Origin: Neophaeotheca triangularis | Taxonomy: Eukaryota | DNA: 64,000 nucleotides | Assembly (NCBI GenBank): GCA_054600435.1 | Contig: BAAIJX010000035.1 | Span: 1-64,000 of the forward strand | Direction: 5' to 3' | Shown: positions 1-64,000 of the stretch, one piece after another | How the letters are laid out: each line of letters starts with the position of its first letter | Numbering within the stretch: position 1 is the stretch's first letter | Position numbers and translations under genes: made by a program | The notes under the pieces: generated by a model | Seen by the model: only the letters and a program-made list of their open reading frames with translations | Told to the model about the DNA's origin: nothing | Database searches by the model: none

Positions 1-82
1 TTACCTTTAATTTGTGGGTTTTTTATTCAATTTTTTTTAAACACTCCCCAAAAACCCCACCAATTTCAAAAAAAAAAAAAAC

Positions 83-118
<36 letters not shown>

Positions 119-120
119 TT
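1..120. repeat. Low-complexity end: poly-T, poly-A and a ~33-nt poly-C run; probably low-quality contig-end sequence
   Basis: Homopolymer runs (A at ~68-81, C at ~86-118) with no coding signal. Confidence 0.7.
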
Positions 121-203
121 CTTCAGCAGCAAGTCAACTTAAAAAGCAAACTGTCCACCCCCCTTGACACCGCCACACTCCACCAGTCACGTACGACTCA
201 ACC

Positions 204-2947
204 CTACTTCGTCTTCTTCTTGTTAGCCGTAGACTCCGTCAGATTCTTCCTCTTCGCCGCCGGGACGGATGGTAAAGGAGCAGCCGCAGTAGCCTCCGTC
301 GTCTTTTTAGACGGAGCACGCTTCCTACCAGTCTGAGACCGCACCTCAACGTCCTCAAATTCTGCATTGCTCTCGATGGCATCTTAAGCTTCCGTGAGGG
401 TCATACTATGAACCCCTCGAAGGTGTTCAGTCTAGAGTCCGCGAGTGTTGTGGGTTTTGTCGCAGCCAGCTACAAAGCAGCTCTGCTGTACCCACTTCCT
501 CTTGGATATAGCGGGAATGTAGGGACCTATCTCGTTATTAGCAAGACCGTGTGAATACATCAGATGGTATTTCAGTGAGGAGTGGTTAGCGAAAAACGTC
601 CCGTGTTGGCAGCTAGGGAACATACAGGGAGTAGGGAAGCGTGACGAATAGACGGTAGAGACGTGATAACTCAAGGAGTCTGCCGTGTAGTAGATTTTGT
701 GTTAGTCACAACCGCCTTTGTCACAAGTCTTAGGGGTAAAGCTATGTTTACTTCTGATGTGGCCCTATAGATCGTGCGCTAGTCGAGATGTATCGGGTCC
801 TGGTGAAAAGGTGCATCCACTGTAAGGACAGGCGAAAGTAGTAGACCCTCCTGAGCTTAGTCTGCTAGCTCCTACTAGAAGCTGCTTGACCTTCTCTTCC
901 GTACAGTGCTCGGCGTGCGTACGAAGCACGTCTCGGTCTAAGGTGACAAAAGGGCACCCAGGAGTTGCGAGGCATGCATGCTACGTAGCCGTTAGAGAAT
1001 TGCGCGAACCGCCCTGGGTACAAGTTCGTTCGAGCAACTCGTCAGGTATAACTGCGTTGGGGTTTTTCGCGCAATGCTTGCCGAGATAGTAATAGCAGAT
1101 GACATTGTACTGCGCCCAGCTCGTCACGAAGGACTCGGGGCTAGCGGGACTACTGTTAGAATCATCTAGTAAGATCGCAGCTTCCTCGAGGTCAGAATCG
1201 GTCAGCATGGTGGCTGGCGTGTCAAAAGATTCGTCGTCATTTGGCTGATCCGAGTTTGGCATGTTGAAAGGGTGATCTTGTAAGAAGATCTGTGACTCGA
1301 GTTCGGAAGAAGCTTCATCAGGAACTTGCTAAGCTGCTGATTCGAGCTCCTCATGGTTCATGGTGGTTGGGTCCTGGACATTAGTAGAAGACATAGCTGT
1401 AGTCTTCTGTGACGGTGTGTTCGGGGTGTTGGGATCCTTTGCGGAAAGCGGACGACGAGGTCCGGCTAGGACAGCTACAGGTACTAGCGAAGGCTAGGCG
1501 AGAAGCTTGCTAGTGATACCCCGAGCTTCGGGTCCTGTCTGACCGGACGCAGTAGACGTAAACTGGACTTCTCTCCCTCGCGGCTCTTTTGCTAAAGTCG
1601 TCGCTCTGGCGTTGTAGAGCTCAAAGCTAGAGCCTCCTGCGTAGCGTTCTGTCGCACCAGACATGCGGCTAGCTTGCTTGTGCGAAATGCTTTGCCTGAC
1701 ATTGTCCGTAGCGAGGCCAGTCCCATCGGACAAGCGAGCAGGGAGGTGGGCTACATCGCGAGTAGCGCCGAGACGTAGGGCGTGACCGTACGCCCTATTA
1801 AGCATACCAGCAGCTAGCGCCATCTCCTTGATAGTCAGGAGGAGCTGCCCTGTTCCTGTCGGCTTATCCAGGTCACAACGGAGGGGGTAGGTTTTGAATG
1901 CTACAAGAACCGATTTCTCAGGGTAAGACCACACAATCTTGCGGTCAGATCGCTGAGTAGTCTGACTGAGTAGCTAGTCGAGGGTCGTCGCCTGGACGAG
2001 GGAATGACGGAGTGCGTGAATCAATAGCCAGGCGATAGGACACATGTGACTATGTTCGCCGCCGAGTAGCCGAAAGAAGCGGTACGTTTCTTCGTTAAGG
2101 TCATGTTTGCTACCCTTTTCGTAATGTATAGCGATGCGGGCGTAGAGGTTTTCGTATACCGGCTCAGCGTCATGGTCGAATGAAATCTCAATGTGACCCC
2201 ACTATAGGTATTCTTGACCCGTATACTTACGGGAGCGCGCAATGTCGCCAGTTCTCGCCTGTAACGCAGAGACCAGTACTATTAACAGGCATTTGGCAAC
2301 TGTCACATCAGGACTCAACATACCCTTCGCTATACCACGGTCGAGGTATGTCCTAACGAGGCGTGACAGTACTGCGAAACCGATCCAAGTCCTCTTTCTC
2401 CATGTCCCACGAGTAAGTCGCCCAGCTCTTGTCACTTGGTCTACCCAGACTCGAAGACGCCCCGAATCGTGTTCGGTCATCTTAAAGCCCTTCGCTAGAC
2501 CCCACTTGAAGATGCCGTATGCGATGAGGACTCGAATACCTTTGACAAGAGTCCCTACATTGGGGCCTGGCTTTCCGTCGGCTACGTCCATCTTGGCTGC
2601 TCTTAGTTAGCAGCTACGTCACGATTGACTGCACATGTCAAAAACTTACGCAACATTGACTCGAAGAACCTAATCATGTCGTTTCCCGTAAATGCCGTCT
2701 CAGGATCCTGCTTGAGAGTGTGGATCCGGTAGGCCTCAAATCTGTTTTTCCAAAGGCTCTGCTGGTAACGCGTGCTAGGAGCGCCCCACGCAAACTGCAA
2801 CTGGACGACAACCTTCTTCGATGAGATCCGGTCTCCCTCGGCTTGAGCAATGATACGGGCGATAGACTTTTCGGCCGTGTGCTAGTTCTCAATTGGTTCG
2901 GGTGGGTCTGAGAAGACGAGGTCGTCGCTGTCGTAGGGGTCCGCCAT
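204..2947 (-). pseudogene. RIP-inactivated tyrosine recombinase with five C-terminal C2H2/C2HC zinc fingers (~896 codons, one intron at 2597-2649)
   Basis: Track ORFs 2202-2591, 1494-1934, 981-1262 and 432-674 share one frame and join through ~10 in-frame TAG/TAA stops. YR catalytic motifs appear in order: R (ALQARTGDI, ~2254), HxxR (GHALRLGA, 1773-1784), H (SISH), Y (TERY, 1641-1643). A CPIxxLL motif is present. Fingers: CLATPGC..HAEHC, CPYSGC..HIRSKH, CDKGGC..YHVSTV, CMFPSC..HLMYSH, CFVAGC..HLRGVH. Confidence 0.8.
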
Positions 2948-3096
2948 TGTTGGTATTTCGTCCTGCGCGACGGGGTAGACAAAGGTCGTCTTCGTCTTCT
3001 TCGTCTCAGGCCTTGACGTTGACGACGCCGGTGGTGCATATTCCGAAGTCCTGTAGTCGGCTGCCTACTAGATACAAGGGGGAAGTAGCGAAAAGC

Positions 3097-3224
3097 CCAC
3101 CTTCCCCTCGACTGTCGTACGAGACGGAAGCGGCGATACCACCTTCCCCCTCGACTGTCATACTAGACGGAAGCGGCGATACCACCTTCCCCCTCGACTG
3201 TCATACTAGACGGAAGCGGCGATA
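3097..3224. repeat. Three tandem copies of a 42-43 bp unit (CCACCTTCCCCCTCGACTGTCATACTAGACGGAAGCGGCGATA)
   Basis: Copies at 3097-3138, 3139-3181 and 3182-3224, ~150 bp upstream of the YR start codon. Confidence 0.9.
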
Positions 3225-3874
3225 CATAGTATCAAATGTTGAAGCTACGTCCAGCTCGCTCACATAGTCCAGCGCCTACGAGCAGCCTAATAATACTCCT
3301 TTCCAGGTTGACGTCCGGCTAGTAGCCCATGCACCACCTGAAAAGTTCAATTGCCCGAGTCCTAACGGACGGGGGGCTCTCAAACACAGGATTGTTTTGA
3401 GTAGTCGGCATTTGCTTGCCAGTCGGGGCGGACGCGCTCGACGCGCAAGGTGTGGACAGCAACACAGCGACGGGAGTACCCGTAGCATCGCAATCTCAAG
3501 TCGAGACTCTCCAATTTCTGTCGCTGTTTTGATGTCATGCGGATGGCGTAAAGGGATGCGCTGGGCTCGCTACATTTTCAGCAGGCAAGTCATAAAATAT
3601 TTGACTGATGCGACTACCGGATTTATTGGTGCATAGCTCGTAGTGGTAGCGATAGCGGTAGTGGATAAGTGGGAAGGTAGGTAGGTGGTAGGCAGTAGGT
3701 ACCTACCTACGTATGTAGACGTAGACATACATGGATGTTTTGGGGATTGAGTGTTCTGGGACGACAACGACGATAAGCAGGGTCATACACGTGGCAGTCC
3801 TTATCAGCGTGGATAGTACGCGAGGGCCAGATCGGCAAAGCTACTCTAATAAATTAAGGTTGTGCGGACTTACC

Positions 3875-3982
3875 CCACCTAAGCCAAAAGCGGCGCTAGC
3901 GCGCCCTTTTGGCTTAGATGGAGTGCGTCCTATCCCGTGAATGTTCTCAGAACAGATACTACACTTGATCTAAGCCAAAAGG
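3875..3982. repeat. CTAAGCCAAAAG motif in three copies (forward, reverse, forward) forming inverted repeats
   Basis: CTAAGCCAAAAG at 3879-3890, CCTTTTGGCTTAGAT at 3905-3919, ATCTAAGCCAAAAGG at 3968-3982. Confidence 0.85.
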
Positions 3983-4643
3983 CAAAGAGAGCTAGAGAGA
4001 AGAAGAAGAAAGGAAGACGGAGGGAACTGGAAGAGCAGCTCAGTTTTGTGTCTGCGCAGTGGGCCTGTGCGCGACGGGAGTGACTCAGCAGCCGCGTCGG
4101 TGCGTGCCTCAGGCCACCCGTTGCCCAAACGCTGACCCTTGACGACTGCTGGAATTACCCAAAGAACCCACAAGGTCGGTGTTGTAGTCTTCGAGCAGAG
4201 GTAGTCACTACCTGTAGCAGCGAGGCACACATGTATAGAGCTTGAGCGAACTCTCCGGCGTGAAACCCAGCTGTCGTACCGGTGGTAGCTAGGCAGTCAT
4301 ATATTCGGGAATCAAGCGTGCCGTGACAGTCTCGTAGGGTCGTGGAAACTCTACCAAAGACAGTGCTTTGCAGGTCAAGCGCGTACTGGTGACGATGCCG
4401 ACGGCAATGGCAGTGTTTGCTTCTTGCGACCCACCAGTGCTCACTACTAATAGCTCGCCGGGTTTGACCCCTGAAGACCACTCTAATATAGACGACACCT
4501 CCAGAACATTACGAAGAGATCGTCGTGCTGCCTGTAGAACCCAGACAAACACACGCACCTGGCCAATTCGGCATGAGTCGACACCTTGATCCGGGCCGAG
4601 CATACATCCTCACGGGTCGCATGTGTTCAAGAGCGGCCAGTCT

Positions 4644-5723
4644 TTACTCACTGTCGTCGTCCTGTTGTACAAACGGCGCTTCGGCCGATCGCAGATGACC
4701 TTGATCATCACACTCCAAACCACAAGCACTCAGCACCGCCCACCTAATCTCATCTACCCCCAACTTCTCCTTCCTCCCTCGAACCTCCAGACTCTTCTCC
4801 GCGCTGCAGCACAGAATATCGCCCAAACCACCCCTGCCCCCCTGAGCCTCCGCCTCCCCGTCCAAAGTCTGCTTGACACCACTGCAGACCTCCCGTAAGC
4901 TCAACAAGCCATTCGACAGTTTCCGAGGACTCGGTTCCTTGGGTCCAGAATACAGCAGTTTGTCAGCCTTGCTCAACAGAACCGTATGCGCAATACCGCG
5001 CTGGCGAAGATGCGTCAAGAGCGATACATCGGAGCGTTTCAGACCATGCTCGGCGTCGACGAGAACAAACGTGCGCCGCAGCTGTTTGCGGTTCTCAAGG
5101 TACTTGAGGATTTCCGTCCCCCACTCTTCCCGACTGCCCCCTCCGTACCCCGGCATGTCTACCACGATGCATCCTCCTCTACCCATTCTTTTCCACGCGG
5201 CCACCTTCTCCCCGGACATGGGCGCCGCTCCCCAGTGCCCTTTACCCATCAGCCCGTAGCCGTTCATGGTTCGCGTTTTGCCGGGTTGCTTCGATACATG
5301 CGCCATTTTCTCGTTGCTAAGGCCGAAGAGCGCATTGAGTAATGATGATTTGCCAACGTTGGAGCGGCCGAGAAAGGCTACCTCTGGGTGGGGTGAGGCT
5401 ATGGGGCTGTCTCGAAAGGTCGCAGCGCTGAAGAGGATGCGAGGTTTCGAGGACTTGAAGAAGCGGGAACTGTACCTGAGTTGGGTATTGCTGGGCACGG
5501 AGGAAGTGTTGTATAGATTCAGGGTTGCGGGCATAAGGGTAAGGAGGGCTGGAGATGCCGCTTTGAACGTCGAGTTGATGCTGTCACTGGCATTTGGCAT
5601 GTGAGGGTCGTGTTGAAGCTCTCTTTGGAAGCCATCTGTGGTGAGAGTGCGGTAGTGCTGTAAAAGCGGTCTTCGAGTGTACAGTGCGAGACGTAGGACA
5701 GGAGGCAAGGCTAGGAGATCCAT
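4644..5723 (-). CDS. MRX8: EngB/YihA-family GTPase (Mrx8/GTPBP8-like, probably mitochondrial)
   Basis: PEVAFLGRSNVGKSSLLN (G1), PGKTR (G2), DMPGYG (G3), SKAD (G4); N-terminal extension resembles a targeting peptide. Confidence 0.85.
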   Translation of the reverse strand: MDLLALPPVLRLALYTRRPLLQHYRTLTTDGFQRELQHDPHMPNASDSINSTFKAASPALLTLMPATLNLYNTSSVPSNTQLRYSSRFFKSSKPRILFSAATFRDSPIASPHPEVAFLGRSNVGKSSLLNALFGLSNEKMAHVSKQPGKTRTMNGYGLMGKGHWGAAPMSGEKVAAWKRMGRGGCIVVDMPGYGGGSREEWGTEILKYLENRKQLRRTFVLVDAEHGLKRSDVSLLTHLRQRGIAHTVLLSKADKLLYSGPKEPSPRKLSNGLLSLREVCSGVKQTLDGEAEAQGGRGGLGDILCCSAEKSLEVRGRKEKLGVDEIRWAVLSACGLECDDQGHLRSAEAPFVQQDDDSE

Positions 5724-5994
5724 AGCTCTTTGATAGTTGTCGTGCTGTCTCTGCCGTAGCACGAAACGCTTGTGTGAATATCAGAGGATTCTTATGTTAG
5801 GTAGGATGCAGCCAGACTTGTAAAGACAAGTCCACCGACTAGTGTACAGGCCAGCGCGCCAATCGGAAGTTGGAAACACACATCCGAGATGCATCATCAA
5901 TCCAGCAACATCGTGGTCCCTTTCGCATCTATCATCTCCAACAAATTACGCTTTCCTCAAGAATCATAAAGAAATAAGCCGAGAAATAAGCACC

Positions 5995-6375
5995 ATGTCC
6001 GTAACGCCCCAAGTTCAGACGCAAATGCGCTCCCTCTACCGCCAATTCCTACGCGAACTCCCAAACCGACAACCGTCAATGCTGGCCAACCCATCGCCAA
6101 TCCAACAAAGCATCCGCGCAGACTTGACCACTTCCGCCTCCTCTTCCGCCCAAGGTTCAAAATCGGTACAACATCAAGTGGAGAAGCCCGTGCAATCACG
6201 ACTGCAGGAGGCGGAACAATTTGTTCAATACGTCAAGGCGCAGAGATTGTACGCCACGCTGCTCGAGCGGTACAATCCCGGTATGAACATGAACGAGGAG
6301 GAGAGGGTTCGGTTGACGGCGAGGAGGGTGGGTATGGATCTGCCTGAAGAGTGGGAGAACGGGAAGAAGCAATGA
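5995..6375 (+). CDS. FMC1: ATP synthase assembly factor Fmc1 (LYR family)
   Basis: RSLYRQFLREL and YATLLERYNPGMNMNEEERVRLTARRVGMDLP. Confidence 0.9.
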   Translation: MSVTPQVQTQMRSLYRQFLRELPNRQPSMLANPSPIQQSIRADLTTSASSSAQGSKSVQHQVEKPVQSRLQEAEQFVQYVKAQRLYATLLERYNPGMNMNEEERVRLTARRVGMDLPEEWENGKKQ

Positions 6376-8945
6376 GCAGCAGTAAACCATGTCGAAGCCT
6401 TGCGACGATACGCCGGGGTGAATGCTGTGCCGCCGGCTCCGTGGCGTTTTGGTGGAGATACAAGGCGTCTGAAGATGGCACTGCATGTTATGAGAAAGGA
6501 GAACCTAAATGGATTCAGGATGGGAGGTGTATGACTGTCGCATGGGAGGGGAGGCTACGGGGGAGAAACGTTCAACCCTGTACTTGGTTCAACCATTCTG
6601 GAAGCTGGGGGGAATGTCCGATTCGAAATTGAGGGAGCTGATCAAGGAAGGAAGGAAGGAAGGAAGGAAGAAACCACGGTTTCGCAGAACATGAAAGGTG
6701 GAAAGTCCTTGTGCCATGGCCATTGGTAAAAACAAGCGTCGGACTTGCCACGCAGATAACTCAGCTAGTCGCCATTGAAGTGCCTACAAAGCATTAGAAC
6801 TGAGATGGGAGTATCGGCGGCTGTTTGGCCCAGGCCCGTAGCCGCTGGCGGCTAGCAATACTGCTACTACGCGCTGTACTTTCAATAGATGGCAAAGCTT
6901 CTGGCGGCGCAATCATGAAACGCAAGTGCAAGGCAGAGGTGCAGCGAAACAGCATCTCCCGAGCCGGTACTGTCATCGTCGGGAGCTGTAAGGCTGTGAC
7001 CTGATGTGATGTTTGAGTGGGTGTTATTTGCACGGGGCCAGATGGTCTTCACCAGGAAGCGGGTAAGCCCGTGCTCATAGCCACAGCAGCCACCTACGCA
7101 GCCACAGTGTCCAGCACCTGTATTAGGTATCATCGACAACCTGGAAGCTACCTTGGATACCGTACCGTATCTAACCTACCATGGCGCCGAATGCAAACGA
7201 GAAGCGTGTGGCAAGTGGTGGACCACGCGAGTTCTTCTCATGTCCAGCATCCATCAACAACCTAAACCAAGGCGTGGCCTCGACCAGGTACAAGCAGCTC
7301 GGTAGGTCAAGGGATGCGTTCTGCTGACGATGCTGATGTTGTCTCACTTCCCCTTTGGTGCAGCGATGCATCCGCGCCAACTGACGTACAAAAGTCATTT
7401 GCCACACTGAGCGGGCGACACAAGTCAGGGCAGCATGTATGTATGTATATACTGTATGTATGGAAGGATTATTGAGAGAAACGCAGACTTTTGCAGGCAA
7501 GCAAGCCCCTTGACAGGGGGTCAATCTTCATTCTTTGAATGGATGCCAGGAAGCAGGAAACGCCAGTAGTGCCAGCGCACCTTGCAGCGGCGCATTCTCC
7601 GACGAGCAGATGGGGTGATGGTCGTCGTCGTCGGGCATGCAGGTGGGTGGGCCGGCTGGCTGGCTGGCACGGGATTGCAGAGGGATGGCTTGGGGCATTC
7701 GAAACAGCTGCAGCTGATGAGTGACCGTGTCTATGATAATAATGATACAATACATAATACCGCTGTGAATCTTAGCTAGACGGAGAAGGCAAAGATAGTA
7801 GTACTAGTACTGCTGAAACGGCGATATGCGCGCAATAACATGTGTTTCACCTATCGCAGGCCGTTAGGCAAAAAGCGTCCCATCCACCAGTCAGCTCGGT
7901 CGTTGGCGATGGCTGGCGCCAACTGGAGGGCAAAGGCAGCTCGAAGATTGACTGGCAGCCAACCAAGCCAGCCCCACCACCGACTTCAGCTACATACAGT
8001 ACATTTTATTATTATTGTACATGCCTCTTCAGCGGTACTACTAGTCGACTAGGCCACTGCGCGACACTGCCTTGCCTCCTCTCCACCTCCCCGGCAAAGG
8101 CCAAAGGGGAGGCATGGGTATGGGTATGGGTATGGGTATGCGAGTAGTATTAAGTATTAAGAATGACTGCACTGCCTCCTGACACTACTCTACCAACCTC
8201 ATCCAGCATTAACTCGATTGAATCGATACAACCACCACCACCACCAACTGACTACCCATAATATCCCCCCATCACTCTCGTTGCATACCCTACCGCTAGC
8301 CAGGAATCACGCATCACGCATCACGCCGCATTCTGCATCAACCCTCGTCAGGACCAGGTCCGACGCCCTTGTACCGCGCCAACACCAATCTTTGTCCACG
8401 AGTGCATCCATCTGCACTGTGTCCAACTACGCCCGCTGATTCGCATCCATACCACCCCACCACCCTGTCGCACTTGTCCGCTGGTCGGAGAGTCTTCCAA
8501 AAGCTCCTTGTTTCCCACCTGTCTCATCGACAGGAGAAAAACGAAAAACGAAAAACCGTCTCCACTTGCCAGCGACTTATCGTCTCTTCTCGACGCCCCG
8601 ACGAAGAATATATCGACGAAATTTACGACATCGCTACATCTAGATTCCATCTACTAATCTTGGATATTTCCGGTACTGCCAGGTAGCGGACCGACTATTG
8701 TTCTAATTGCTATTGTCATACTGTCCCATCGCCTCATTTTTCAAGCGACACCTTGCTGCCTATTGTTGGACTGCTGCTATTGTCGACCGAGGAGATTCAA
8801 TCAATCCCCTATTGTTGGCTTGATCAATACGAAGGCCAGCTACTTACACGCCGCCATCTCGAAAGACCTTAGATACTCTTCTCATCACCGCAAAGCAACA
8901 GCTTGGCCAACAACCACCGGACCCATTTTAATACCGACTCTGACC

Positions 8946-10064
8946 ATGGCCTATACCGTCCCATCAACTTCCGCCCAGAACGCTGCGGCACTCGATCACT
9001 TCATCTACCTGCCCGTCTCCTACGACATGATCTCCTACCTTGCACAAATGGCAGGCCAAGTCATTCGTTGCGAAGACCAGTCCACCTTCAACAAGAATCT
9101 TCCCCCAACTCCGCCAGCCACACCACCACACTACTCTTCCGGGTCCTACTTCGAGCCAGCTTTGCCGTCCTTGGAACTCTTCATCAGCACATTGGTCGAA
9201 AAGTCACATGTGCAGGTGCCGACCCTCATGACTTCCCTGGTCTACCTCAGCAGGCTGCAGGAGCGGCTACCACCCATTGCCAAGGGCATGAGGTGTACCA
9301 CGCACCGCATCTTCCTAGCCTCGCTCATCCTAGCAGCCAAGAACCTCAACGACTCCTCCCCAAAGAACAAACACTGGGCTCGCTACACCTCCGTTACCGG
9401 GTTCGAAAACTTTGGCTTCAGCTTAACAGAAGTCAACCTGATGGAGAAGCAGCTTCTCGGCTTGCTGAACTGGGACCTGAGAGTGACCGAAAACGATCTC
9501 TACTTCCACCTCGAACCATTCCTGGCGCCTATTCGAGCTTGGCAAGCTAGGCGCGCTGAACACCAGAGGCAACAGCAAGTACTCGAGGAGCAACACCAGC
9601 AGAGGCTGCGGTACGAGCTGGAAAGGTCTCACGTGTCTCAGTATGGCTCGCAGCCCAAGCAAACATATGCTACAACGAAACCAGGTAGCTCCAGAGGAGT
9701 GTCGTCGTCGCGATCATCATCCAGGACCCCTTCGCTCTCACCGCCTACCCGCAGTCAATCATCAGCTTCCTACTCCTCGATGGACTCTGCATCTTCGTCA
9801 CCATCCAGCATTGCTTCTTCGTACAACGACGCCGTGTGCGAAGATTTGCCCGTCCAGATCCAGCAGTACGATAGCCACACGGTGCCTTCGGTCGTTCATA
9901 TCCGCCCGCAGAAGCAACCCCAAGTCCAGACGCTGCCACTCAACCAGCCCGAGCAGCAGCAGCCGACCAAAAGGTCAAAGACCGGCGGCAACATCTTCAG
10001 TCGCTTTCTGCCTACCATGAGTCGACCTTCAATGGCAAACTTGAACATGGTCACTGGTTACTAG
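8946..10064 (+). CDS. PCL1: Pho85 cyclin, Pcl1/Pcl2 subfamily
   Basis: Cyclin box: [69 protein letters not shown]. Confidence 0.9.
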
Positions 10065-10760
10065 GAAGTTTGGACCATTTGGGATGGTGTTGGATGAAGG
10101 CGGTGGTGGATTGGTGCCACGACAGCACTTGGTCTCCGGAAGGCATATGGGTATCACGGAAAGCCTTTTCTCGAGCGATTTGGCGATGAGCTTAGCTGGA
10201 CTCAGCTTGTCCAAGGCATTCTTGGGTTGTCTTGAGCATTATACCATTGCATTGCGACGGCGCTTGGGCTGGTAGATATTAGCCGTTTCGAGCTAGCTTT
10301 TGAAACAAGCTGGCACTTGCATCAAATTCCTTCTCCCTTGTCAAGTCCATCCTACCAAGCCCTTAAGGTACTCTGAGATCATCGGAATCCTCCTATTGCT
10401 GGCGGCTTTTGGATGAAGAAGCTCACCCAAACGCGGCTGAGCTGAGTGAGGATCCCGGCTGGCGAATCTCGCTCGCCCGTTCACTTCGACTTCACCTGAT
10501 TACTTCTCAGAGAACATCACTCTCCACCTTGCCATTGACCCTTGCAACTTTCCTTGACCATTCATAGCATACAAAAGTCGTCCTGCTCGTCGTCGCAATT
10601 GCAAAAGTGTCATTTGGTGACGTCAATGACTTCTCGTTTCATGCTCTTCGGAGCTTTTCTTCGTTTGTGATGAATACCATCACGTTGTGTTACCATACCA
10701 TCGACCCGTCGTTTGTCTTGCATCTGCAATATTCTCCTACGACATCCCATTCGCAACACC

Positions 10761-12194
10761 ATGCACGTGGATTTGACCTATCACTATTTGACCCACCATA
10801 TCGTGCCAGGTCCGCAGAGCCTATCCTATTTTGCCACGCACATTCTACTGCCATTCGCCCTGTTGATCCCTCGCACGTTGCTATCAAGATGGCAGAGCAT
10901 CTTGCTATTCCTTCCCATTATGACCGCAGCAACGGCGCATGCGTGGTGGATTATGAATGGTGTCGACGTGATCAGTGTCAACACGCTACTGGGAGCTTTT
11001 CTCCTCCTCGCCTTCAGAGATCCATGGAAGGATTTTAGATTAGTTTCAAGACAGGACAAAGGCCTGAATGAAGCTGTGGAAGCGCCGACGGGACTGCCTG
11101 TAATCACCAGCGATAATAGCTCCATAAGCGAGCAGACCACATTACTAGACTCCCCCAACGACAACAGCACCGACACCCCCGGCGCCACCGTCAACCCTCC
11201 TCGAACCGACCAACAACCATACCCTTCCGACCTCCGCTCCCGCCTGCCCTGGGTCAGCACCCTCATCATCTCCATCCGCCTCAACAACTGGAAAATCAAC
11301 AACCCGTCCCACGACAACACCCAACCCCCACCCCCAGCCTCCCCCAACCGCAAAACCTACACCCTAAACGCCCTAACCTCCTTGGCCCGAGGCTACCTCC
11401 TCCTCGACCTAACAACCGCCTACACCAACCACGACGCCTACTTCACCGACCCGGCCATCCCAATCCACGCGCCGCTGCCCATTGCCGCCCTCTCGCCCCT
11501 CCCGCCCCACCTTGTCCGCACCATGCTCGTGGGCGCGCAAGCCTGGGCCCTCATCAGCCAGATGTTCTACCTGCCGTGCCTGCTCGCAGTCGCTCTGAAC
11601 GCCCTCAACCTGCTGCGCGACGACTACTCGCCGCACCTCTGGCCGAGCTACTTTGGCTCGCCCAGAGCCATCTTCTTGCACGGCGTGCGCGGTTTCTGGG
11701 GCGCGTATTGGCATCAGACGATGCGCCTTTCCGTCACGGGGCCGGGCTATTGGTTAGCCGACGCAATGGGTCTGCGCGGGAGAGGCTTCTGGAGGTATGC
11801 CATTGTTACTACGTCGGCTTTTGGGTTTAGCGGCTTGGTGCATATGGGCTTAGTGCCGCCGGAGCCGCTGCATGCTACAATGCCTGTGAATGCGATACGG
11901 CTGTGTGTTGCTGGGTTCTTTTGGGTGCAGGTTTTGGCAGTGTTGGTTGAGGTTGTTGTTGCGAAGGGGTTCGTCATGGCTATGGGGCTTTCTACTTTCC
12001 AGACGGGAAACGGTCTCGGGATTAGGATGCTGCTGAATGGGCTGTGGGTTGTTGCGTGGTTCAGCGTGTCTATAATTTTGCTGGCTGAGGCAGGTAGGCA
12101 ACTGGGGTATTGGAGGGTTTGGGTTGTACCTGTGAGTCTGTGGCAAGGATTCAGAGGGGAAGGATGGATAGCGTGGCCATTTTTGCAAGGCTAG
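10761..12194 (+). CDS. Membrane-bound O-acyltransferase (MBOAT_2 / wax synthase / Tri7-like)
   Basis: Multi-TM protein with WPSYFGSP, GVRGFWGAYWHQTMR and AFGFSGLVHMG. Confidence 0.85.
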   Translation: MHVDLTYHYLTHHIVPGPQSLSYFATHILLPFALLIPRTLLSRWQSILLFLPIMTAATAHAWWIMNGVDVISVNTLLGAFLLLAFRDPWKDFRLVSRQDKGLNEAVEAPTGLPVITSDNSSISEQTTLLDSPNDNSTDTPGATVNPPRTDQQPYPSDLRSRLPWVSTLIISIRLNNWKINNPSHDNTQPPPPASPNRKTYTLNALTSLARGYLLLDLTTAYTNHDAYFTDPAIPIHAPLPIAALSPLPPHLVRTMLVGAQAWALISQMFYLPCLLAVALNALNLLRDDYSPHLWPSYFGSPRAIFLHGVRGFWGAYWHQTMRLSVTGPGYWLADAMGLRGRGFWRYAIVTTSAFGFSGLVHMGLVPPEPLHATMPVNAIRLCVAGFFWVQVLAVLVEVVVAKGFVMAMGLSTFQTGNGLGIRMLLNGLWVVAWFSVSIILLAEAGRQLGYWRVWVVPVSLWQGFRGEGWIAWPFLQG

Positions 12195-12290
12195 ATAGAA
12201 TACAGCTGCGAGTGGCTCTCCAATGTCCATCGCCATCACTCGGGCTGGCGTTGTTATTCGAACATTGACCTCCTCAGCCGATACCGTGCC

Positions 12291-12479
12291 TTATTTGATG
12301 GTACCGCTATCCGCCGGCTTCTGCTTCGTGCCCTTTTTCTCCTTCTCACCGGCATTGGTGCTGTTCCCTGCACCTCCGTTGTTCGCACTAGAGCCGACAG
12401 CTGATTTGGTCTGTTGAGCCTGATTTTGGGAGCGGCGCTTGTAGCGAAGGTCGTCGACCCAGTCGAGGAAGGAGACCAT
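12291..12479 (-). CDS. Putative small (62 aa) hydrophilic orphan protein
   Basis: Strong start context (CACAATGG), protein-like composition, and it lies in a gap between two genes. Confidence 0.45.
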   Translation of the reverse strand: MVSFLDWVDDLRYKRRSQNQAQQTKSAVGSSANNGGAGNSTNAGEKEKKGTKQKPADSGTIK

Positions 12480-13006
12480 TGTGATCGGCTAGAATGGCTT
12501 GCGGAGGTGTAGGCTGTGGTCCGCGGCAAGTGTGTATTGCGTTTACGTGGAAAAGGCTGTGGCACATTAGTGGAATGCCTCTTCTCCTCGTTTGATGTCG
12601 GTCGTACTCGTATGTAATAATGAGATTGCTGAGGATTGTGAAATCGAACACTCGCTGCAGCGTTCAAGATGACGACTTATTGATCCGTTCGCGTGGCGTC
12701 TTTTGAGTTTGCGGGATCAAGCGCGCGCGTATGTAGATCTTGAGTGGTCCAGCTAGGATCTGGATGGCTCGTCGCAAAGAATTCTATCCTGCACCGAGCA
12801 AGGCTAATAGACCTGGCGGAAATGAGCTCGCATAAGTATTGCCCTCCGGGGGCTGCTTAAGCGTTATGACCAAGCTCGAAGACAACTGCTACTAAGCAGC
12901 ATAAGCAGTAGCTTCGAGGCTTATGTGACCCCAGGAAGAGGCTCCGGCTATCTGTTTTAGGCATTCGAGCACGGCCAGCGGCCCAGCGAGGTGGATGTTG
13001 GTCCGT

Positions 13007-14389
13007 TCATCCTACAGAGACCGCTGTGTTCGGTCTCGCCTTGTTCAAGCCTTCAAGCAAGACGCAAGCTTTGCAGACAGCCTGAGAAGAGATGTATCCA
13101 CATCGCTCGCACTGTCCAAGTGTTTGTTTAGCTGGACCGCCATTCGCATTCTTGCGCGAGCGCTTTTCAGCCTTGGTGCGAACTGGAATGGTGACTTTGC
13201 CTGCTTGACTGTCTTCTGCTGTGCTTGGCACCTGGTCGCTGGGTTGAAGTGTGGGAGCTGGTGCAATTTGGCCGTCCATTTGACGTGATCCATCTTGCTG
13301 CTGGACCTTGGCTGGGGTCTTCACTTCAGTCTCCAGCCCCTCCGCTTCCGCTTGTTCGTCTTGTTGCAACTTCTTCTCCATGTCTGCCATCTCCCCACCC
13401 CCACCCCGTCCATTTGCGCTTCCGCAACCGCCGTTGCCTTCCTCAACCTCGCCGTCTCGCATGCCTTGAGCTACTGCATCGCCTTTCTCGCCCCCTTGTA
13501 CTTTCTCATTGTTACCAGGCACCAGTTTTGCCATGTCGATCCCAGATCGAACAACGTCCAGTATACTTTCGGGGCGTATGCGCTCGAGGTTCTTGATAAG
13601 CGTTCGCGCGCTACCTCTAAATGCTTCCGGAGAGTAAATGCACTCGGTGCTGAAGTAGTCGAGCTTCTTATGATGGGCATAGAGTACAATCTCCTTCTCG
13701 TATGCGTACATGAGCGGCTTAGACCTCTTTACGTCTGTGTAGCTCACACCGTTCTCTCCTGTAGCGGCGGGGTTCGCAGGCTTTGCTGAAGGCGTGCTTG
13801 TAACGATCGAGGTTGCTCTGCTGAGCCTTGGTAGATCTCCACGGAGTAGGTTCATGAGGACAGTCTCGGCTACATCGTCTGCGTTGTGTCCTGTGACGAC
13901 ATGTCCAACTCCAAGCATAGCCGCTCCTCTATCCAATGCTTGACGCCGGAAGACTCCGCAATACGTGCAATTGCCCTTCTTGCCTACCTGTGCCACGACT
14001 TGATCCATGCTCCAGCCGTACAAGTCGGCATAGCTCACAATCTTGAGTGGAAGATCATATTGTGCGGCGTGCCTCTTTACTGCTTCAAGAGAGTGATCGC
14101 GGTAGCCAGTAATGCCTTCGTCAACACTTAACAGCACAAGATCAAGCTGCCAATTGTGCCTCTCGTTAAGGGTCTTCAATACCGAGGCCAGAACCGTGCT
14201 ATCTTTCCCACCTGACGCGCCGATGGCTACTCTTTCACCAGGCTTGAACAGGTTTGCGGCCGTGACAGTCTCAGTCACCTCTTCTTCGAAGATTGCGATG
14301 AAGCACGGAGCGCAGATACGAGAGTGATCCTTAGGCCGTGAAATCTGGGCCCGCGCTGAGTGACACAGCTGGCATGTTGAGGGCGGCAT
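13007..14389 (-). CDS. NCS6: Cytoplasmic tRNA 2-thiolation protein 1
   Basis: PP-loop [30 protein letters not shown], and N- and C-terminal CxxC zinc motifs. Confidence 0.95.
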
Positions 14390-15077
14390 ATCGATTGTCT
14401 CGTCGTCGATGTATCCAGATCCGCGTGAGTCTCCAAGGTAGGTCGAGAAGTAACCTGGCGAGCCTGGAACAACGTGACGCAGCGGCGATGAACAAAGTCA
14501 ATTATGTTGTTTGGTATCGATAAGATAAGGCTTAGCTTCCAAGGTTGGCTTCCACTACCTCTAACCAAGGAATGCAGCATGCTGCATGCAGCAGCAATGG
14601 CCCTGCTGATTCCCCCTTAATAAGCTGAAATCGGGATTGGCAGTTTTGAATATGGTGACGGCGAGTTGAAATACATAGTGCCGAGAATGCGACAGGTACG
14701 GCAACGGTTTATTCCGTCCCCAGCATCTCCATGCCATTGGAAGGGCTGCGCTAGGTTTCTATGAGAGGGCAGCGTTACACGATGTGCTACCGAGCTTGTC
14801 TGGTGTCGCGGCCTAACATACTTTGGTATCTTGGACTGGTTTGCCTTCTCGGCATTTTTACTTAGCTCGTTGGCTTCGCCGCTCGTTTGGCACTGACCGA
14901 TGTGCTCTCTAGACAACGCCGGCGAGCTTGTTGGGGCCACGTAGGAGGGAAAAGAGCTCCAGCAATGCCTAGGCTGGTGCGCAACAAGACATCGCAAGGA
15001 GGGATATTAAGGATATTACTATTTCATAAAGTAGTACATGGCTACTATACTCACCAATACAGCCGCAAGAATCACAT

Positions 15078-18000
15078 CTACTCGTACTGAATCTCCTCAT
15101 CATCCCTCACAGCAAGATCCTCCCCTTCTCCTTCTTCGCCCTCACTCCCATCGCCACCCTCATCAACAACAGCAACCTCATTTTGTCCGTTCGCCTTATC
15201 TTCTTCCTCCACGTCAGCAGCCGCCAAGGAGACATCTGCGAGCTTGCTCCTGGTGCGACGCAGACTCGTAGCGCCCACAGTGCTGGGACTAGCAGCGTGT
15301 CGAGCGCTCGTGGCTCTGCGAGCCGGTGTAACGTAGGCACCGCCGTAAGTGCTGCGCCTGTTGCCCCCTCTTCCTGGTCGGCCGGGTCGACGCTTTGCAG
15401 CTGTCATGCCAGGGATGGGGGGAAAGATCTCGAAACGTATCGGTGGTATATGTCCGTTGGATTCTGGCAGGGAAGTGCTGTGAGCGGATTTTGTTGGAGA
15501 GGCACTGCGGGTCCGGACACGATAAGTGCCGTTTGGGGTCTTACGAGGGGAGCGTCGACTTGGCGAGACGGCGGTGGGATCCTTGTCATCGGTCAAAGAA
15601 GGCTTTGCTGTCAGAGCTGCCGGTGTTTGGTCTGGGACGGGTGCCTTTGGCGACAACGTGTTTTGTCGCGCGTCTTCTGTAAAGGGCTGGGCAGCAGCTT
15701 CTTGACTTTCTGCAACAGCATCTGCCGTCTCTTTCAGCGCCTGCTGTACTCCTTCTTCGGGCTGATCTGGTAGCTCGATCGCTTCCTCACGCTGCGCGAC
15801 CGTTTGTATAGGCTGGTTTGCTTCCTCGCCCATGGTGAAGAAATTGGAAGGCCGGCCCATGACATAGGGCTGCCAGCACAGACGATCAGAATCAAGCTTG
15901 ATGTGCGCCTTCTTCTCGTGTTTCTCGATGTACTCCTTCATGTAATCATAGTCGAGTCGTAGAGCGTAAGTGTAGGTCAAAGGATCGCGAACGAGAAATC
16001 GAAGCGCCTCGAGCGTAGAGACAATGTCGTCAGGGGTCATGCCGGTGTCCTTAGCAATGCGGGCAATCGAGAGCGACTGATTCTCGTTGGCCGCAGTCTC
16101 GTTGCCTTTGTATTGCAACAGCATTTCGCACAGAACACTTCGCCAGTACGAGCGGTATGATACAAGGCCCATGTCAGACAACGGCTTTTCTGGGGATCCA
16201 GTACGGCCCTCGACTTTAGTCAGCAGGTATGAGAACTCGATGAGTACTCGTCCGAAACCTCGACGCATATGCACAGGCAGGACCAAGATGCATGACACAT
16301 TGTTGCCGGGGCTGTTCAATGCGATATCGGTGGCGTCGCCAGCAGAATCTGCACCACCATGGGCGGAGGCGTCTACTTCACCATCGACGGAGTCGTAGGC
16401 ATTGGACGGTGCTGGTGGACCGCAACTACGTTTTTCTTTGGAGAAGTAACCAACGAAGTGACATCCAAACTCATCGTTCTCCGTCATGATGTAGAACAAG
16501 AAGGGTTCTACATCGTAATAGAGCGTCTTAGATCCGAGGAAGAGCTTTGCGAGCAGGCAGAGGTTCTGGCAGTATAATGGATTCTGTCGTCCGTCGACTT
16601 CGAAGAAAGACAGCGTAGTCTCAGCGCCAGTTTCAGGATTTGTGACCTGATTACGATAGATCTCATCGCCGGGGGGATGTTTGGCCGAGCACTTGAGCTT
16701 ATGCCTCCAGGCGACGTAGTCTGAGTTCATGTACTTCAAACAGAACTCGCAAATATAGAGGTGCTTGTTTCGGCTGTACTCTTCTGGATAGGGTGCAGCA
16801 TGCCATGTGTCAATTTCATAACCACCAAAATTGATGCACTTGATCTTGCTGGCTGGTCCGGATGCCTTGGGTCGAGCGGCAGTCTCAGTGCTGTTGGCAG
16901 CAAGCTTGTCTTTCCAGTTCTTTTCCGCCGTCTCACGCGCAGATTGGAACGCTCGTCGATCTGCGTCCTGTGGGTACGTTCGGGCAGTGTCAGCTTCAGC
17001 TTCTGTGAGAATGCCGCCGTACGGCTTGCCCTTGAGCTCATCGGTCTCTTTGTCAGGGAAAGCGTAGAAAGGGTTGGAGTAGATGGAAGTTTGTACTGCG
17101 GGAAAATGTTGAGGTTCTTCTTCCTCGGCTGTAGTCGCAGCACGATTGTTGCGCAAGCGACGAAGACGGTCTCGCTCGCGCCGGCGCTGCTTCCTCTCTG
17201 CGTTGCGCACTATGTCGTCCAGTTGGGCAACGGTGACTGGGAATGCCATAATGGCACTGCGAGGTTCTTCGCTTCTAGAAACTATCCTGGCGGCCTTCTT
17301 GCGTACTTTCAGATGACGCTGCGGCCGACCAGCGCGCGACTTCGGAGAGCCACCGTCGTCGGTACCATCTAGGCCGGCGGCTATTGCGTCGCTCTCGTTG
17401 CCGTCGGCGGTAGGCTCGCGTTCATCCTCGTCGAACTCCGTTCTTCGACGTTTGCGGTCGGGGGCGCGTGGGAGCTCGTCGGTCTCGTTTGAAGGCGATT
17501 TGCGCTTCTTTCTAAGCGAACGCGAACCGTCCATCGGATCTTCGTGGAGAATCAGCGTGTTGAAAACGGAATGCGAATCTGCCTTGATGCCCCCTCTTGC
17601 TGCGGGGAGTAGGTCTCGAGCCATTTTGGGTGCAGACGAACGACGTCGTGAAGACAAAGCCTCTGGAATATGTTTGAAGTCCTCCTCCAAGCCATGAGCA
17701 ACGCAGTCTTTGCAGCGCCAACGCGCAGTATCTGGTGAAGGTGTTAGTATACATTATATCCTCGTGATATGGGCGCGATTATTTGATAGGGGTTTCGTAT
17801 AGACGTACCTTCTTCGGAAGCTAGCGAGCCTGCATCTCTGGCGCATTGCCGATGGGCTGTGAAACGAAAGTCAGCGTGTCGGACCCTGAATCGTACGTCT
17901 TCGCATACTGCTCGCTTCTCGAAGCTTGCTTCCTTCATCTCTCTTACAACAATTTAGGATGGGGAGAAAGACTTACCAAAATCTCCGCAAACGGCACATG

Positions 18001-18487
18001 CAAGTGGTTCCTCGAATTCTTCGTTTGGATCGTGTTCCTCGTCTTGGCCACAGAATCTGAAGTAAAGGTCAGCGGGAACCTCGCGGAATTTAGTTGAATG
18101 TGCCACTCACACGCAGCTGTTGCCCCCCGAATGTTCCACCTCTGCTTCTTCACCGGAAGCATCCGCAGCTTCCCAATCCTCTTCGGCGCCGCTTTTCGAA
18201 GAGCTCGACTCTGACTGATCATCGGCGTCTTCTTCTACCTCCGAATCTGAATCGCGCCCAGATCTTCTTCTCGCTCTGGAAAGCACCGAACGTCTCTTGA
18301 CTGCACCAACAACTTCTCCCATGTCTTCCTCTTCTTCTTCAGCAACCTCTGCGTCCGCATCGGAACTGATGTCTTCCCCATCAGCGTCGGCGTCGGTCTC
18401 AGCATCCGCATCTGCATCCGCGTCGGGCATCTCTTCGTCGAGCACCTCTGCCACCTCAGCATCTTGCTCGTCGTCTAGCGGTTCCAT
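15078..18487 (-). CDS. SAS3: MYST histone acetyltransferase with N-terminal PHD finger (introns ~18057-18110, 17857-17976, 17732-17808)
   Basis: IDTWHAAPYPEEY, YICEFCLKY, CQNLCLLAKLFLGSKTLYYDVEPF, GSPEKPLSDMG. Spliced upstream exons give a PHD (CVFC..CAVC..HRQC..WRCKDC). Confidence 0.9.
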
Positions 18488-19263
18488 CTGGTAGTCATGC
18501 GCTTGATGCTTCACTCCACGCCCACGCAGGCGAGAGGGCGTGGGCGCAGGCTGGCTCAACACTATTGTCGCCAGCGTGCCCTTAGGCCGATCTAAACGCG
18601 GTCGCTTCACTGTCCCGAAGCTGATTTATACATGTGCTCTTTCCCTTTCGCTCCTTCCTTCCCCTGACTCCAGCCGCGTGAATTGTAATCCCCCAGTGCC
18701 AAGCCCTATGTTGCCTGACGACTCACTCGTTGCCGAACGCGTCGTCTCGCGTTTTCGTATGGCTCCGTGATTATCTGCGTGCCGTAATAATGCCTCAGTG
18801 AGCCGAACGCGCGCGAGAGCTGGAGTCTCGAGTGGTCTTTCCGAGCGCGGCGCGTTGGATTTGACCTGATGTGGAAGCTGGCAGTGGAGCCGGAGAGTTA
18901 TGTCTTGACTGGCGGATAGTGAAAGATGTGAGGTCTCGCGACAAGGATGGTGTTAGTTCTGACTTGCCAGAGGGATGCTCTGTCGCTGCTGTTGCTGTCC
19001 CTGATACTCAATCGCGCCGCCCCTGCGACTTCCGGTACCTACTCAAGATCAAGCTGTCTGTCTGAGCCGACATGGCCCGTGCTTTCTCCGCATTCATCCT
19101 CCACTTCAGGTTTGCTTTGAACATCCATATCTACACGAAGGCACAACTGCGACTCCATTCACAAGCACTTTTGAACGACATCCGGACCTTTCCACAAATC
19201 TATCAGCCTCGGCTTCGAACCGTGCTTTGCGTCCAGCGCTCTCGCCTATAGAACTCCGCCAAA

Positions 19264-19852
19264 ATGGGTACGCGCACGCCCGTCCCGGACTGCATGGCGC
19301 GCAAACATTGACCTTTCTCACCGCAGGCGTCCCTTTCGAGGCTCTCATTCCATATGGCATCATGTGAGTTTTGCAAAAATCTAATGACTCTACTCGAGCA
19401 TACATCTGACTTATCCGCAGGCTGGGGGTAGGAACTAGCGCCATCTCATACGCAAACGAGACCGGAGACTGAACGGGTAACCTACAGATGTTTGGCCTCA
19501 GCGGAGCCGCCATGTCGAAACTACGACACATGCAGAACGGTGGCAAGAGGGCGAGGCATTCGGTGGACCAGTGGGACAGGCAGAGTACGTGACCCGGGAG
19601 GATGTGAGCGAAATGGGCGCCAAGAGTTTGGGCGTAGCGACATAGATGAACAACGCGGATCGCTGACACAATTCGGCATCCAGTGATGGACCGGGACCGG
19701 AGGTTGACAGGCTTCTTGCGTGGCCAGACGGACAGCCCAAAGGCACCGGCTGGGTTCGAGCTCAACAACCCGTGGAGGGTAAGTCGACCTAACGCCTCGG
19801 ACGGACAATACCGTATGCTGACTCAACCAAGGTCGAGAGACACGTCGTTTAG
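19264..19852 (+). CDS. NDUFA1: NADH:ubiquinone oxidoreductase MWFE/NIMM subunit (~86 aa, 6 exons)
   Basis: Spliced product MGVPFEALIPYGIMLGMFGLSGAAMSKLRHMQNGGKRARHSVDQWDRQMMDRDRRLTG...NNPWRVERHVV; GT-AG introns with branch sites. Confidence 0.9.
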
Positions 19853-21085
19853 ATTGTGTATATCCTTGTACAAGCGTCGGTCAGGTTCAACTTGTTTCCC
19901 ATCTCAACTACTGCACGGAGTGCAACGCCTATACTCAGTCTGTCGACTCTGCATGCCCATTTCATGCGGTTTCTGCTGGCTATGCGGAACATCAGCCACA
20001 TGATAGCCCCTGTGGCAGCCTCCGCGAGCTGTGATGTGTGCGCTCGCAATGGCACTCCGGACCTGCATACACTTGGGAGAATCTTTCCTCTCAACACGAC
20101 TTGCTCCAAGAAGTCGTATATTCCCCCTGGCTCTTACTTCATACAAGCCCTTCCAATGCGCTTCCAACTTGCTGAGTCCCGATTGTCGTTAGGAGTGCAC
20201 CCTTCAGCATCCAAACCGCCCCGGGATGCCCATGGGCTCAATGGGTAGAGTTTCGTCGCGTGTTTCAAAAGAGAGGACACGCTGCATGACAAATTTTCTC
20301 TAGATCATGGGCTCTGGGTGATTGCAAGGTCATACATCGCAGCACATGTATCATATCACCAGAAGATCCTGCCGTGTTCCTACTCCATTCCTCAGCAAAT
20401 TGAGCACTCGTGAATTGACAACTTACTGCTCGAGTTAGAATACCTAGGTAGAGTACGGGCAAGTACCGAGTCAAAGTTGCCCAAAGAATTGCGGGGAATG
20501 CTCTCAGCCATCATTATCAACAGCAGCAACGCAACGCGACGAGTAACTACCTCTCAGTGCATGAACTAGGTACATCGAATCACGTTGATTACATAGTATA
20601 TACCTGTCCGCTCACTACATTATTCACCTTTAATTCTGATTAGCCTCAGATGATCTTGACAGCCTTAGTCGTGGCCTTAGTTTGAGAGCCGAAGTATTAC
20701 CTACTCTTCCCAATAAGCGTCACCCGTGCATATGCAGGTGCCCTGAGATTGACCCCTGAAGATTGGATGCTCGCTAGGTACCTACATAGCCCGACACCGA
20801 CACCGACATCCCAACTCCCTCCTACCCTAAGTCGAGCTGAGATTCCCTCCATACTCTACTTTACCTTACCTTACCTAAATCTAATTCTCTTTGCCGCCAC
20901 TACTTCGTTGCTCGTGATCGCTCCCTATATATACGCAGCTACAACACCACACGCCCGAGCCGAACATCCTCCCGTATGTCTCGACCATAGCTTGTACGCC
21001 CAGAACGGCTCTCAAGGCCTTGTGAGCTCGCGAATCGACGCGCTGGACTTTGACACATCGCCACGCTGCCACCGAACAAGACACA

Positions 21086-23954
21086 ATGCAGGCCAATGGC
21101 TACCACCAATACAGTGATTCGAGGAACTATATACATCCCCAGCACTACCAGGACCCCAGAATGCAAAGGAAGCCGTCCGACGCGTGGAATGGCTCCCCCG
21201 TATCTCCCTCGAGCGCGCGGGATGGCTTGAGTGATAGTCATTATGGGGTGTACGATCTCGTTTCGCCGATCGGGGAGGGAGGCCATCATGTGGGCGGATC
21301 ATCGCGCAATGTTGACGATGTTGGAAGGCACTTGCTTTACGAAACCGCCATGATTGACTCCCGAGCTTTCGAGATACTCGATATGAGCGAGGTAGATGCG
21401 CTGAAGAAGGAACATGCACGTCTCGGAGCGAAGCTAGAAGCGGCACAGCGCAAGTTCGCGCTGGAAAGCAAGGTCAGGGATGCGGCGCAGAACCTACACC
21501 GACTATATTCGACTAGCAGTAAGAGCAGAGCAGATACACCCCAGAGCCCTAGCAGTCCGCGTAAGAGCCGAACTAGCTTGCTGAGCAACAGGCAGGTGAG
21601 CGGCAGCAGCATTGGGAGCGGTAGCGGTAGCGGTGGTACGCTGAGTCAGGCCGAGGACGAGGTGGCTTTGAGTAACAGGAAGGTTGACGAGCTCAATTTG
21701 GCGATCAAGGGGTTGATGGAAAGGCAGCAGTACGTCGAGCGGAAGCTCCTCAGGCACACAGCTGCGGCACTAGCAGAGCAGCGAGATCTTGCCAACCGCA
21801 GTGTCGCGGATACCGAGGACGGCGGCGGGGATTCGGCAAGCGAGTATTCGCCGGATGAATTCGATGGTATCAGGGATATACTGGTAGGCAAAACTGCTGG
21901 ATCTAGCAGGAAGCTTCAGAAGCGCGGTAATGCAGACATGCTGCATGCTGAGCACGAGCACCAGATGAGCGAAATACAAGATCGACTTGAGCATCTCAAC
22001 AGCGAACTACGTCAGGTAATCGGTGATGCTAGCAGAGCACGAGGGAAGACACCGGAGCCCGACATTGAGGTCGGGAACGAGCACCATGATGTCCACGGCT
22101 ATGTCGACAAGCACCTCTACCGGATCGAGCATAACTTACGCATAGTGCAGGATGAACAAGAAGGCATGCGAACGCACTTTACGCAGATACAGCAGAGCGA
22201 AGACCGGAATCGCAATGCTATTAAGATGCAGCTCGAAAATGTCAACAACGATATGCACCGTTTGCTCTCTGAAACAATAAACGGACAATCTTTAGGCTTG
22301 CAACCTCCGCCAGCGTCTGATCACGGGTATCAAAGCCAGTTACAGTACATGGAGCAGATCATTTTTACGCTTGATCAGCTTTTCCAGCAACATGACGAGG
22401 CACTACATTCTGCACGCAAAGCCGGGCACGACAGCTCACGAGAGATCGAAGAAGCACAGGCAAAGGCTGCCAACCATGCGAAGCAAATCGGAGAATACGA
22501 GACTGTCCTCGGTGGGCTCTGGGAAATCATGCAGTCTGACTCTAGCATCTCTCGATCTCGTTCAGTAGACCGCGGCCTCGACGACGGTAGCCCACCTCCT
22601 TCGCCTTTTCCGGATTCTTTCTCACTACCAGCTTTCAGCTCTCGAGTTCAGAACCTCTTCGATCGTGCCAGCTCTGCTAAAGAACAACATGACATTCTGA
22701 GGCGGCAAATCCAGCAACAAAGGGAGCTTAATGGCAAGTCCGACGCCGAGAAGGACAAACAATTCGCAGAACTTGAGACCAATCACGAACAACTCCAACG
22801 GACCCATGAAGAGCTTGTGGATGCTCATCATGAAATGCAAGATGAGCTCGCCGCCACGATGGTCAAGGCCGAGCAGGCATCCACCGAAGCCAACGAGACC
22901 AGAGCTGAGTTGCTCAATGTTACCAATGAACTAGAGCAACTTCAGAGAACGATCAGCGCAAGGCAGGATGACCAAGCTGAGATGTCTCGACAGCTTGAAG
23001 CACAGCGCGGAAACACGGTCAGCCTCGAGAGCCAAATTGAAGAGCTCGAAGCCCAAGTCTCAGATCTCACGGACGATGCTCGCATCCTTGCTGCAGAAAA
23101 CGAGGCAAAACTCAGTGCTGCCAACAATTCAAGAGAGTCTGCAGAAGAGAAGCACACGACCCTGAAGAAAGACATGGACGGTCTCGAGGCTGAAGTTGTG
23201 CGCCTCACGACCGAACTCACCATGGCCAAGGCTGAGCTCGACGGAGCCTACGGCAGCCGATCCGAACGTAAGAAGGAGGCGCAGGCTGCCGAGATCGAAG
23301 CTCTCAACGACCGCAACGACCAAGTTGCTGGAGAGCTGCAGAAACTCCGTGAGCACCATCAGACCATTCTCGCGGAGCTTGCAACCGTCCGCAACTCTAA
23401 CGCTTCCACATCAAACGGGCGCACTGCTGAGCTTGAGAAGGAGCTTTATGAGATGACCAACGATTTTCAAGACCTGACTAGGGAGAGCATGCAGCTTGAG
23501 AAAGAGCGTGAGCAGCTTGACACTCTCATAGATGGGTTGCGGGAGAGATGCGAGACTCTCGAGAACCAGCTCAGTGACGAGAAGGTCCGATGGTTGGGTA
23601 TCAAGAGTCCATCTGGCGCAGGCGCTGAGGGCGCAAACGGCAGGGAGATGACGAGCACCATGGTCTTGCGGCAGGAGTTCAAAAAGATGATGCGCGAGAC
23701 GAGGGCAGAAGGAATGAGGGCCTTGAGAGTGAGTAGTCAAACCCCCTGTTCGAGCCAACCATCCCCGTTGCTAACTGCCACTCAAGGCCGAGCAAGAAGA
23801 ACGCCGCCGCGTCGAATCCGAACTCCGTCGCTTGCGCCACACCAACGGCTCGCTCGGCAGTGGCCGCGTCTCGGCTCACAGCCAGCGGCTTTCGAATGGA
23901 GGAAGTGGAATGAGGAATGGACCAACGAGTGCGAGTTCCTCCATGCACGCTTGA
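21086..23954 (+). CDS. Up-regulated-during-septation (UDS1) domain long coiled-coil protein (intron ~23729-23786)
   Basis: HLLYETAMIDSRAFEILDMSEVDALKKE..LESKVRDAAQNL..KLLRHTAAAL; heptad-rich; C-terminal LRQEFKKMMRE|AEQEERR. Confidence 0.8.
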
Positions 23955-24489
23955 GTCTTTCTCACATCTAGCATTGCTATCAATACGGAGCATCACACAA
24001 CGCATCTTCTTTCCCGTTACGTGTGTGCTAACGCGGGTATCTTTGTTCATTTAGAGCCATCTAGCGAGGCACCGCGATCGTACCTTATCGCCCGCTCAGC
24101 GGGGCGACCGAACCGCTGCTATGAGCAGCACGAACAAAGACGGCGTTTTGACTTGGCTTTCTTAGGCGTTCTGGTCTGTTATGGGGCTCTTGGGAAGGCG
24201 AGGAAGGGACTCATTAGGTTTTTGGAGGTTTGGAAGCTTCACGGGCTCGTTGGCGGACATTGTTTGTATTGTTATTTTGGGTGTTGACTCCCTCAGTTCG
24301 GGCACTGATGAGGTACGCTTGTATGGTATATTGATCCATCCTCCTACTCGAACTTGCGAGGTATTTGAAATTCACGATACTTTCATGCCGCAGAAATCAT
24401 CATGTGGTTATCGTTGAGGTAAGGAAGTACAACACGTTCGAGTAGCAACATTGAGCCAGCATAGCCCTTTTAAGTCTCTCAAAATGACG

Positions 24490-25030
24490 AGCGGTGATGG
24501 TTGCCATGCCCTCCTCGGCATCGTTAGCTTTGCATTCGCACTAGGTGCTGATCATGGTGTCGCTGCGGTGTTTGTAGCTGCCTTCAGTCTCAGGAGTAGA
24601 CGCATAAGCAAGGATTTGTTACCAGATTGCTAGGGAGAGAAACGAAGAAACGAAACTCTTGACGAGATTGACTAGTAGTACTTTGTGATGGTTTCTATGC
24701 CCTCCTCGGCACTGTTAGAGTTGCCCTCGCACTAGGTACTAATTGCAGCGTCGCTGCGGTATTGGTAGTTGCCGTTTATATTCAAGGGTAGAAGCATGGA
24801 TAAGAATCCGGTATTGCGTTGCCGTAGGGAGAAAGGAGGAGGCTGGACTCTCGATGAGCCTGTCCAGGAATACGTTTGATGGTTTACATATCCTCCTCGG
24901 CAATATCGTTGTTGCCCTTGCTCTAGGTGCTGGTCGTGGTGTCGCTGCGGTCTTTGTAGTGGCCGTCAAATCCAGGGGAAAAGGGATAAGCAAACATTCG
25001 GTATTAGGTTGCCGCAGAGACGAAGGAGGA
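24490..25030. repeat. Three diverged tandem copies of a ~191 bp unit
   Basis: GATGGTT..CCTCCTCGGCA..CTAGGT..GTCGCTGCGGT..GTAG..ATAAG recurs at ~24496, ~24687 and ~24878. Confidence 0.8.
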
Positions 25031-25539
25031 TGCGGGCTCTCTTGCGGAATCATCAAGAAGTATATTTCTATAGCGATGATACCACCAAAACAGCCTAGAT
25101 GAAGCAAACGCCGCTTCGCATTGAACAATCCGCTTGAAAGTAGGGTAAAGGAAAATGATGATAGGCAACCGGCATTTGGCTACTACGTGTGTATGTTTCT
25201 GCCTCTTCCTGGTGACACTAGCGTTGCTGGTTCACCGCACACTGCGGGTGCTCTTACTGTGGGACCTACTAGTAACTGTCTTGCCTATAGTGTAGGGTGA
25301 AAGAGGCCTGGTCAGGGAAGACGAGGCATAGTGATGGTGGACGTGAAAGGGACCGAGAGTGATATTACTAGTGAGGCATTGGAAATCGAGACTAGAGGAT
25401 TGAATGAATTTGGTAGGTAATACTAGGATGTACTATAGTACAATGCCCACCCCTGAACGCCCTGCTGTTCCCATGGGTATCTCCCTTTCAAATGACCCTG
25501 ACCGCCTTCGTTGTGCCCTTGAGCTTTGCCGTAGCTTGC

Positions 25540-26876
25540 CTAGGACTTCTCGTATGCTTCGTGGTTGGTGACCTCGTCACGGAACTCCTCGAATGGCTGG
25601 AGATGCTGAAGGCGCGCACGAAGATCAGCGATCTCCATGGCTTGCTGCTGAGTTTGGTGGCTGAGCGTGACGATCTGGAGATTGAGGTCGCGGCGCTGGG
25701 TTTGAGTCTCAGTTTCGGCCTGGTGAGCTCTCCATTCGGCTAGCATGGCGCGGTGCATCGACTCCATGAGCTCGCTGTGCGGGATCAAGTAGGTCCCCAA
25801 GTCAGCCGTCGTCCGCTCTGCGCGTAGACCACGGTTGTCCATAGTGAGGTCGCGAACTTGTTGAAGCAAACCTTCGTAGTGGTGAGTGGCGATCAGAGGG
25901 TCGTAGGTGGGTCCAGCATTGCCGCTTGCGTTGTCCACGAAGTCTGGCGTCGGAGCCGCCGAACCACCAACCATTCCCCCTCCACCTATGCCTCCGATGC
26001 CTTCACCCATACCTCCGCTAAGCTCGCCCATGCCTCCGATGCCTTCACCCATGCCTCCGATGCCTTCACCCATGCCTCCGATGCCTTCACCCATGCCTCC
26101 GATGCCTTCACCCATGCCTCCGATTCCTTCACCCATGCCTCCGATGCCTTCACCCATGCCTCCGATGCCTTCACCCATACCTCCGCTAAGCTCGCCTATG
26201 CCTCCGATGCCTTCACCCATGCCTCCGATGCCTTCACCCATACCTCCGCTGTCTTCACCCATGCCTCCACTGAGCTCACCAAACACACCAGGGTACCCAG
26301 CACCAGCCGTGATGTCGCCAAGGCTTCCCTCTACTCCATAGCCGACTGCGCCGAGTTCTCCAAGCATGGCAGGGTAGCCAGTGCCAGCCAGCGCCGTCTC
26401 GCCAACGCCCTCCTCGGTAGTCTGTGCTTGTCCGAGACCCATAACGTCGACGTCGACGCCACCGGTAGGACGAGGCACGTCTTCACCGCCGTCCACAACG
26501 TTGCCGCCCACACCGTTGCCGACGAGGTCGTTGCCGCCTCCACCGGAGACCGCTCCACCGTCCTCTCCAACCCCCTCTTCTCCATCACCTTCCTCGTCTT
26601 GCTCGTTGCGACGGCGCTTGCGATGCCGCTTTGTGGTGGCATTGGGTCGTTTGGCGCCTGTAAGAAAGCCAGTCAGTGACTTATCCTCTGAATTAGAGAG
26701 CGACTGACTATTACCTTTGCTTTCCTCTTCTTCTCGCCATCACCGTCGGCTCCACCGCCGTTGGCAGGTTTGCCGTCACCAGCGGCATTGCCACTGTTGT
26801 CGCCCACGCCGCCTTTGGCCGCAGCATTACGTGTAGTCACGTTGGGTCCCATCTTGTTGTTGCCTTGAGGTTTCAT
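25540..26876 (-). CDS. Orphan Gly-rich protein with GGMGEGI heptad repeats and a C-terminal coiled coil; gene model uncertain, possibly a pseudogene
   Basis: Gly-rich exon from ATG 26876, intron-like segment ~26658-26714, then a long open frame to 25540. Canonical splicing does not join the two Gly-rich frames. Confidence 0.55.
25985..26280. repeat. 21-bp minisatellite (~13 units, CCCATGCCTCCGATGCCTTCA)
   Basis: Near-perfect tandem units read directly from the sequence. Confidence 0.95.
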
Positions 26877-27579
26877 GTCTTGGCGTTTCGAAGTTGTTGG
26901 TTTGGGTTGTAAAGTTGTCGGCTGGAGAGCAAGGAGAAAGTTCCTAAATTCGTGAAAACCTCGTCAAGGCCAACAGAACTACCCAGAAGGGAAGGCATGA
27001 CGCTGTCGTCGTCACGGGCCCGTGCACCGCGCCGGCAAGGTGGACGTGAATGACATGCTTGCGTAAGCAAGTCGTCCTACAAAACAAGCTCCTCCCTCCT
27101 CTTTCGACTTGCTCCTCTTCCTCCACCTCCAACTTTTCGACTTTTCGTCTTTTCAGCCCTTCAGCCCAACACCACCATACCGCCCACCGCCACCACATGG
27201 TAAGTTCCTTCCTCCCTTCACGCAGTCCCTCGTGAGCGTCGACGCCCACCTTTCACAACCCTTTTCAGCAGCTTACCCATGACCTTCACCACCATCTTGC
27301 CGACTGTTTTCACTACCTTCAGTACCACATGCACCAATGCAGTTCCCTTGATTTACTACCTCTTATTCACCACTACACCTCCTCCTTCACGACTTCATTC
27401 ACTAACGGCTTCCTCCTCAGTCAAGAAACACCAAAACCAGCACAACCAACACGACGCCCTCCTTCACCAACAAGAAACCCCAGCGGTCACTTCACCAAAA
27501 AAGAGGTATCCTGCACAGCCCCACTTCACTGCACCTCAACTCTCCCTGGAAGAGGTTAGGCAGAGCAAGCGAGGGCAGT

Positions 27580-28700
27580 GACCTGGCCATATGCGATGGC
27601 GCACGCGAAGGGAAGCCTCTATCAGTCAACATTGTTTTGGCCAACCTTCGACGTCCCAGGTCCGCGTCCTTGTCACGCCTCGTTTTGCTCCCCAAAGCCT
27701 CCACTAGGAAAACCACGGCATTCTGGCGGGCACCGCGTGACGGGTTGCGAAAGGCGTACGCGAAGGGAAGCCTCTATCAGTCAACATTGTTTTGGCCTAC
27801 CTTCGGCGTCCCGTGTAACTTCCTCGATCTGCGCCCCGTTGAGGACGAAGACAGGGTGGCGTCTTGGCCATATGCGACGGTGGAGGGGTCTCCTCTTCGA
27901 CCGGTTCTGCGTCCTTGACGCGCCCTGTTGTTCCGAAGGTACCTTTTGGCGGGTTTTGGCCTCGGAGTCATCTGCTGACCGGCATTCATGCTGGTCACTT
28001 TGCTCTGGCTGGCGGCAACCTCTTCCTTTCACCTTCAGAGCAGGGTGACGCTCTCCTCTTGCTGGGGATGTGGACAGGCTTACGCCCCTTCGCGCCCACT
28101 TGAGGGGTTGTAACTCCCCTAGTTGACGTCCCTCGTCGTTGCTTGTTGTCTTCGCTGCAAAACAGAGCAGGGTCATGCTCTACTCTTGGGGTTGTGAATG
28201 AGCTTGTGCTCTTCCCTTCTCACTTGAGCGGCTGTAACTCCCCTAGTCGACGTCCCTCGTCGTTGCTCAACGTCCCAGGAGAGCCAGGCAGAGTAGGGTC
28301 GCGTCCTCTTGCTGGGAACGTGGACAGGCTTACGCCCCTTCGCACCCGCCTGAGTCGCTGCAACTCCCCTAGTCGAGGTCCCTCCTCGTTACTCCCCAAA
28401 GCCCCAATTGGAAGACCACGGCATTCTGGCGGGAAATCGGGTGAAGGGAGGTTGCGAACGGCGTACGGTTGGGAAGCCTCTATCAGTCAACGTTGTTTTG
28501 GCCTACCTTCTGTCCTCAGTAGCTGCCCTGAGCCACGCCCCGTTGGCCTACCGGAGCGTTCCATGAACACTCGGGAAGCCTTTACAGGACGAAAACAGGT
28601 CGACAGCGTTAAAACAGGTTGAGTTGGCCACAACTTCATCGCACCCTGTTGTTCCGAAGGTCCAATTGGCCTTTGTCCTCGGAGTCACTGGCTTGCTCGG
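27580..28700. repeat. Mosaic of dispersed 20-120 bp direct-repeat modules
   Basis: GGGAAGCCTCTATCAGTCAAC.TTGTTTTGGCC x3, ACCACGGCATTCTGGCGGG x2, GTGGACAGGCTTACGCCCCTTCGC x2, AACTCCCCTAGT x3, CCCTGTTGTTCCGAAGGT x2. Confidence 0.85.
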
Positions 28701-29662
28701 CACCTCTGGGTGTCGGACGACGAGTGCTCCGGCCGGCGGCGGTCTCTCCGCCTTCGCAATCCCCCCGTCGCCTCGAGGCATGCAGACTGCCCGAACGTCT
28801 GCGGAGAGCGCGGGCTGCCTTAGTGCCCGCCAATGCTAACATTCTGCAGGACTCTGACGACGGGACAGCCCTTCAACGCAGGGTCAGAGTGGAACCTTCA
28901 GCCCTTTTGGGTCTGGAGAGCTAAGACTGTCCCCTTTAGATTTTTTGCCATCCATCCAGTCCAGCGAATAAATGAGCGCACAACTGGTGCGGAAGGAGGG
29001 GAGGGAAAGGGAAGAATAGAGAAAGGGAGCGATATACGTGGGTCTTGATATTGGTATATTGGGAAGGAAGGCTTGGATAGCTGGTGGCCTAGGTGGGGCT
29101 TGAGGATAAAGAGAACATACATAACAGAAACCAACCTTTGTCTGCTCCATCAAATCTCGTACCGTCTCAACCTTTCCTGCCACCTCTTCACCTCCGACGA
29201 AGCTGCCGTGACAATGCCCAGAGGCCTCTGTGCCATGAAATGGTAAACCGTCAAAGGTAGCGATCAGGTTGAGAGAGGAAATGGAGATACGCACCTCTTG
29301 ACAATTGCAAACGGGCTACCAATGCTACTATTCCTACTGGTACAGCACTTCCATGCAATAATGCCCCCGAGCGTGCCCAATACCGATGCAGAGAGAAAGA
29401 GAAAGGATGGTGTGAAGTCCGAAAATCCGCCCCCAACTCTTTCCCCGCTAGCTCCATCACGTGCTCCATGAACCGATGCTCGCGTTGCAAAAGCCGACCG
29501 TCGGGTAGCAAACGTAGGTCTCGACAAGAGATAAGCAATAATAAGAAAGACACTTTTTGCCCCCTGATAATAACATCACTGAAGCAGCTCCAAAAACCCC
29601 AAAACTCCTTCGCTAATGTTGACGTTGTATGTATATCGAACACTCTCTTCCTTGGATCGTTA

Positions 29663-31554
29663 TCATCGCCCGTCGTACTTGTGCATCGTGTGGCTCGGAT
29701 GCTGAGGCGTGGTGTACGAGCCTGTATGGTATTGCGGTGTTTGGTTCGGGCCGCCGGGTTGCGGTGGAAACTGGTGGTAGACGCTCGAATTGAGTGTGGG
29801 CATTGCTGCGTGGCCCGACTCCGATCGTAGGGGAAGGTGGGCTTCGCGACCGGGCGATGCGAGACTGGAATATCCCGATGTCTGGTCTGCTGGAAGGTGC
29901 GTGTGATGAGAATATGAGGCCATAGGCGGAGCGAACGTGGGTTGTTGTGTGCTGGAGTAGGTCTCGTCGGGGCTTTGCAGGTCCAAAGGTACAATACCCT
30001 GGCCGTAAGCCGAAGCATGATTGAGTTCTTGAGAGTACTGAGGCTGTGCGCTCCCCACTGGTGAAGGGTTGGTTGGGTAACCTCGTGATTGCAGCGAACC
30101 CATGCCGTGATTCTCGGACATTGACATTGGGGTGCTCATACCGGGTGCATTGTGGCCCATGGGGTGGGATGGAGCTACTGCGTACTGATTGCTGCCGTGA
30201 GTCGGCTGACCGGCCAGGTAAGAGTTGGCAATATCCATGGACCCTCGATAGCTTTGCGTGTCGCTCCCAACCGCATGGCCAGGCCACCGCCTGGCGTCCA
30301 TAGTCTGAGCCGGAGAAGTTTGTGCTTGGTTTGGCAGCCGATTTCCGAAAATGCTGGGCTGCGAAGGAGTGTTTGGCTGTCCGACGAACGAGGCAGTAGA
30401 GCTACCTGTTGGATTGTACCCCGTCCTATAAGGGTCCGCAGGTTGCATTGGCTGAACCATGTATCCGGCATCTGCGGTCTCCGAGCGCTGTCTCTTAATC
30501 GTCTGGGGACCCATGGTATACTGCTGTGCAGGAAGACCCCCTCCAAAACCCCCCCTGGATTGGCTTTCTGGCGGTGAATCCGAATAGTAAGCGCGTTTGT
30601 TCCCAGCTATGGCTCTGGGCTCTTTTCGAAGTCTCAAGCGTACGCCCTGGTCGGAAAAGGCTCTCGAAAGGTAGGTGGATTCTTGTAGGCCAGGAAACTC
30701 TTTGGCACTATACACTGTTCATACGTTAGCTCAGCTCTGGTCTGAAAGTCATGGTTCAACTTACCGGTGAAGTAGTCAGAGCTGACGGTCTTGATCATTG
30801 AAACCTGAAAGGTCTCCCTATGTTGACGGTCAGCTAAGCGCTTTCCTTGTTCCATGCATCAATCTTACTTGGTCATCTCCCAAAGACTGAAGCAGAGGAC
30901 GTATGTGCCTGTCCTACGTACGGACAGATCACCGAACACGAAAAAGGCACCGTCTACGATAGATGTGTCAGTGCTTGCATGATACGTTGGTTTCCTTCAC
31001 AAACAAAGAGCGTACGCTTACCATCGTTAGTCGGATCTTTGAGCCGGTGCAATGAAGACACAGTCTGACCTGCCAGCGTTTTGGAAGGCGGCTCGAAATC
31101 TGCTGTTGCTGGCTCTGATGCGAGGTGGACAGTCATGAACAGATAGGGTGATTGTAGGTAATTGCTAGCCAGTTGAGTCAGTCACGGGCCTCAAGTCTCT
31201 CTGTTGCGCCAACGCCGCCTACCTCGTGGAATCATGGGCGTGATTGACTCGCATTCGAACAATTGGTGGTGGATCGACGGGTTTCCGGGCTTCTTGAATG
31301 TTAACGAGCCGCGCGGTAACGATGAGCGCAATGTGGTGTGGTTTCGTCGCTTACTCTTCTCTTTGCCTTCTTGGGTCACCAAGCCATTCTTGGGCTGTTG
31401 CACAATTTCGAGGCTGACGACATCGCTGCGCGCCATCATGATTAGTACTACCGTACTGTCGTGACCCGTAGTCCAAATCAAAGCTCGCTGGCGTATGCCC
31501 TTACCCGGTAAGGGGCTCTTGTCTGCTGCCCGTACGCGGAGGGCCGTAGGACAT
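29663..31554 (-). CDS. vosA: Velvet-domain transcription regulator, VosA type (multi-exon)
   Basis: Spliced motifs [84 protein letters not shown], then a low-complexity C-terminus. Confidence 0.85.
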
Positions 31555-33051
31555 CAGACCAATGCACCTGCTTGACCAGCACGCCTCGTTGCAGGGTATC
31601 GGCGAGACGGCTCGGGTTCAGCTTGTGTTTGTGGTGCGGCCGGACGCGGAGTTGGAAGCTGCCACGCAAATGCTGCAAGTATCCCTGGTTTCACGTCGGA
31701 AGAATTGTGTGGTCGTAGTCCCGTGGTCGCGAATCGAAGAGATGCGAGGGTATACTTTGAGCGAGATGAGGTTTGCGTATCCTAGCACCCAGACAGATAT
31801 AGCTGCGCTCTCCGCGATCCTGGCAAACCTTCAGGCAGGATCTCCAAGTCGATGAGGCCGCGAGTTCACAGGTGTGCCAAATGGAGGTCGCAAAGTGGTA
31901 AGCAATGGCAATCTTATGCTTCGGGATGCTGACAATCTGTGATCGGTCTATTGGAAGCTATAGAGCTCCTCAGTCTCATCGCATCAAGATTGGTCGTGGT
32001 GTGGTTTCGTTCCGTGAGATCGTTCAAGTCGCTTCAGCAATACACCCGGATCGATGCGCCTGATCTATCGTGGTCATCGGCCAAGAACAAAGGTGATGCT
32101 GTGGTCCTTGTGGAGAGCTGGGCAGCAGATAATAAACTGAAGTGACCCTACCTCCCGGGTCCTTCGGATATCAACGGGCCCTCGCCGCGATCCGGTAGCA
32201 GGGTAAGATGATGGACGTGCAATCCAGCAGCCGGGCGCAGTTCGTGGGACCGGCGAGTCTGGCGGTACTGGTGATGGGGCTGAGCGGGCCGTGGCTTATT
32301 GGGAAGTCTGTCGACGGAACAGAGACGGCCTTTGGAAAGGGCAGGAGCTTGAACGTCTTCGAGGATGGAGAGCCAGCTACTGTCCGAGAGGAAAGCCTTG
32401 GCCTGATGGAGGGGCCAGGCTCGCGGAGAGGAAGGCAGTAGTAGATTATGATCCGGATGGCGAAAGACGATGAACACCCAACACCTGTTCGCGTGGCCGC
32501 GAAGTGGGTAATGTCAGGCGTTCCCGGTACTGCTATTGCTGAGTATCGAAGCGTGATAGTAGCGTCGTTCGATGGGAGAGTGGTTACGGCATGCGGTTGG
32601 TGGGTGATGGGCTGAAGCTCCCGTTCGCTACCAGATTTTGACAAGGGCCAATAGCAATTCGGCTTTTTCCCTGGGAAAATGGCGGCGAATTGACGATGAT
32701 TTGATGATTTGGATGAACACGTGAAGAAGGGAGAAGGCTCGGTCACCAGCAGGCCGGGCTTGTCGATGATAGTCGAATGCCAGAGTGAAGGCTAGAAGGA
32801 AGGAGGGTGCAATAGGACGAAGTGATTGGCGCGAGTAAGGGAAGGCGGCGTGTGGGCTCCCGAGGAAAGGAAGCGGTACTGGTTGCTGCTAAATGCTACA
32901 AGCGGAGGGACATCCCGAGTGCTTGTTCCTGCCTATAGCGCGATTGGCAGGTACAGGTACTTTGTACAGTACCTAGGGTTGATGACAGAAGGTTAAGGTC
33001 GGTAAGGTTGTCTGTCACCAACGAACGGGAGCAGTCGAAAGCCAGTAAGAC

Positions 33052-33132
33052 GTCAGGTCAGGTCAGGTCAGGACTCGGATACGATCAACGAGTCAGTCAA
33101 GTCAGGTCAGGTCAACTGTCAGGTCAGGTCAG
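33052..33132. repeat. Interrupted (GGTCA)n microsatellite in the vosA upstream region
   Basis: Three clusters of GTCAG/GGTCA pentamers. Confidence 0.7.
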
Positions 33133-36100
33133 GTGGGCTGGACACTTGAGGAGAAGTCAGAAAAGCCTGGAGCAGACCTGGGAGCACCCGGATAGCGGTA
33201 TCGCCTGGTTATCGTTACCAGCGAGAGGGTACTGTAAACAGAATGGGATTTGACACGGGCTCGGAAAAAAGGCGCCATGTCAATGTTCTTAATGCGACGA
33301 TCGAAAAACAAGCGCCAAACCATTGCCCACCCCCGACGGCGGCGGTTGTGGCCATGGCGTTGAAATGCACAACCACGCCGTCATGACCACCACCACCATC
33401 GGGCACGCTGCTGCTCCAACCAAGCAAGCGAACCGGGGGGGAGGAGAAGGGGGGGGGACGAGTGAATGGGTGAGGTCAGCGGTCGAGGGGGATGTTCGCC
33501 TACCGTATGCGAAGCTTCTATGTTCTACCTAGCCTCTCGGCAGGGGACACTACCGAGACTACTACAGTACTACCGGTAATACAAGTTCGCGCAATAACGA
33601 TACTCGACTCTCAAGTTCAGTTCATATTATTGATATTGATGGTTGGATTATTGTGCCGGCGCCAGGGAGCAGGGACGGATAGCCAGGTGCTAGAGGCTAG
33701 TCGAGTGCTAGAATGGCTTCGGAGTAGCGTGGCGGACTGGGCGGGCTTCGCGTGTCAAACAAAAGCCGCCGCGCTTCAAAGGAACGACAGCTCAGAACGA
33801 CAGGGCACCTCAGCCTTCCGCCTTCATCTACCCCCTGTCGCTTCAGGTTTGCTATTACAAGTCACAATAATAATAACAATATTAATTCATACTTAATGAT
33901 TCAGCCGGGTGTGCTTACCTACTACCTAGGTAGAGAAAGTATCCACGACGGATGTGCTTGCTACTATATACCGCCCCCAAACGCAATGCACCCCAGCAGT
34001 ACTACTGCAATGCAGCACGATTCACTTCCGGCGCGCAGAAAACGACAGATCCACAGGGCAGAACGGTTGCTAACGGTACCTACTATGTATCTTAAGGTAG
34101 ACGCCCCGTCTCAACCCTAGCCCCTACCGAGCTGACTCGCTCCCCCAACGGCCGACTAGGCAAAAGTAAGGTAGGCGTCAAGTGGTGGCATTATTGCCTA
34201 TGCCATGCCATTGCATTATTGTTGTTAATATTTCGAAGGTATCCGAGGCCACGATACCGACCCAATCAATCATGGTTCGAGTGGTCTACCGGTGTACCTT
34301 TTCGGTATCATTACCCGATGGCCCCACGAGGGAGCCACTACTCTCATACAGCCTAAAAAGCCGACGACGTTAAACTCGAGTGACACAACTTACAAGCCAC
34401 CACGTTAGGTTGTCAACGGCGGGCAGTAGCTGTTAGCCAGGTAGGCAAAGGTACTTGTAAACAAAGGCTGCAGCCATGGCATCCATAACATATCAAATAC
34501 CTACCTAAGTACTAATGGGCACATGTGCTGTTGATGTGCATGGCACGGAAGAGTTTGCGCCCACCAAGAACCAACCTAGAAACGATGCATAACGCCTAAG
34601 CGAAGACGCTTCTAGTGTCGTTAGCAGTCGCTGCTGGTCACGGCGTGCGGCACAATAATCAAAATCGCTAATCAATACCTTACCACTTGCCTTCTAGGTA
34701 CTAAGGTAGGTATGCAAATAGAAGGGCCATACTGGGTGTCGTTCCGACTCGTTGCACCACATTGGGCTCGGTGGGTCTAGGCCAATGCCTTGCTTGGGAA
34801 AGCTGATATCCCGAAGGGGACGACACGTCGAGCTAGCACTAAAGCCAGGACCAATCACCTTGGTTGCATACACCTTAAGCAAGCACAAGGTATTGCCGCC
34901 TTTTCCAAATAACAATAATAATAAATATCAAATAGGTAGGAACCTGGAAAATAGATGGCTCGACTCTCTACTCCTATACGTCATGTTGTTGCCAGGTTCC
35001 ATCACTATGGATCTTAGCAGGTAGCTAAGGCAGCTAGCTATTATTTTACTTCTGTTGCGCCATCGCCTATCGGTCGTCTTCGTCCTCGGGTCAAGCAGGT
35101 TCTAGCTGCTGCGCAGTGCTTCTTGCATTGGCCTACACTATGTACTACTCAATCATCCGGCAACGGCTCGAAAACGCAGATTCAATCTTCAATGCTTCAA
35201 AGTCCGACAAGTGAGTACCTGTTGAGGTTTCCTCGTCCGCTAGTAGTGTCATTGTATTGCATTGTGCTCTGCCTCTTCTGCTGTTGCTATACGTAGGTGA
35301 CCTCTAAGAGCCTCCCGAGGTCATTACAAGCATGAATGACAGCCAGAAAAGGCTGAAAGCTGTAGCATCTTGACCTGATCAGTCTCGGGCTTGTCACGTG
35401 TGTTTTTGGTCGACCTCTCTTGTACCTGCTTTTGACTTCCTTGTCCAGGTGCCATTCAAGATGCTACCTTCAAGAGGGTATAGAGAAGATGGTGTAAAGC
35501 AGGTGGGCAATCTTCATCACTACCAAGGTGCTTATCCCACCCGAGCGTAAGCCGCCTCATCTCCTCGCTTCGCTGAGCATTTTCTCCGCACTAGAGAGTA
35601 GAGAGACTCGAGCCGCTTCACCACCTCATTCTTCACATGCTCTCCATCTGCTCACTTTTCGGACAAAAAGGCTGCAAAAGCGAAACTCGCCTGCAAGCCT
35701 GCATAGCCATGCAGCTCACGGTGCAACCAAGCCTCCGCGCTTTTTGTGCCCATCCAGGTAGCCTCCTGCCAGCCGATATTAAATGCGACGCATGCGACGC
35801 CTGAACCCGGTCGCTCGCGTGGCGAGTCTCGGATCCTGGACTGACAATATGGCTTTCCCGCCACTCCACAAGAGGCCCTACATCACCTGCACACATGTAT
35901 CGATACTGTATCTGAATCACCCCTCAGTACGACTGTACGAACGCTACTCCAGTGAATTGCGGAGTCTAAGTCGATGCCATTGTCATGTGGACGGAGCACC
36001 TTTCCTAGGGCCTAGACGAAGACTCTACCATACTCTCTGAATTGTGGGCATTCATGTGTCGAGTAACCTACCGTTTGGTCTGGTCAATCGCCACGCAAAC

Positions 36101-37793
36101 CAATGGTCCTTCATGCATGAGACATTGTCTAAATGCTGGCTGGCAGCTGCGACGACCCTTTTGTCGAGGTACACCGTAGTACACCCCAGTGTTCTACAGC
36201 ATGTCATGCCATGTCCACGTGCGCTGCGTGCCAACGCAGGGTAGGTAACGTCGTGAAACTCGTCACAAATCCGCTCTTGTAGGCCAGAAGACTGAAGTAC
36301 GCAAGTGGAGAGTATGTCCAGCTTGTGATGAGGCATCCTGGCGCACATTCACCCGTGCACATATGCGTGCGGCTCTTCCACTTGGCACAACCTCCAAAAG
36401 AGGCCCCACATGCACGTGGGTTTTGACAGCCCTCGCTTTACCATGCGCCAGCTGTATTACATGTCTGTAGGAACCGAGTTTTCAAGTCTTGAGCCACAGG
36501 CTCTCCTGTTGCGTCGTATCTTCAACGGCATCCCTCCTACGTAGGTGGTAACCTGGGCGTCTGCGAATATCCGTAAGCTTGCGGCGGCGCAATCACATCG
36601 CCCTTCTGATGGCTGAATCGAAAAAAGCCGGCAACGGAATCGTGCCTCCTATTCGGCTCCTTCGAACCGCTCGGCTGCACCACATGAGAAGGAGATTGCC
36701 ACGTGGTTTCCGTTCTCTTGAGAACCTGGTGTCACTACTAGTCGCTTGCGTCTGTCGTACGCGTTTCGGGCAAGGACACAACTCGTAGCAAGGGCATCCT
36801 CAACGACAGCGTCGATCTCACTCAACAAGCAGGGACGCCGTATTTTGGGCTCGGCAGTGCACACTGACATAGCAGGCGAGCGAATTGTAACAAGTTCGAT
36901 TGACAGGTGTCAGCGGTACTTGCTGCATCTTTCCATCTTTGAGGTTTCGCCAGCACGAGTGTTGAGTAGAGAGCTTGGTTGGAGCTGAGTAAAGAGGCCA
37001 CGATGGATCATGATCTTCTCGTAAATCACCGCTGCTTACCTTGAAGAGAACCCAGCCACTGTTTGGTCGGCGATGGTGGGATTTAGACTTGCGCAGAGCC
37101 TTGTCAAAAAGCAGGTGCATGTATGTCTAGAGCTGAGGGTCGGAATTACCTACACAACAGTACTGTACATGGGTAGTACCTTTTACTCTCTTTCCAAGAC
37201 CGTTTATCGATAGGGCATCCATCTCGACCACAAGTGCGGAACAAAAGCCGATGAACACTTGGCCAAGTGAACCTAGGTAGCTTTTGGTAGTTCCTCTCCA
37301 TGTTAGGTAGTAGTAGTAGTAGTTAGGTGGACTCTATCCCTCGGAGTCGGAAGTGGTTGATTTTTGGGTTCAATCTTGCATTGTCGGCGAGCTCCCGTTC
37401 TCACGTTCATAAAGCTACGCATAGCGTATTCGCCACATCGCTACATAGAGGTACCTACTACTATGTAGTAAGTAGGGTAGAATGTCAAAGTAGCGCTAAA
37501 AGTTGTAGACAACTCACGAGTGTGATAAAAAGGTAATCGATAATTAATGATGACACTACTGATATGATAGGTATGCACTATGCAGCCATGACAGCTCTTG
37601 TAAGAAATCTAAGTTTGCCCCACTCCAGCTCACTCATCCTTCCATTACCAATACTAGTCGATACTACTCTACTACTCTCTACCCAAACACGGCGACTGTA
37701 CGACTGACGACCCAAGCCGATCCGATAGTTATACCCTGCTCCCCGCCCCGACCATCACCGTACAACGGCCCCCCCGAGTCGAATCAAACAAAC

Positions 37794-37841
37794 AATAATA
37801 ATCATCATCATAATAATAATAATAATAATAATTCAATAATA
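37794..37841. repeat. (AAT/CAT)n microsatellite abutting a start codon
   Basis: Read directly from the sequence. Confidence 0.85.
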
Positions 37842-38633
37842 ATGCCCGTGGCGGCGAGGTTCACCAAGTTCCTCGGAAGGCGGGCGAGCCATGCACCTCA
37901 CACCCAAGACTCGCGGGAAACACCACCCACTTCGTTCCTTAGCCTGCCCCCCGAGATCAGGAATACAATCTACGCCTTGGCCGCCCAAGACTCTCGCCTC
38001 GATCTATGGCGTCCCGTCAGACCCTTCAGACCCCAAGTCAAGCGCCCTCCACCCGGCCTGACGTTGGTCTCGAAGCAAGTGCGCAGCGAGTACTTGCCTC
38101 TTTTCCTCGCCACCGCGCCCGTAACCGCCTACATTCACGACTTCCACTTCCGCCCTCTGATCCGCTTGATCGGCGGGCTGTACGCGAAGGAGCTGAATGC
38201 ATTGCGAGCGAATCCGCACCGCGACATTGTCATGCTCGTCAATGCCGACGCTGTTGCCGCCGACTACGCCCGCTCGGACATGAGCGCGATGGATAGTCTG
38301 ATCCTGCCTTTGCGACGGTGGCTGGCCCACCGGGCAAACTCTGTCGACGATCTCACTTGGACTTACACCATGACCTTGGTCAATCGGAACCTCAACAGAC
38401 GACCTCCGGAGTTTTGCTACATGAAATTGTCTGATCTGTTGCGGCGACTTGGCGAACGTGTCACGGAAGCACTGGAGTGGGAACTCGATCTAATTTGTTA
38501 CGCACCAATGTACACCGTCTCAGCGGAGGGCGAAGACGAGCTCAAATTCGTTTCCATGGGCAGGCGAGCCCGTGCAGGTGGGCACAAACAGGCCGAAATC
38601 ACACGAGCTCTGCGCGAACAGTTAAGCGGCTGA
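37842..38633 (+). CDS. F-box-like domain protein
   Basis: SFLSLPPEIRNTIYALA followed by PPGLTLVSKQVRSEYLPLF. Confidence 0.75.
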   Translation: MPVAARFTKFLGRRASHAPHTQDSRETPPTSFLSLPPEIRNTIYALAAQDSRLDLWRPVRPFRPQVKRPPPGLTLVSKQVRSEYLPLFLATAPVTAYIHDFHFRPLIRLIGGLYAKELNALRANPHRDIVMLVNADAVAADYARSDMSAMDSLILPLRRWLAHRANSVDDLTWTYTMTLVNRNLNRRPPEFCYMKLSDLLRRLGERVTEALEWELDLICYAPMYTVSAEGEDELKFVSMGRRARAGGHKQAEITRALREQLSG

Positions 38634-38680
38634 ATTGGGCGCTACGCATTGTCGTGGAAAGACGTTCAGCATATGGACTA

Positions 38681-39742
38681 TTACCAGCTCACGATGCCCT
38701 TTTCCCTGTCGAACCCGCCTCTCAGCTGCCTCTCCGGCTTCACCACCTTGCCCTGCAGGACGGTAAAGCGAACAATGTTCTCGCAATCCTCCGGCCTCAC
38801 GCGCGCAAGCCAAATGCACTGCGCCGCCTCGCTCTCGTTCGCGGCACCCCCATTCCGCATTTGCTCAGGGACTGTCCGCTTGGGCTCCTCCCGCCGGTAA
38901 ACCATCATATTCGCGCTATACTTGTGCCCGCCGACGTGAGAGATGAAGTAGATGCCTACGCCTCCCGGTCGCTCGTCGCCCAAGTCGCGAAACAGTCCCA
39001 AGGGTCGCAAGTGGCGCTCCAACTCTCTGCGAAGTAGAGGCGCAGACTGGCCGCACCTTGCGTCACGCGTCGCTTGAGAACACATGAGAATGATGTACTT
39101 GTGAGGACAGCTACGCAGGGAAAGCCCAGCAGGAAGATCTTTTGGGGACGGCGGTGCAGTGTCTTGGCCTCCATTCTGCTGCCCTGTTGACGTGGGGAGC
39201 ATCGACGTGTTGGTCGGCGCGGTATTGACAACACTTGATATCAGCTCGGGAACGTGGTTCGGGGTGACATTGTCGATGAATGTAAACGAAGGTAGCAATA
39301 ACACGGTAGTCGGACGGTCCTTGCCGTACGGGCCCTCGCTGTGGTTGTCCTCTGGCACAGGCATGTTGCTAGCACTCAGCATCAATTTCCCACCCGCCAC
39401 CTCGCCGTCATGCTTGCCCACAGCCTCCATGACGCTGCCCTTTTCATCCGCCACATCTCGCACCCAGTCCGTTTTACCCGTCGCGACGACAAGATGCCTG
39501 CTCCAACCCTGAATGTGTCCGTACAGCTTGTCCTCCCAGTCAATCTCGAACTTCCTAGGGTAATGGATGGTGCACGTTTCGCAGTCGTGCAAGCAGTCCT
39601 CCCCATCTACCTCCTGCGCCGTTCTTGTGAAAAGCTGATGGGCAGCTTTGGCCGTGTGAAAGCCATCGTCGCGTTTAGTCAGGTCAGTAGTCGACTGGCC
39701 GGGGGTGATTTTGGCGCTGATGGTGCGGAGGAAGGAGGTCAT
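38681..39742 (-). CDS. APD1: Sucrase/ferredoxin-like (thioredoxin-like 2Fe-2S) protein, Apd1 type
   Basis: CSQATRDARCG and SHVGGHKYSAN; N-terminal DCLHDCETC; ATGKTDW. Confidence 0.85.
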   Translation of the reverse strand: MTSFLRTISAKITPGQSTTDLTKRDDGFHTAKAAHQLFTRTAQEVDGEDCLHDCETCTIHYPRKFEIDWEDKLYGHIQGWSRHLVVATGKTDWVRDVADEKGSVMEAVGKHDGEVAGGKLMLSASNMPVPEDNHSEGPYGKDRPTTVLLLPSFTFIDNVTPNHVPELISSVVNTAPTNTSMLPTSTGQQNGGQDTAPPSPKDLPAGLSLRSCPHKYIILMCSQATRDARCGQSAPLLRRELERHLRPLGLFRDLGDERPGGVGIYFISHVGGHKYSANMMVYRREEPKRTVPEQMRNGGAANESEAAQCIWLARVRPEDCENIVRFTVLQGKVVKPERQLRGGFDREKGIVSW

Positions 39743-40172
39743 GTTTTTCGGATGCGGTGTCGAAGTAGCTTGCCCTGGTCATGCGAGGGGACGGGGAAGG
39801 ATTTATCAATCTTATCTGACCGTGCTTGTTGTGCGGAATTCAATGCGCCGGTGGGGACGCCACGGAAACAGCTGCCTAGTCTAGTACTTGTGGGTGAGGA
39901 GTAGGTAGCCTACTACTAGGTACAGTATGTACAATGACAATCTGCTGCCTAATAAATATGTACTGCCGGCTTAGACAACCGAGAAGACAACACTACCACC
40001 TCGTCTTCTCGGGCTATCCTGACTTGTGGAGTTGCTGATTCGATGATTGTCCAGTGCCTATTGCCCATAGCCGCTCCCCGCGTCTTCAAAGCCAGTCAGG
40101 GGCTGCTACTCTCATCAGATTTACCAAACAATGTCCAGCCTCCATAAAGGTCAATAAAAAGCATCGCGCGGA

Positions 40173-41213
40173 ATGAACCGATGCATCTTTCTCACCGGCA
40201 GCCCTGATGCGGATTCACTTGACTGGTCTAATAGCCTTCTTTCCGAATTCCAGACCCCCTTGAGGAGACATCTCGGTTTACTCGAGCCGGAGTTGTCAGC
40301 ACCGGAACCGGCTCCTTCGCTGGCCTTGCCGAAATGGAGAGCTATCACTTTAGACGCCAAAGAAGACGACCATGCGGGACCACCAGAAAATTCATTCCCA
40401 AATCACAGCGAGGGCCAGGCCGACTCTCCCACAGACCGTGTTGGCTTCCTAGAGTACTCCCTCGCCCTCATCGAAGGCCTGGATCCCTCCCAAGTCGGCG
40501 CATCCCTAGAGACAGCCGGCGACGGCAGCACATTGCTGTCCACAGCCTCCTTCTCCACGAGCCTCGACAGCACAGCACTGGCATCCTTCTCCCCGTCATC
40601 CGCAGACTCCAACCAACAAGCCGACAACACAACCCCGCTCCTTCACTTCTCCGGGACCATCACAGACCTCCGCGGCATACCCACCGCCCAGCACTTGCTA
40701 CGCATCCAACCGCAAACGCCCACGGTCAACCTGGTCGCGAGCATCATCGCCGTGGCGCCCGCGCGCACCGTGCGGCTGCGCAAACGCAACAGCGAAATGG
40801 ACATTATCGAGGTGACGGTGGGCGACGAGACGCGCGCGGGCTTCGCCATCAGCTTCTGGGTCGTGCCGCAGGAAAGCCAGCAGAAACCTCGCGACGACAT
40901 GCGCGAGGCGCTGAGCCGGCTGCGGAGTGGGAATGTCGTTTTGTTCCAGAATCTCGCGCTGTCCGAGTTTCGCGGCAATGTTTATGGTCAGAGTTTGAGT
41001 AAGCGGTTTGCACGCAACAGCTCTAGTGTCGCTGTGCTTGATCGGTCGAGGGGATGGGAGGACGTCGTGCAGTCGGTGGGCGCGCAGTTTGGGAATAAGG
41101 TCAAGCGGGTGCGGGCTTGGGCTGATGCTTTTGTTGGCCTGCCTCCAACGAGTACCCTTTACGACAGGGATGATGCGCATGTAGGCGAGGAGCTTCCGCC
41201 TGATACGCAGTGA
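40173..41213 (+). CDS. Putative OB-fold nucleic-acid-binding protein
   Basis: C-terminal domain TVNLVASII..IIEVTVGDETRAGFAISFW..LRSGNVVLFQNLALSEFRGNVYGQS has an OB-fold strand pattern. Confidence 0.7.
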   Translation: MNRCIFLTGSPDADSLDWSNSLLSEFQTPLRRHLGLLEPELSAPEPAPSLALPKWRAITLDAKEDDHAGPPENSFPNHSEGQADSPTDRVGFLEYSLALIEGLDPSQVGASLETAGDGSTLLSTASFSTSLDSTALASFSPSSADSNQQADNTTPLLHFSGTITDLRGIPTAQHLLRIQPQTPTVNLVASIIAVAPARTVRLRKRNSEMDIIEVTVGDETRAGFAISFWVVPQESQQKPRDDMREALSRLRSGNVVLFQNLALSEFRGNVYGQSLSKRFARNSSSVAVLDRSRGWEDVVQSVGAQFGNKVKRVRAWADAFVGLPPTSTLYDRDDAHVGEELPPDTQ

Positions 41214-41410
41214 GATACGCAGTGAGAGGACTGGGTGGGGGTGATTAAATGTTCCATGCATTTCCTAGGTGCAGTGCCATAGGCTGTCATGAAGCCCCTC
41301 CCATAAACGTACATAATGCATGGTATCATAATTTGCCGTCGCGCTCTTCCGACCAAGACCCTCAAGCTGCCAGCGCGCCTCACTCCAATATGCTTACAAG
41401 ATGGTTACAA

Positions 41411-42328
41411 TCATTTCCCATTCCCGTTATCTCGCTTGTCCATCTCGTCCTGTAGCCCTGCCATCTGCGTCTCCTCGTAGCCAGGCGGAGGCTCATTAGG
41501 AGGACTGAAAGCGTTGTCCGTCGCCTTTGGTCTAGGCCGCTCATCCTGCACCGCAATCCCACTATCCCTCTGAGGCTGTTGCGCCGCCGCCGCAGCCGCC
41601 GCGACCGCAGTCGGAGGCATCAAAGGACCGTCACTCTGCTCCTGATACGCGGGCAAGTCCTCCAAATTCACATTCGAGACATCCACGCCGTTCATGGCTC
41701 CAGCCGACGAGCTCGCGCCATCGCCCTGGATCCTCGAAACCTCAATCGCCTGCTGCAGTCGCTCGCGTATGCGTTCGTACTGGGTGTGGAAGTCGAAAGC
41801 GCCGCCTTCTTTGAAAGTGAACTTGACTTCGACGACGCCGGTCGCTGGCGTTGGGATGCCGCCGCCTTGCACGGGCTGCATCAGCGCTTGCCAGACGTTT
41901 GGACCGAAAAAGGGAGCTGTGACGTGGGAGTCGTGGAGGTTGAGGATCGGGGCGGCGAAAGATTGGAACTTGTCCGTGGGCTTGTCGGGGAGGTAGATGA
42001 GTCTTCGGTTGGTGAGGTAGAGGACGCCGGCTGAGGAGGAGAGATTGTAGGGTTGTTGTTGCTTGCCGGGGTAGTGTTGCGGGGACGAGACGGTGAGGGA
42101 TATCCGGGGCGGGGAGGTGAAGAGGTTCTGTTCCGAGGGAAGAGGTGTATAGGGAGGTGTGGTGGCAGGTGAGAGCATCACCCAGCTTTTGAGGTGTGAG
42201 CGGATGCGGTTTTGAGCTTTGGTACAGGACATTATGAGGGATAAGGGGTAGGAGATGGAGGAGAAGAGGGGAAATAAGGAGATGGTGGCAGGTAAGGACA
42301 AGATAAAGGTCACTTACTTGACAGACAT
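41411..42328 (-). CDS. WW-domain-binding protein 2 family (PH-GRAM domain plus PPxY); intron ~42186-42317
   Basis: MSVN|WVML, GVLYLTNRRLIYL, APFFGPNVW, TFKEGGAFDF, LPAY and PPPGY. Confidence 0.85.
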
Positions 42329-43187
42329 GATTGGAATGCCCTCGAGGGTGGGAGGCCGCAGGCGGTTATAAAGGGGGAGCGAGCAAACAGGCAGAGAGAG
42401 AGGGACAAGGACGGGCGGGACCAACAAGTAGTCAGGAAGATTGAGTGTCGACAAGCGCGCTATGCCTCGAATAACTATTTGCTTGCTAAATGCAGTCAGT
42501 AACGTTAATAGTAGTCGGGTATTTGAGTCTGTTCTGCTCTGCTCTGCCTCCTTTGGGAGACTTCCAGGTTGGGAGACGTCGTCAGTCGCTTGCCGCGCTT
42601 GCACCAAAAATCATGCCGCTGTTTATGCACGTGCTCGCCTTGCTTTACCTTGCATATTTCAGCACAAACTACCTAGAAAATAACCTTGGAAGCCTAACCA
42701 TTGGAATCGTAATCATTATAATAACTAAGTGATAGACTTCCTACTGCTGGAGCTTCACTAATACCTGAGTGGCGGGGGCTACAAAGGTAATTGCATTGGA
42801 TGAAGAAGTCTCGACAGTGGCCATAAGGAGATGTTAAGTCTGATCCTCACTGACATTTAGTAGACTCAACTTCATAGCATTGCACTGCCAGCTCGAGGCA
42901 CGACATCCCCGCCTCGAAAACATGCAATGTAGACTCATCATCAACCCTCCATGTCCTCAAAGCAATGTCCACCACTTTGCCATCGCCATGCCACCTCCAA
43001 CATGTGCTGCGTGAGTCCATTGCCAAACGCCAAGAAACACCAACCCTGACCCCCTCTACATGCAAAAAGAGAAGAGACAGGGAGAAGCCAGCCAGCGCTG
43101 CCAGCTGTGCACACAACTCGCCAGCCCGTGGGTATAGTAACGGAAACAAAAACCAAACGCAAGACTGACTGAAACGAAGAACAGTTT

Positions 43188-46011
43188 TCACTGCCCACGG
43201 TTACCCATGTTTTGGCGGGCCTGGGTAGTGGGAGAAGAAACGGGGGTTAGCCGATCGCAGCTCGGACTCTGTGAAGCGCAAGATAAACCGAATGGCACAG
43301 GGAGCACTAACCTTCATCATCTCAATCCTCGCCTTGAGATTCTGCGTCACCTCGGCAGCGCGGCGCCAGCTCTCAACGCCCTCGCTTTGGCTTCGGCCAA
43401 GCGTGCTTCCGGGTCTTTCTGCGCCTGCGCTGCCGTTGCTGGCGCTCATTGCGTCGCCCTCGCCGTTAGAAGCGGGTGTCGCGCGGCCTGAAGATCCATT
43501 CGACATTGGTCGCGACTGCGAGCCACCACGAGATGGATATGAAGGCGGCGCCATATCCCCAGCGAACTTGTCCTCGGACTCGTAGTTCTCTTTGCCTTCC
43601 ATCGAGCCATTGCCGTACTCAGAAGACATGCGGGTAGGTTGTTGTCGAGGAGTGCCAGCGACCGAAGGGTTGTAAGACCTCCCAGACCCATACGCGGGGC
43701 GATGGGCCAGAGCCTCGCCATTTGCGGCGCCGTAACCTGGCGTCGTCTCCATAGAGTTGTCTCCGCCGTGTGTGCGGCTGAGCCTGCTGATTTCGCGCTT
43801 GAGGCGTTCGATTTCCTTGCTTTGCGAGTTGGCGCGGTCCTCGGCGTTTTCCGCATCGGATCGTGCGCGCACGAGCTGTGTCTCCTTTGCCTTGATCTGA
43901 AGTACGTCGCGGGTGTGGTCTTCAATCAGTTGGGCGTTCATGTTTTGCAGCTCAGCGACCTGTGAGGTAAGCTTCATCTTTTCGTTGCGGAGGTCTGAGC
44001 TCTGTTGCCGCACAAGTTCAATCTCTTGACGGAGGTCAGATAGCTCTTGGCGTTCGGCGCTGGAAATCGACGAGACTGGGGCCTCTTCGCGTGGAGCAGG
44101 AGGTGGCGAACCGGGTGCTGCCGTAGGTTTGCCCAAAGGTCGACCGGCAAGACCACGACCGGGCGCTGAGAGACCCGATTTCGGCGTAGCGGCTGGCGGT
44201 GGGTCGTCCAAGACCATGCCCTGCCGCTTCGGAGATGATGCACCAGCAGAAGATGCGGAAGGTGTCTTCAAACCAGGCCTCTGTAACCCACTCTTCGCGC
44301 CCGGTGGCTTGAGACCCGGTTTCGTGGCTGGCTTGCTAGTCGGTCGCGGAGCCAGAGGCGCGTCGTCTGCAGGGGGACTTGGCGCCCTTACTGGCGCTGC
44401 GGGCTTCTTCGCTCCGGCTGGCTTCTTGGTGCCTGCAGCAGGCTTCTTCGTAGCTGCTGGCGCCGCCTTTGGTGGGGGAGCGGCCTTTGGCTTCCACTTC
44501 GCCCTGACCTCTGCGGCATCGCTGAACTCCTTGACCTTGGCTTTGCGGATGTCGTCCAACCCTTCGAGATGCGGAAGCATGTTCCGATCACCCATAATCT
44601 TCCAAAGGACGCCCAAGGTCTCCGCACCAATATCTCGCAGGTTCGCAGCACTTTCCGTCAAAAGCTTAGTTCCGACGCCGGCAAAAGCCTTGGTTGAATC
44701 GATGGTGGGTGCTTCACGAGTAGCTTTGAGGCATCGGACCAGAAGCTTCGCAGATTGCTCTTTGACTTGAGGGTTCTTGTTCTGAAGCGCCTCCAAAATT
44801 TCGCCCTCCACATCGGGTAATCCAGTAGCGGCAACGACAGCATCGCAAGCAGCAGCAATCGCATCCGTGACGCTAGTCTTCTTCTCTTTAAACCTCTCAA
44901 GCATTGGCATGAAAATCGTGGATTTGTAGCGCCCGAAAGACTTCCGCAACCCCTTGGCTATACATTCCACGCAGTTGGCAGCCACAGTGACGACGGCAAT
45001 GTTGGCATCTTTCATGCTTTTTGCCAACCCGCGCATGACGTTGTCGTACGGTCCTTCCTGGAGAGCTGGGTGGTTTACAGCTGCGAGTGTTTCGTCTAGG
45101 GCATCCTTCCTGTCCTTCCACTTGGTGCTTGCGAGTCTTTCGTCAAAGTCCTTGGGTATCTTCTTGAAAGGATCTACCGCCTCAAACTCGGGCTCCAGAT
45201 CGATACCCGCATCTTCTTCGTCTTCTTCACCGCCTTCTCCAGCGCCATCGTCGTCCTGAGCAGTCTCCGCCTCTCGCTCCTTCGCCGCCTGCTGAGAGCG
45301 GAGCAGTCGCTCTTGTTGTGGCGTTGGTTCAGCTTTGATGGGCTCGAACATCTTCTCTAGGTCCTTTTGTTGGACTTCCTTCAATTCGTTCCAAAACAGC
45401 GGCTTCATTGCTTCCCGTAGCCATCGGTAGAGCTCGACAGTCAGGTTTTGCGACTCGGCACGGACATTCTTGTCCGCATGACCATACATCTTCGGAAGCT
45501 GCTTGAGGACAGGCTTAGGTTCAACCGTCTTGCATCCGTATGCGTGGAAAGTGGCAGTCAAGGCTGAAAGAGCAGCCACGATGACTTTTGGTGTCTTGGC
45601 CGAAAGCAATGGGAGTATCTCTTCGACGACAGGATCCGCCTTGTCAAGCTCAATGAGCAGTAGCAAGCTTTCCATGGCCGCTGCCTTTGCTGCTGGCCTT
45701 CCAGTCAAACCCTTCTCAATGATAGGCTGGACAGTAGAGTTACGAGACTTCTTCGCGCCTTCTGGGCCCGCGGCGTCCAAGAAGGCATTGTAGGCGTGCA
45801 GGGCCTCTTGTTGCGCGGCTACATTGCTGTCGGCTACTGCTGCCTTCCATAAGCCGGTGTCTAGTATGAACTCGCGCAGAACAGGGTCTGAAGGCTGCGC
45901 AACCTTGAAGTCTTTGGTTGCAGTCTCATATCCCCCTTTGCGTGCCTTCCAATTCTTGTGGGCGAATTGATCAGGGAGAGGGAGCTGGGTGAAGTCTTCG
46001 GAGTCGCCCAT
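43188..46011 (-). CDS. STU2: XMAP215/Dis1 TOG-domain microtubule polymerase (last intron ~43221-43311)
   Basis: TOG1 HKNWKAR..DSNVAAQ, TOG2 STKWKDRKDAL, basic linker, coiled coil, and WRRAAEVTQNLKARIEMMK|AR. Confidence 0.95.
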
Positions 46012-46638
46012 GATGGGCTATGAAGGCGGTGGGTTGTGTTTATGGATGCGCCGCTACCTTGGCCGAGTGGAGGTGAGGGGCGAAGAGAACTCCAGTGTAG
46101 CGTACTTCCAGTGGTCGAGGTGGCGTCCTGTAGCAACAATGGTGCGTTGCGGTATGGTTCGATTGATAGGAGTGAAGTTCGGGTAGCGTAGCCAGTGCAC
46201 TGTAGTAGTCCACCGGAGTAGGTTTGCATCGATAAACAGTCGCCCCCGCGTCACAGCAACCGCCGCACTTCACTCCGCCACACCTTCCGACTGTCCAATC
46301 TCCACCACTAGCCACAGCAGCTGGTCGCGTTTACTTTGCTCTACACGCACCGCTCCCAAGCACGACGGGAGTATACAAACATTCCGCCCAACTCTCGCAC
46401 ATTTACAACAAGACTGCTCCACGACTGAATCGCGTAATACCTTACCAGACGCTTGTCTATCCTCTAACAGCCACGCTCACCCCGAACATATCCGAGACAC
46501 GTTCTCACTCAAAGTGAAAGGCGGCCTTTGGGTCTCAATTGAGTACTGACCGTGGGGAGGCGGCCTCTTATTAGAAGAGACCATCGACTGCCTTCCTACG
46601 GCGCATGGAGCTTTCGGTCTAAAAAGGCAGCGTACGAA

Positions 46639-48103
46639 ATGAGCAAGCTACTTACTTCGCGGCAGGCTGACGAGCTGTACGTTGCTACCCCAATACTCTC
46701 CCTGTCCTTCGATCTCCCGCTGATCATTCGCTGACAGTCACAAGTCCCTGATCGCCTACCTCAACTCACAAGGCTACTCCAAGTCCGCCCAATCTATTCG
46801 CGATGAGCTCGACATCCCCGAAGAGCAGTTCGATCCGGCCACGGCCAAGAAGTATGAGGGGCTCTTGGAGAAGAAATGGACCAGTGTTGTTCGCCTACAG
46901 AAGAAGATCATGGAGCTAGAGAACAAATCATCCCAGTTGCAAAGCGAGCTCGACACTGCGACTCCTGGTTCATTGGCTGCGAGGAAGAATCACGACCCTG
47001 CTACGTGGCTGCCGCGAGCCCCTGCGAGGCATACTCTTCAGTCGCATCGGCAGCCCGTCTCGTGTTTGGCCTTTCACCCGCTGTTTTCATCTTTGGCATC
47101 CGGCAGCGAAGACTGTACCATCAAGATCTGGGATTACGAGCTGGGGGAGTTGGAGCGGACATTGAAGTCTCACACTAAGCCCGTACTCGATGTTGACTTT
47201 GGGGGCCCGAGAGGGAACACGCTGTTAGCCTCCTGCAGCTCTGATCTCACAGTAAAGTTATGGGACCCCAGCGAAGAGTACAAGAACATTCGTACGTTGC
47301 CTGGCCACGACCACAGCGTCAGCAGCGTTCGCTTCATTCCTTCCGGTGCAGCAGGTGCTCCACTCAGTGGTAATCTCCTCGCATCCGCTAGCAGAGACCG
47401 AACAATACGCATTTGGGACGTCACTACTGGATATTGCTTGCGGACACTGCGCGGCCATGGCGATTGGGTCCGGTCACTCTCCCCCTCCCTAGATGGCCGA
47501 TGGCTCATATCGACTTCCTCCGACCAGTCAGCTCGCCTATGGGATCTGTCGCAGCCCGACACCAACAGCCTGAAGCAAACCTTCATGGCGCACGACCACG
47601 TCATAGAATGTTGTGCTCTCGCCCCAGCCTCCTCATATCAACACCTCGCAGCCCTTGCTGGACTTGGGAAGGCGCCTCCGGCTTCCAGCTCAGCAGAGTA
47701 CCTAGCCACAGGCGGTAGGGACAAACTCATCAAACTCCACGGCTCCAATGGTGTCACGATAAAGACACTGACCGGCCACGACAACTGGATACGAGCCCTA
47801 GCCTTCCATCCTGGAGGCAAGTACCTCCTCTCTGCTAGTGACGACAAGACAATACGGTGCTGGGACCTTTCGCAGGAAGGCAAGTGCGTGAGAGTCGTCG
47901 AAGCAGCTGATCACTTCGTATCATGTCTTCGATGGGCGCCATCTATCTTCAAAGATCCCGGCGGGTCGGGTGGATCGGATGGAACTGGGGCGCAGACCAA
48001 CGGCGCTGTCGTGAAGAAGGAAGAAGCTGCCGCGAACGAGCAAATACGCTGTCTGATCGCTTGCGGCAGTGTAGATCTCAACGTGAGAGTCTTTAGTGCT
48101 TAA
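46639..48103 (+). CDS. PAC1: LIS1/NudF/Pac1 dynein regulator (intron ~46677-46738)
   Basis: [17 protein letters not shown] (LisH), [20 protein letters not shown], then WD40 repeats. Confidence 0.95.
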
Positions 48104-49034
48104 AGACTTGTCGAATGGACCACTCTCATGGCTGGTTGGCTTGTTCTTTTGGCTACAGGGGCCTCGTATCGGGCTGCGGTCTCGAACAACCTTTAGTAGA
48201 CGATGTATGAGATATATGAATACGCGCAAGGCGTTTAGTACATAGCTCTATTCGCGCACTACATCGATTGTCCTTCCACCCCGCAGCGTGGCAAGTGCTG
48301 CGTCTGTATTCTGGTTACTCAGTCAACACGCTACGGGCTATGTCGCTGCCAGATTCAATGGAGCTTTCTAATAGTATGAGATGAACAATGATCATGCTAT
48401 CAGGGCTAGCAGCACAACCAAGTCGTTGTATAGAGAGTAACAAGTTATTCCCGGTCATTCGGCGATTGGATTGGTACCTACTTACCTTAGTCTAGTAAGC
48501 TTGATGTCAAAACCATGCTTGTTTGTTTAGGCTGTTCATCCTCTCCAAGATCACCTTAACCTTCTTCAAATGCCTCCACTTCCTACTACCTACTTAGGTG
48601 GCTCCTGTCCATAGGCTACTTTTTCATCTCCTGGGAAAGCTTCGTCGACAAAGGTGTGAACGTCTTGTGGAGGGAGTTGCGATTGTTTTGTTGTGCAAGA
48701 TTGCTTGTTGACTAGACAAAACCGTGGAATAGCTGACGCTTAGGTAGTAGCCAGAATTGGACTACTGCTTGAGTAGGAACACGTGTTTCAATAAGGCAAG
48801 CGCAACGCTGTTGAAGGAGTCTCCATCTCAAATTGATAGGAAAAGAAGCCATGTCGAGCATTTTAGGCTTCATGAATATGCAAGTGCCCCTTACGAGCTC
48901 CTATTGGCAAGCACCTTCTCTTTATTCCAGCGTTCACCTGGACATTTTCAAGTGCAACGGCGTCACCCTAACAGTATCCCTGCAAGCCTGTTATCGTAAG
49001 ACGATGACATGGCGGCACAGACCTCCTGCATTGA

Positions 49035-49958
49035 TCAGTACGTCGCAGGCAGCTGAGCCAACCTCCCACCATCCGTCACAGTAGTTTCTCCGTTCAGATA
49101 AGCCCCCGCCCGACTCGCCATGAACAAAACCACGCCAGCAAAGTCCTGCTCACTACCCGTCCTCCCAGCGGGACTCCTCTCCACCGGCATGACAGCAGCG
49201 TCTCCAAAAACGCCATCATGGCCAGGCACGCCTCCAAACTTCTCCATCTGCGAGACCGAGCCCTGGGTCATCTCGCTAGGGTAGAGACCCGGGGCGATGA
49301 GATTGACGCGGATCTTGAAACCATTCTGAGCAAACGAAGTACTGAGCATTTTCACGAGGTGGTTACAGGCAGCTTTTGAAGTTGAGTAGGCGTAGCTGGA
49401 CGCCAGCTGTCGACTGAAGCCTGCTATTGAGGAAGTCACTAGTACCTGGCTGTCTTGGGGTACATTGCGTTTCTTGTTGCCGGCGTCGAGGAGACCGAGG
49501 AAGGCGAGCACGGTGTAATAGACGCCAGTGCAGTTGACATGGAGCGCCTTGGTGAATTGGTCCGTTTCAGGTTGCCAGAGAGTCTTTTGATAGTCTTCAA
49601 TGGTGGGTTTTGAACCGTCGTCTCTCTTGAGGGGGGCAGCGTCTTTGGGGCCTGAGACGCCCGCATTCGCGAAGAGCAAGTTCACATAACCTTGTTCATT
49701 TTTGATTTGCTCGACGATTTTGGAGAGAGAGTCCTTGTCTGTTACGTCGCCAACGATTGGCTTGATTGTGCCGTTGACTCCGGTCTTCGCGGCTTCTTGT
49801 AGAGTATCATTCCGGCGGCCTATGATGTAGACTGCTTTGGCACCGTTGTTGTCGAATGCGCGAGCGGCGTACAATCCTAGACCACTTCCACCACCACTGA
49901 TGACGATGATCATCCCGTCCACATTGAAGAGGTCTTGAGCTTTGTTTGACGGCGCCAT
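49035..49958 (-). CDS. Short-chain dehydrogenase/reductase
   Basis: SGGGSGLG, NAGV, YSTSK, IRVNLIAPG, TDGG. Confidence 0.95.
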   Translation of the reverse strand: MAPSNKAQDLFNVDGMIIVISGGGSGLGLYAARAFDNNGAKAVYIIGRRNDTLQEAAKTGVNGTIKPIVGDVTDKDSLSKIVEQIKNEQGYVNLLFANAGVSGPKDAAPLKRDDGSKPTIEDYQKTLWQPETDQFTKALHVNCTGVYYTVLAFLGLLDAGNKKRNVPQDSQVLVTSSIAGFSRQLASSYAYSTSKAACNHLVKMLSTSFAQNGFKIRVNLIAPGLYPSEMTQGSVSQMEKFGGVPGHDGVFGDAAVMPVERSPAGRTGSEQDFAGVVLFMASRAGAYLNGETTVTDGGRLAQLPATY

Positions 49959-51088
49959 GTTCTCGGTCGACGTTTTCTATTCTATGAAGGTATCAAATGT
50001 GTGCAGGCTTCGGGAAGTTTTATTGGAGGAGCTGTAAATCGAGAAGATGAAGTCGAAGTTGATAGCCACAAGCTCGCCCAGTGCTCACCCGAGCGAGGCG
50101 TCCTCGGCAAGCTGTCGTGGTAGTAGCGGGCAGATCAACCTCCTACCTCTCCAAACCCACCTCACGTTGCAGACGATGCAACACCGACCTTTCCTTGGAA
50201 GAAGACCCCAAGGCCGGGGACAAGCGAACAGAATAAATCCTCTTACGTGGCCTCCAAATCTGTCAATTATTGTCGGCTCTTCCAGGACACACATTCGGCT
50301 GTACCGTAGCCAGCTGCACGCCGACATATTTCCACGAGCCATATTTCCACGAGCCATCATTGCAGGTCATCCACACCGAACTGAATATCAGAGCAATAGA
50401 GGGCATCACCGCAGCGTGCCGGCGCGAACTTGAAAGGCGCGAGAGGCTGAGCGTATATATGCTCAATCGGCTGGCCGCCCTGTCCAAGCTACCCCTGCTA
50501 CTCCTTTCAGGCCGAGCGTGCAGCAAAGTCCGAAAAGATGCCTTTTCCATGGACTACAGATTGCCATATTACTACCTAGGTAGTGTAATGGCTCTTTGGA
50601 TTGTGTCGCTGGATCTTGCACCTGTTTGCTGCCTGATCATGATGTCGAGAGTTGGATGATTATTATACAACAGATCGGATACCTTATGTTCTATTTTTTC
50701 TTCGCAAGGCTTCGGCCCGGTGAATTCCATTCTCCACAAGGGCTTGCTCACGGATCAAACGGCAGCACCAACGCTCAACACGCGCCTCGAGAGCACTTTC
50801 GCCGCACTTTAACGCTGCCCCTGGAGATAAGATGATGGAACCGAGTGTTTTCGTAAAGAAGTCTGCGTCAGCCAGCTCGGCCCCAGGCGTAAAGGAGAAG
50901 CGCGACGCGCCACCACGCATTTGGGGAAGTCGTTGCTTAAGCACTTTTTCTGTGACGCTTGTCGACATCCACTGGCATGTCTTGTCAATGCTTGTCCCTC
51001 TTCGGCGGTTGATATTGCTCTCGTTACCTCCTCTTACTATCGTGTGAGTTGTGCTGTTTCTTGTTTTCTGTTTCTCGTTGGGCTCGCA

Positions 51089-53525
51089 ATGCTCGTTTCT
51101 TCGCTACTCGGCCTCCTGGCCTGCTCGCCGTCCTTGCTTGTCGAAGCTGTCGAGCTTGACGTTGACGATGCTTCGTCGATCAAGGATGCGGTAAGCAAAC
51201 TTGCCTATAATACGATGTTAGTTTTCAAAGCTTCGACACTTCTTCCATACGCTACTACTGGTTCCTGACAATAAGCGATTAGCTCGTATTACAGCGGAAA
51301 CGAGACCGGCGACAACCCTGGAAATGTTCCCGACCCGTACGTCCATTCGATTCCGGGCATGGCGATCGCACACTCACCGTTCGCAGGTACTATTGGTGGG
51401 AAGGTGAGGAGAAGAGATCCTGAGTAAACTTTGGCATACACATTGCTAAGGCTGGGTCAAAAGGGGGTGCGATGTTCGGAGAGATGGTGAATTACTGGTA
51501 TTACACCGGTAAGTACTGTGCTTGGAGCAGTGCCGGAAGGGTTTGGGTTGGATGCTTCGGTTGATGCTTGGCTTGGTGCGAGGATGTCAACCATCAGGGC
51601 GGAGATACAAGAGTATTAAATGCCAACAAAGAGGAGGGCTGTGGGAGCGCAGTACGGTACCATGGCCAGCGGAAAGAGGTGGCACCGTGCACGGCGACTG
51701 AAGAGCTGGCATGGGCACGGGGACCAGAGTGATAGGCTCGGTGGCGGGAAAGGTATCAGCAAGAGAATGGAGACGACAGGTTATTTCGGGCGTGGCTCCG
51801 ACAACGATCGTGGAAGTGATACCGACAGCGGAACCATGTCGCAGTTGGCCGACAATCCAAGACATCGCCGACCTTGGCTTGACCAGTTGGGCACACTGAG
51901 CCCAGCTTGCGAGGGAACGGTACTTGGTAGTTTTTGATGCTAATACAGCAGCCCAGGCGACGACTCAAACAACCCAGCGGTCACACAAGCTCTTCTCTCG
52001 CAAATTGGCGCCGACGAGGACTTTATGCCACGAAATCAGACCAAGAGTCTGGGAAAGTAAGTCTCCTATTCTCACACGTCGCAACACAGTTGCTGACCTC
52101 CATCAAGTGACGACCAGGTACGCACAATCGCCACGACTTCTCAGCTCTAGCTAGAGAAGACTTACAATGAGGGTCGCCATGATACAGATGCAACTGACAT
52201 AGTGCCAAAGGTATTCTGGGCGTTCTCAGCATTAAACGCAGCAGAGTACAACTACCCGCCACCCGAAGGCGACAATCCCTCCTGGTTAGCGCTGGCTCAA
52301 GCCGTCTTCAACGAACAGACGGAGCGCTGGGATACCTCTACTTGTGGAGGAGGACTAAGATGGCAGGTATTCACCTTCAATGCCGGATATGAATACAAGA
52401 ACAGCGTTTCGAATCTTGGGCTCTTCCAATTGAGCGCCCGTCTAGCGCGCTACACTGGCAACGACACCTATGTCGATTGGTGAGCTAGCTATCGTTCGAT
52501 TTCAAGCAGACCTATACTGACTTGTAGACAGGGCAGAAAAGACCTGGGATTGGTTCAGCGGATCGATCTTGTTCGATAACGACGGCTACCGCGTTTTTGA
52601 TGGAGCTTCGGACACCCTCAATTGTACTGAGGTAGGCACCTGCTCACTAGGAACCCTCCAAAGGCTCCATGCAGCTTCGCTAACCATTGATTCATGCAGG
52701 CGGACCACACCCAGTGGACAGTGAGTTTGGATAGGCGTTACGATTGTCACGTCTGGAGGCTGACCCGCGCGCTTGCAGTACAACTACGGTTCAGCCATCG
52801 CTGGACTAGCCTATATCTACAACGCGGTAAGTAGCCTACTCCCCTCAACCCGCAAGGCCTGTAGCTAACATGATGTGATGCAGACCGAAAACGAGAAGTG
52901 GCTTGATCCTTTGGACGGGTTGCTCAACACTACATTCAGGAGCTTCTTCCCCGAATCTATGGGCGACAAGATAATGGTGGAAGTGGCCTGTCAGCCGATA
53001 GGGAATTGTAACGAGGACGTAGGTGTGCCCACGGAAGCGTGCGGGTGAACTTGCATGACTGATTCATCTCTGCAGCAACTATCATTTAGATCTTATCTCG
53101 CACGGTGGCTAGCAGTCACCACTCAGCTTGTCCCAGCCCTGGCAGACAGGATATGGCCATACCTCATAGCATCAGCCGAAGGCGCCGCAGCCCAGTGTAC
53201 CGGCGGGGCAAACAATCAGCTGTGCGGCGCCGAGTGGAACTCTACGACTTGGGACGGGACTCAAGGAATGGGCGAGGCGATGTCAGCGTTGGCTGTTGTG
53301 CAAAGCATGATGTTGCGTGTTGATAAAGATCTCAAACCACCTTATACCCTCGACACAGGAGGCAAGAGTGAGAGCAACCCGGACGCCGGTACAGATCATA
53401 AAGAAGACCCGACGAGGCTAGAGATACCCAAGGAAGTCACAACAGGCGATAAAGCTGGGGCTGGCATTTTGACGGCAATTGTACTCATTACAATATTGGG
53501 GGGGTCCTACTGGATAGTCACATAA
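51089..53525 (+). CDS. GH76 alpha-1,6-mannanase/transglycosidase (Dcw1/Dfg5 family), 12 exons
   Basis: Signal peptide; spliced motifs [53 protein letters not shown]-terminal [10 protein letters not shown] anchor signal. Confidence 0.9.
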
Positions 53526-53888
53526 ACCGTACCCATTGCGTTGTGACCAATACTTTGCGGTTAGATAGATTTTTAGATACCAGTAGACCGTTGAAATTAC
53601 CTTCTTGAGGTCAATGCTTGACGACGATCGTGCTGCCACGCAAAAGAGGATGTCTATCATCACAGAGCGGTGATCCAGGAGAGCGAATACCTGTTTGGCA
53701 TGATCACGTGACACTGATGTGCCAAGATTTACTGCGGAAACTGCCGAGGTGGAGCCAGCCAGCCCACACTGCAGGTGGAACTTTGCGATTTCAGCTTCAC
53801 TTCTCAAAACTTCTCTTCTTGCCAGGCGCAGCGAAGCACCGAACATTGTCAACTTCAATTCCCCGGACCTCGACAACCACCAGCCAAC

Positions 53889-55021
53889 ATGGTAAGCATC
53901 TCTGGAGCAACGTGAGGCACTGTAGTACGCCTCTGCAGTTGACGCGAGTCGCAGCATGCGGAACCGAGTGACCTGGAAATTCCACTGCAGGCTCTGAGGA
54001 GTTTGCTGGTGATGATGAATGGCTTGAGCCGTCGCAGTTGGCAGCAATGCCTCGCGCAGTCTCTTTAGAGCAAGAACAGTTGACTGACTGTTCTTCTCAA
54101 TGACAGCCCCCAAAGACTGGCAAGAAGGCCGCGCCGGCCCCCTTCCCTCAGACGAAGGCGGGTGTGAGCAAGAAGCAGGCCAAGGTACGTTTAATAACCC
54201 GACAACCACCACACTAATCTTTAAACGAGCATACTGATTTCCTCTTCCTTGTAGAACCCTCTGATCGAGCGCCGCCCCAAGAACTTCGGCATCGGCCAGG
54301 ACATCCAGCCTAAGCGCAACCTGTCTCGCTTCGTCAAATGGCCCGAGTACGTGCGCCTGCAGCGCCAGCGCAAGATCCTCAACATGCGCCTGAAGGTTCC
54401 CCCGTCGATCGCCCAGTTCGCCAACACTCTCGACCGTAACACCGCCGCCCAGACCTTCAAGTTCTTGAACAAGTACCGCCCTGAGACCAAGGCCGAGAAG
54501 AAGGAGCGCATCCACAAGGAGGCCACCGCTGTCTCCGAGGGCAAGAAGAAGGAGGACGTCAGCAAGAAGCCGTACACCGTCAAGTACGGTCTCAACCACG
54601 TCGTTGCGCTCATTGAGGCGAAGAAGACCGCTCTTGTGCTCATCCCCAACGACGTCGACCCTATCGAGCTCGTCATCTTCCTTCCCGCTCTGTGCAGGAA
54701 GATGGGTGTCCCATACGCCATCGTCAAGGGCAAGGCCCGTCTCGGCACGGTCGTCCACAAGAAGGTAAGCAGGATCTCAGGCCACTTACTTAAGATACCC
54801 TTACTAACGTTCAATGAAAGACCGCCGCTGTCTTGGCCATCACTGAGGTCCGCAGCGAGGACAAGTCTGAGCTTAGCAAGCTCGTCTCCGCCATCAAGGA
54901 GGGCTACATGGAGAAGAACGAGGATGCCAAGCGTCACTGGGGTGGTGGTATCATGGGTGCCAAGGCTGTTGACGCCCAGAAGAAGAAGCAGAAGGCTCTC
55001 GACAGCGCCATCAAGATATAG
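53889..55021 (+). CDS. RPL8: 60S ribosomal protein eL8 (L7a); introns 53892-54106, 54185-54254, 54764-54820
   Basis: [62 protein letters not shown]; strong codon bias. Confidence 0.97.
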
Positions 55022-55601
55022 ATGCTTTGAAAATTCAAAAGGCTCATCTTAGCCTTAGCATCATATTTGAACCTTTGATGCAATTGGAGTTGCGGCGTAG
55101 AGACTACCCCGGCTGCTAGCATTTTCATGAATCACAAGCGTAACGACGAGAATCAATGCTTGTGAACCCTTCCCGCTCTCGTCTTGATCAGTGCCGATTC
55201 TCCTGTCTTGTAGGTAGCAGAGGCATTACGCCCGGAAAACATATTGCCAAGCAATAAGCGTGATCTCCTGATTCCCCTGTCCTTGACTTCACCTCGTTTG
55301 TATCTACGGGACGGTATGACAGCAGCCTATTATAGTCCAATGGATTCTGCTCTCACGATCCTCGAACATGGTGGTGCTTCTGCCAAAGGATAATAGGACA
55401 GTGCCCAGAGGCCTTCGTCCCACGGGCGAATCTGTCATGGCTCCTAGCCGACATCGCAGGCCGAAGCTAAGCGCTATCGTAGCTACAAGGTAGGAGAGCA
55501 AGCTAGTCACGGCTGTGTACAAAGCATACTTATGTTGTTGGAGTCCACATCGACAAGACTCAGAATCTAAGTACAATCAGACTAACCAAGAAAGAATTCC
55601 A

Positions 55602-56906
55602 ATGCCTCTAACAGTACTGAAAGATGCCGATGTATCGCGCATCCTACACTCTCTCACTCAAGACGATGTACTAAAGCTCCAATCTACCTTCGCAGATGCA
55701 CTGCATTGGTACAGCACCTCTGCTGATGCGAACGACTGCTGCTCTGACTATCAGCCCGAGCGCACTGTCCTGGAACGAAAAGATGGGAGTACCAGTATTT
55801 TCATGCCGGCGAGCGGGATGTCAGGGCAAGGCGTCAAGGTAGTAAACGCGGCCGCACCTTCCGGGACCACCAACAAGGCCTCGCAGCCATCGCATATAGG
55901 GTCAGATAAGACCGAAGGCGACACTAAGGTGTCTGTGGATAACCTTGCGCCTAATCGCCCCCTTCCTAAAGCAGACAGCACGATCAAAGGAAGCCTTACG
56001 CTACTCGACGCCGCCGGCAACACGACAGGTCTCCTGAACGCTGAAGAGATAACAGCCTTCCGCACAGCCCTCGCTTCTTCTCTCCTGTTCGCTAAGCGTG
56101 AGAAGGTCCACGACGTAACCGTTTTCGGCGGCGGGAAGCAAGCCTACTGGCACATCCGACTGGCCCTTTTGCTCAAAGGCTCGGACATTCATCACTTGAA
56201 CATTGTGACTCGAAACTTCGAAACCGCCAGAGCGTGCTTCATGCGTCTCAACAACCCACAGCCAGATGACCCAGACTTTGACAACCACGTAGGCCATGAC
56301 AAGCTGCAACGAAACATCCTCACCCCGAGCCATAAGGAGTACGATCGTATACTAAAAGACTATATTCGCGCCTCTAATGTTATCTTCGGCACTACACCGT
56401 CAACAACGCCACACTTCCCTGCCTCCTATCTGCTCAACCCAGGTGGCAGAAAGAAGGGTCGCTACATTGCGCTGATAGGCTCTTACAAACCGCACATGGT
56501 GGAGTTGGACCCGGCTGTACTCAAGGACGCAGTGGCGCCGCATCACGAGCACAGGCACTTGCACAAGAGGCAGCAGGAAGGCGGTTGCGTTGTCGTTGAT
56601 AACATCGCTGGGTGCATGAAGGAAGCAGGGGAGATTATTCAGGCTGGTCTCAGTGCTGAGCAAGTGGTAGAACTTGGCGAGTTGTTCATGCTGAAGAAGC
56701 AGGCGGAGGAGAGGAATAAGGAGAGTGGGGTCCAGCTGCAAGATAGTGGCGAGAAGGAAAAAGACAGGAGCTTGAGAGATTGGTTGGTCAAAGGAAATGT
56801 TTTGTTCAAGTGCGTTGGTTTTGGACTGATGGATGTTCTTGTTGGAGCGGAATTGGTAGAGTTGGCGAGACAGAGGAAGATTGGAGTGACGATCGATGAC
56901 TTCTGA
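55602..56906 (+). CDS. Ornithine cyclodeaminase/mu-crystallin family protein (PrnX-like)
   Basis: NAEEITAFRTALAS, VFGGGKQAYWH, IGSYKPHMVE, FKCVGFGLMD. Confidence 0.85.
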   Translation: MPLTVLKDADVSRILHSLTQDDVLKLQSTFADALHWYSTSADANDCCSDYQPERTVLERKDGSTSIFMPASGMSGQGVKVVNAAAPSGTTNKASQPSHIGSDKTEGDTKVSVDNLAPNRPLPKADSTIKGSLTLLDAAGNTTGLLNAEEITAFRTALASSLLFAKREKVHDVTVFGGGKQAYWHIRLALLLKGSDIHHLNIVTRNFETARACFMRLNNPQPDDPDFDNHVGHDKLQRNILTPSHKEYDRILKDYIRASNVIFGTTPSTTPHFPASYLLNPGGRKKGRYIALIGSYKPHMVELDPAVLKDAVAPHHEHRHLHKRQQEGGCVVVDNIAGCMKEAGEIIQAGLSAEQVVELGELFMLKKQAEERNKESGVQLQDSGEKEKDRSLRDWLVKGNVLFKCVGFGLMDVLVGAELVELARQRKIGVTIDDF

Positions 56907-57301
56907 GCAGGACCGATGCTTCATGACTGGTTCCTTTGAATAGCCAGCTTCATTCGGGTTATTGTACATGTTTCGACAGCACTTCATGCGACAATCACTG
57001 TCGCTCGCCGGACCTTGTACAGGCCTTCGCTCGTTTCTGATGGCAGTAGGCATGTTCCCCTTTCTTTTGCGCAAATCCATTGGGTCTGCATACGCGCAAC
57101 TTCGCACGAGCTTCGCGTTCGCGTCGATACGCATCTCAAACAAAAGCTCGCACTGGAGCTTGCCGTGGTATCTCCGATAATCGAATTCTGTCGGTGCAGT
57201 CTGATTCAGGAATAGTCGATAGGCGCTCGCGGTATCGGCGTGTCGAAGCCTCGTTCGTGGCCTAGCCCGGCGGTAATTCATATTGTCCACGCATACAGCG
57301 C

Positions 57302-57696
57302 TCACTTCTGCTCTCCATACATCTCCACATGCTCCTTCCATCTCCTCAAGTACTCCTTGCCGTCCAAAGCTCCCCCTTCCAGACCCTTGAAGTCCTCGTT
57401 TCTAGGTTCGATACGTTTGGCGACAAAAGGTTTCAGCTGCACCGTGCCCGTTAATATGCCACATCTTACTTAGAGAAGAGACCAGACGTGCGGTTACGAG
57501 ATCGACTTACACTGGAAGCGCTGGTGTCTGGGCAGACATATGTACGCACTTTATGCCATTCGATGATGTATCCGCCATGCTTGGTGTGCCGGCCCATGGA
57601 TCCTGTGCCAGTACCTTTGTAGTAATCTTTGCCAGCCTGTTTGGTGTTTAGGGCTAGACGCGCAATCTTGCGGCCGAGAATGGGTGAGGGACGCAT
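57302..57696 (-). CDS. MRPL27: Mitochondrial ribosomal protein mL41 (one intron ~57437-57510)
   Basis: [46 protein letters not shown]. Confidence 0.92.
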
Positions 57697-57963
57697 GACG
57701 GCAGGTATCGACTGTAGCAACCGGGTGAATGGTGTATCCTATAGCTTTACGGATCTCGTCGTCGTTGTTGTAAGAGGGTATTGGTTGGGCTCGAGATGCC
57801 TGCGGACCTCTCGGGAGTGAGCAGGGGCCAAGTTGATACTGCAGCCAAGATTTCGAAACTTTAAGGTTATCACAGCTGCTCGAGACCGCATGTCAAGCGG
57901 CAAATTTCTAAATGCCTCTTTGAATCGCCGTCTCATCTTGACGGTCAACAATACTCTGCAAAT

Positions 57964-60954
57964 ATGGGTCCGAGAGTCGCACGCGCTTCGACGAGCGCCG
58001 CTGCGCCCAAAACGGCCAAGAACAAGAACCGCAAACGCAATCTTGATGCTTACGCCATCGCCTCGCATTCTGCGCCTGAAAAGCTACGAATGCGCCAACA
58101 CCGTCTGGGTGAAACGATCGATGACAACCCCCGCCAGAAACGTCGACGTCTACAGGATGATGACGAAGATAGTGAGGGAGAAGAGCACCTGGACAGTGCA
58201 AGGAGACGGCAGGAGAGAAACGTAACGAAGCGTACCGGCACTGGAGTGAACGGAGGACTGGGCGGTGCCAATGAGGACGCCGAAGAAGGCAGCGACAGCT
58301 CTGGAAATGAGTGGACGATGGGTGGCCTAGCCGAGGATGACGACGATAGCGAACTGGACTCGGATGAGGCTTTTGGGAGTAGCGATGAAGAGAGGTTTGA
58401 AGGTTTTACTTTCCGCGGCTCCAGCAGCAACAAAGGCAAGAAGAAGACGAAAAAGTCTGGAAAGTCAAAGGGTGGTGACATTGATCTGGACGAAGGCGAG
58501 AGCGAGCAAGAGGAGGAAGACGATGACGACGAGAGTCTTGGCGAAGATGCTGTCGATTTGGCTACAATGCTGGACGACGATGTGGATGATGAACAGCTAG
58601 GGGGAAAGGACAAGACCACGCAGGATCTTGGTGAAGAAAGTGCTGAAGAATCTGGCTCGGAGGAAGACGATGAAGGTAGCGATGATGAGTCCGACGATGC
58701 TCTGTCCGATGAAAACGACGATCATGTTGACGAGGAGGGACTTTCCCGCCTTCGCGACTTTGTCGACACTCTCAACGACGAGGTTGGGGATGGCAAGGAT
58801 AATAAGAAGCGCTCCGAGGACAAAGTCCATGCCAACCAGACCCTCAGCCTGGATGATCTCTTGGGTAACAGCAACGACCCATCAGTTCAAAAATCTATCA
58901 AGTCGATCCAAAAGCCGACTCGCAAAGCCAAGGGCGTCGAAACTTTGGCTCCTGCGCTACCTAAGCGCCAACAGGATCGCATCGATCGGGAGGTAGCTTC
59001 AAAGAAAGCAAAGGAGCAGCTCGATCGTTGGCGCGATACAGTCATCCAGAACCGCCGAGCCGACTTTTTGCAGTTTCCACTTGCAGACCCTAATGCCAAG
59101 GAACCTGTAGGCAAGGACAAATTCACCACAACGTCTTTGCAGGACAAACCCAGGACCGAGTTGGAAGAGAGCATTCAAAAGATTATGGAAGAGAGTGGCA
59201 TGGCTTCCAAACCGGGCCAGAAGCCTGCCGATGAAGAAGGCGATCTGCTGAAGAGCGAAGAACTGGCGACCAACAAGCTACCCATCGAGGAGGTCATGAA
59301 GCGTCGCAGTCAACTGCGGAAGGCACGAGAGCTATTGTTCCAGGAGGAGAAAAAGGCTAAGCGGATCTCGAAGATCAAGTCCAAGAGTTATCGTCGCGTG
59401 CACCGCAAGCAGCGTGAGCGGGAGGCTGAGAAGAACAGGGAGCTCATGGGCTCAGATATGGACGAGGACGAGAAGGAGCGCGCTGATCGTATGAGAGCAG
59501 AGGAACGAATGGGTGCCAAACATCGCAACTCGAAGTGGTCTCGAAGTGTCAAGGCCACCAATCGCGCCGCTTGGGATGACGACGCGAGGGAGGGTGTCCA
59601 CGACATGGCTAGGAGAAACGAAGATCTGAGGCGGCGAATTGCCGGGAAAGAAGTCAGCGATGACGACCATTCGGGGGTTTCCTCTGATGATGACGAGTCC
59701 GCCGATGGTGAAGACCAAGGCGATGCCAAAACGCTGAAGCAATTACAGAATGTGAAAGGAAGCGATGTTGCGCCGGAGAAAGGCCTAGGTGCGATGAAGT
59801 TTATGCGTGCTGCCGACGAGCGTAGGCGCGCGCAGAACGACGAGGATGCGGAGAGGCTTCGTAAAGAGTTGGTTGGCGAAGACAGCGACGACAAGGAACA
59901 AGATGAGAGTCTAGGCCGAGCGATCTTTGGGCCCAAGTCGAAGGGTGCCGGTGCAGCCCTGAAGCCGAAACGACCTGAGATGGAGGAAGCAGTACTTTCC
60001 GAGGACGAGGAGTCTGGGGAACTTGCGCCAGCACCTACCACAACGGACAATCAGGCGAGAAAACAGCAGCAGCCCAAGAGCACCATGATGAAGGGCGACG
60101 GCAGCGGTCCTTTATCCAGAGCTGCTGTGCCTGATAGGCGTGACGTTTCGCAAACGCAATCTTCGAGACAGCAACAGGACGATGGAGATGCGGTCAGCAG
60201 CTGGCTCGCTCCAAAGTCAAAGAAGGCGAAGAAAGCGACCTCGCGGGACGCCGAATCCGAAGGGGGCCTCCTAACCACCAAAGACGTCTCGAAGCCCGTG
60301 AGCAAGGAACCGAAACCCGACAAAACCGCCAAATCTAACGCCAAACGAGAAACCGCCTCCACGGCGCCCAACACAGACGGCTGGCAAACTGTTCCCTACA
60401 GCAACGCAGAAGAAGGCGAGGCTTCCGACGCCGACTCTGAAGCAGCCGCTCAACCCCTCGTCTCAGGCAAAGCCGGCAACAACAAGAAATCCATGCACAA
60501 TCGTGTCTTCGCCTCAGACGACGTGCAATCGGCTTTCGCGGCGGAAAAAGCCGACCTCGCCGCCTCCGAGGACGAAAAAGAAACCTCCAACCACCTTCCC
60601 GGCTGGGGCAGCTGGGCCGGCACCGGGCTGAGCAAACGCACCGCCAAGCACAACAAGAAGATCGCGCACAACCCGCTCCACAAGACCAAAGTCGCGGGTA
60701 CGAAACAGGAGCACCGTCGGGATAAAGGAAGGGAGGATGTGATTATTAGCGAGAAGCAGGACCGCAAGGGGAAGAAGTACATGGCGCCTGTGCTGCCGCA
60801 TGGGTTTGAGAAGGCCGACGAGTATGAGCGCAGTTTGAGGGTGCCGGTTGGGCCCGAGTGGACCACCAAGGAGACTTTCCAGAAGGGCACCAAGCCTAGG
60901 GTTGTGGTTAAGCCCGGTGCTGTCGTTGAGGCTATGGAAAGGCCTTTGGTGTAG
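57964..60954 (+). CDS. UTP14: U3 snoRNA-associated SSU processome protein Utp14
   Basis: KAKRISKIKSKSYRRVHRK, RAEERMGAKH, LPGWGSWAG, YERSLRVPVGPEW. Confidence 0.95.
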   Translation: MGPRVARASTSAAAPKTAKNKNRKRNLDAYAIASHSAPEKLRMRQHRLGETIDDNPRQKRRRLQDDDEDSEGEEHLDSARRRQERNVTKRTGTGVNGGLGGANEDAEEGSDSSGNEWTMGGLAEDDDDSELDSDEAFGSSDEERFEGFTFRGSSSNKGKKKTKKSGKSKGGDIDLDEGESEQEEEDDDDESLGEDAVDLATMLDDDVDDEQLGGKDKTTQDLGEESAEESGSEEDDEGSDDESDDALSDENDDHVDEEGLSRLRDFVDTLNDEVGDGKDNKKRSEDKVHANQTLSLDDLLGNSNDPSVQKSIKSIQKPTRKAKGVETLAPALPKRQQDRIDREVASKKAKEQLDRWRDTVIQNRRADFLQFPLADPNAKEPVGKDKFTTTSLQDKPRTELEESIQKIMEESGMASKPGQKPADEEGDLLKSEELATNKLPIEEVMKRRSQLRKARELLFQEEKKAKRISKIKSKSYRRVHRKQREREAEKNRELMGSDMDEDEKERADRMRAEERMGAKHRNSKWSRSVKATNRAAWDDDAREGVHDMARRNEDLRRRIAGKEVSDDDHSGVSSDDDESADGEDQGDAKTLKQLQNVKGSDVAPEKGLGAMKFMRAADERRRAQNDEDAERLRKELVGEDSDDKEQDESLGRAIFGPKSKGAGAALKPKRPEMEEAVLSEDEESGELAPAPTTTDNQARKQQQPKSTMMKGDGSGPLSRAAVPDRRDVSQTQSSRQQQDDGDAVSSWLAPKSKKAKKATSRDAESEGGLLTTKDVSKPVSKEPKPDKTAKSNAKRETASTAPNTDGWQTVPYSNAEEGEASDADSEAAAQPLVSGKAGNNKKSMHNRVFASDDVQSAFAAEKADLAASEDEKETSNHLPGWGSWAGTGLSKRTAKHNKKIAHNPLHKTKVAGTKQEHRRDKGREDVIISEKQDRKGKKYMAPVLPHGFEKADEYERSLRVPVGPEWTTKETFQKGTKPRVVVKPGAVVEAMERPLV

Positions 60955-61299
60955 ACGTCGACTTTTTAAATTATTCTTCGTACCTGTGCAAAGCAAATAC
61001 TATGGACATGCCAAACGCCTTTGTAATGAAACGAGACCGCTGCGATTGACGAGACCTTTGAATTTGGGGTACATGCGTGACTTGGCTTTGCCTAGGCTAG
61101 CTAGCTATCCACACCGCATCGCTAGAAGTAAGTCGCCGTAATCGCAAAGCCCATCCACGGTGCCCGGTGGTTCTGGAAAGGTTTGTACCCTTGGCCTGGT
61201 CTGGCTCGTATTCGTGCTTGAGGCGGCTCAACGTATCGCCCTCCTCTTCACTGAAAACTCGATCAAGCGACAGTGTTTGGAGGACGAAGGGGAAGAGCT

Positions 61300-62665
61300 T
61301 CAGCGCAGGTCAAGGTTGTCGAAGCCGCTCGTGACCTGTGAAAGGTGTCAGCACCGATTCTACGCACGGAACGTGGCCACTGAGGTCGCCCACATCATCG
61401 GCCTCGGTTGCCCAGACGGTGCCTCCGTCTTCGATACCGAGCTAATGCGGACAAGCGGTTTAGCCGGCCATCCCTCGGGTCGCTTGAGCTTCTGGGAAAC
61501 CCACCACTTCGATAGTGTCGCTGCGATCCACCGCCAGGCCATCGAAGCTGTAAACGCAGCCTTTGGCGCCCTTGTCGCGCTCCTCGTAGGCCTTTGCGAC
61601 CTTTTCGAACTGCGACGACGGCTTCACCTTGAAGTGGACACTGGCTCTGGCCTTGTGTGCGACTTCGACATTGATGCCGGGGCCCTGCTCGCGCGGTAGC
61701 TCGGGACGCTGGACCACTGCTTGGATGACGTCTCCGTCCACGAGCCCAATCTAGTCCTTGGTCAGATTCGCTCAAAGACCGACGGAAGGAGTCTTGGGTG
61801 GATGAAGAGGGATGCATACTTACGCCGGAAGCACTGTCGGTTTCAAGAAGCAAGTTGCCGTCATGAAAGAAATCCACGCTGGAGTAGCCAGTGCGCCCGC
61901 GATAATGCGTGAAGAGCCTGGCCAACGAGCCGTTCTCTCTAATTTTGTAGTAGACTTCTCCGGGGCCCCATCTGACACTGATAGTGAGGGAATTGGCAGT
62001 GGCAGAGGAAGCGTTGTTGTCGATTCCGGAGTCGTTTGCGAATTGGATCGCGACCTGAACATCTTGGGGGTCGACGTTATCGCTAGCGCTGTTGGAAGCC
62101 CGGGCGTGATCGTCGATGTCGTGAGTGTTGGCGAGCGTGCGACCACCAATTTGCTCGATGTACGCCTCAATAATGTCCCCGTCCTCCATCTCGAGCTGTG
62201 GGGGTGGATCAGCGGTCGCCTTGGGAGAGGAGGGGGGGGGGGGGAAACTCGTCAAGGCGCAGCAGCGTGAGTCGGTTCACTTACATCAGCGGGCGTCTGG
62301 TCGGGCCCAACCCTGTTGCCATCGACCAAGTAGCGCATGCCAGTCTGACCTGTGCGAGCGGAGTGCGCATCCATGACTTTGCCGAGCTTCGTGGTAGATT
62401 TGATTTTGAACGTCAACTCATTGCCTTCTTGCGTCTTGACCACGACGGACATGGGCTGAGGCACTGAAGGGTCACCACCACCGCCGGCCGCAGCAGCAGC
62501 GGCCTGGTCGGCGCCGTTGTTGGTATTGTCAGGAGTCTCCATGTTGCCGTTTGGGATGTTGGAAGTGGAGTAAGATGGGTTGTTCTCTGGGGACTCCTGT
62601 TCTGCGCCTTCGTCCTGGACGGTTGGGGTACGGTAGCCAGAAGGTGCTTGCTGGTGGTCTGTCAT
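61300..62665 (-). CDS. Protein with three tandem SUMO-like domains and an internal EQIGG motif (introns 62196-62284, 61751-61823, 61442-61504, possibly ~61336-61393)
   Basis: Domain 1: MSVVVKTQEGNELTFKIKSTTKLGKVMDA..MRYLVDGNRVGPDQTPAD|LEMEDGDIIEAYIEQIGG. Domain 2: EVYYKIRE..FFHDGNLLLETDSASG|IGLVDGDVIQA. Domain 3: VHFKVKPSSQFEKV..YSFDGLAVDRSDTIEV|LGIEDGGTVWA. Confidence 0.8.
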
Positions 62666-63150
62666 GCTTTTTAGGTGGAGGTGAGGAGGTGGATAGGTGT
62701 CTGTTGGTGGTAGGTGTTGTTTTGGAGGGTTGTGAGACAAAGGACGGGCCGTGGGCCGAGGTGAGACTTACGAGTGAAGTCGTTGGTGGAAACACCTAGC
62801 AGCTTCCGAGGAAAGTGAGATGGAGGTTGGAGTGGAAGAGTTGTGTGAAAGGTGCCAGTCAGGTAGGTGAGACGAGGGAAGTGAGGTGAGGTGAGGTCAA
62901 GACAAAGCCTAAAGAAGAATTAAAGGCTGAGGAATTAAAAGAAGGGGCAATCGTGCAAGCCTGTCACGTGCGCCTCCTTGGGTATCTGGGTACATGTATC
63001 TTACCTACTACTCCTACATTATGCATTTAATCGTTAAACCATCAACACCTTCATCCGATGCGGTCCGATTACTCCTCGCAACAAAGAAGCAACTCCCATC
63101 AACATCCGCCTTTTGTCCTAAAATACGCCGCTTCCCTGGCTCAAGCATGA

Positions 63151-64000
63151 TCATCTCCCGGTAACGGCAGCAATGGCAAGGTCGTCTATGCGCTGCTTGT
63201 ACAGCGCCATGTAATGCATTGTAGGATCCCCGAAAATAACTCCTCGCAACTGATCGTCAGTAGTCATTACAGCCTCGACCCCCTTTGACCTATGTCTTCC
63301 GTGCTGCTCACGCAAGACCACGACATGACCAGCGTTGGAAAGTGTTGATGGCGGCACTGCCCACTTTGGAGGCCGCAATTTCTTCTTCGGAGCTTCAGGC
63401 TTGTGTTTGTCCTTCTTCAATAGCAGTGTCAGAGCGCTACCGCCTTTCTTGGGCTTCTGCGCTGGTTGCTCCGAGACGTACACGGTTTCGGGAGCGGGTG
63501 TTACGATGAGTTTGGCGAGGGAGCGCATGTACGGCAGATCGGCACGCACAACAAGATCACCCTCATTAGCGAAGGAGAGGAAGACGCTCTTTTGCAGACT
63601 CCTGCGGGCTGGCTTCTGGAGTGGCATCAACGAGACTGGAGGTGCACCGAATGTGACACAGTGGACTCTCTTGAATACCCCGGTGAGAGGAGTGAGCTCG
63701 GAGGCGCAATGAGGCGAGGTCGAGAGCATGTGCATGTACAGCAAGGACGCGACGGCTCCGCCAGCAGAGTGTCCCGTGATTAGAAGCGAACTGCTTGATC
63801 TCGAAGGATCTTGCTCCAGCAACTCCCTCAACCGCCTTGCGACCGGCTTGACCATTGATTGAGCGACACCGAGGAATCCGGAATGGCAGGCATTGCCGTC
63901 GTCATCCAAGAAACCGATGGGAGCAGTAGGCGAAAGAGTAAAGTTTACCGCCCAGTCGATGAGATTCTTCTGGGAACCCCGAATAGCGAACACTATCAGG
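63151..64000 (-). CDS. Class 3 lipase family protein (5' part outside the window)
   Basis: AIRGS, CHSGF, ITGHSAGGAVA, CVTFGAPP, NEGDLV and a C-terminal His. Confidence 0.9.
   Translation of the reverse strand, partial: LIVFAIRGSQKNLIDWAVNFTLSPTAPIGFLDDDGNACHSGFLGVAQSMVKPVARRLRELLEQDPSRSSSSLLITGHSAGGAVASLLYMHMLSTSPHCASELTPLTGVFKRVHCVTFGAPPVSLMPLQKPARRSLQKSVFLSFANEGDLVVRADLPYMRSLAKLIVTPAPETVYVSEQPAQKPKKGGSALTLLLKKDKHKPEAPKKKLRPPKWAVPPSTLSNAGHVVVLREQHGRHRSKGVEAVMTTDDQLRGVIFGDPTMHYMALYKQRIDDLAIAAVTGR

Follow-up and report, generated by a model that had tools for sequence, protein, structure and literature searches.

The described systems closest to the gene analysed here are fungal mobile elements coding for a tyrosine recombinase (YR). 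One group consists of the CryptonF elements, reportedly described as DNA transposons by Goodwin et al. in 2003, and another of the Starships, in which the YR is called the captain. Kojima and Jurka 2011 (PMC3212892) define CryptonF by the combination of a YR and a GCR1_C domain, and PMC11162782, which uses 1222 reference Starship YRs as well as CryptonF sequences, gives 812 aa as the median length of Starship captains. Here, we analysed a 64-kb stretch of DNA, the whole of which is referred to as the window, and found a broken YR gene close to its start. It is probable that the region 204-2947 on the minus strand is the dead recombinase gene of a YR mobile element, most likely killed by repeat-induced point mutation (RIP), whose product joins an N-terminal half of DUF3435 lineage to an array of five zinc fingers.

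The features of the locus are collected in Table 1. A preliminary description of this DNA had proposed that five short ORFs and one GT-AG intron hide a single frame of about 896 codons. Our analyses agree with the frame and the intron. The exon join reads ...FFESML-P-KMDV..., as do, in essence, the annotated splice products of the relatives P0005 (...IIPKMVV) and P0008 (...MLPKMDL), and in tblastn exon 1 shows 53% identity to residues 1-99 of P0003. Moreover, the place of the intron is kept in relatives: tblastn alignments of P0005 break at residue ~101 in the loci L004 and L005 and at residue ~75-86 in L003 and L006, with a gap of 35-65 nt in these four loci. The number of ORFs had been underestimated, since the frame contains 10 internal stops (8 TAG and 2 TAA) and is broken into 11 pieces. 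Nine of these stops are located in exon 2, with TAG at codons 231, 307, 467, 522, 638, 710 and 821, and TAA at codons 731 and 837. The other two frames contain 38 and 55 internal stops. Because of this difference, and because the window protein matches P0018 with a BLASTP E value of 5e-155 across 821 aa, the reading frame is far beyond chance. The alignment with P0092 has an E value of 2e-42.

Table 1. Features of the recombinase gene and its upstream side, in window coordinates.
Feature	Position	Strand	Description or basis
Recombinase gene, spliced	2947..2650 + 2596..204	-	2691 nt; 896 codons and terminal TAG
Exon 1	2650..2947	-	Codons 1-99 and 1 nt; N-terminal part of putative core-binding domain; TAG at codon 22
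Intron	2597..2649	-	53 nt, GT-AG; GTAAGT donor, CTAAC branch site, CAG acceptor
Exon 2	204..2596	-	Codons 100-896; terminal TAG at 204-206
Catalytic tyrosine-recombinase core	1632..2258	-	Invariant or near-invariant alignment columns; in register with Cre and lambda Int
R214 (ARTGD)	2258-2244	-	Motif scan of window protein
K260/K263 (EKGSK)	2120-2106	-	Motif scan of window protein
H371-x-x-R374 (HALR)	1784-1773	-	Motif scan of window protein
H405 (SISHK)	1691-1677	-	Motif scan of window protein
Y418 (ERYAGG)	1649-1632	-	Motif scan of window protein
Acidic linker, probably disordered	1125..1337	-	aa 521-590; 17 D/E and 0 K/R in 70 aa
Five-finger array	408..974	-	One C2HC and four C2H2 fingers
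Basic C-terminal tail	207..314	-	...AAKRKN...ANKKKTK; similar K/R-rich tails in relatives
Tandem 43-bp unit, three copies	3097..3225		150-280 bp upstream of the ATG
U2 spliceosomal snRNA gene	3855..3995	-	Rfam RF00004, 55.3 bits (gathering score 46), full model 1-192
Block with RIP-like composition	204..3854		TpA observed/expected; segment-wise dinucleotide ratios

All the residues of the YR catalytic set (R, K, H-x-x-R, H/W and Y) are kept in the window copy, in the correct order, and across the family they are invariant or near-invariant in the alignment columns. The order R...HALR...H...Y noticed in the preliminary description corresponds to R214, H371/R374, H405 and Y418. HALR is present twice in the window protein, at aa 293 and at aa 371, and the second copy is the catalytic one, because of its spacing to H405 and Y418 and its register with Cre and lambda Int. 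The acidic linker and the five C2H2/C2HC fingers that had also been noticed were found again. The linker region aligns poorly among relatives. The fingers, tandem C-x2-5-C...H-x3-5-H/C units, are located at aa 641-664 (C2HC), 689-717, 724-749, 757-782 and 806-829, and in the family alignment their zinc-ligand columns are near-invariant. The family profile matches the arrays of ZNF410 (E 4.1e-25), GLI (5.2e-21), TFIIIA and ZIC3, within a range of E 4e-25 to 2e-17, and single-finger Pfam models mostly score below their cut-offs in the family. The array of the window copy is damaged: stops are located inside two fingers, and at the final zinc-ligand position of finger 3 it has Y in place of the H seen in 11 of 12 relatives. 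The basic tail that follows may have a nuclear-localisation-like role.

Since the six catalytic residues are all intact and TAG prevails among the stops, we considered that the gene might still be used, its TAG and TAA stops being overcome through readthrough or through A-to-I mRNA editing, which would turn UAG into UGG. Stop editing has been reported for transcripts of Kirc, the captain of the Podospora element Enterprise (PMC8092012). However, in the alignment, judged by eye, most stops stand opposite Q, D/E, T or P of the relatives instead of W, P635 being one of these positions, and two of the stops are TAA. Invariant residues have been lost too; in the numbering of P0001, the changes include P232S, A216T, A250T, P538L and, at a zinc ligand, H653Y. 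This makes continued use highly improbable. The window copy is inert and has no effect on anything nearby.

The window protein has 13 relatives at E values from 1e-133 to 7.5e-53. In representative clusters, the family numbers 511 at E<=1e-30, 1395 at E<=1e-10 and 2821 at E<=1e-3, where the counts at the laxer thresholds may take in unrelated finger proteins. Database names of the members are limited to "hypothetical" or "C2H2", and the named hosts are scattered over seven Dothideomycete species and Lipomyces. The family had been suspected to be poorly described, and indeed a full-text literature search found no account of a family combining a YR with five fingers.

The preliminary description had proposed searches with the DUF3435 and Phage_integrase models, and their outcome was divided. 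DUF3435 (PF11917) was the most frequent Pfam match, being found in 7 of 21 proteins and, at E<=0.1, in 16 of 47 relatives. Three of these 47 scored at or above the gathering cut-off of 25.8 bits (P0110, 26.0; P0018, 30.4; P0056, 26.6) and 13 below it; together with P0092 (40.2 bits, E 2.7e-10), four relatives passed. The matches share one register, profile positions ~25-210 of 418, which is the first half of the model. The cut-off of Phage_integrase (PF00589), 27.1 bits, was never reached in the relatives scanned (best score 14.6), and the weak matches to it, in 1 of 8 and 3 of 47 proteins, have a single register as well (profile ~77-166). The window protein itself had no match in Pfam, NCBIfam or PHROGs. 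In an Atlas feature search, residues 1-470 of P0005 retrieved DUF3435 clusters at the top (0.98 and 0.97), and the uninterrupted 159-aa ORF of the window retrieved YR-clan families only (NDC10_II, Phage_integrase, DUF3504 and DUF3435). A PDB sequence search with a YR-only family profile found no solved structure, and the single window protein gave weak finger matches only. As far as sequence comparison goes, these results support the view that the protein is a YR with a five-finger array, nearest to the DUF3435 (Starship-captain) type; the family appears to lie at the edge of Pfam DUF3435, the window copy itself falling below the notice of the model. The earlier designation as transposase or captain of a YR element is supported in part, in that the gene is a broken YR gene nearest to the DUF3435 type.

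Pfam scans detected no GCR1_C, RT, RNase H or chromodomain in the window protein pieces or in the 62 relatives scanned, and neither the ORFs flanking the gene in L001, L003 and L004 nor the 900 bp upstream of the window gene contained RT, RNase H or methyltransferase. The apparent lack of RT and RNase H, which had been taken to speak against DIRS/Ngaro, thus extends to the relatives, and together with the lack of GCR1_C it makes both DIRS/Ngaro and CryptonF unlikely. DIRS and Ngaro elements do encode YRs, and the downstream side of the gene is cut off 203 bp past the stop codon, so that the RT/RNase H part of such a retroelement could lie off the window. However, the closest Pfam family is DUF3435, whereas DIRS YRs match the Phage_integrase model according to PMC13465315. 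We therefore consider it extremely unlikely that the gene is the remnant of a DIRS/Ngaro-type element.

The differences between the window copy and its relatives have a marked direction. All 10 stops are TAG or TAA and, of 28 single-step differences in conserved columns, 17 are C>T/G>A and 1 is A>G, with 7 in CpA>TpA context. In addition, TpA is enriched: its observed/expected ratio reaches 0.98 within the gene and 1.21 across 2948-3854, compared with 0.70 in the rest of the window. RIP acts on duplicated DNA, and this pattern suggests RIP as the most likely cause of the inactivation of the recombinase gene; a plain C>T decay bias would yield similar numbers. Any RIP was light, because the GC content of the window copy is still about 52%. 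The block with RIP-like composition is likely the minimum extent of a once-repeated element, and no second family copy is present elsewhere in the 64-kb window. A RIP boundary near 4500, obtained with a 500-bp composite index, was dropped because the segment-wise dinucleotide ratios put the boundary nearer the U2 gene.

Copies at other loci are also in part decayed or repeated. Those in L003 and L006 are pseudogenes as well. L004 and L005 have 3312 bp in common, in which 12 positions differ, all by transitions, and their likeness breaks off sharply 1.49 kb upstream of the ATG. Because the gene in this repeat ceases to match after residue ~331, the duplication need not equal self-transposition. 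At least two family loci are present in one strain of Hortaea, five distinct full-length variants, on contigs of 2.9-3.6 kb, fall into a single 90% cluster, and for many members the contig measures 3-5.5 kb. In Alternaria arborescens, one intact, near-identical copy per strain is present on large contigs in three strains. Zasmidium cellare and Hortaea werneckii have intact copies as well. Signs of a mobile or duplicated history are the TAG/TAA-only stops, the C>T/G>A bias, the TpA excess, the pseudogene copies, the L004/L005 repeat, the near-identical variants, the presence of at least two loci in one Hortaea strain and the scattered hosts; as a counter-point, the one-copy-per-strain pattern in A. 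arborescens would also fit a host gene.

A host gene would here be a domesticated, recombinase-derived zinc-finger regulator that is not mobile and whose function was lost in this lineage. Besides the pattern in A. arborescens, the conserved intron position and the annotation of relatives as "C2H2-type domain-containing", "AZF1" or "predicted transcriptional regulator" would agree with it. Domesticated YRs such as Ndc10/Cbf2, Gcr1 and DUF3504 genes do exist, but according to PMC3212892 they mostly lack the catalytic set, which is invariant or near-invariant in this family. Further points against a host gene are the family's scattered occurrence among hosts, its large number of pseudogenes and fragments, the variants that are nearly identical, and a repeat that ends sharply. 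The mutation pattern is another, as it fits RIP and thereby duplicated DNA. Taken together, a decayed host gene is very unlikely, and the dead gene of a mobile element remains the preferred reading.

Where this element would begin is indicated by its upstream side. The U2 snRNA gene has a near-consensus 5' end and is located on the same strand as the recombinase gene, 908 bp upstream of its ATG. It is probably a host gene bounding the element's 5' end. As U2 separates the recombinase gene from MRX8, this end most likely falls within 2948-3854. An empty site next to MRX8 had been proposed, and this has to be corrected because U2 intervenes; the stated orientation was right, the gene pointing from the host genes to the window edge. 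The 43-bp units upstream of the ATG are possibly a promoter element or protein-binding sites. Other short tandem repeats, without sequence likeness to this unit, are present upstream of the ATG in L001 and L002. The region 2948-4700 shares no sequence with the upstream regions of L001-L006, its ORFs match no Pfam family, and a repeat scan of the window gave no convincing terminal repeats. Occurrences of an Enterprise-like CTACCT/AGGTAG target motif (3680-3708 and 4199-4213) were tried as element ends and rejected, since the hexamers are also scattered elsewhere, and in the loci. Because L001-L005 contain no small-RNA gene (0 Rfam matches at gathering score or E<=0.1) and no tRNA was found in window positions 1-8000, the adjacency to U2 is a single case.

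At its other side, the window opens on poly-C and low-complexity sequence, as contig ends typically do, and the sequence seems to end in low-complexity sequence 203 bp past the stop codon. Because the contig apparently ends there, a compact element and a Starship with cargo are indistinguishable in the window. It is possible, though we hold this only tentatively, that the gene is the captain of a true giant Starship whose cargo would lie to the left of the window start, the assembly having broken inside a repeated or RIP-mutated element. The YR is of DUF3435 type, its gene reads from the host genes to the edge, and its ATG starts within 908 bp of U2, the likely 5' boundary. Captains occupy the 5' end of their elements (PMC11162782); a Starship is taken here as a cargo-carrying element of 15 kb or more with the captain as its first gene. 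The contig-like start of the window and the zinc-finger domain of Kirc (see below) would also agree with a Starship, and in L003 the genes that follow the relic encode a HET-domain protein and a fungal transcription factor. On the other hand, cargo, direct repeats and terminal inverted repeats were not seen, the DUF3435 match covers just the first half of the model, with the window copy and most relatives under the cut-off, and many members sit on contigs of a few kb. Furthermore, the GC-rich island in L003 (0.48-0.51 versus 0.40-0.45) spans the gene only, and of the 11 published YR families of the Starship superfamily, at least one (Family 11) has no known cargo element (PMC11162782).

A further reading, which we consider rather unlikely, is that the family forms a distinct, undescribed group of compact, cargo-less YR transposons between Cryptons and Starships, in which the fingers would direct the site, here downstream of U2. 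Voyager targets 5S rDNA, and a candidate site adjacent to U2 would echo this.

For intact members of the family, a mechanism may be envisaged in which the recombinase core would synapse the ends of the element and cleave through Tyr418 with R214, K260, H371, R374 and H405. A circle would then be excised and inserted where a short sequence matches, the route proposed for Cryptons and Starships. The array of fingers would bind specific sequences in the element ends or in the target, and might in this way direct targeting. The element in the window would have come to lie just downstream of the U2 snRNA gene, reading toward the window edge.

The value of the window copy, as the preferred dead gene of a mobile element, is that it points to a large, apparently undescribed fungal family of YR-finger fusions. 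Hundreds of diverged fungal proteins combine a YR of DUF3435 lineage, with its catalytic set conserved, with a polydactyl C2H2 array, and those that are named have no functional name. Should intact members prove active, with the fingers choosing the integration site, they would offer a natural model of protein-guided, site-specific YR insertion in eukaryotes and a candidate link from the small Cryptons to the giant Starships. Were the family indeed a distinct compact group whose fingers direct integration, one could speak of a natural "zinc-finger tyrosine recombinase". In annotation, genes of this kind should be treated as belonging to transposons and masked, and not be named "C2H2 transcription factors".

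Compared with known systems, the family most resembles Starship captains such as HhpA (Hephaestus) and Kirc (Enterprise), which are likewise fungal YRs of ~800-1000 aa. DUF3435 is their best Pfam family too, the window gene likewise points inward from a nearby 5' boundary, and a zinc-finger domain is common to Kirc (PMC8092012) and the window family. In contrast to captains, the family matches DUF3435 only at ~25-210 of 418, mostly below the cut-off, and it has a C-terminal five-finger C2H2/C2HC array and no chromodomain. CryptonF elements are likewise fungal YR-only DNA elements that lack RT, have intron-containing genes and show no obvious terminal inverted repeats, and the window element is possibly compact as well, a few kb. 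CryptonF elements have terminal direct repeats of 4-6 bp. Their proteins carry a C-terminal GCR1_C DNA-binding domain (PMC3212892), where the window family has a C2H2 array instead.

Cre, XerC/D and lambda Int have the catalytic residues R, K, HxxR, H/W and Y in the same order as the window family. In hhalign, HSARVGAARD of Cre aligns with H-x-x-R-(L/V)-G-A-A-R-D of the family, H/W and Y then being in register, and HxxR and H of lambda Int stand opposite those of the family, at probabilities against the single sequences that are below significance (Cre, 9.4%; lambda Int, 3.4%). The spacers of the window family are much longer, and its genes are eukaryotic, with an intron and a finger array. 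Finally, tandem fingers of C-x4-5-C...H-x3-4-H spacing are common to the family and to ZNF410, GLI, TFIIIA and ZIC3, but in the window family the array is fused to a recombinase, its first finger is C2HC, and the linkers between the fingers are long and atypical.

The degraded minus-strand gene at the left end of the window is, judging from its sequence, a real relic of a tyrosine recombinase (YR) element gene of the DUF3435 lineage (the Pfam YR domain of Starship captains), which carries an unusual five-finger array and has decayed in the manner of repeat-induced point mutation (RIP). The features are listed in the table below. The preliminary description had proposed a frame of about 896 codons with a single GT-AG intron, and both were recovered; its number of frame breaks was too low, as ten in-frame stops (8 TAG and 2 TAA) were counted, versus 38 and 55 in the strand's two remaining frames. 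The splice product (...FFESML-P-KMDV...) agrees with the annotated products of the relatives P0005 and P0008. Moreover, tblastn alignments of P0005 break at the same point on four independent loci and, therefore, the intron is old and common to the family.

Features of the recombinase relic and of its surroundings (window positions unless residues, codons or another contig are indicated)
Feature	Position	Strand	Details
Exons	2947..2650 + 2596..204	-	joined frame 2691 nt: 896 codons + terminal TAG
Intron	2649..2597	-	53 nt; GTAAGT donor, CTAAC branch site, CAG acceptor
In-frame stops	codons 22, 231, 307, 467, 522, 638, 710, 731, 821, 837	-	joined frame
YR motif 1	R214		ARTGD
YR motif 2	K260/K263		EKGSK
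YR motif 3	H371/R374		HALR
YR motif 4	H405		SISHK
YR motif 5	Y418		ERYAGG
Finger 1	aa 641-664		C2HC
Fingers 2-5	aa 689-717, 724-749, 757-782, 806-829
Tandem repeats	3097-3225		three 43-bp units, within 2948-3854
Palindrome	3695-3706		GTAGGTACCTAC, inside AGGT-rich run 3675-3701
U2 snRNA gene	3855-3995	-	Rfam RF00004, 55.3 bits (gathering 46), full model
Palindrome	4199-4213		AGGTAG-TCA-CTACCT
Housekeeping genes	from 4644		MMR_HSR1 GTPase, LYR protein, cyclin, MBOAT protein, PP-loop ATPase, MYST acetyltransferase (15078-17753, -)
Patches with positive composite RIP index	28001-28750, 32751-34750, 37001-37750
TpA obs/exp, gene	204-2947		0.98
TpA obs/exp	2948-3854		1.21
TpA obs/exp	3996-4643		0.76
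TpA obs/exp, MRX8-like gene			0.66
TpA obs/exp, rest of window			0.70
Tandem repeat	L001 6867-6980		perfect, 56 bp x2
Two long ORFs	L001 6888-10258		569 and 593 aa
HET-domain gene	L003 10793-12916		split by in-frame stop

In the rebuilt protein, the ordered YR motifs, acidic linker and five C2H2/C2HC fingers proposed earlier could all be located. The motif order is that expected for a tyrosine recombinase, and alignments of 14, 21 and 113 family members show all five motifs as invariant or near-invariant columns. HALR also occurs at residue 293; this second copy is conserved, though its spacing is not the catalytic one. Over 70 aa, the linker following the YR core contains 17 acidic residues and none that are basic; the C-terminus is a basic tail. 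Single-finger Pfam models mostly remain below cut-off in the family; the family profile matches the multi-finger arrays of ZNF410, GLI, TFIIIA and ZIC3 (E 4e-25 to 2e-17), which argues by sequence similarity that these are real C2H2-type fingers.

A check against the DUF3435 and Phage_integrase profiles had been proposed. The gene's own protein matched nothing in Pfam, NCBIfam or PHROGs, whereas its relatives gave DUF3435 scores of up to 40.2 bits (P0092, E 2.7e-10) and weak Phage_integrase matches in consistent register (1/8 and 3/47 members). DUF3435 is the commonest family among the relatives (7 of 21 members); at E<=0.1 it is matched by 16 of 47, of which P0110 (26.0 bits), P0056 (26.6) and P0018 (30.4) reached or passed the cut-off of 25.8 bits. 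All DUF3435 matches fall on the same part of the model (about positions 25-210 of 418, first Arg to HxxR). The gene's protein aligns to P0018 (E 5e-155) and P0092 (E 2e-42), and its DUF3435 link is therefore transitive. Archaeal XerA and a phage integrase PHROG were each matched weakly, in consistent register, by 1 of 21 members. In a language-model atlas, which provides leads rather than tests, two DUF3435 clusters came on top for P0005's first 470 residues (0.98 and 0.97), followed by NDC10_II, Phage_integrase, ALOG/integrase and DUF3504 clusters, and the ten best named matches of the gene's uninterrupted 159-aa ORF all fell within the same clan. A sequence search with the YR-only family profile matched no solved structure. 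Neither RT nor RNase H, whose absence had been noted before, nor GCR1_C or a chromodomain was found in the window pieces or the 62 relatives scanned.

The CpA>TpA changes of the RIP mechanism yield TAG and TAA nonsense codons, and all ten stops are of these types. At 39 conserved columns the gene differs from its relatives; 28 differences correspond to one base change, 17 of them C>T or G>A and one A>G, and seven differences at conserved columns have the CpA>TpA context. Among the residues hit are invariant prolines and alanines, and finger 3 has lost its last zinc ligand (His to Tyr). The composite RIP index is >=0.28 in 13 of 17 overlapping 500-bp windows starting at 1-4001, and 4.3% of the 500-bp windows beyond 5 kb reach 0.3. 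The damage is light, because GC remains at about 52% and none of the six catalytic residues is lost. The locus itself is inert, and the interest lies in the family. Further patches with a positive index occur in the window; the stretch at 32.9-37.1 kb, with no ORF >140 aa and no Pfam match, may be another decayed repeat.

The neighbouring MRX8 named in the preliminary description corresponds to the MMR_HSR1 GTPase gene, from which the relic is separated by a U2 snRNA gene with a near-consensus 5' end. Given that the U2 gene is seemingly intact and that the RIP-like composition tails off at this point, the element's 5' terminus most likely falls between 2948 and 3854. No small-RNA gene was found beside the relatives on five other contigs (L001-L005), so the U2 adjacency is a single case; no tRNA was detected in window 1-8000. 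A repeat scan picked up three-arm inverted repeats in the U2 gene. The left window end lies 203 bp after the gene's stop codon, in poly-A, poly-C and low-complexity sequence (window 1-120: poly-T/A stretch, A14 run, C34 run), and resembles a contig-end or polishing artefact rather than a telomere repeat.

A word-based search yielded 13 relatives (562-1021 aa, E 1e-133 to 7.5e-53), and for none of them is a Pfam domain precomputed. An exhaustive profile search gave 2821, 1395 and 511 representative clusters at E<=1e-3, 1e-10 and 1e-30, respectively. As the finger array is part of the profile, the weaker tiers may have taken in unrelated finger proteins; many of the matches listed are fragments. 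Named hosts are Alternaria arborescens (three strains), Hortaea werneckii, Friedmanniomyces endolithicus, Vermiconidia calcicola, Elsinoe australis, Zasmidium cellare, Saxophila tyrrhenica and Lipomyces chichibuensis, and the relatives are named "hypothetical protein", "C2H2-type domain-containing protein", "AZF1" or "predicted transcriptional regulator". The S. tyrrhenica protein P0040 (1949 aa) has twice the usual length, its extra half lacking a Pfam family. The window's MYST acetyltransferase shows 95% identity to a Logan protein and <=69% to named species (64-69% to Meristemomyces, Oleoguttula, Vermiconidia and Baudoinia); by this similarity the host is a Dothideomycete near Teratosphaeriaceae.

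Several observations speak for movement or duplication of family members. Contigs L004 and L005 have 3312 bp in common with 12 differences, all transitions. The two contigs become unrelated at a sharp point, 1.49 kb upstream of the ATG, and 11 of the differences lie no more than 160 bp from it. The gene match ends after about residue 331 and, therefore, no intact element is represented by the shared repeat. A single 90% cluster contains five distinct full-length variants of 805 aa, on 2.9-3.6 kb contigs. At least two loci occur in Hortaea strain KC361, one of them (P0173, KC361_g9166) annotated as a fusion with a DDE_1 transposase, probably a nested transposon. Against mobility stands A. arborescens, in which each strain has a single intact copy, on a large contig. 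A further sign of movement or duplication is another family pseudogene (L003/L006), which lies inside a GC island (0.48-0.51; surrounding DNA 0.40-0.45). Downstream of it, on metagenome contig L003, the split HET-domain gene is followed by a Fungal_trans_2 regulator and a DUF7702 gene. Downstream of a near-intact member on L001 lie a tandem repeat and two ORFs without Pfam families.

Eleven Starship YR families have been published, of which Family 11 is without a known cargo element (PMC11162782). In the parts of the full-text literature covered (including PMC3212892, PMC11162782, PMC8092012, PMC13465315, PMC13486527 and bioRxiv 10.1101/2025.11.13.688278), we found no account of a YR joined to an array of five C2H2 fingers; members of the family may already stand in the supplementary YR tables of PMC11162782. 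With hhalign, the 113-member profile gave low probabilities against Cre (9.4%) and lambda Int (3.4%); HSARVGAARD...W...Y of Cre was put opposite the family's HALRLGAARD...GH...Y, and HELR...GH of lambda Int opposite HALRLGAARD...GH. The two palindromes upstream of the gene resemble the Enterprise target CTACCT/AGGTAG, but these hexamers are also scattered elsewhere. The nearest protein described in the literature covered is Kirc of Enterprise (PMC8092012), which combines DUF3435 with a central zinc finger and a chromodomain.

What the first reader, a model, noticed from the sequence alone, without database searches (positions are those of the whole stretch)
61300..62665. Poly-SUMO-like gene: three tandem SUMO-like domains with an internal di-glycine site
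Seen: three beta-grasp-like repeats (F/Y-K-I/V...DG...L-x-(M/L/I)-x-DG) each broken by a phase-0 intron at the equivalent position (TPAD|LEMEDGD, SASG|IGLVDGD, TIEV|LGIEDGG), which indicates intragenic tandem duplication. Only domain 1 ends in EQIGG (GG at 62142-62147). Established: SUMO/Smt3 is normally a single domain matured by Ulp proteases after QIGG/QTGG, while Rad60/Esc2 carry two non-conjugated C-terminal SUMO-like domains. Inference: a divergent SUMO paralog made as a polyprotein. Cleavage would release one conjugatable modifier and a two-domain non-conjugatable fragment that could act as a SIM or Ubc9 decoy.
Basis: partly seen in the sequence, partly recalled or inferred. Interest (0 to 1): 0.8.

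Follow-up and report, generated by a model that had tools for sequence, protein, structure and literature searches.

The report
Fungal gene with three SUMO domains
This is an intact fungal gene that strings one normal-looking SUMO protein tag and two worn-down SUMO copies into a single protein, a layout described in grasses but apparently not in fungi, which are usually said to have only one SUMO.

Summary
A minus-strand gene (62665 to 61310; 4 exons, 3 phase-0 introns) encodes 376 aa with three SUMO-family domains. Each is split by an intron at the same alignment column, and only domain 1 ends Q-I-G-G (GG codons 62147-62142).

Against a SUMO profile, D1 scores 103.5 bits, D2 33.5 and D3 38.9. 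D1 keeps 23 of 25 conserved SUMO columns, including the Arg64/Arg71/Gln95/Gly97/Gly98 equivalents that Ulp1 and E1 contact. D2 and D3 keep 10 and 12, and have lost both arginines and the GG. D2-D3 contain no Met, so they can only be made fused to D1.

D1 lies outside the canonical Pezizomycotina SMT3 clade (40-42% identity). It resembles uncharacterised dothideomycete proteins with one to three such domains; 5 of 6 keep QIGG. Multi-SUMO-domain proteins are common among the hits (63 of 156).

It is not Rad60/Esc2-like: the N-terminus is short and acidic, D1 has a GG, and all shown PDB hits are SUMO. Cleavage, conjugation and any decoy role are untested. No RNA data exist and the genome could not be searched for a canonical SMT3. 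A sister strain has lost the intron-2 acceptor, so D2 may be weakly constrained. I rate it a new variant of a known kind, of moderate interest.

The parts
62285..62665 (-). Exon 1 (127 codons). It encodes Met1, an acidic lysine-free disordered N-terminus (residues 1-66) and strands 1-4 plus the helix of SUMO domain 1.
   Evidence: Translation. Pfam PF11976 3.5e-7 on residues 72-127. No Lys before residue 77, and K0/R1/D5/E5 in residues 1-66. It is the first in-frame ATG after a stop.
62196..62284 (-). Intron 1 (89 nt, GTAAGT...CTGAT...CAG, phase 0).
   Evidence: Sequence. In run X2 it carries 10 substitutions in 89 nt and all the frame-breaking indels seen in the gene.
61824..62195 (-). Exon 2 (124 codons): last strand of domain 1, Q-I-G-G, a roughly 40-aa linker, then strands 1-4 plus the helix of domain 2.
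   Evidence: Translation. The profile alignment runs across both junctions without gaps. AF2 of this exon gives residues 69-124 at pLDDT 88-95 with a strand-strand-helix-strand-strand pattern. That part superposes on Smt3/SUMO at 0.8-1.2 A over 55-58 columns.
62142..62147 (-). GGT GGT: the di-glycine (Gly144-Gly145) at the end of domain 1, followed by Arg146.
61751..61823 (-). Intron 2 (73 nt, GTAAGT...CTGAC...TAG, phase 0).
   Evidence: The acceptor G at 61751 is changed in run X2.
61505..61750 (-). Exon 3 (82 codons): last strand of domain 2, a short linker, then strands 1-4 plus the helix of domain 3.
   Evidence: Translation. Pfam PF11976 7.4e-6. PDB di-SUMO2 2.8e-9.
61442..61504 (-). Intron 3 (63 nt, GTGGGT...TAG, phase 0; contains an in-frame TAA).
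61310..61441 (-). Exon 4 (43 codons plus stop): last strand of domain 3 and a roughly 30-aa tail with no di-glycine at the domain end.
   Evidence: Translation; profile alignment.

Best explanation
This is a real, intact gene of a filamentous ascomycete, most like dothideomycetes. It encodes a lineage-specific SUMO paralogue that grew by tandem duplication of the ancestral SUMO exon-intron-exon unit.

Domain 1 (residues about 65-146) looks like a working SUMO. It has the full fold, the residues that contact E1 and Ulp1 in yeast Smt3, a SIM groove, and Q-I-G-G. Domains 2 (about 186-265) and 3 (about 273-344) are fast-evolving SUMO-like domains. They have lost the di-glycine and both conserved arginines, so they cannot be processed or conjugated themselves.

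Most likely mechanism (inferred, not shown): a Ulp1-type protease cuts after Gly145. That would release a 145-residue modifier whose long N-terminal arm has no lysine, and so lacks the usual N-terminal chain-building sites. It would also release a 231-residue fragment with two SUMO-like domains. That fragment keeps SIM-groove-type residues and could bind SIM proteins, but it is probably only weakly constrained.

Shown here: gene structure, domain identity, residue conservation, paralogy to the canonical clade, and the existence of relatives. Inferred: cleavage, conjugation, and any role for the D2-D3 fragment.
For: Gene model. Splicing gives three canonical phase-0 introns and restores an ungapped match to a SUMO profile across every junction. 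The GC1/GC2/GC3 pattern is coding-like in all three domains and similar to the neighbouring Utp14 gene. In run X2 the only exonic indel is 3 nt, while the 1-, 1-, 1- and 10-nt deletions and a 1-nt insertion all lie in intron 1. Substitution density in X2 is 11.2% in intron 1 against 0.5% in exon 1.

Domain identity. Profile scores are 103.5, 33.5 and 38.9 bits. PDB sequence hits for all three exon pieces are SUMO/Smt3. The AF2 model of exon 2 shows a confident partial beta-grasp that superposes on Smt3.

D1 looks competent. It keeps 23 of 25 columns that are at least 70% conserved in 40 GG-bearing reference domains. These include the equivalents of Smt3 R64, D68, G69, R71, Q95, G97 and G98. 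Table 1 of PMC5319795 (read as passages) lists these as E1 and/or Ulp1 contacts; R64E, D68R, R71A and G97A mutants accumulate precursor.

D2 and D3. They keep 10 and 12 of the 25 columns. R64 becomes D or V, R71 becomes L or A, and there is no Q-x-G-G. The beta-2 motif is still YKIR in D2 and FKVK in D3, against FKIK in D1.

Obligatory fusion. There is no stop between the GG and D2, and no Met after residue 130.

Paralogy. D1 is 40-42% identical to 5 canonical Pezizomycotina SMT3 fragments, which are 68-85% identical to each other and form a starred clade (98/91) that excludes D1. D1 is 42-51% identical to the first domains of dothideomycete proteins.

Relatives. Named relatives come from Aureobasidium (372 aa, QIGG plus two degenerate domains), Friedmanniomyces (3 domains), Dothideomycetes sp. 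NU459 (2), Recurvomyces (1), Dothistroma (partial) and Dothideales sp. JES 119 (1). The AF2 model of the Aureobasidium protein shows three beta-grasp units. It matches linear tri- and tetra-ubiquitin over about 290 columns at E 2.7e-17, and SUMO1 at TM 0.93-0.96.

Cleavage plausibility. It is established knowledge, recalled rather than tested here, that Ulp1 cleaves SUMO fusions after GG whatever follows except proline. Here the next residue is Arg.
Against: - No transcript evidence exists, so splicing rests on homology alone.
- The genome could not be searched, so a canonical SMT3 elsewhere is assumed, not shown.
- D1's placement is weak. It groups at 84/84 with three rows, only one of them named, and falls outside the 84/89 dothideomycete group.
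- Its nearest named relative, P0065, has Q-L-G-V-G and no GG.
- D1 differs from the consensus at F65 (Tyr) and has a 2-residue deletion after the helix. Recognition by E1 or Ulp is therefore not guaranteed.
- Both haplotypes of run X2 (same organism label) carry 61750 T>A plus 61751 C>T. This removes the intron-2 acceptor AG, and the nearest upstream AG would give an immediate stop (and my reading).
- Substitutions listed that fall in exons are 10 synonymous and 14 non-synonymous. Most non-synonymous ones are in the linker, D2 and D3. Five further differences were not shown by the tool.
- D2 and D3 sit on branches of about 3.4 changes per column and could not be placed.
- D2-D3 are not specifically similar to D2-D3 of the Aureobasidium protein, so the three-domain layout may have arisen more than once.
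Confidence: 0.6

Rival explanations
1. The protein stays uncut and acts as a genetically encoded linear poly-SUMO mimic. It would work like Rad60/Esc2/NIP45, engaging multi-SIM proteins (for example SUMO-targeted ubiquitin ligases) or Ubc9 non-covalently through three tandem SUMO-type surfaces.
For: All three domains keep the beta-2 basic motif of the SIM groove (FKIK, YKIR, FKVK) and the D68/G69 equivalents. The model of the Aureobasidium relative resembles linear poly-ubiquitin chains. RENi proteins set the precedent for non-conjugated SUMO-like fusions (PMC549199 passages).
Against: D1 keeps Q-I-G-G and the Ulp1-contact residues. 5 of 6 named relatives keep QIGG in the first domain, including a single-domain relative with only a 3-residue tail. 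That conservation is hard to explain unless the site is used. The residue after the GG is Arg, not Pro.
Confidence: 0.2
2. Only domain 1 matters. D2-D3 are a decaying remnant of duplication that is removed at maturation like an oversized propeptide, or not made at all in some strains, and has no function of its own.
For: D2 and D3 keep 10 and 12 of 25 conserved columns and have branch lengths of about 3.4. In run X2, exon 2 carries 4.3% substitutions against 0.5% in exon 1, and the intron-2 acceptor is lost. Relatives have 1, 2 or 3 domains.
Against: The reading frame is open through both domains, with a coding-like GC3 of 0.66-0.76. Both still score E 1e-10 to 1e-12 against a SUMO profile over nearly the full domain length. 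The ratio of 14 non-synonymous to 10 synonymous changes is below the roughly 3:1 expected without constraint (small numbers). An air-metagenome contig keeps the acceptor.
Confidence: 0.3
3. This is the fungus's only SUMO gene: the canonical SMT3 orthologue, unusually diverged and extended.
For: No other SUMO-like sequence lies in the 64-kb window and the rest of the genome could not be examined. A review states that fungi have a single SUMO (PMC11986368 passage).
Against: D1 is only 40-42% identical to canonical Pezizomycotina fragments, which are 68-85% identical among themselves and form a starred clade without it. D1 shares an N-terminal Y-x-x-P-T-V-x-D-E-like motif with 5 other dothideomycete-type proteins and with 0 of 5 canonical fragments. 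That motif was defined post hoc.
Confidence: 0.1
4. It is the Rad60/Esc2 (RENi) orthologue of this fungus.
For: It carries multiple SUMO-like domains, the last two without GG. Pfam's matching model is named Rad60-SLD.
Against: The RENi definition (PMC549199 passages) requires a long polar, positively charged N-terminal region, two C-terminal SUMO-like domains of which the first is barely detectable, and no GG. Here the N-terminus is 66 aa, acidic and has no Lys. There are three domains, and the first is the best conserved and ends in GG. None of the PDB hits shown for any exon is a Rad60, Esc2 or NIP45 chain: 60 hits were shown per search, out of 150, 64 and 110 hits.
Confidence: 0.04

Closest known systems
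SUMO / Smt3 precursors (single-domain conjugatable modifiers matured by Ulp1/SENP)
   Same: Domain 1 has the SUMO-family fold, the Q-I-G-G end, the E1/Ulp1 contact residues and the SIM-groove residues. It has the same intron position as canonical Pezizomycotina SMT3 fragments.
   Different: The 'tail' after the GG is 231 residues with two further SUMO-like domains, instead of a few residues. D1 lies outside the canonical clade. The 76 N-terminal residues contain no lysine.
Grass SUMO-like concatemers (maize DiSUMO-like DSUL and the GSUL2 locus; PMC6680281, passages read)
   Same: Both are head-to-tail fusions of SUMO-like domains formed by recent tandem duplication or fusion. Domain number varies between related species, and some units have lost internal or C-terminal di-glycines.
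   Different: The origin is independent (fungus versus plants). Here three domains share an inherited intron position. Only the first domain keeps the GG, so at most one conjugatable unit can be released.
RENi family (Rad60, Esc2, NIP45/NFATC2IP)
   Same: Both contain non-conjugatable SUMO-like domains in tandem that could mimic SUMO non-covalently (PMC549199 passages).
   Different: RENi proteins have a long basic low-complexity N-terminus, exactly two domains in non-plant members, a poorly conserved first domain and no GG. None of these holds here.
Polyubiquitin and linear di-UBL proteins (ISG15, FAT10)
   Same: Both have a linear beta-grasp repeat architecture. The model of the Aureobasidium relative matches linear tri- and tetra-ubiquitin.
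   Different: The repeats here are only 17-29% identical to each other and only one ends in GG. This is not a multi-copy precursor of identical modifiers.

Membership tests
SUMO/Smt3 conjugatable modifier | SUMO-family beta-grasp domain | tested here: met
   D1 scores 103.5 bits (E 4.7e-32) against a profile of 22 single-domain SUMO-like proteins. Pfam PF11976 scores above its cut-off on the exon-1 piece. PDB Smt3/SUMO2 hits.
SUMO/Smt3 conjugatable modifier | C-terminal Gly-Gly at the end of the fold | tested here: met
   Q-I-G-G at residues 142-145, with codons at 62147-62142. D2 and D3 have none at that position.
SUMO/Smt3 conjugatable modifier | Short C-terminal propeptide after the GG | tested here: not met
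   231 residues with two more domains follow the GG.
SUMO/Smt3 conjugatable modifier | Conserved E1/Ulp1 contact residues (Smt3 R64, D68, G69, R71, Q95, G97, G98; PMC5319795 Table 1) | tested here: met
   All are present in D1. R64, R71, Q95, G97 and G98 are absent in D2 and D3. The mapping from column to Smt3 number (column minus one) is my inference from the motif register.
SUMO/Smt3 conjugatable modifier | Processing by Ulp and conjugation through E1/Ubc9 | not testable with these tools
   This is biochemistry. No eukaryotic reference chains are available for complex prediction.
Canonical Pezizomycotina SMT3 orthologue | Falls in the clade of canonical SMT3 sequences with high identity | tested here: not met
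   The canonical fragments form a starred clade (98/91) without D1. D1 is 40-42% identical to them, against 68-85% within the clade. That these fragments are the canonical SMT3 rests on one source name ('small ubiquitin-related modifier') and on my recollection of the motif.
RENi (Rad60-Esc2-NIP45) | Long polar, positively charged low-complexity N-terminal region | tested here: not met
   The N-terminus is 66 residues with K0, R1, D5 and E5. Definition from PMC549199 passages.
RENi (Rad60-Esc2-NIP45) | Two C-terminal SUMO-like domains, the first highly divergent, neither with GG | tested here: not met
   There are three domains. The first is the best conserved and ends in GG.
RENi (Rad60-Esc2-NIP45) | Sequence clustering with Rad60/Esc2/NIP45 SLDs | tested here: inconclusive
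   No RENi chain appears among the 60 PDB hits shown for each exon. No RENi sequence could be fetched for a tree.
SUMO-like concatemer (DSUL/GSUL2 type) | Head-to-tail fusion of SUMO-like UBL domains in one reading frame, with variable loss of di-glycines | tested here: met
   This is the same kind of architecture as described in PMC6680281. It is a resemblance of kind and does not imply shared ancestry.
Polyubiquitin-type polyprotein precursor | Every repeat ends in GG and the repeats are near-identical | tested here: not met
   Only D1 has a GG. The repeats are 17-29% identical to each other.

The most novel reading that the evidence does not exclude
Dothideomycete fungi run a second, lineage-specific SUMO system. 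This gene would be a self-contained precursor that Ulp cleavage splits into two products. One is a lysine-poor, chain-terminating SUMO paralogue that is conjugated to targets. The other is a free two-domain SUMO mimic that tunes SIM readers such as SUMO-targeted ubiquitin ligases, or Ubc9. The modifier and its own competitor would then be made in a fixed 1:1 ratio from one mRNA. This would contradict the textbook statement that fungi have a single SUMO.
Probability: 0.15. Interest if true: 0.75.

Novelty: new variant of a known kind. Interest (0 to 1): 0.5.

Why it matters
Reviews state that fungi have one SUMO (PMC11986368 passage). This gene and its dothideomycete relatives, all annotated only as hypothetical proteins, point to a fast-evolving second SUMO-like family in a large fungal class. 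That class includes plant pathogens and extremotolerant black yeasts. Domain number in the family changes by tandem duplication, much as at the grass DSUL locus.

If domain 1 is conjugated, sumoylation studies in these fungi have missed a modifier. If the two extra domains bind SIM proteins, the gene is a natural experiment in encoding a SUMO chain mimic.

The architecture makes cleavage and conjugation easy to test at the bench. The relaxed constraint on D2-D3 and the loss of a splice site in a sister strain temper these expectations.

Tried and rejected
- Own-genome search for a canonical SMT3: no genome is held.
- Word-indexed protein searches. Exon 2 against longer proteins gave nothing. 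Exon 1 against longer proteins gave two Logan multi-domain proteins. Exon 1 against near-length proteins gave nothing. No close full-length orthologue was obtained.
- Sequencing runs: no RNA holder is listed, so splicing and expression are untested.
- Run X6 (same organism label) holds next to none of the sampled words. X4 and X5 hold small shares and cover only short parts of the gene. I draw no conclusion from these.
- Metagenome scan with exon 2: three loci matched only the short EMEDGD-type motif. They are unrelated SUMO genes or noise.
- Earlier-findings look-ups returned nothing.
- The ESM Atlas returned only generic SUMO clusters at 0.86.
- A fourth intron in the tail (61367-61336, GTGCGT..CACAG) was rejected. 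At 32 nt it is too short for a fungal intron, and it would change only the last residues.
- The domain tree could not place D2 or D3. Both are long branches, and the tool warned about a long-branch join between D3 and another row. The order and age of the duplications therefore remain open.
- Foldseek on the exon-2 model gave only weak E-values (9e-3 or worse) because the domain is incomplete, although every row shown is SUMO/Smt3.
- The spliced window protein could not be folded, because joined exons are not accepted by the structure tool. I did not try. Instead I folded exon 2 alone and a named relative.
- The Rad60/Esc2 reading was considered and rejected on architecture.
- Literature searches for fungal multi-SUMO genes found no description. 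Search terms: poly-SUMO gene, SUMO repeats, tandem SUMO domains, polySUMO precursor, three/multiple SUMO-like domains, SUMO concatemer, tandem SUMO-like, poly-SUMO-like, SUMO polyprotein, and SUMO paralog with Dothideomycetes/Pezizomycotina. Subscription journals and supplements were not covered.
Full report
**What is there**

The finding lies on the minus strand. Reading from the ATG at 62665, four exons give a 376-codon frame: 62665-62285, 62195-61824, 61750-61505 and 61441-61310. The three introns are 89, 73 and 63 nt. They have GTAAGT, GTAAGT and GTGGGT donors, CAG, TAG and TAG acceptors, and branch-like CTGAT/CTGAC/CTAAA motifs. All are phase 0. The GG of EQIGG is encoded at 62147-62142 and corresponds to Gly144-Gly145.

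**Evidence for the gene model without RNA**

No RNA run holds this DNA, so splicing rests on four indirect lines.

- After splicing, a profile built from 22 single-domain SUMO-like proteins aligns across each junction without a gap.
- In a match-column alignment, the three junctions fall in the same column.
- 16 of the 17 incomplete relative fragments in that alignment stop matching at that column with a Val (GTN) codon. This includes 5 of 5 fragments of the canonical Pezizomycotina SMT3 type. I read these as genomic ORF calls that run into a conserved intron, which is an inference. The intron would then be ancestral to the SUMO gene and copied with each duplicated unit.
- In a second strain or strain mixture (run X2), every frame-breaking indel lies in intron 1 and the only exonic indel is 3 nt. 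Substitutions reach 11.2% in intron 1 against 0.5% in exon 1.

The GC1/GC2/GC3 pattern is coding-like in all three domains and resembles the neighbouring Utp14 gene.

**What the domains are**

- Pfam PF11976 (Rad60-SLD, the SUMO-family model) hits each exon piece at 3.5e-7, 0.0046 (below the cut-off) and 7.4e-6.
- On the spliced protein, my SUMO profile gives D1 103.5 bits (residues 65-146), D2 33.5 bits (186-265) and D3 38.9 bits (273-344).
- The domains match each other well beyond shuffles (z = 13.4, 9.5, 5.5) but are only 17-29% identical.
- PDB sequence searches with each exon return SUMO/Smt3 chains in all rows shown. No Rad60, Esc2 or NIP45 chain appears.
- I could not fold the spliced protein, because joined exons are not accepted. 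AF2 on exon 2 alone models the D2 part (residues 69-124 of the exon) at pLDDT 88-95 as strand-strand-helix-strand-strand. It superposes on Smt3/SUMO at 0.8-1.2 A over 55-58 columns, with weak E-values because the last strand is missing.

**Which domains look functional**

In 40 reference domains that end in GG, 25 columns are at least 70% conserved. D1 keeps 23 of them, D2 keeps 10 and D3 keeps 12. I mapped columns to yeast Smt3 by the R-F-L-x-D-G-x-R register, which is my inference.

- D1 keeps the equivalents of R64, D68, G69, R71, Q95, G97 and G98. Table 1 of PMC5319795 lists these as Ulp1 and/or E1 contacts. R64E, D68R, R71A and G97A mutants accumulate unprocessed precursor (passages read).
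- D2 has Asp and Leu, and D3 has Val and Ala, at the two arginine positions. Neither has Q-x-G-G.
- All three keep the basic beta-2 motif of the SIM groove: FKIK, YKIR and FKVK.

So D1 looks like a modifier. D2 and D3 look like non-conjugatable SUMO-like domains that could still bind SIMs.

Exon 2 is one open frame from D1's last strand through the GG and a roughly 40-residue linker into D2. There is no Met after residue 130, so D2-D3 can only be made fused to D1. The 76 N-terminal residues have no lysine and are acidic.

**Relatives**

A full scan of 1.84 billion representative proteins with exon 1 gave 472 hits at E ≤ 0.001. The top hits are proteins with several SUMO-like stretches. Of the 156 proteins I examined, counting the window's own and a few cluster members, 63 have two or more complete domains.

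Named relatives of the first domain are all dothideomycete 'hypothetical proteins':

| Source | Length / domains | End of first domain |
|---|---|---|
| Aureobasidium spp. | 372 aa; QIGG domain plus two degenerate domains | QIGG |
| Friedmanniomyces endolithicus | 340 aa; three domains | QIGG |
| Dothideomycetes sp. NU459 | two domains | QIGG |
| Recurvomyces mirabilis | 129 aa; one domain | QIGG plus 3 residues |
| Dothistroma septosporum | partial | QIGG |
| Dothideales sp. JES 119 | one domain | Q-L-G-V-G |

Five of six therefore keep QIGG in the first domain.

AF2 of the Aureobasidium protein gives three beta-grasp units, with pLDDT of about 97 for D1, 54-83 for D2 and 79-96 for D3. The model matches linear tri- and tetra-ubiquitin over about 290 columns at E 2.7e-17, and SUMO1 at TM 0.93-0.96 for a single domain.

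The window's D2-D3 are not specifically similar to that protein's D2-D3. In Friedmanniomyces the three domains cluster with each other at 93/91. Domain gain therefore looks repeated and lineage-specific.

**Paralogue or the only SUMO?**

Five fragments of the canonical type are 68-85% identical to each other and form a starred clade (98/91). D1 is 40-42% identical to them and lies outside the clade. One of the five is named 'small ubiquitin-related modifier' by its source. That they are the canonical Pezizomycotina SMT3 otherwise rests on my recollection.

D1 is 42-51% identical to the dothideomycete first domains, but it groups only weakly (84/84) with three rows, one of them named. An N-terminal Y-x-x-P-T-V-x-D-E-like motif is shared with 5 other dothideomycete-type proteins out of the 15 checked and with 0 of 5 canonical fragments. 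I defined that motif after seeing the sequences.

No other SUMO-like sequence lies in the window. The genome itself could not be searched, so a canonical SMT3 elsewhere is likely but not shown.

**Variation**

Run X2 carries 39 listed substitutions over the 1751 bases laid; five more were not shown by the tool. Of the listed exonic changes in X2 and X4 together, 10 are synonymous and 14 non-synonymous. In the D1 core there are two synonymous changes and one non-synonymous. Most non-synonymous changes are in the linker, D2 and D3.

X2 also has 61750 T>A together with 61751 C>T in a contig at depth 99. This removes the intron-2 acceptor AG. The nearest upstream AG would be followed by a stop. 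An in-frame CAG 42 nt downstream could in principle skip D2's last strand; that is my reading of the sequence and is untested. An air-metagenome contig keeps the acceptor. This argues that D2, and perhaps D3, are weakly constrained.

**Most likely mechanism and rivals**

I favour a SUMO paralogue precursor (confidence 0.6 for the whole statement). In this reading a Ulp1-type protease cuts after Gly145 and releases two products. One is a modifier with a lysine-free N-terminal arm. The other is a 231-residue two-domain fragment.

The cut is plausible for three reasons:
- D1 keeps the Ulp1 contacts.
- Relatives keep QIGG even when only three residues follow it.
- Ulp1 is known to cleave SUMO fusions whatever follows the GG, except proline (recalled, not tested here). 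The next residue here is Arg.

The rivals are:
- An uncut RENi-like poly-SUMO mimic (0.2).
- D2-D3 as a decaying, functionless appendage (0.3; this overlaps with the main reading).
- The sole, diverged SMT3 of this fungus (0.1).
- A Rad60/Esc2 orthologue (0.04). I reject this because the RENi definition (PMC549199 passages) is not met. That definition requires a long basic low-complexity N-terminus, two domains with a poorly conserved first one, and no GG.

**Comparison with what is known, and novelty**

The closest described analogue of kind is the grass DSUL/GSUL2 locus. There, SUMO-like domains are fused head to tail, vary in number between species, and sometimes lose internal or terminal di-glycines (PMC6680281 passages). 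[quoted passage not shown] Four full-text searches found no description of multi-domain SUMO genes in fungi; subscription journals and supplements were not covered.

I therefore file this as a new variant of a known kind, of moderate interest. It is real, intact and unusual for fungi. It is also one member of a wider, unannotated phenomenon, its mechanism is untested, and there are signs of relaxed constraint on the two extra domains.

Noticed in passing
Database proteins P0157/P0007 (Cadophora sp., 399/394 aa), P0011 (Helotiales sp., 416 aa), P0016 (Diplocarpon rosae, 284 aa), P0013, P0041; also P0005, P0006, P0158 (Logan, up to 889 aa): Leotiomycete proteins carry three or four well-conserved SUMO repeats, each ending in Q-x-G-G. 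These are true poly-SUMO precursors in the manner of polyubiquitin. In the domain tree the repeats group by position across species, so the architecture predates those species. Unnamed Logan proteins have up to nine complete SUMO-like domains, with GG on some. My literature searches found no description. This may be more interesting than the window's own gene.
   Followed up: partly
window 61750-61751: Run X2 (same organism label as the probable source run) has T>A and C>T at adjacent bases. Together they destroy the intron-2 acceptor AG and change Ile252 to Phe. An air-metagenome contig (X3) keeps the window's version.
   Followed up: partly
window 62701-62771 (minus strand): A candidate 71-nt intron (GTAAGT...CAACAG) lies in the 5' untranslated region, upstream of the ATG. 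There is no transcript evidence for it.
   Followed up: no
residues 11-19 of the encoded protein (window about 62609-62635, minus strand): A short acidic motif (Y-x-x-P-T-V-x-D-E-like) near the N-terminus is shared with the Aureobasidium, Friedmanniomyces and Recurvomyces proteins and two unnamed proteins. It is absent from 5 canonical SMT3 fragments. The pattern was defined post hoc. Its function is unknown.
   Followed up: partly
protein P0038 (87 aa, Logan contig): This is the closest database relative of exon 1 (57% identity over 68 residues). It starts at the equivalent of Met42 and loses similarity right after the helix. That suggests a frameshift, an extra intron or a pseudogene in that relative.
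   Followed up: no
window 57964-60951 (+) and 63154-63999 (-): The neighbours are a Utp14 homologue (Pfam 6.4e-178), convergent with this gene, and a class-3 lipase domain gene that runs off the window. Neither has an evident link to sumoylation.
   Followed up: yes
window 62473-62475: Runs X2 and X4 share a 3-nt in-frame deletion in the Ala/Gly run of the N-terminal arm.
   Followed up: no
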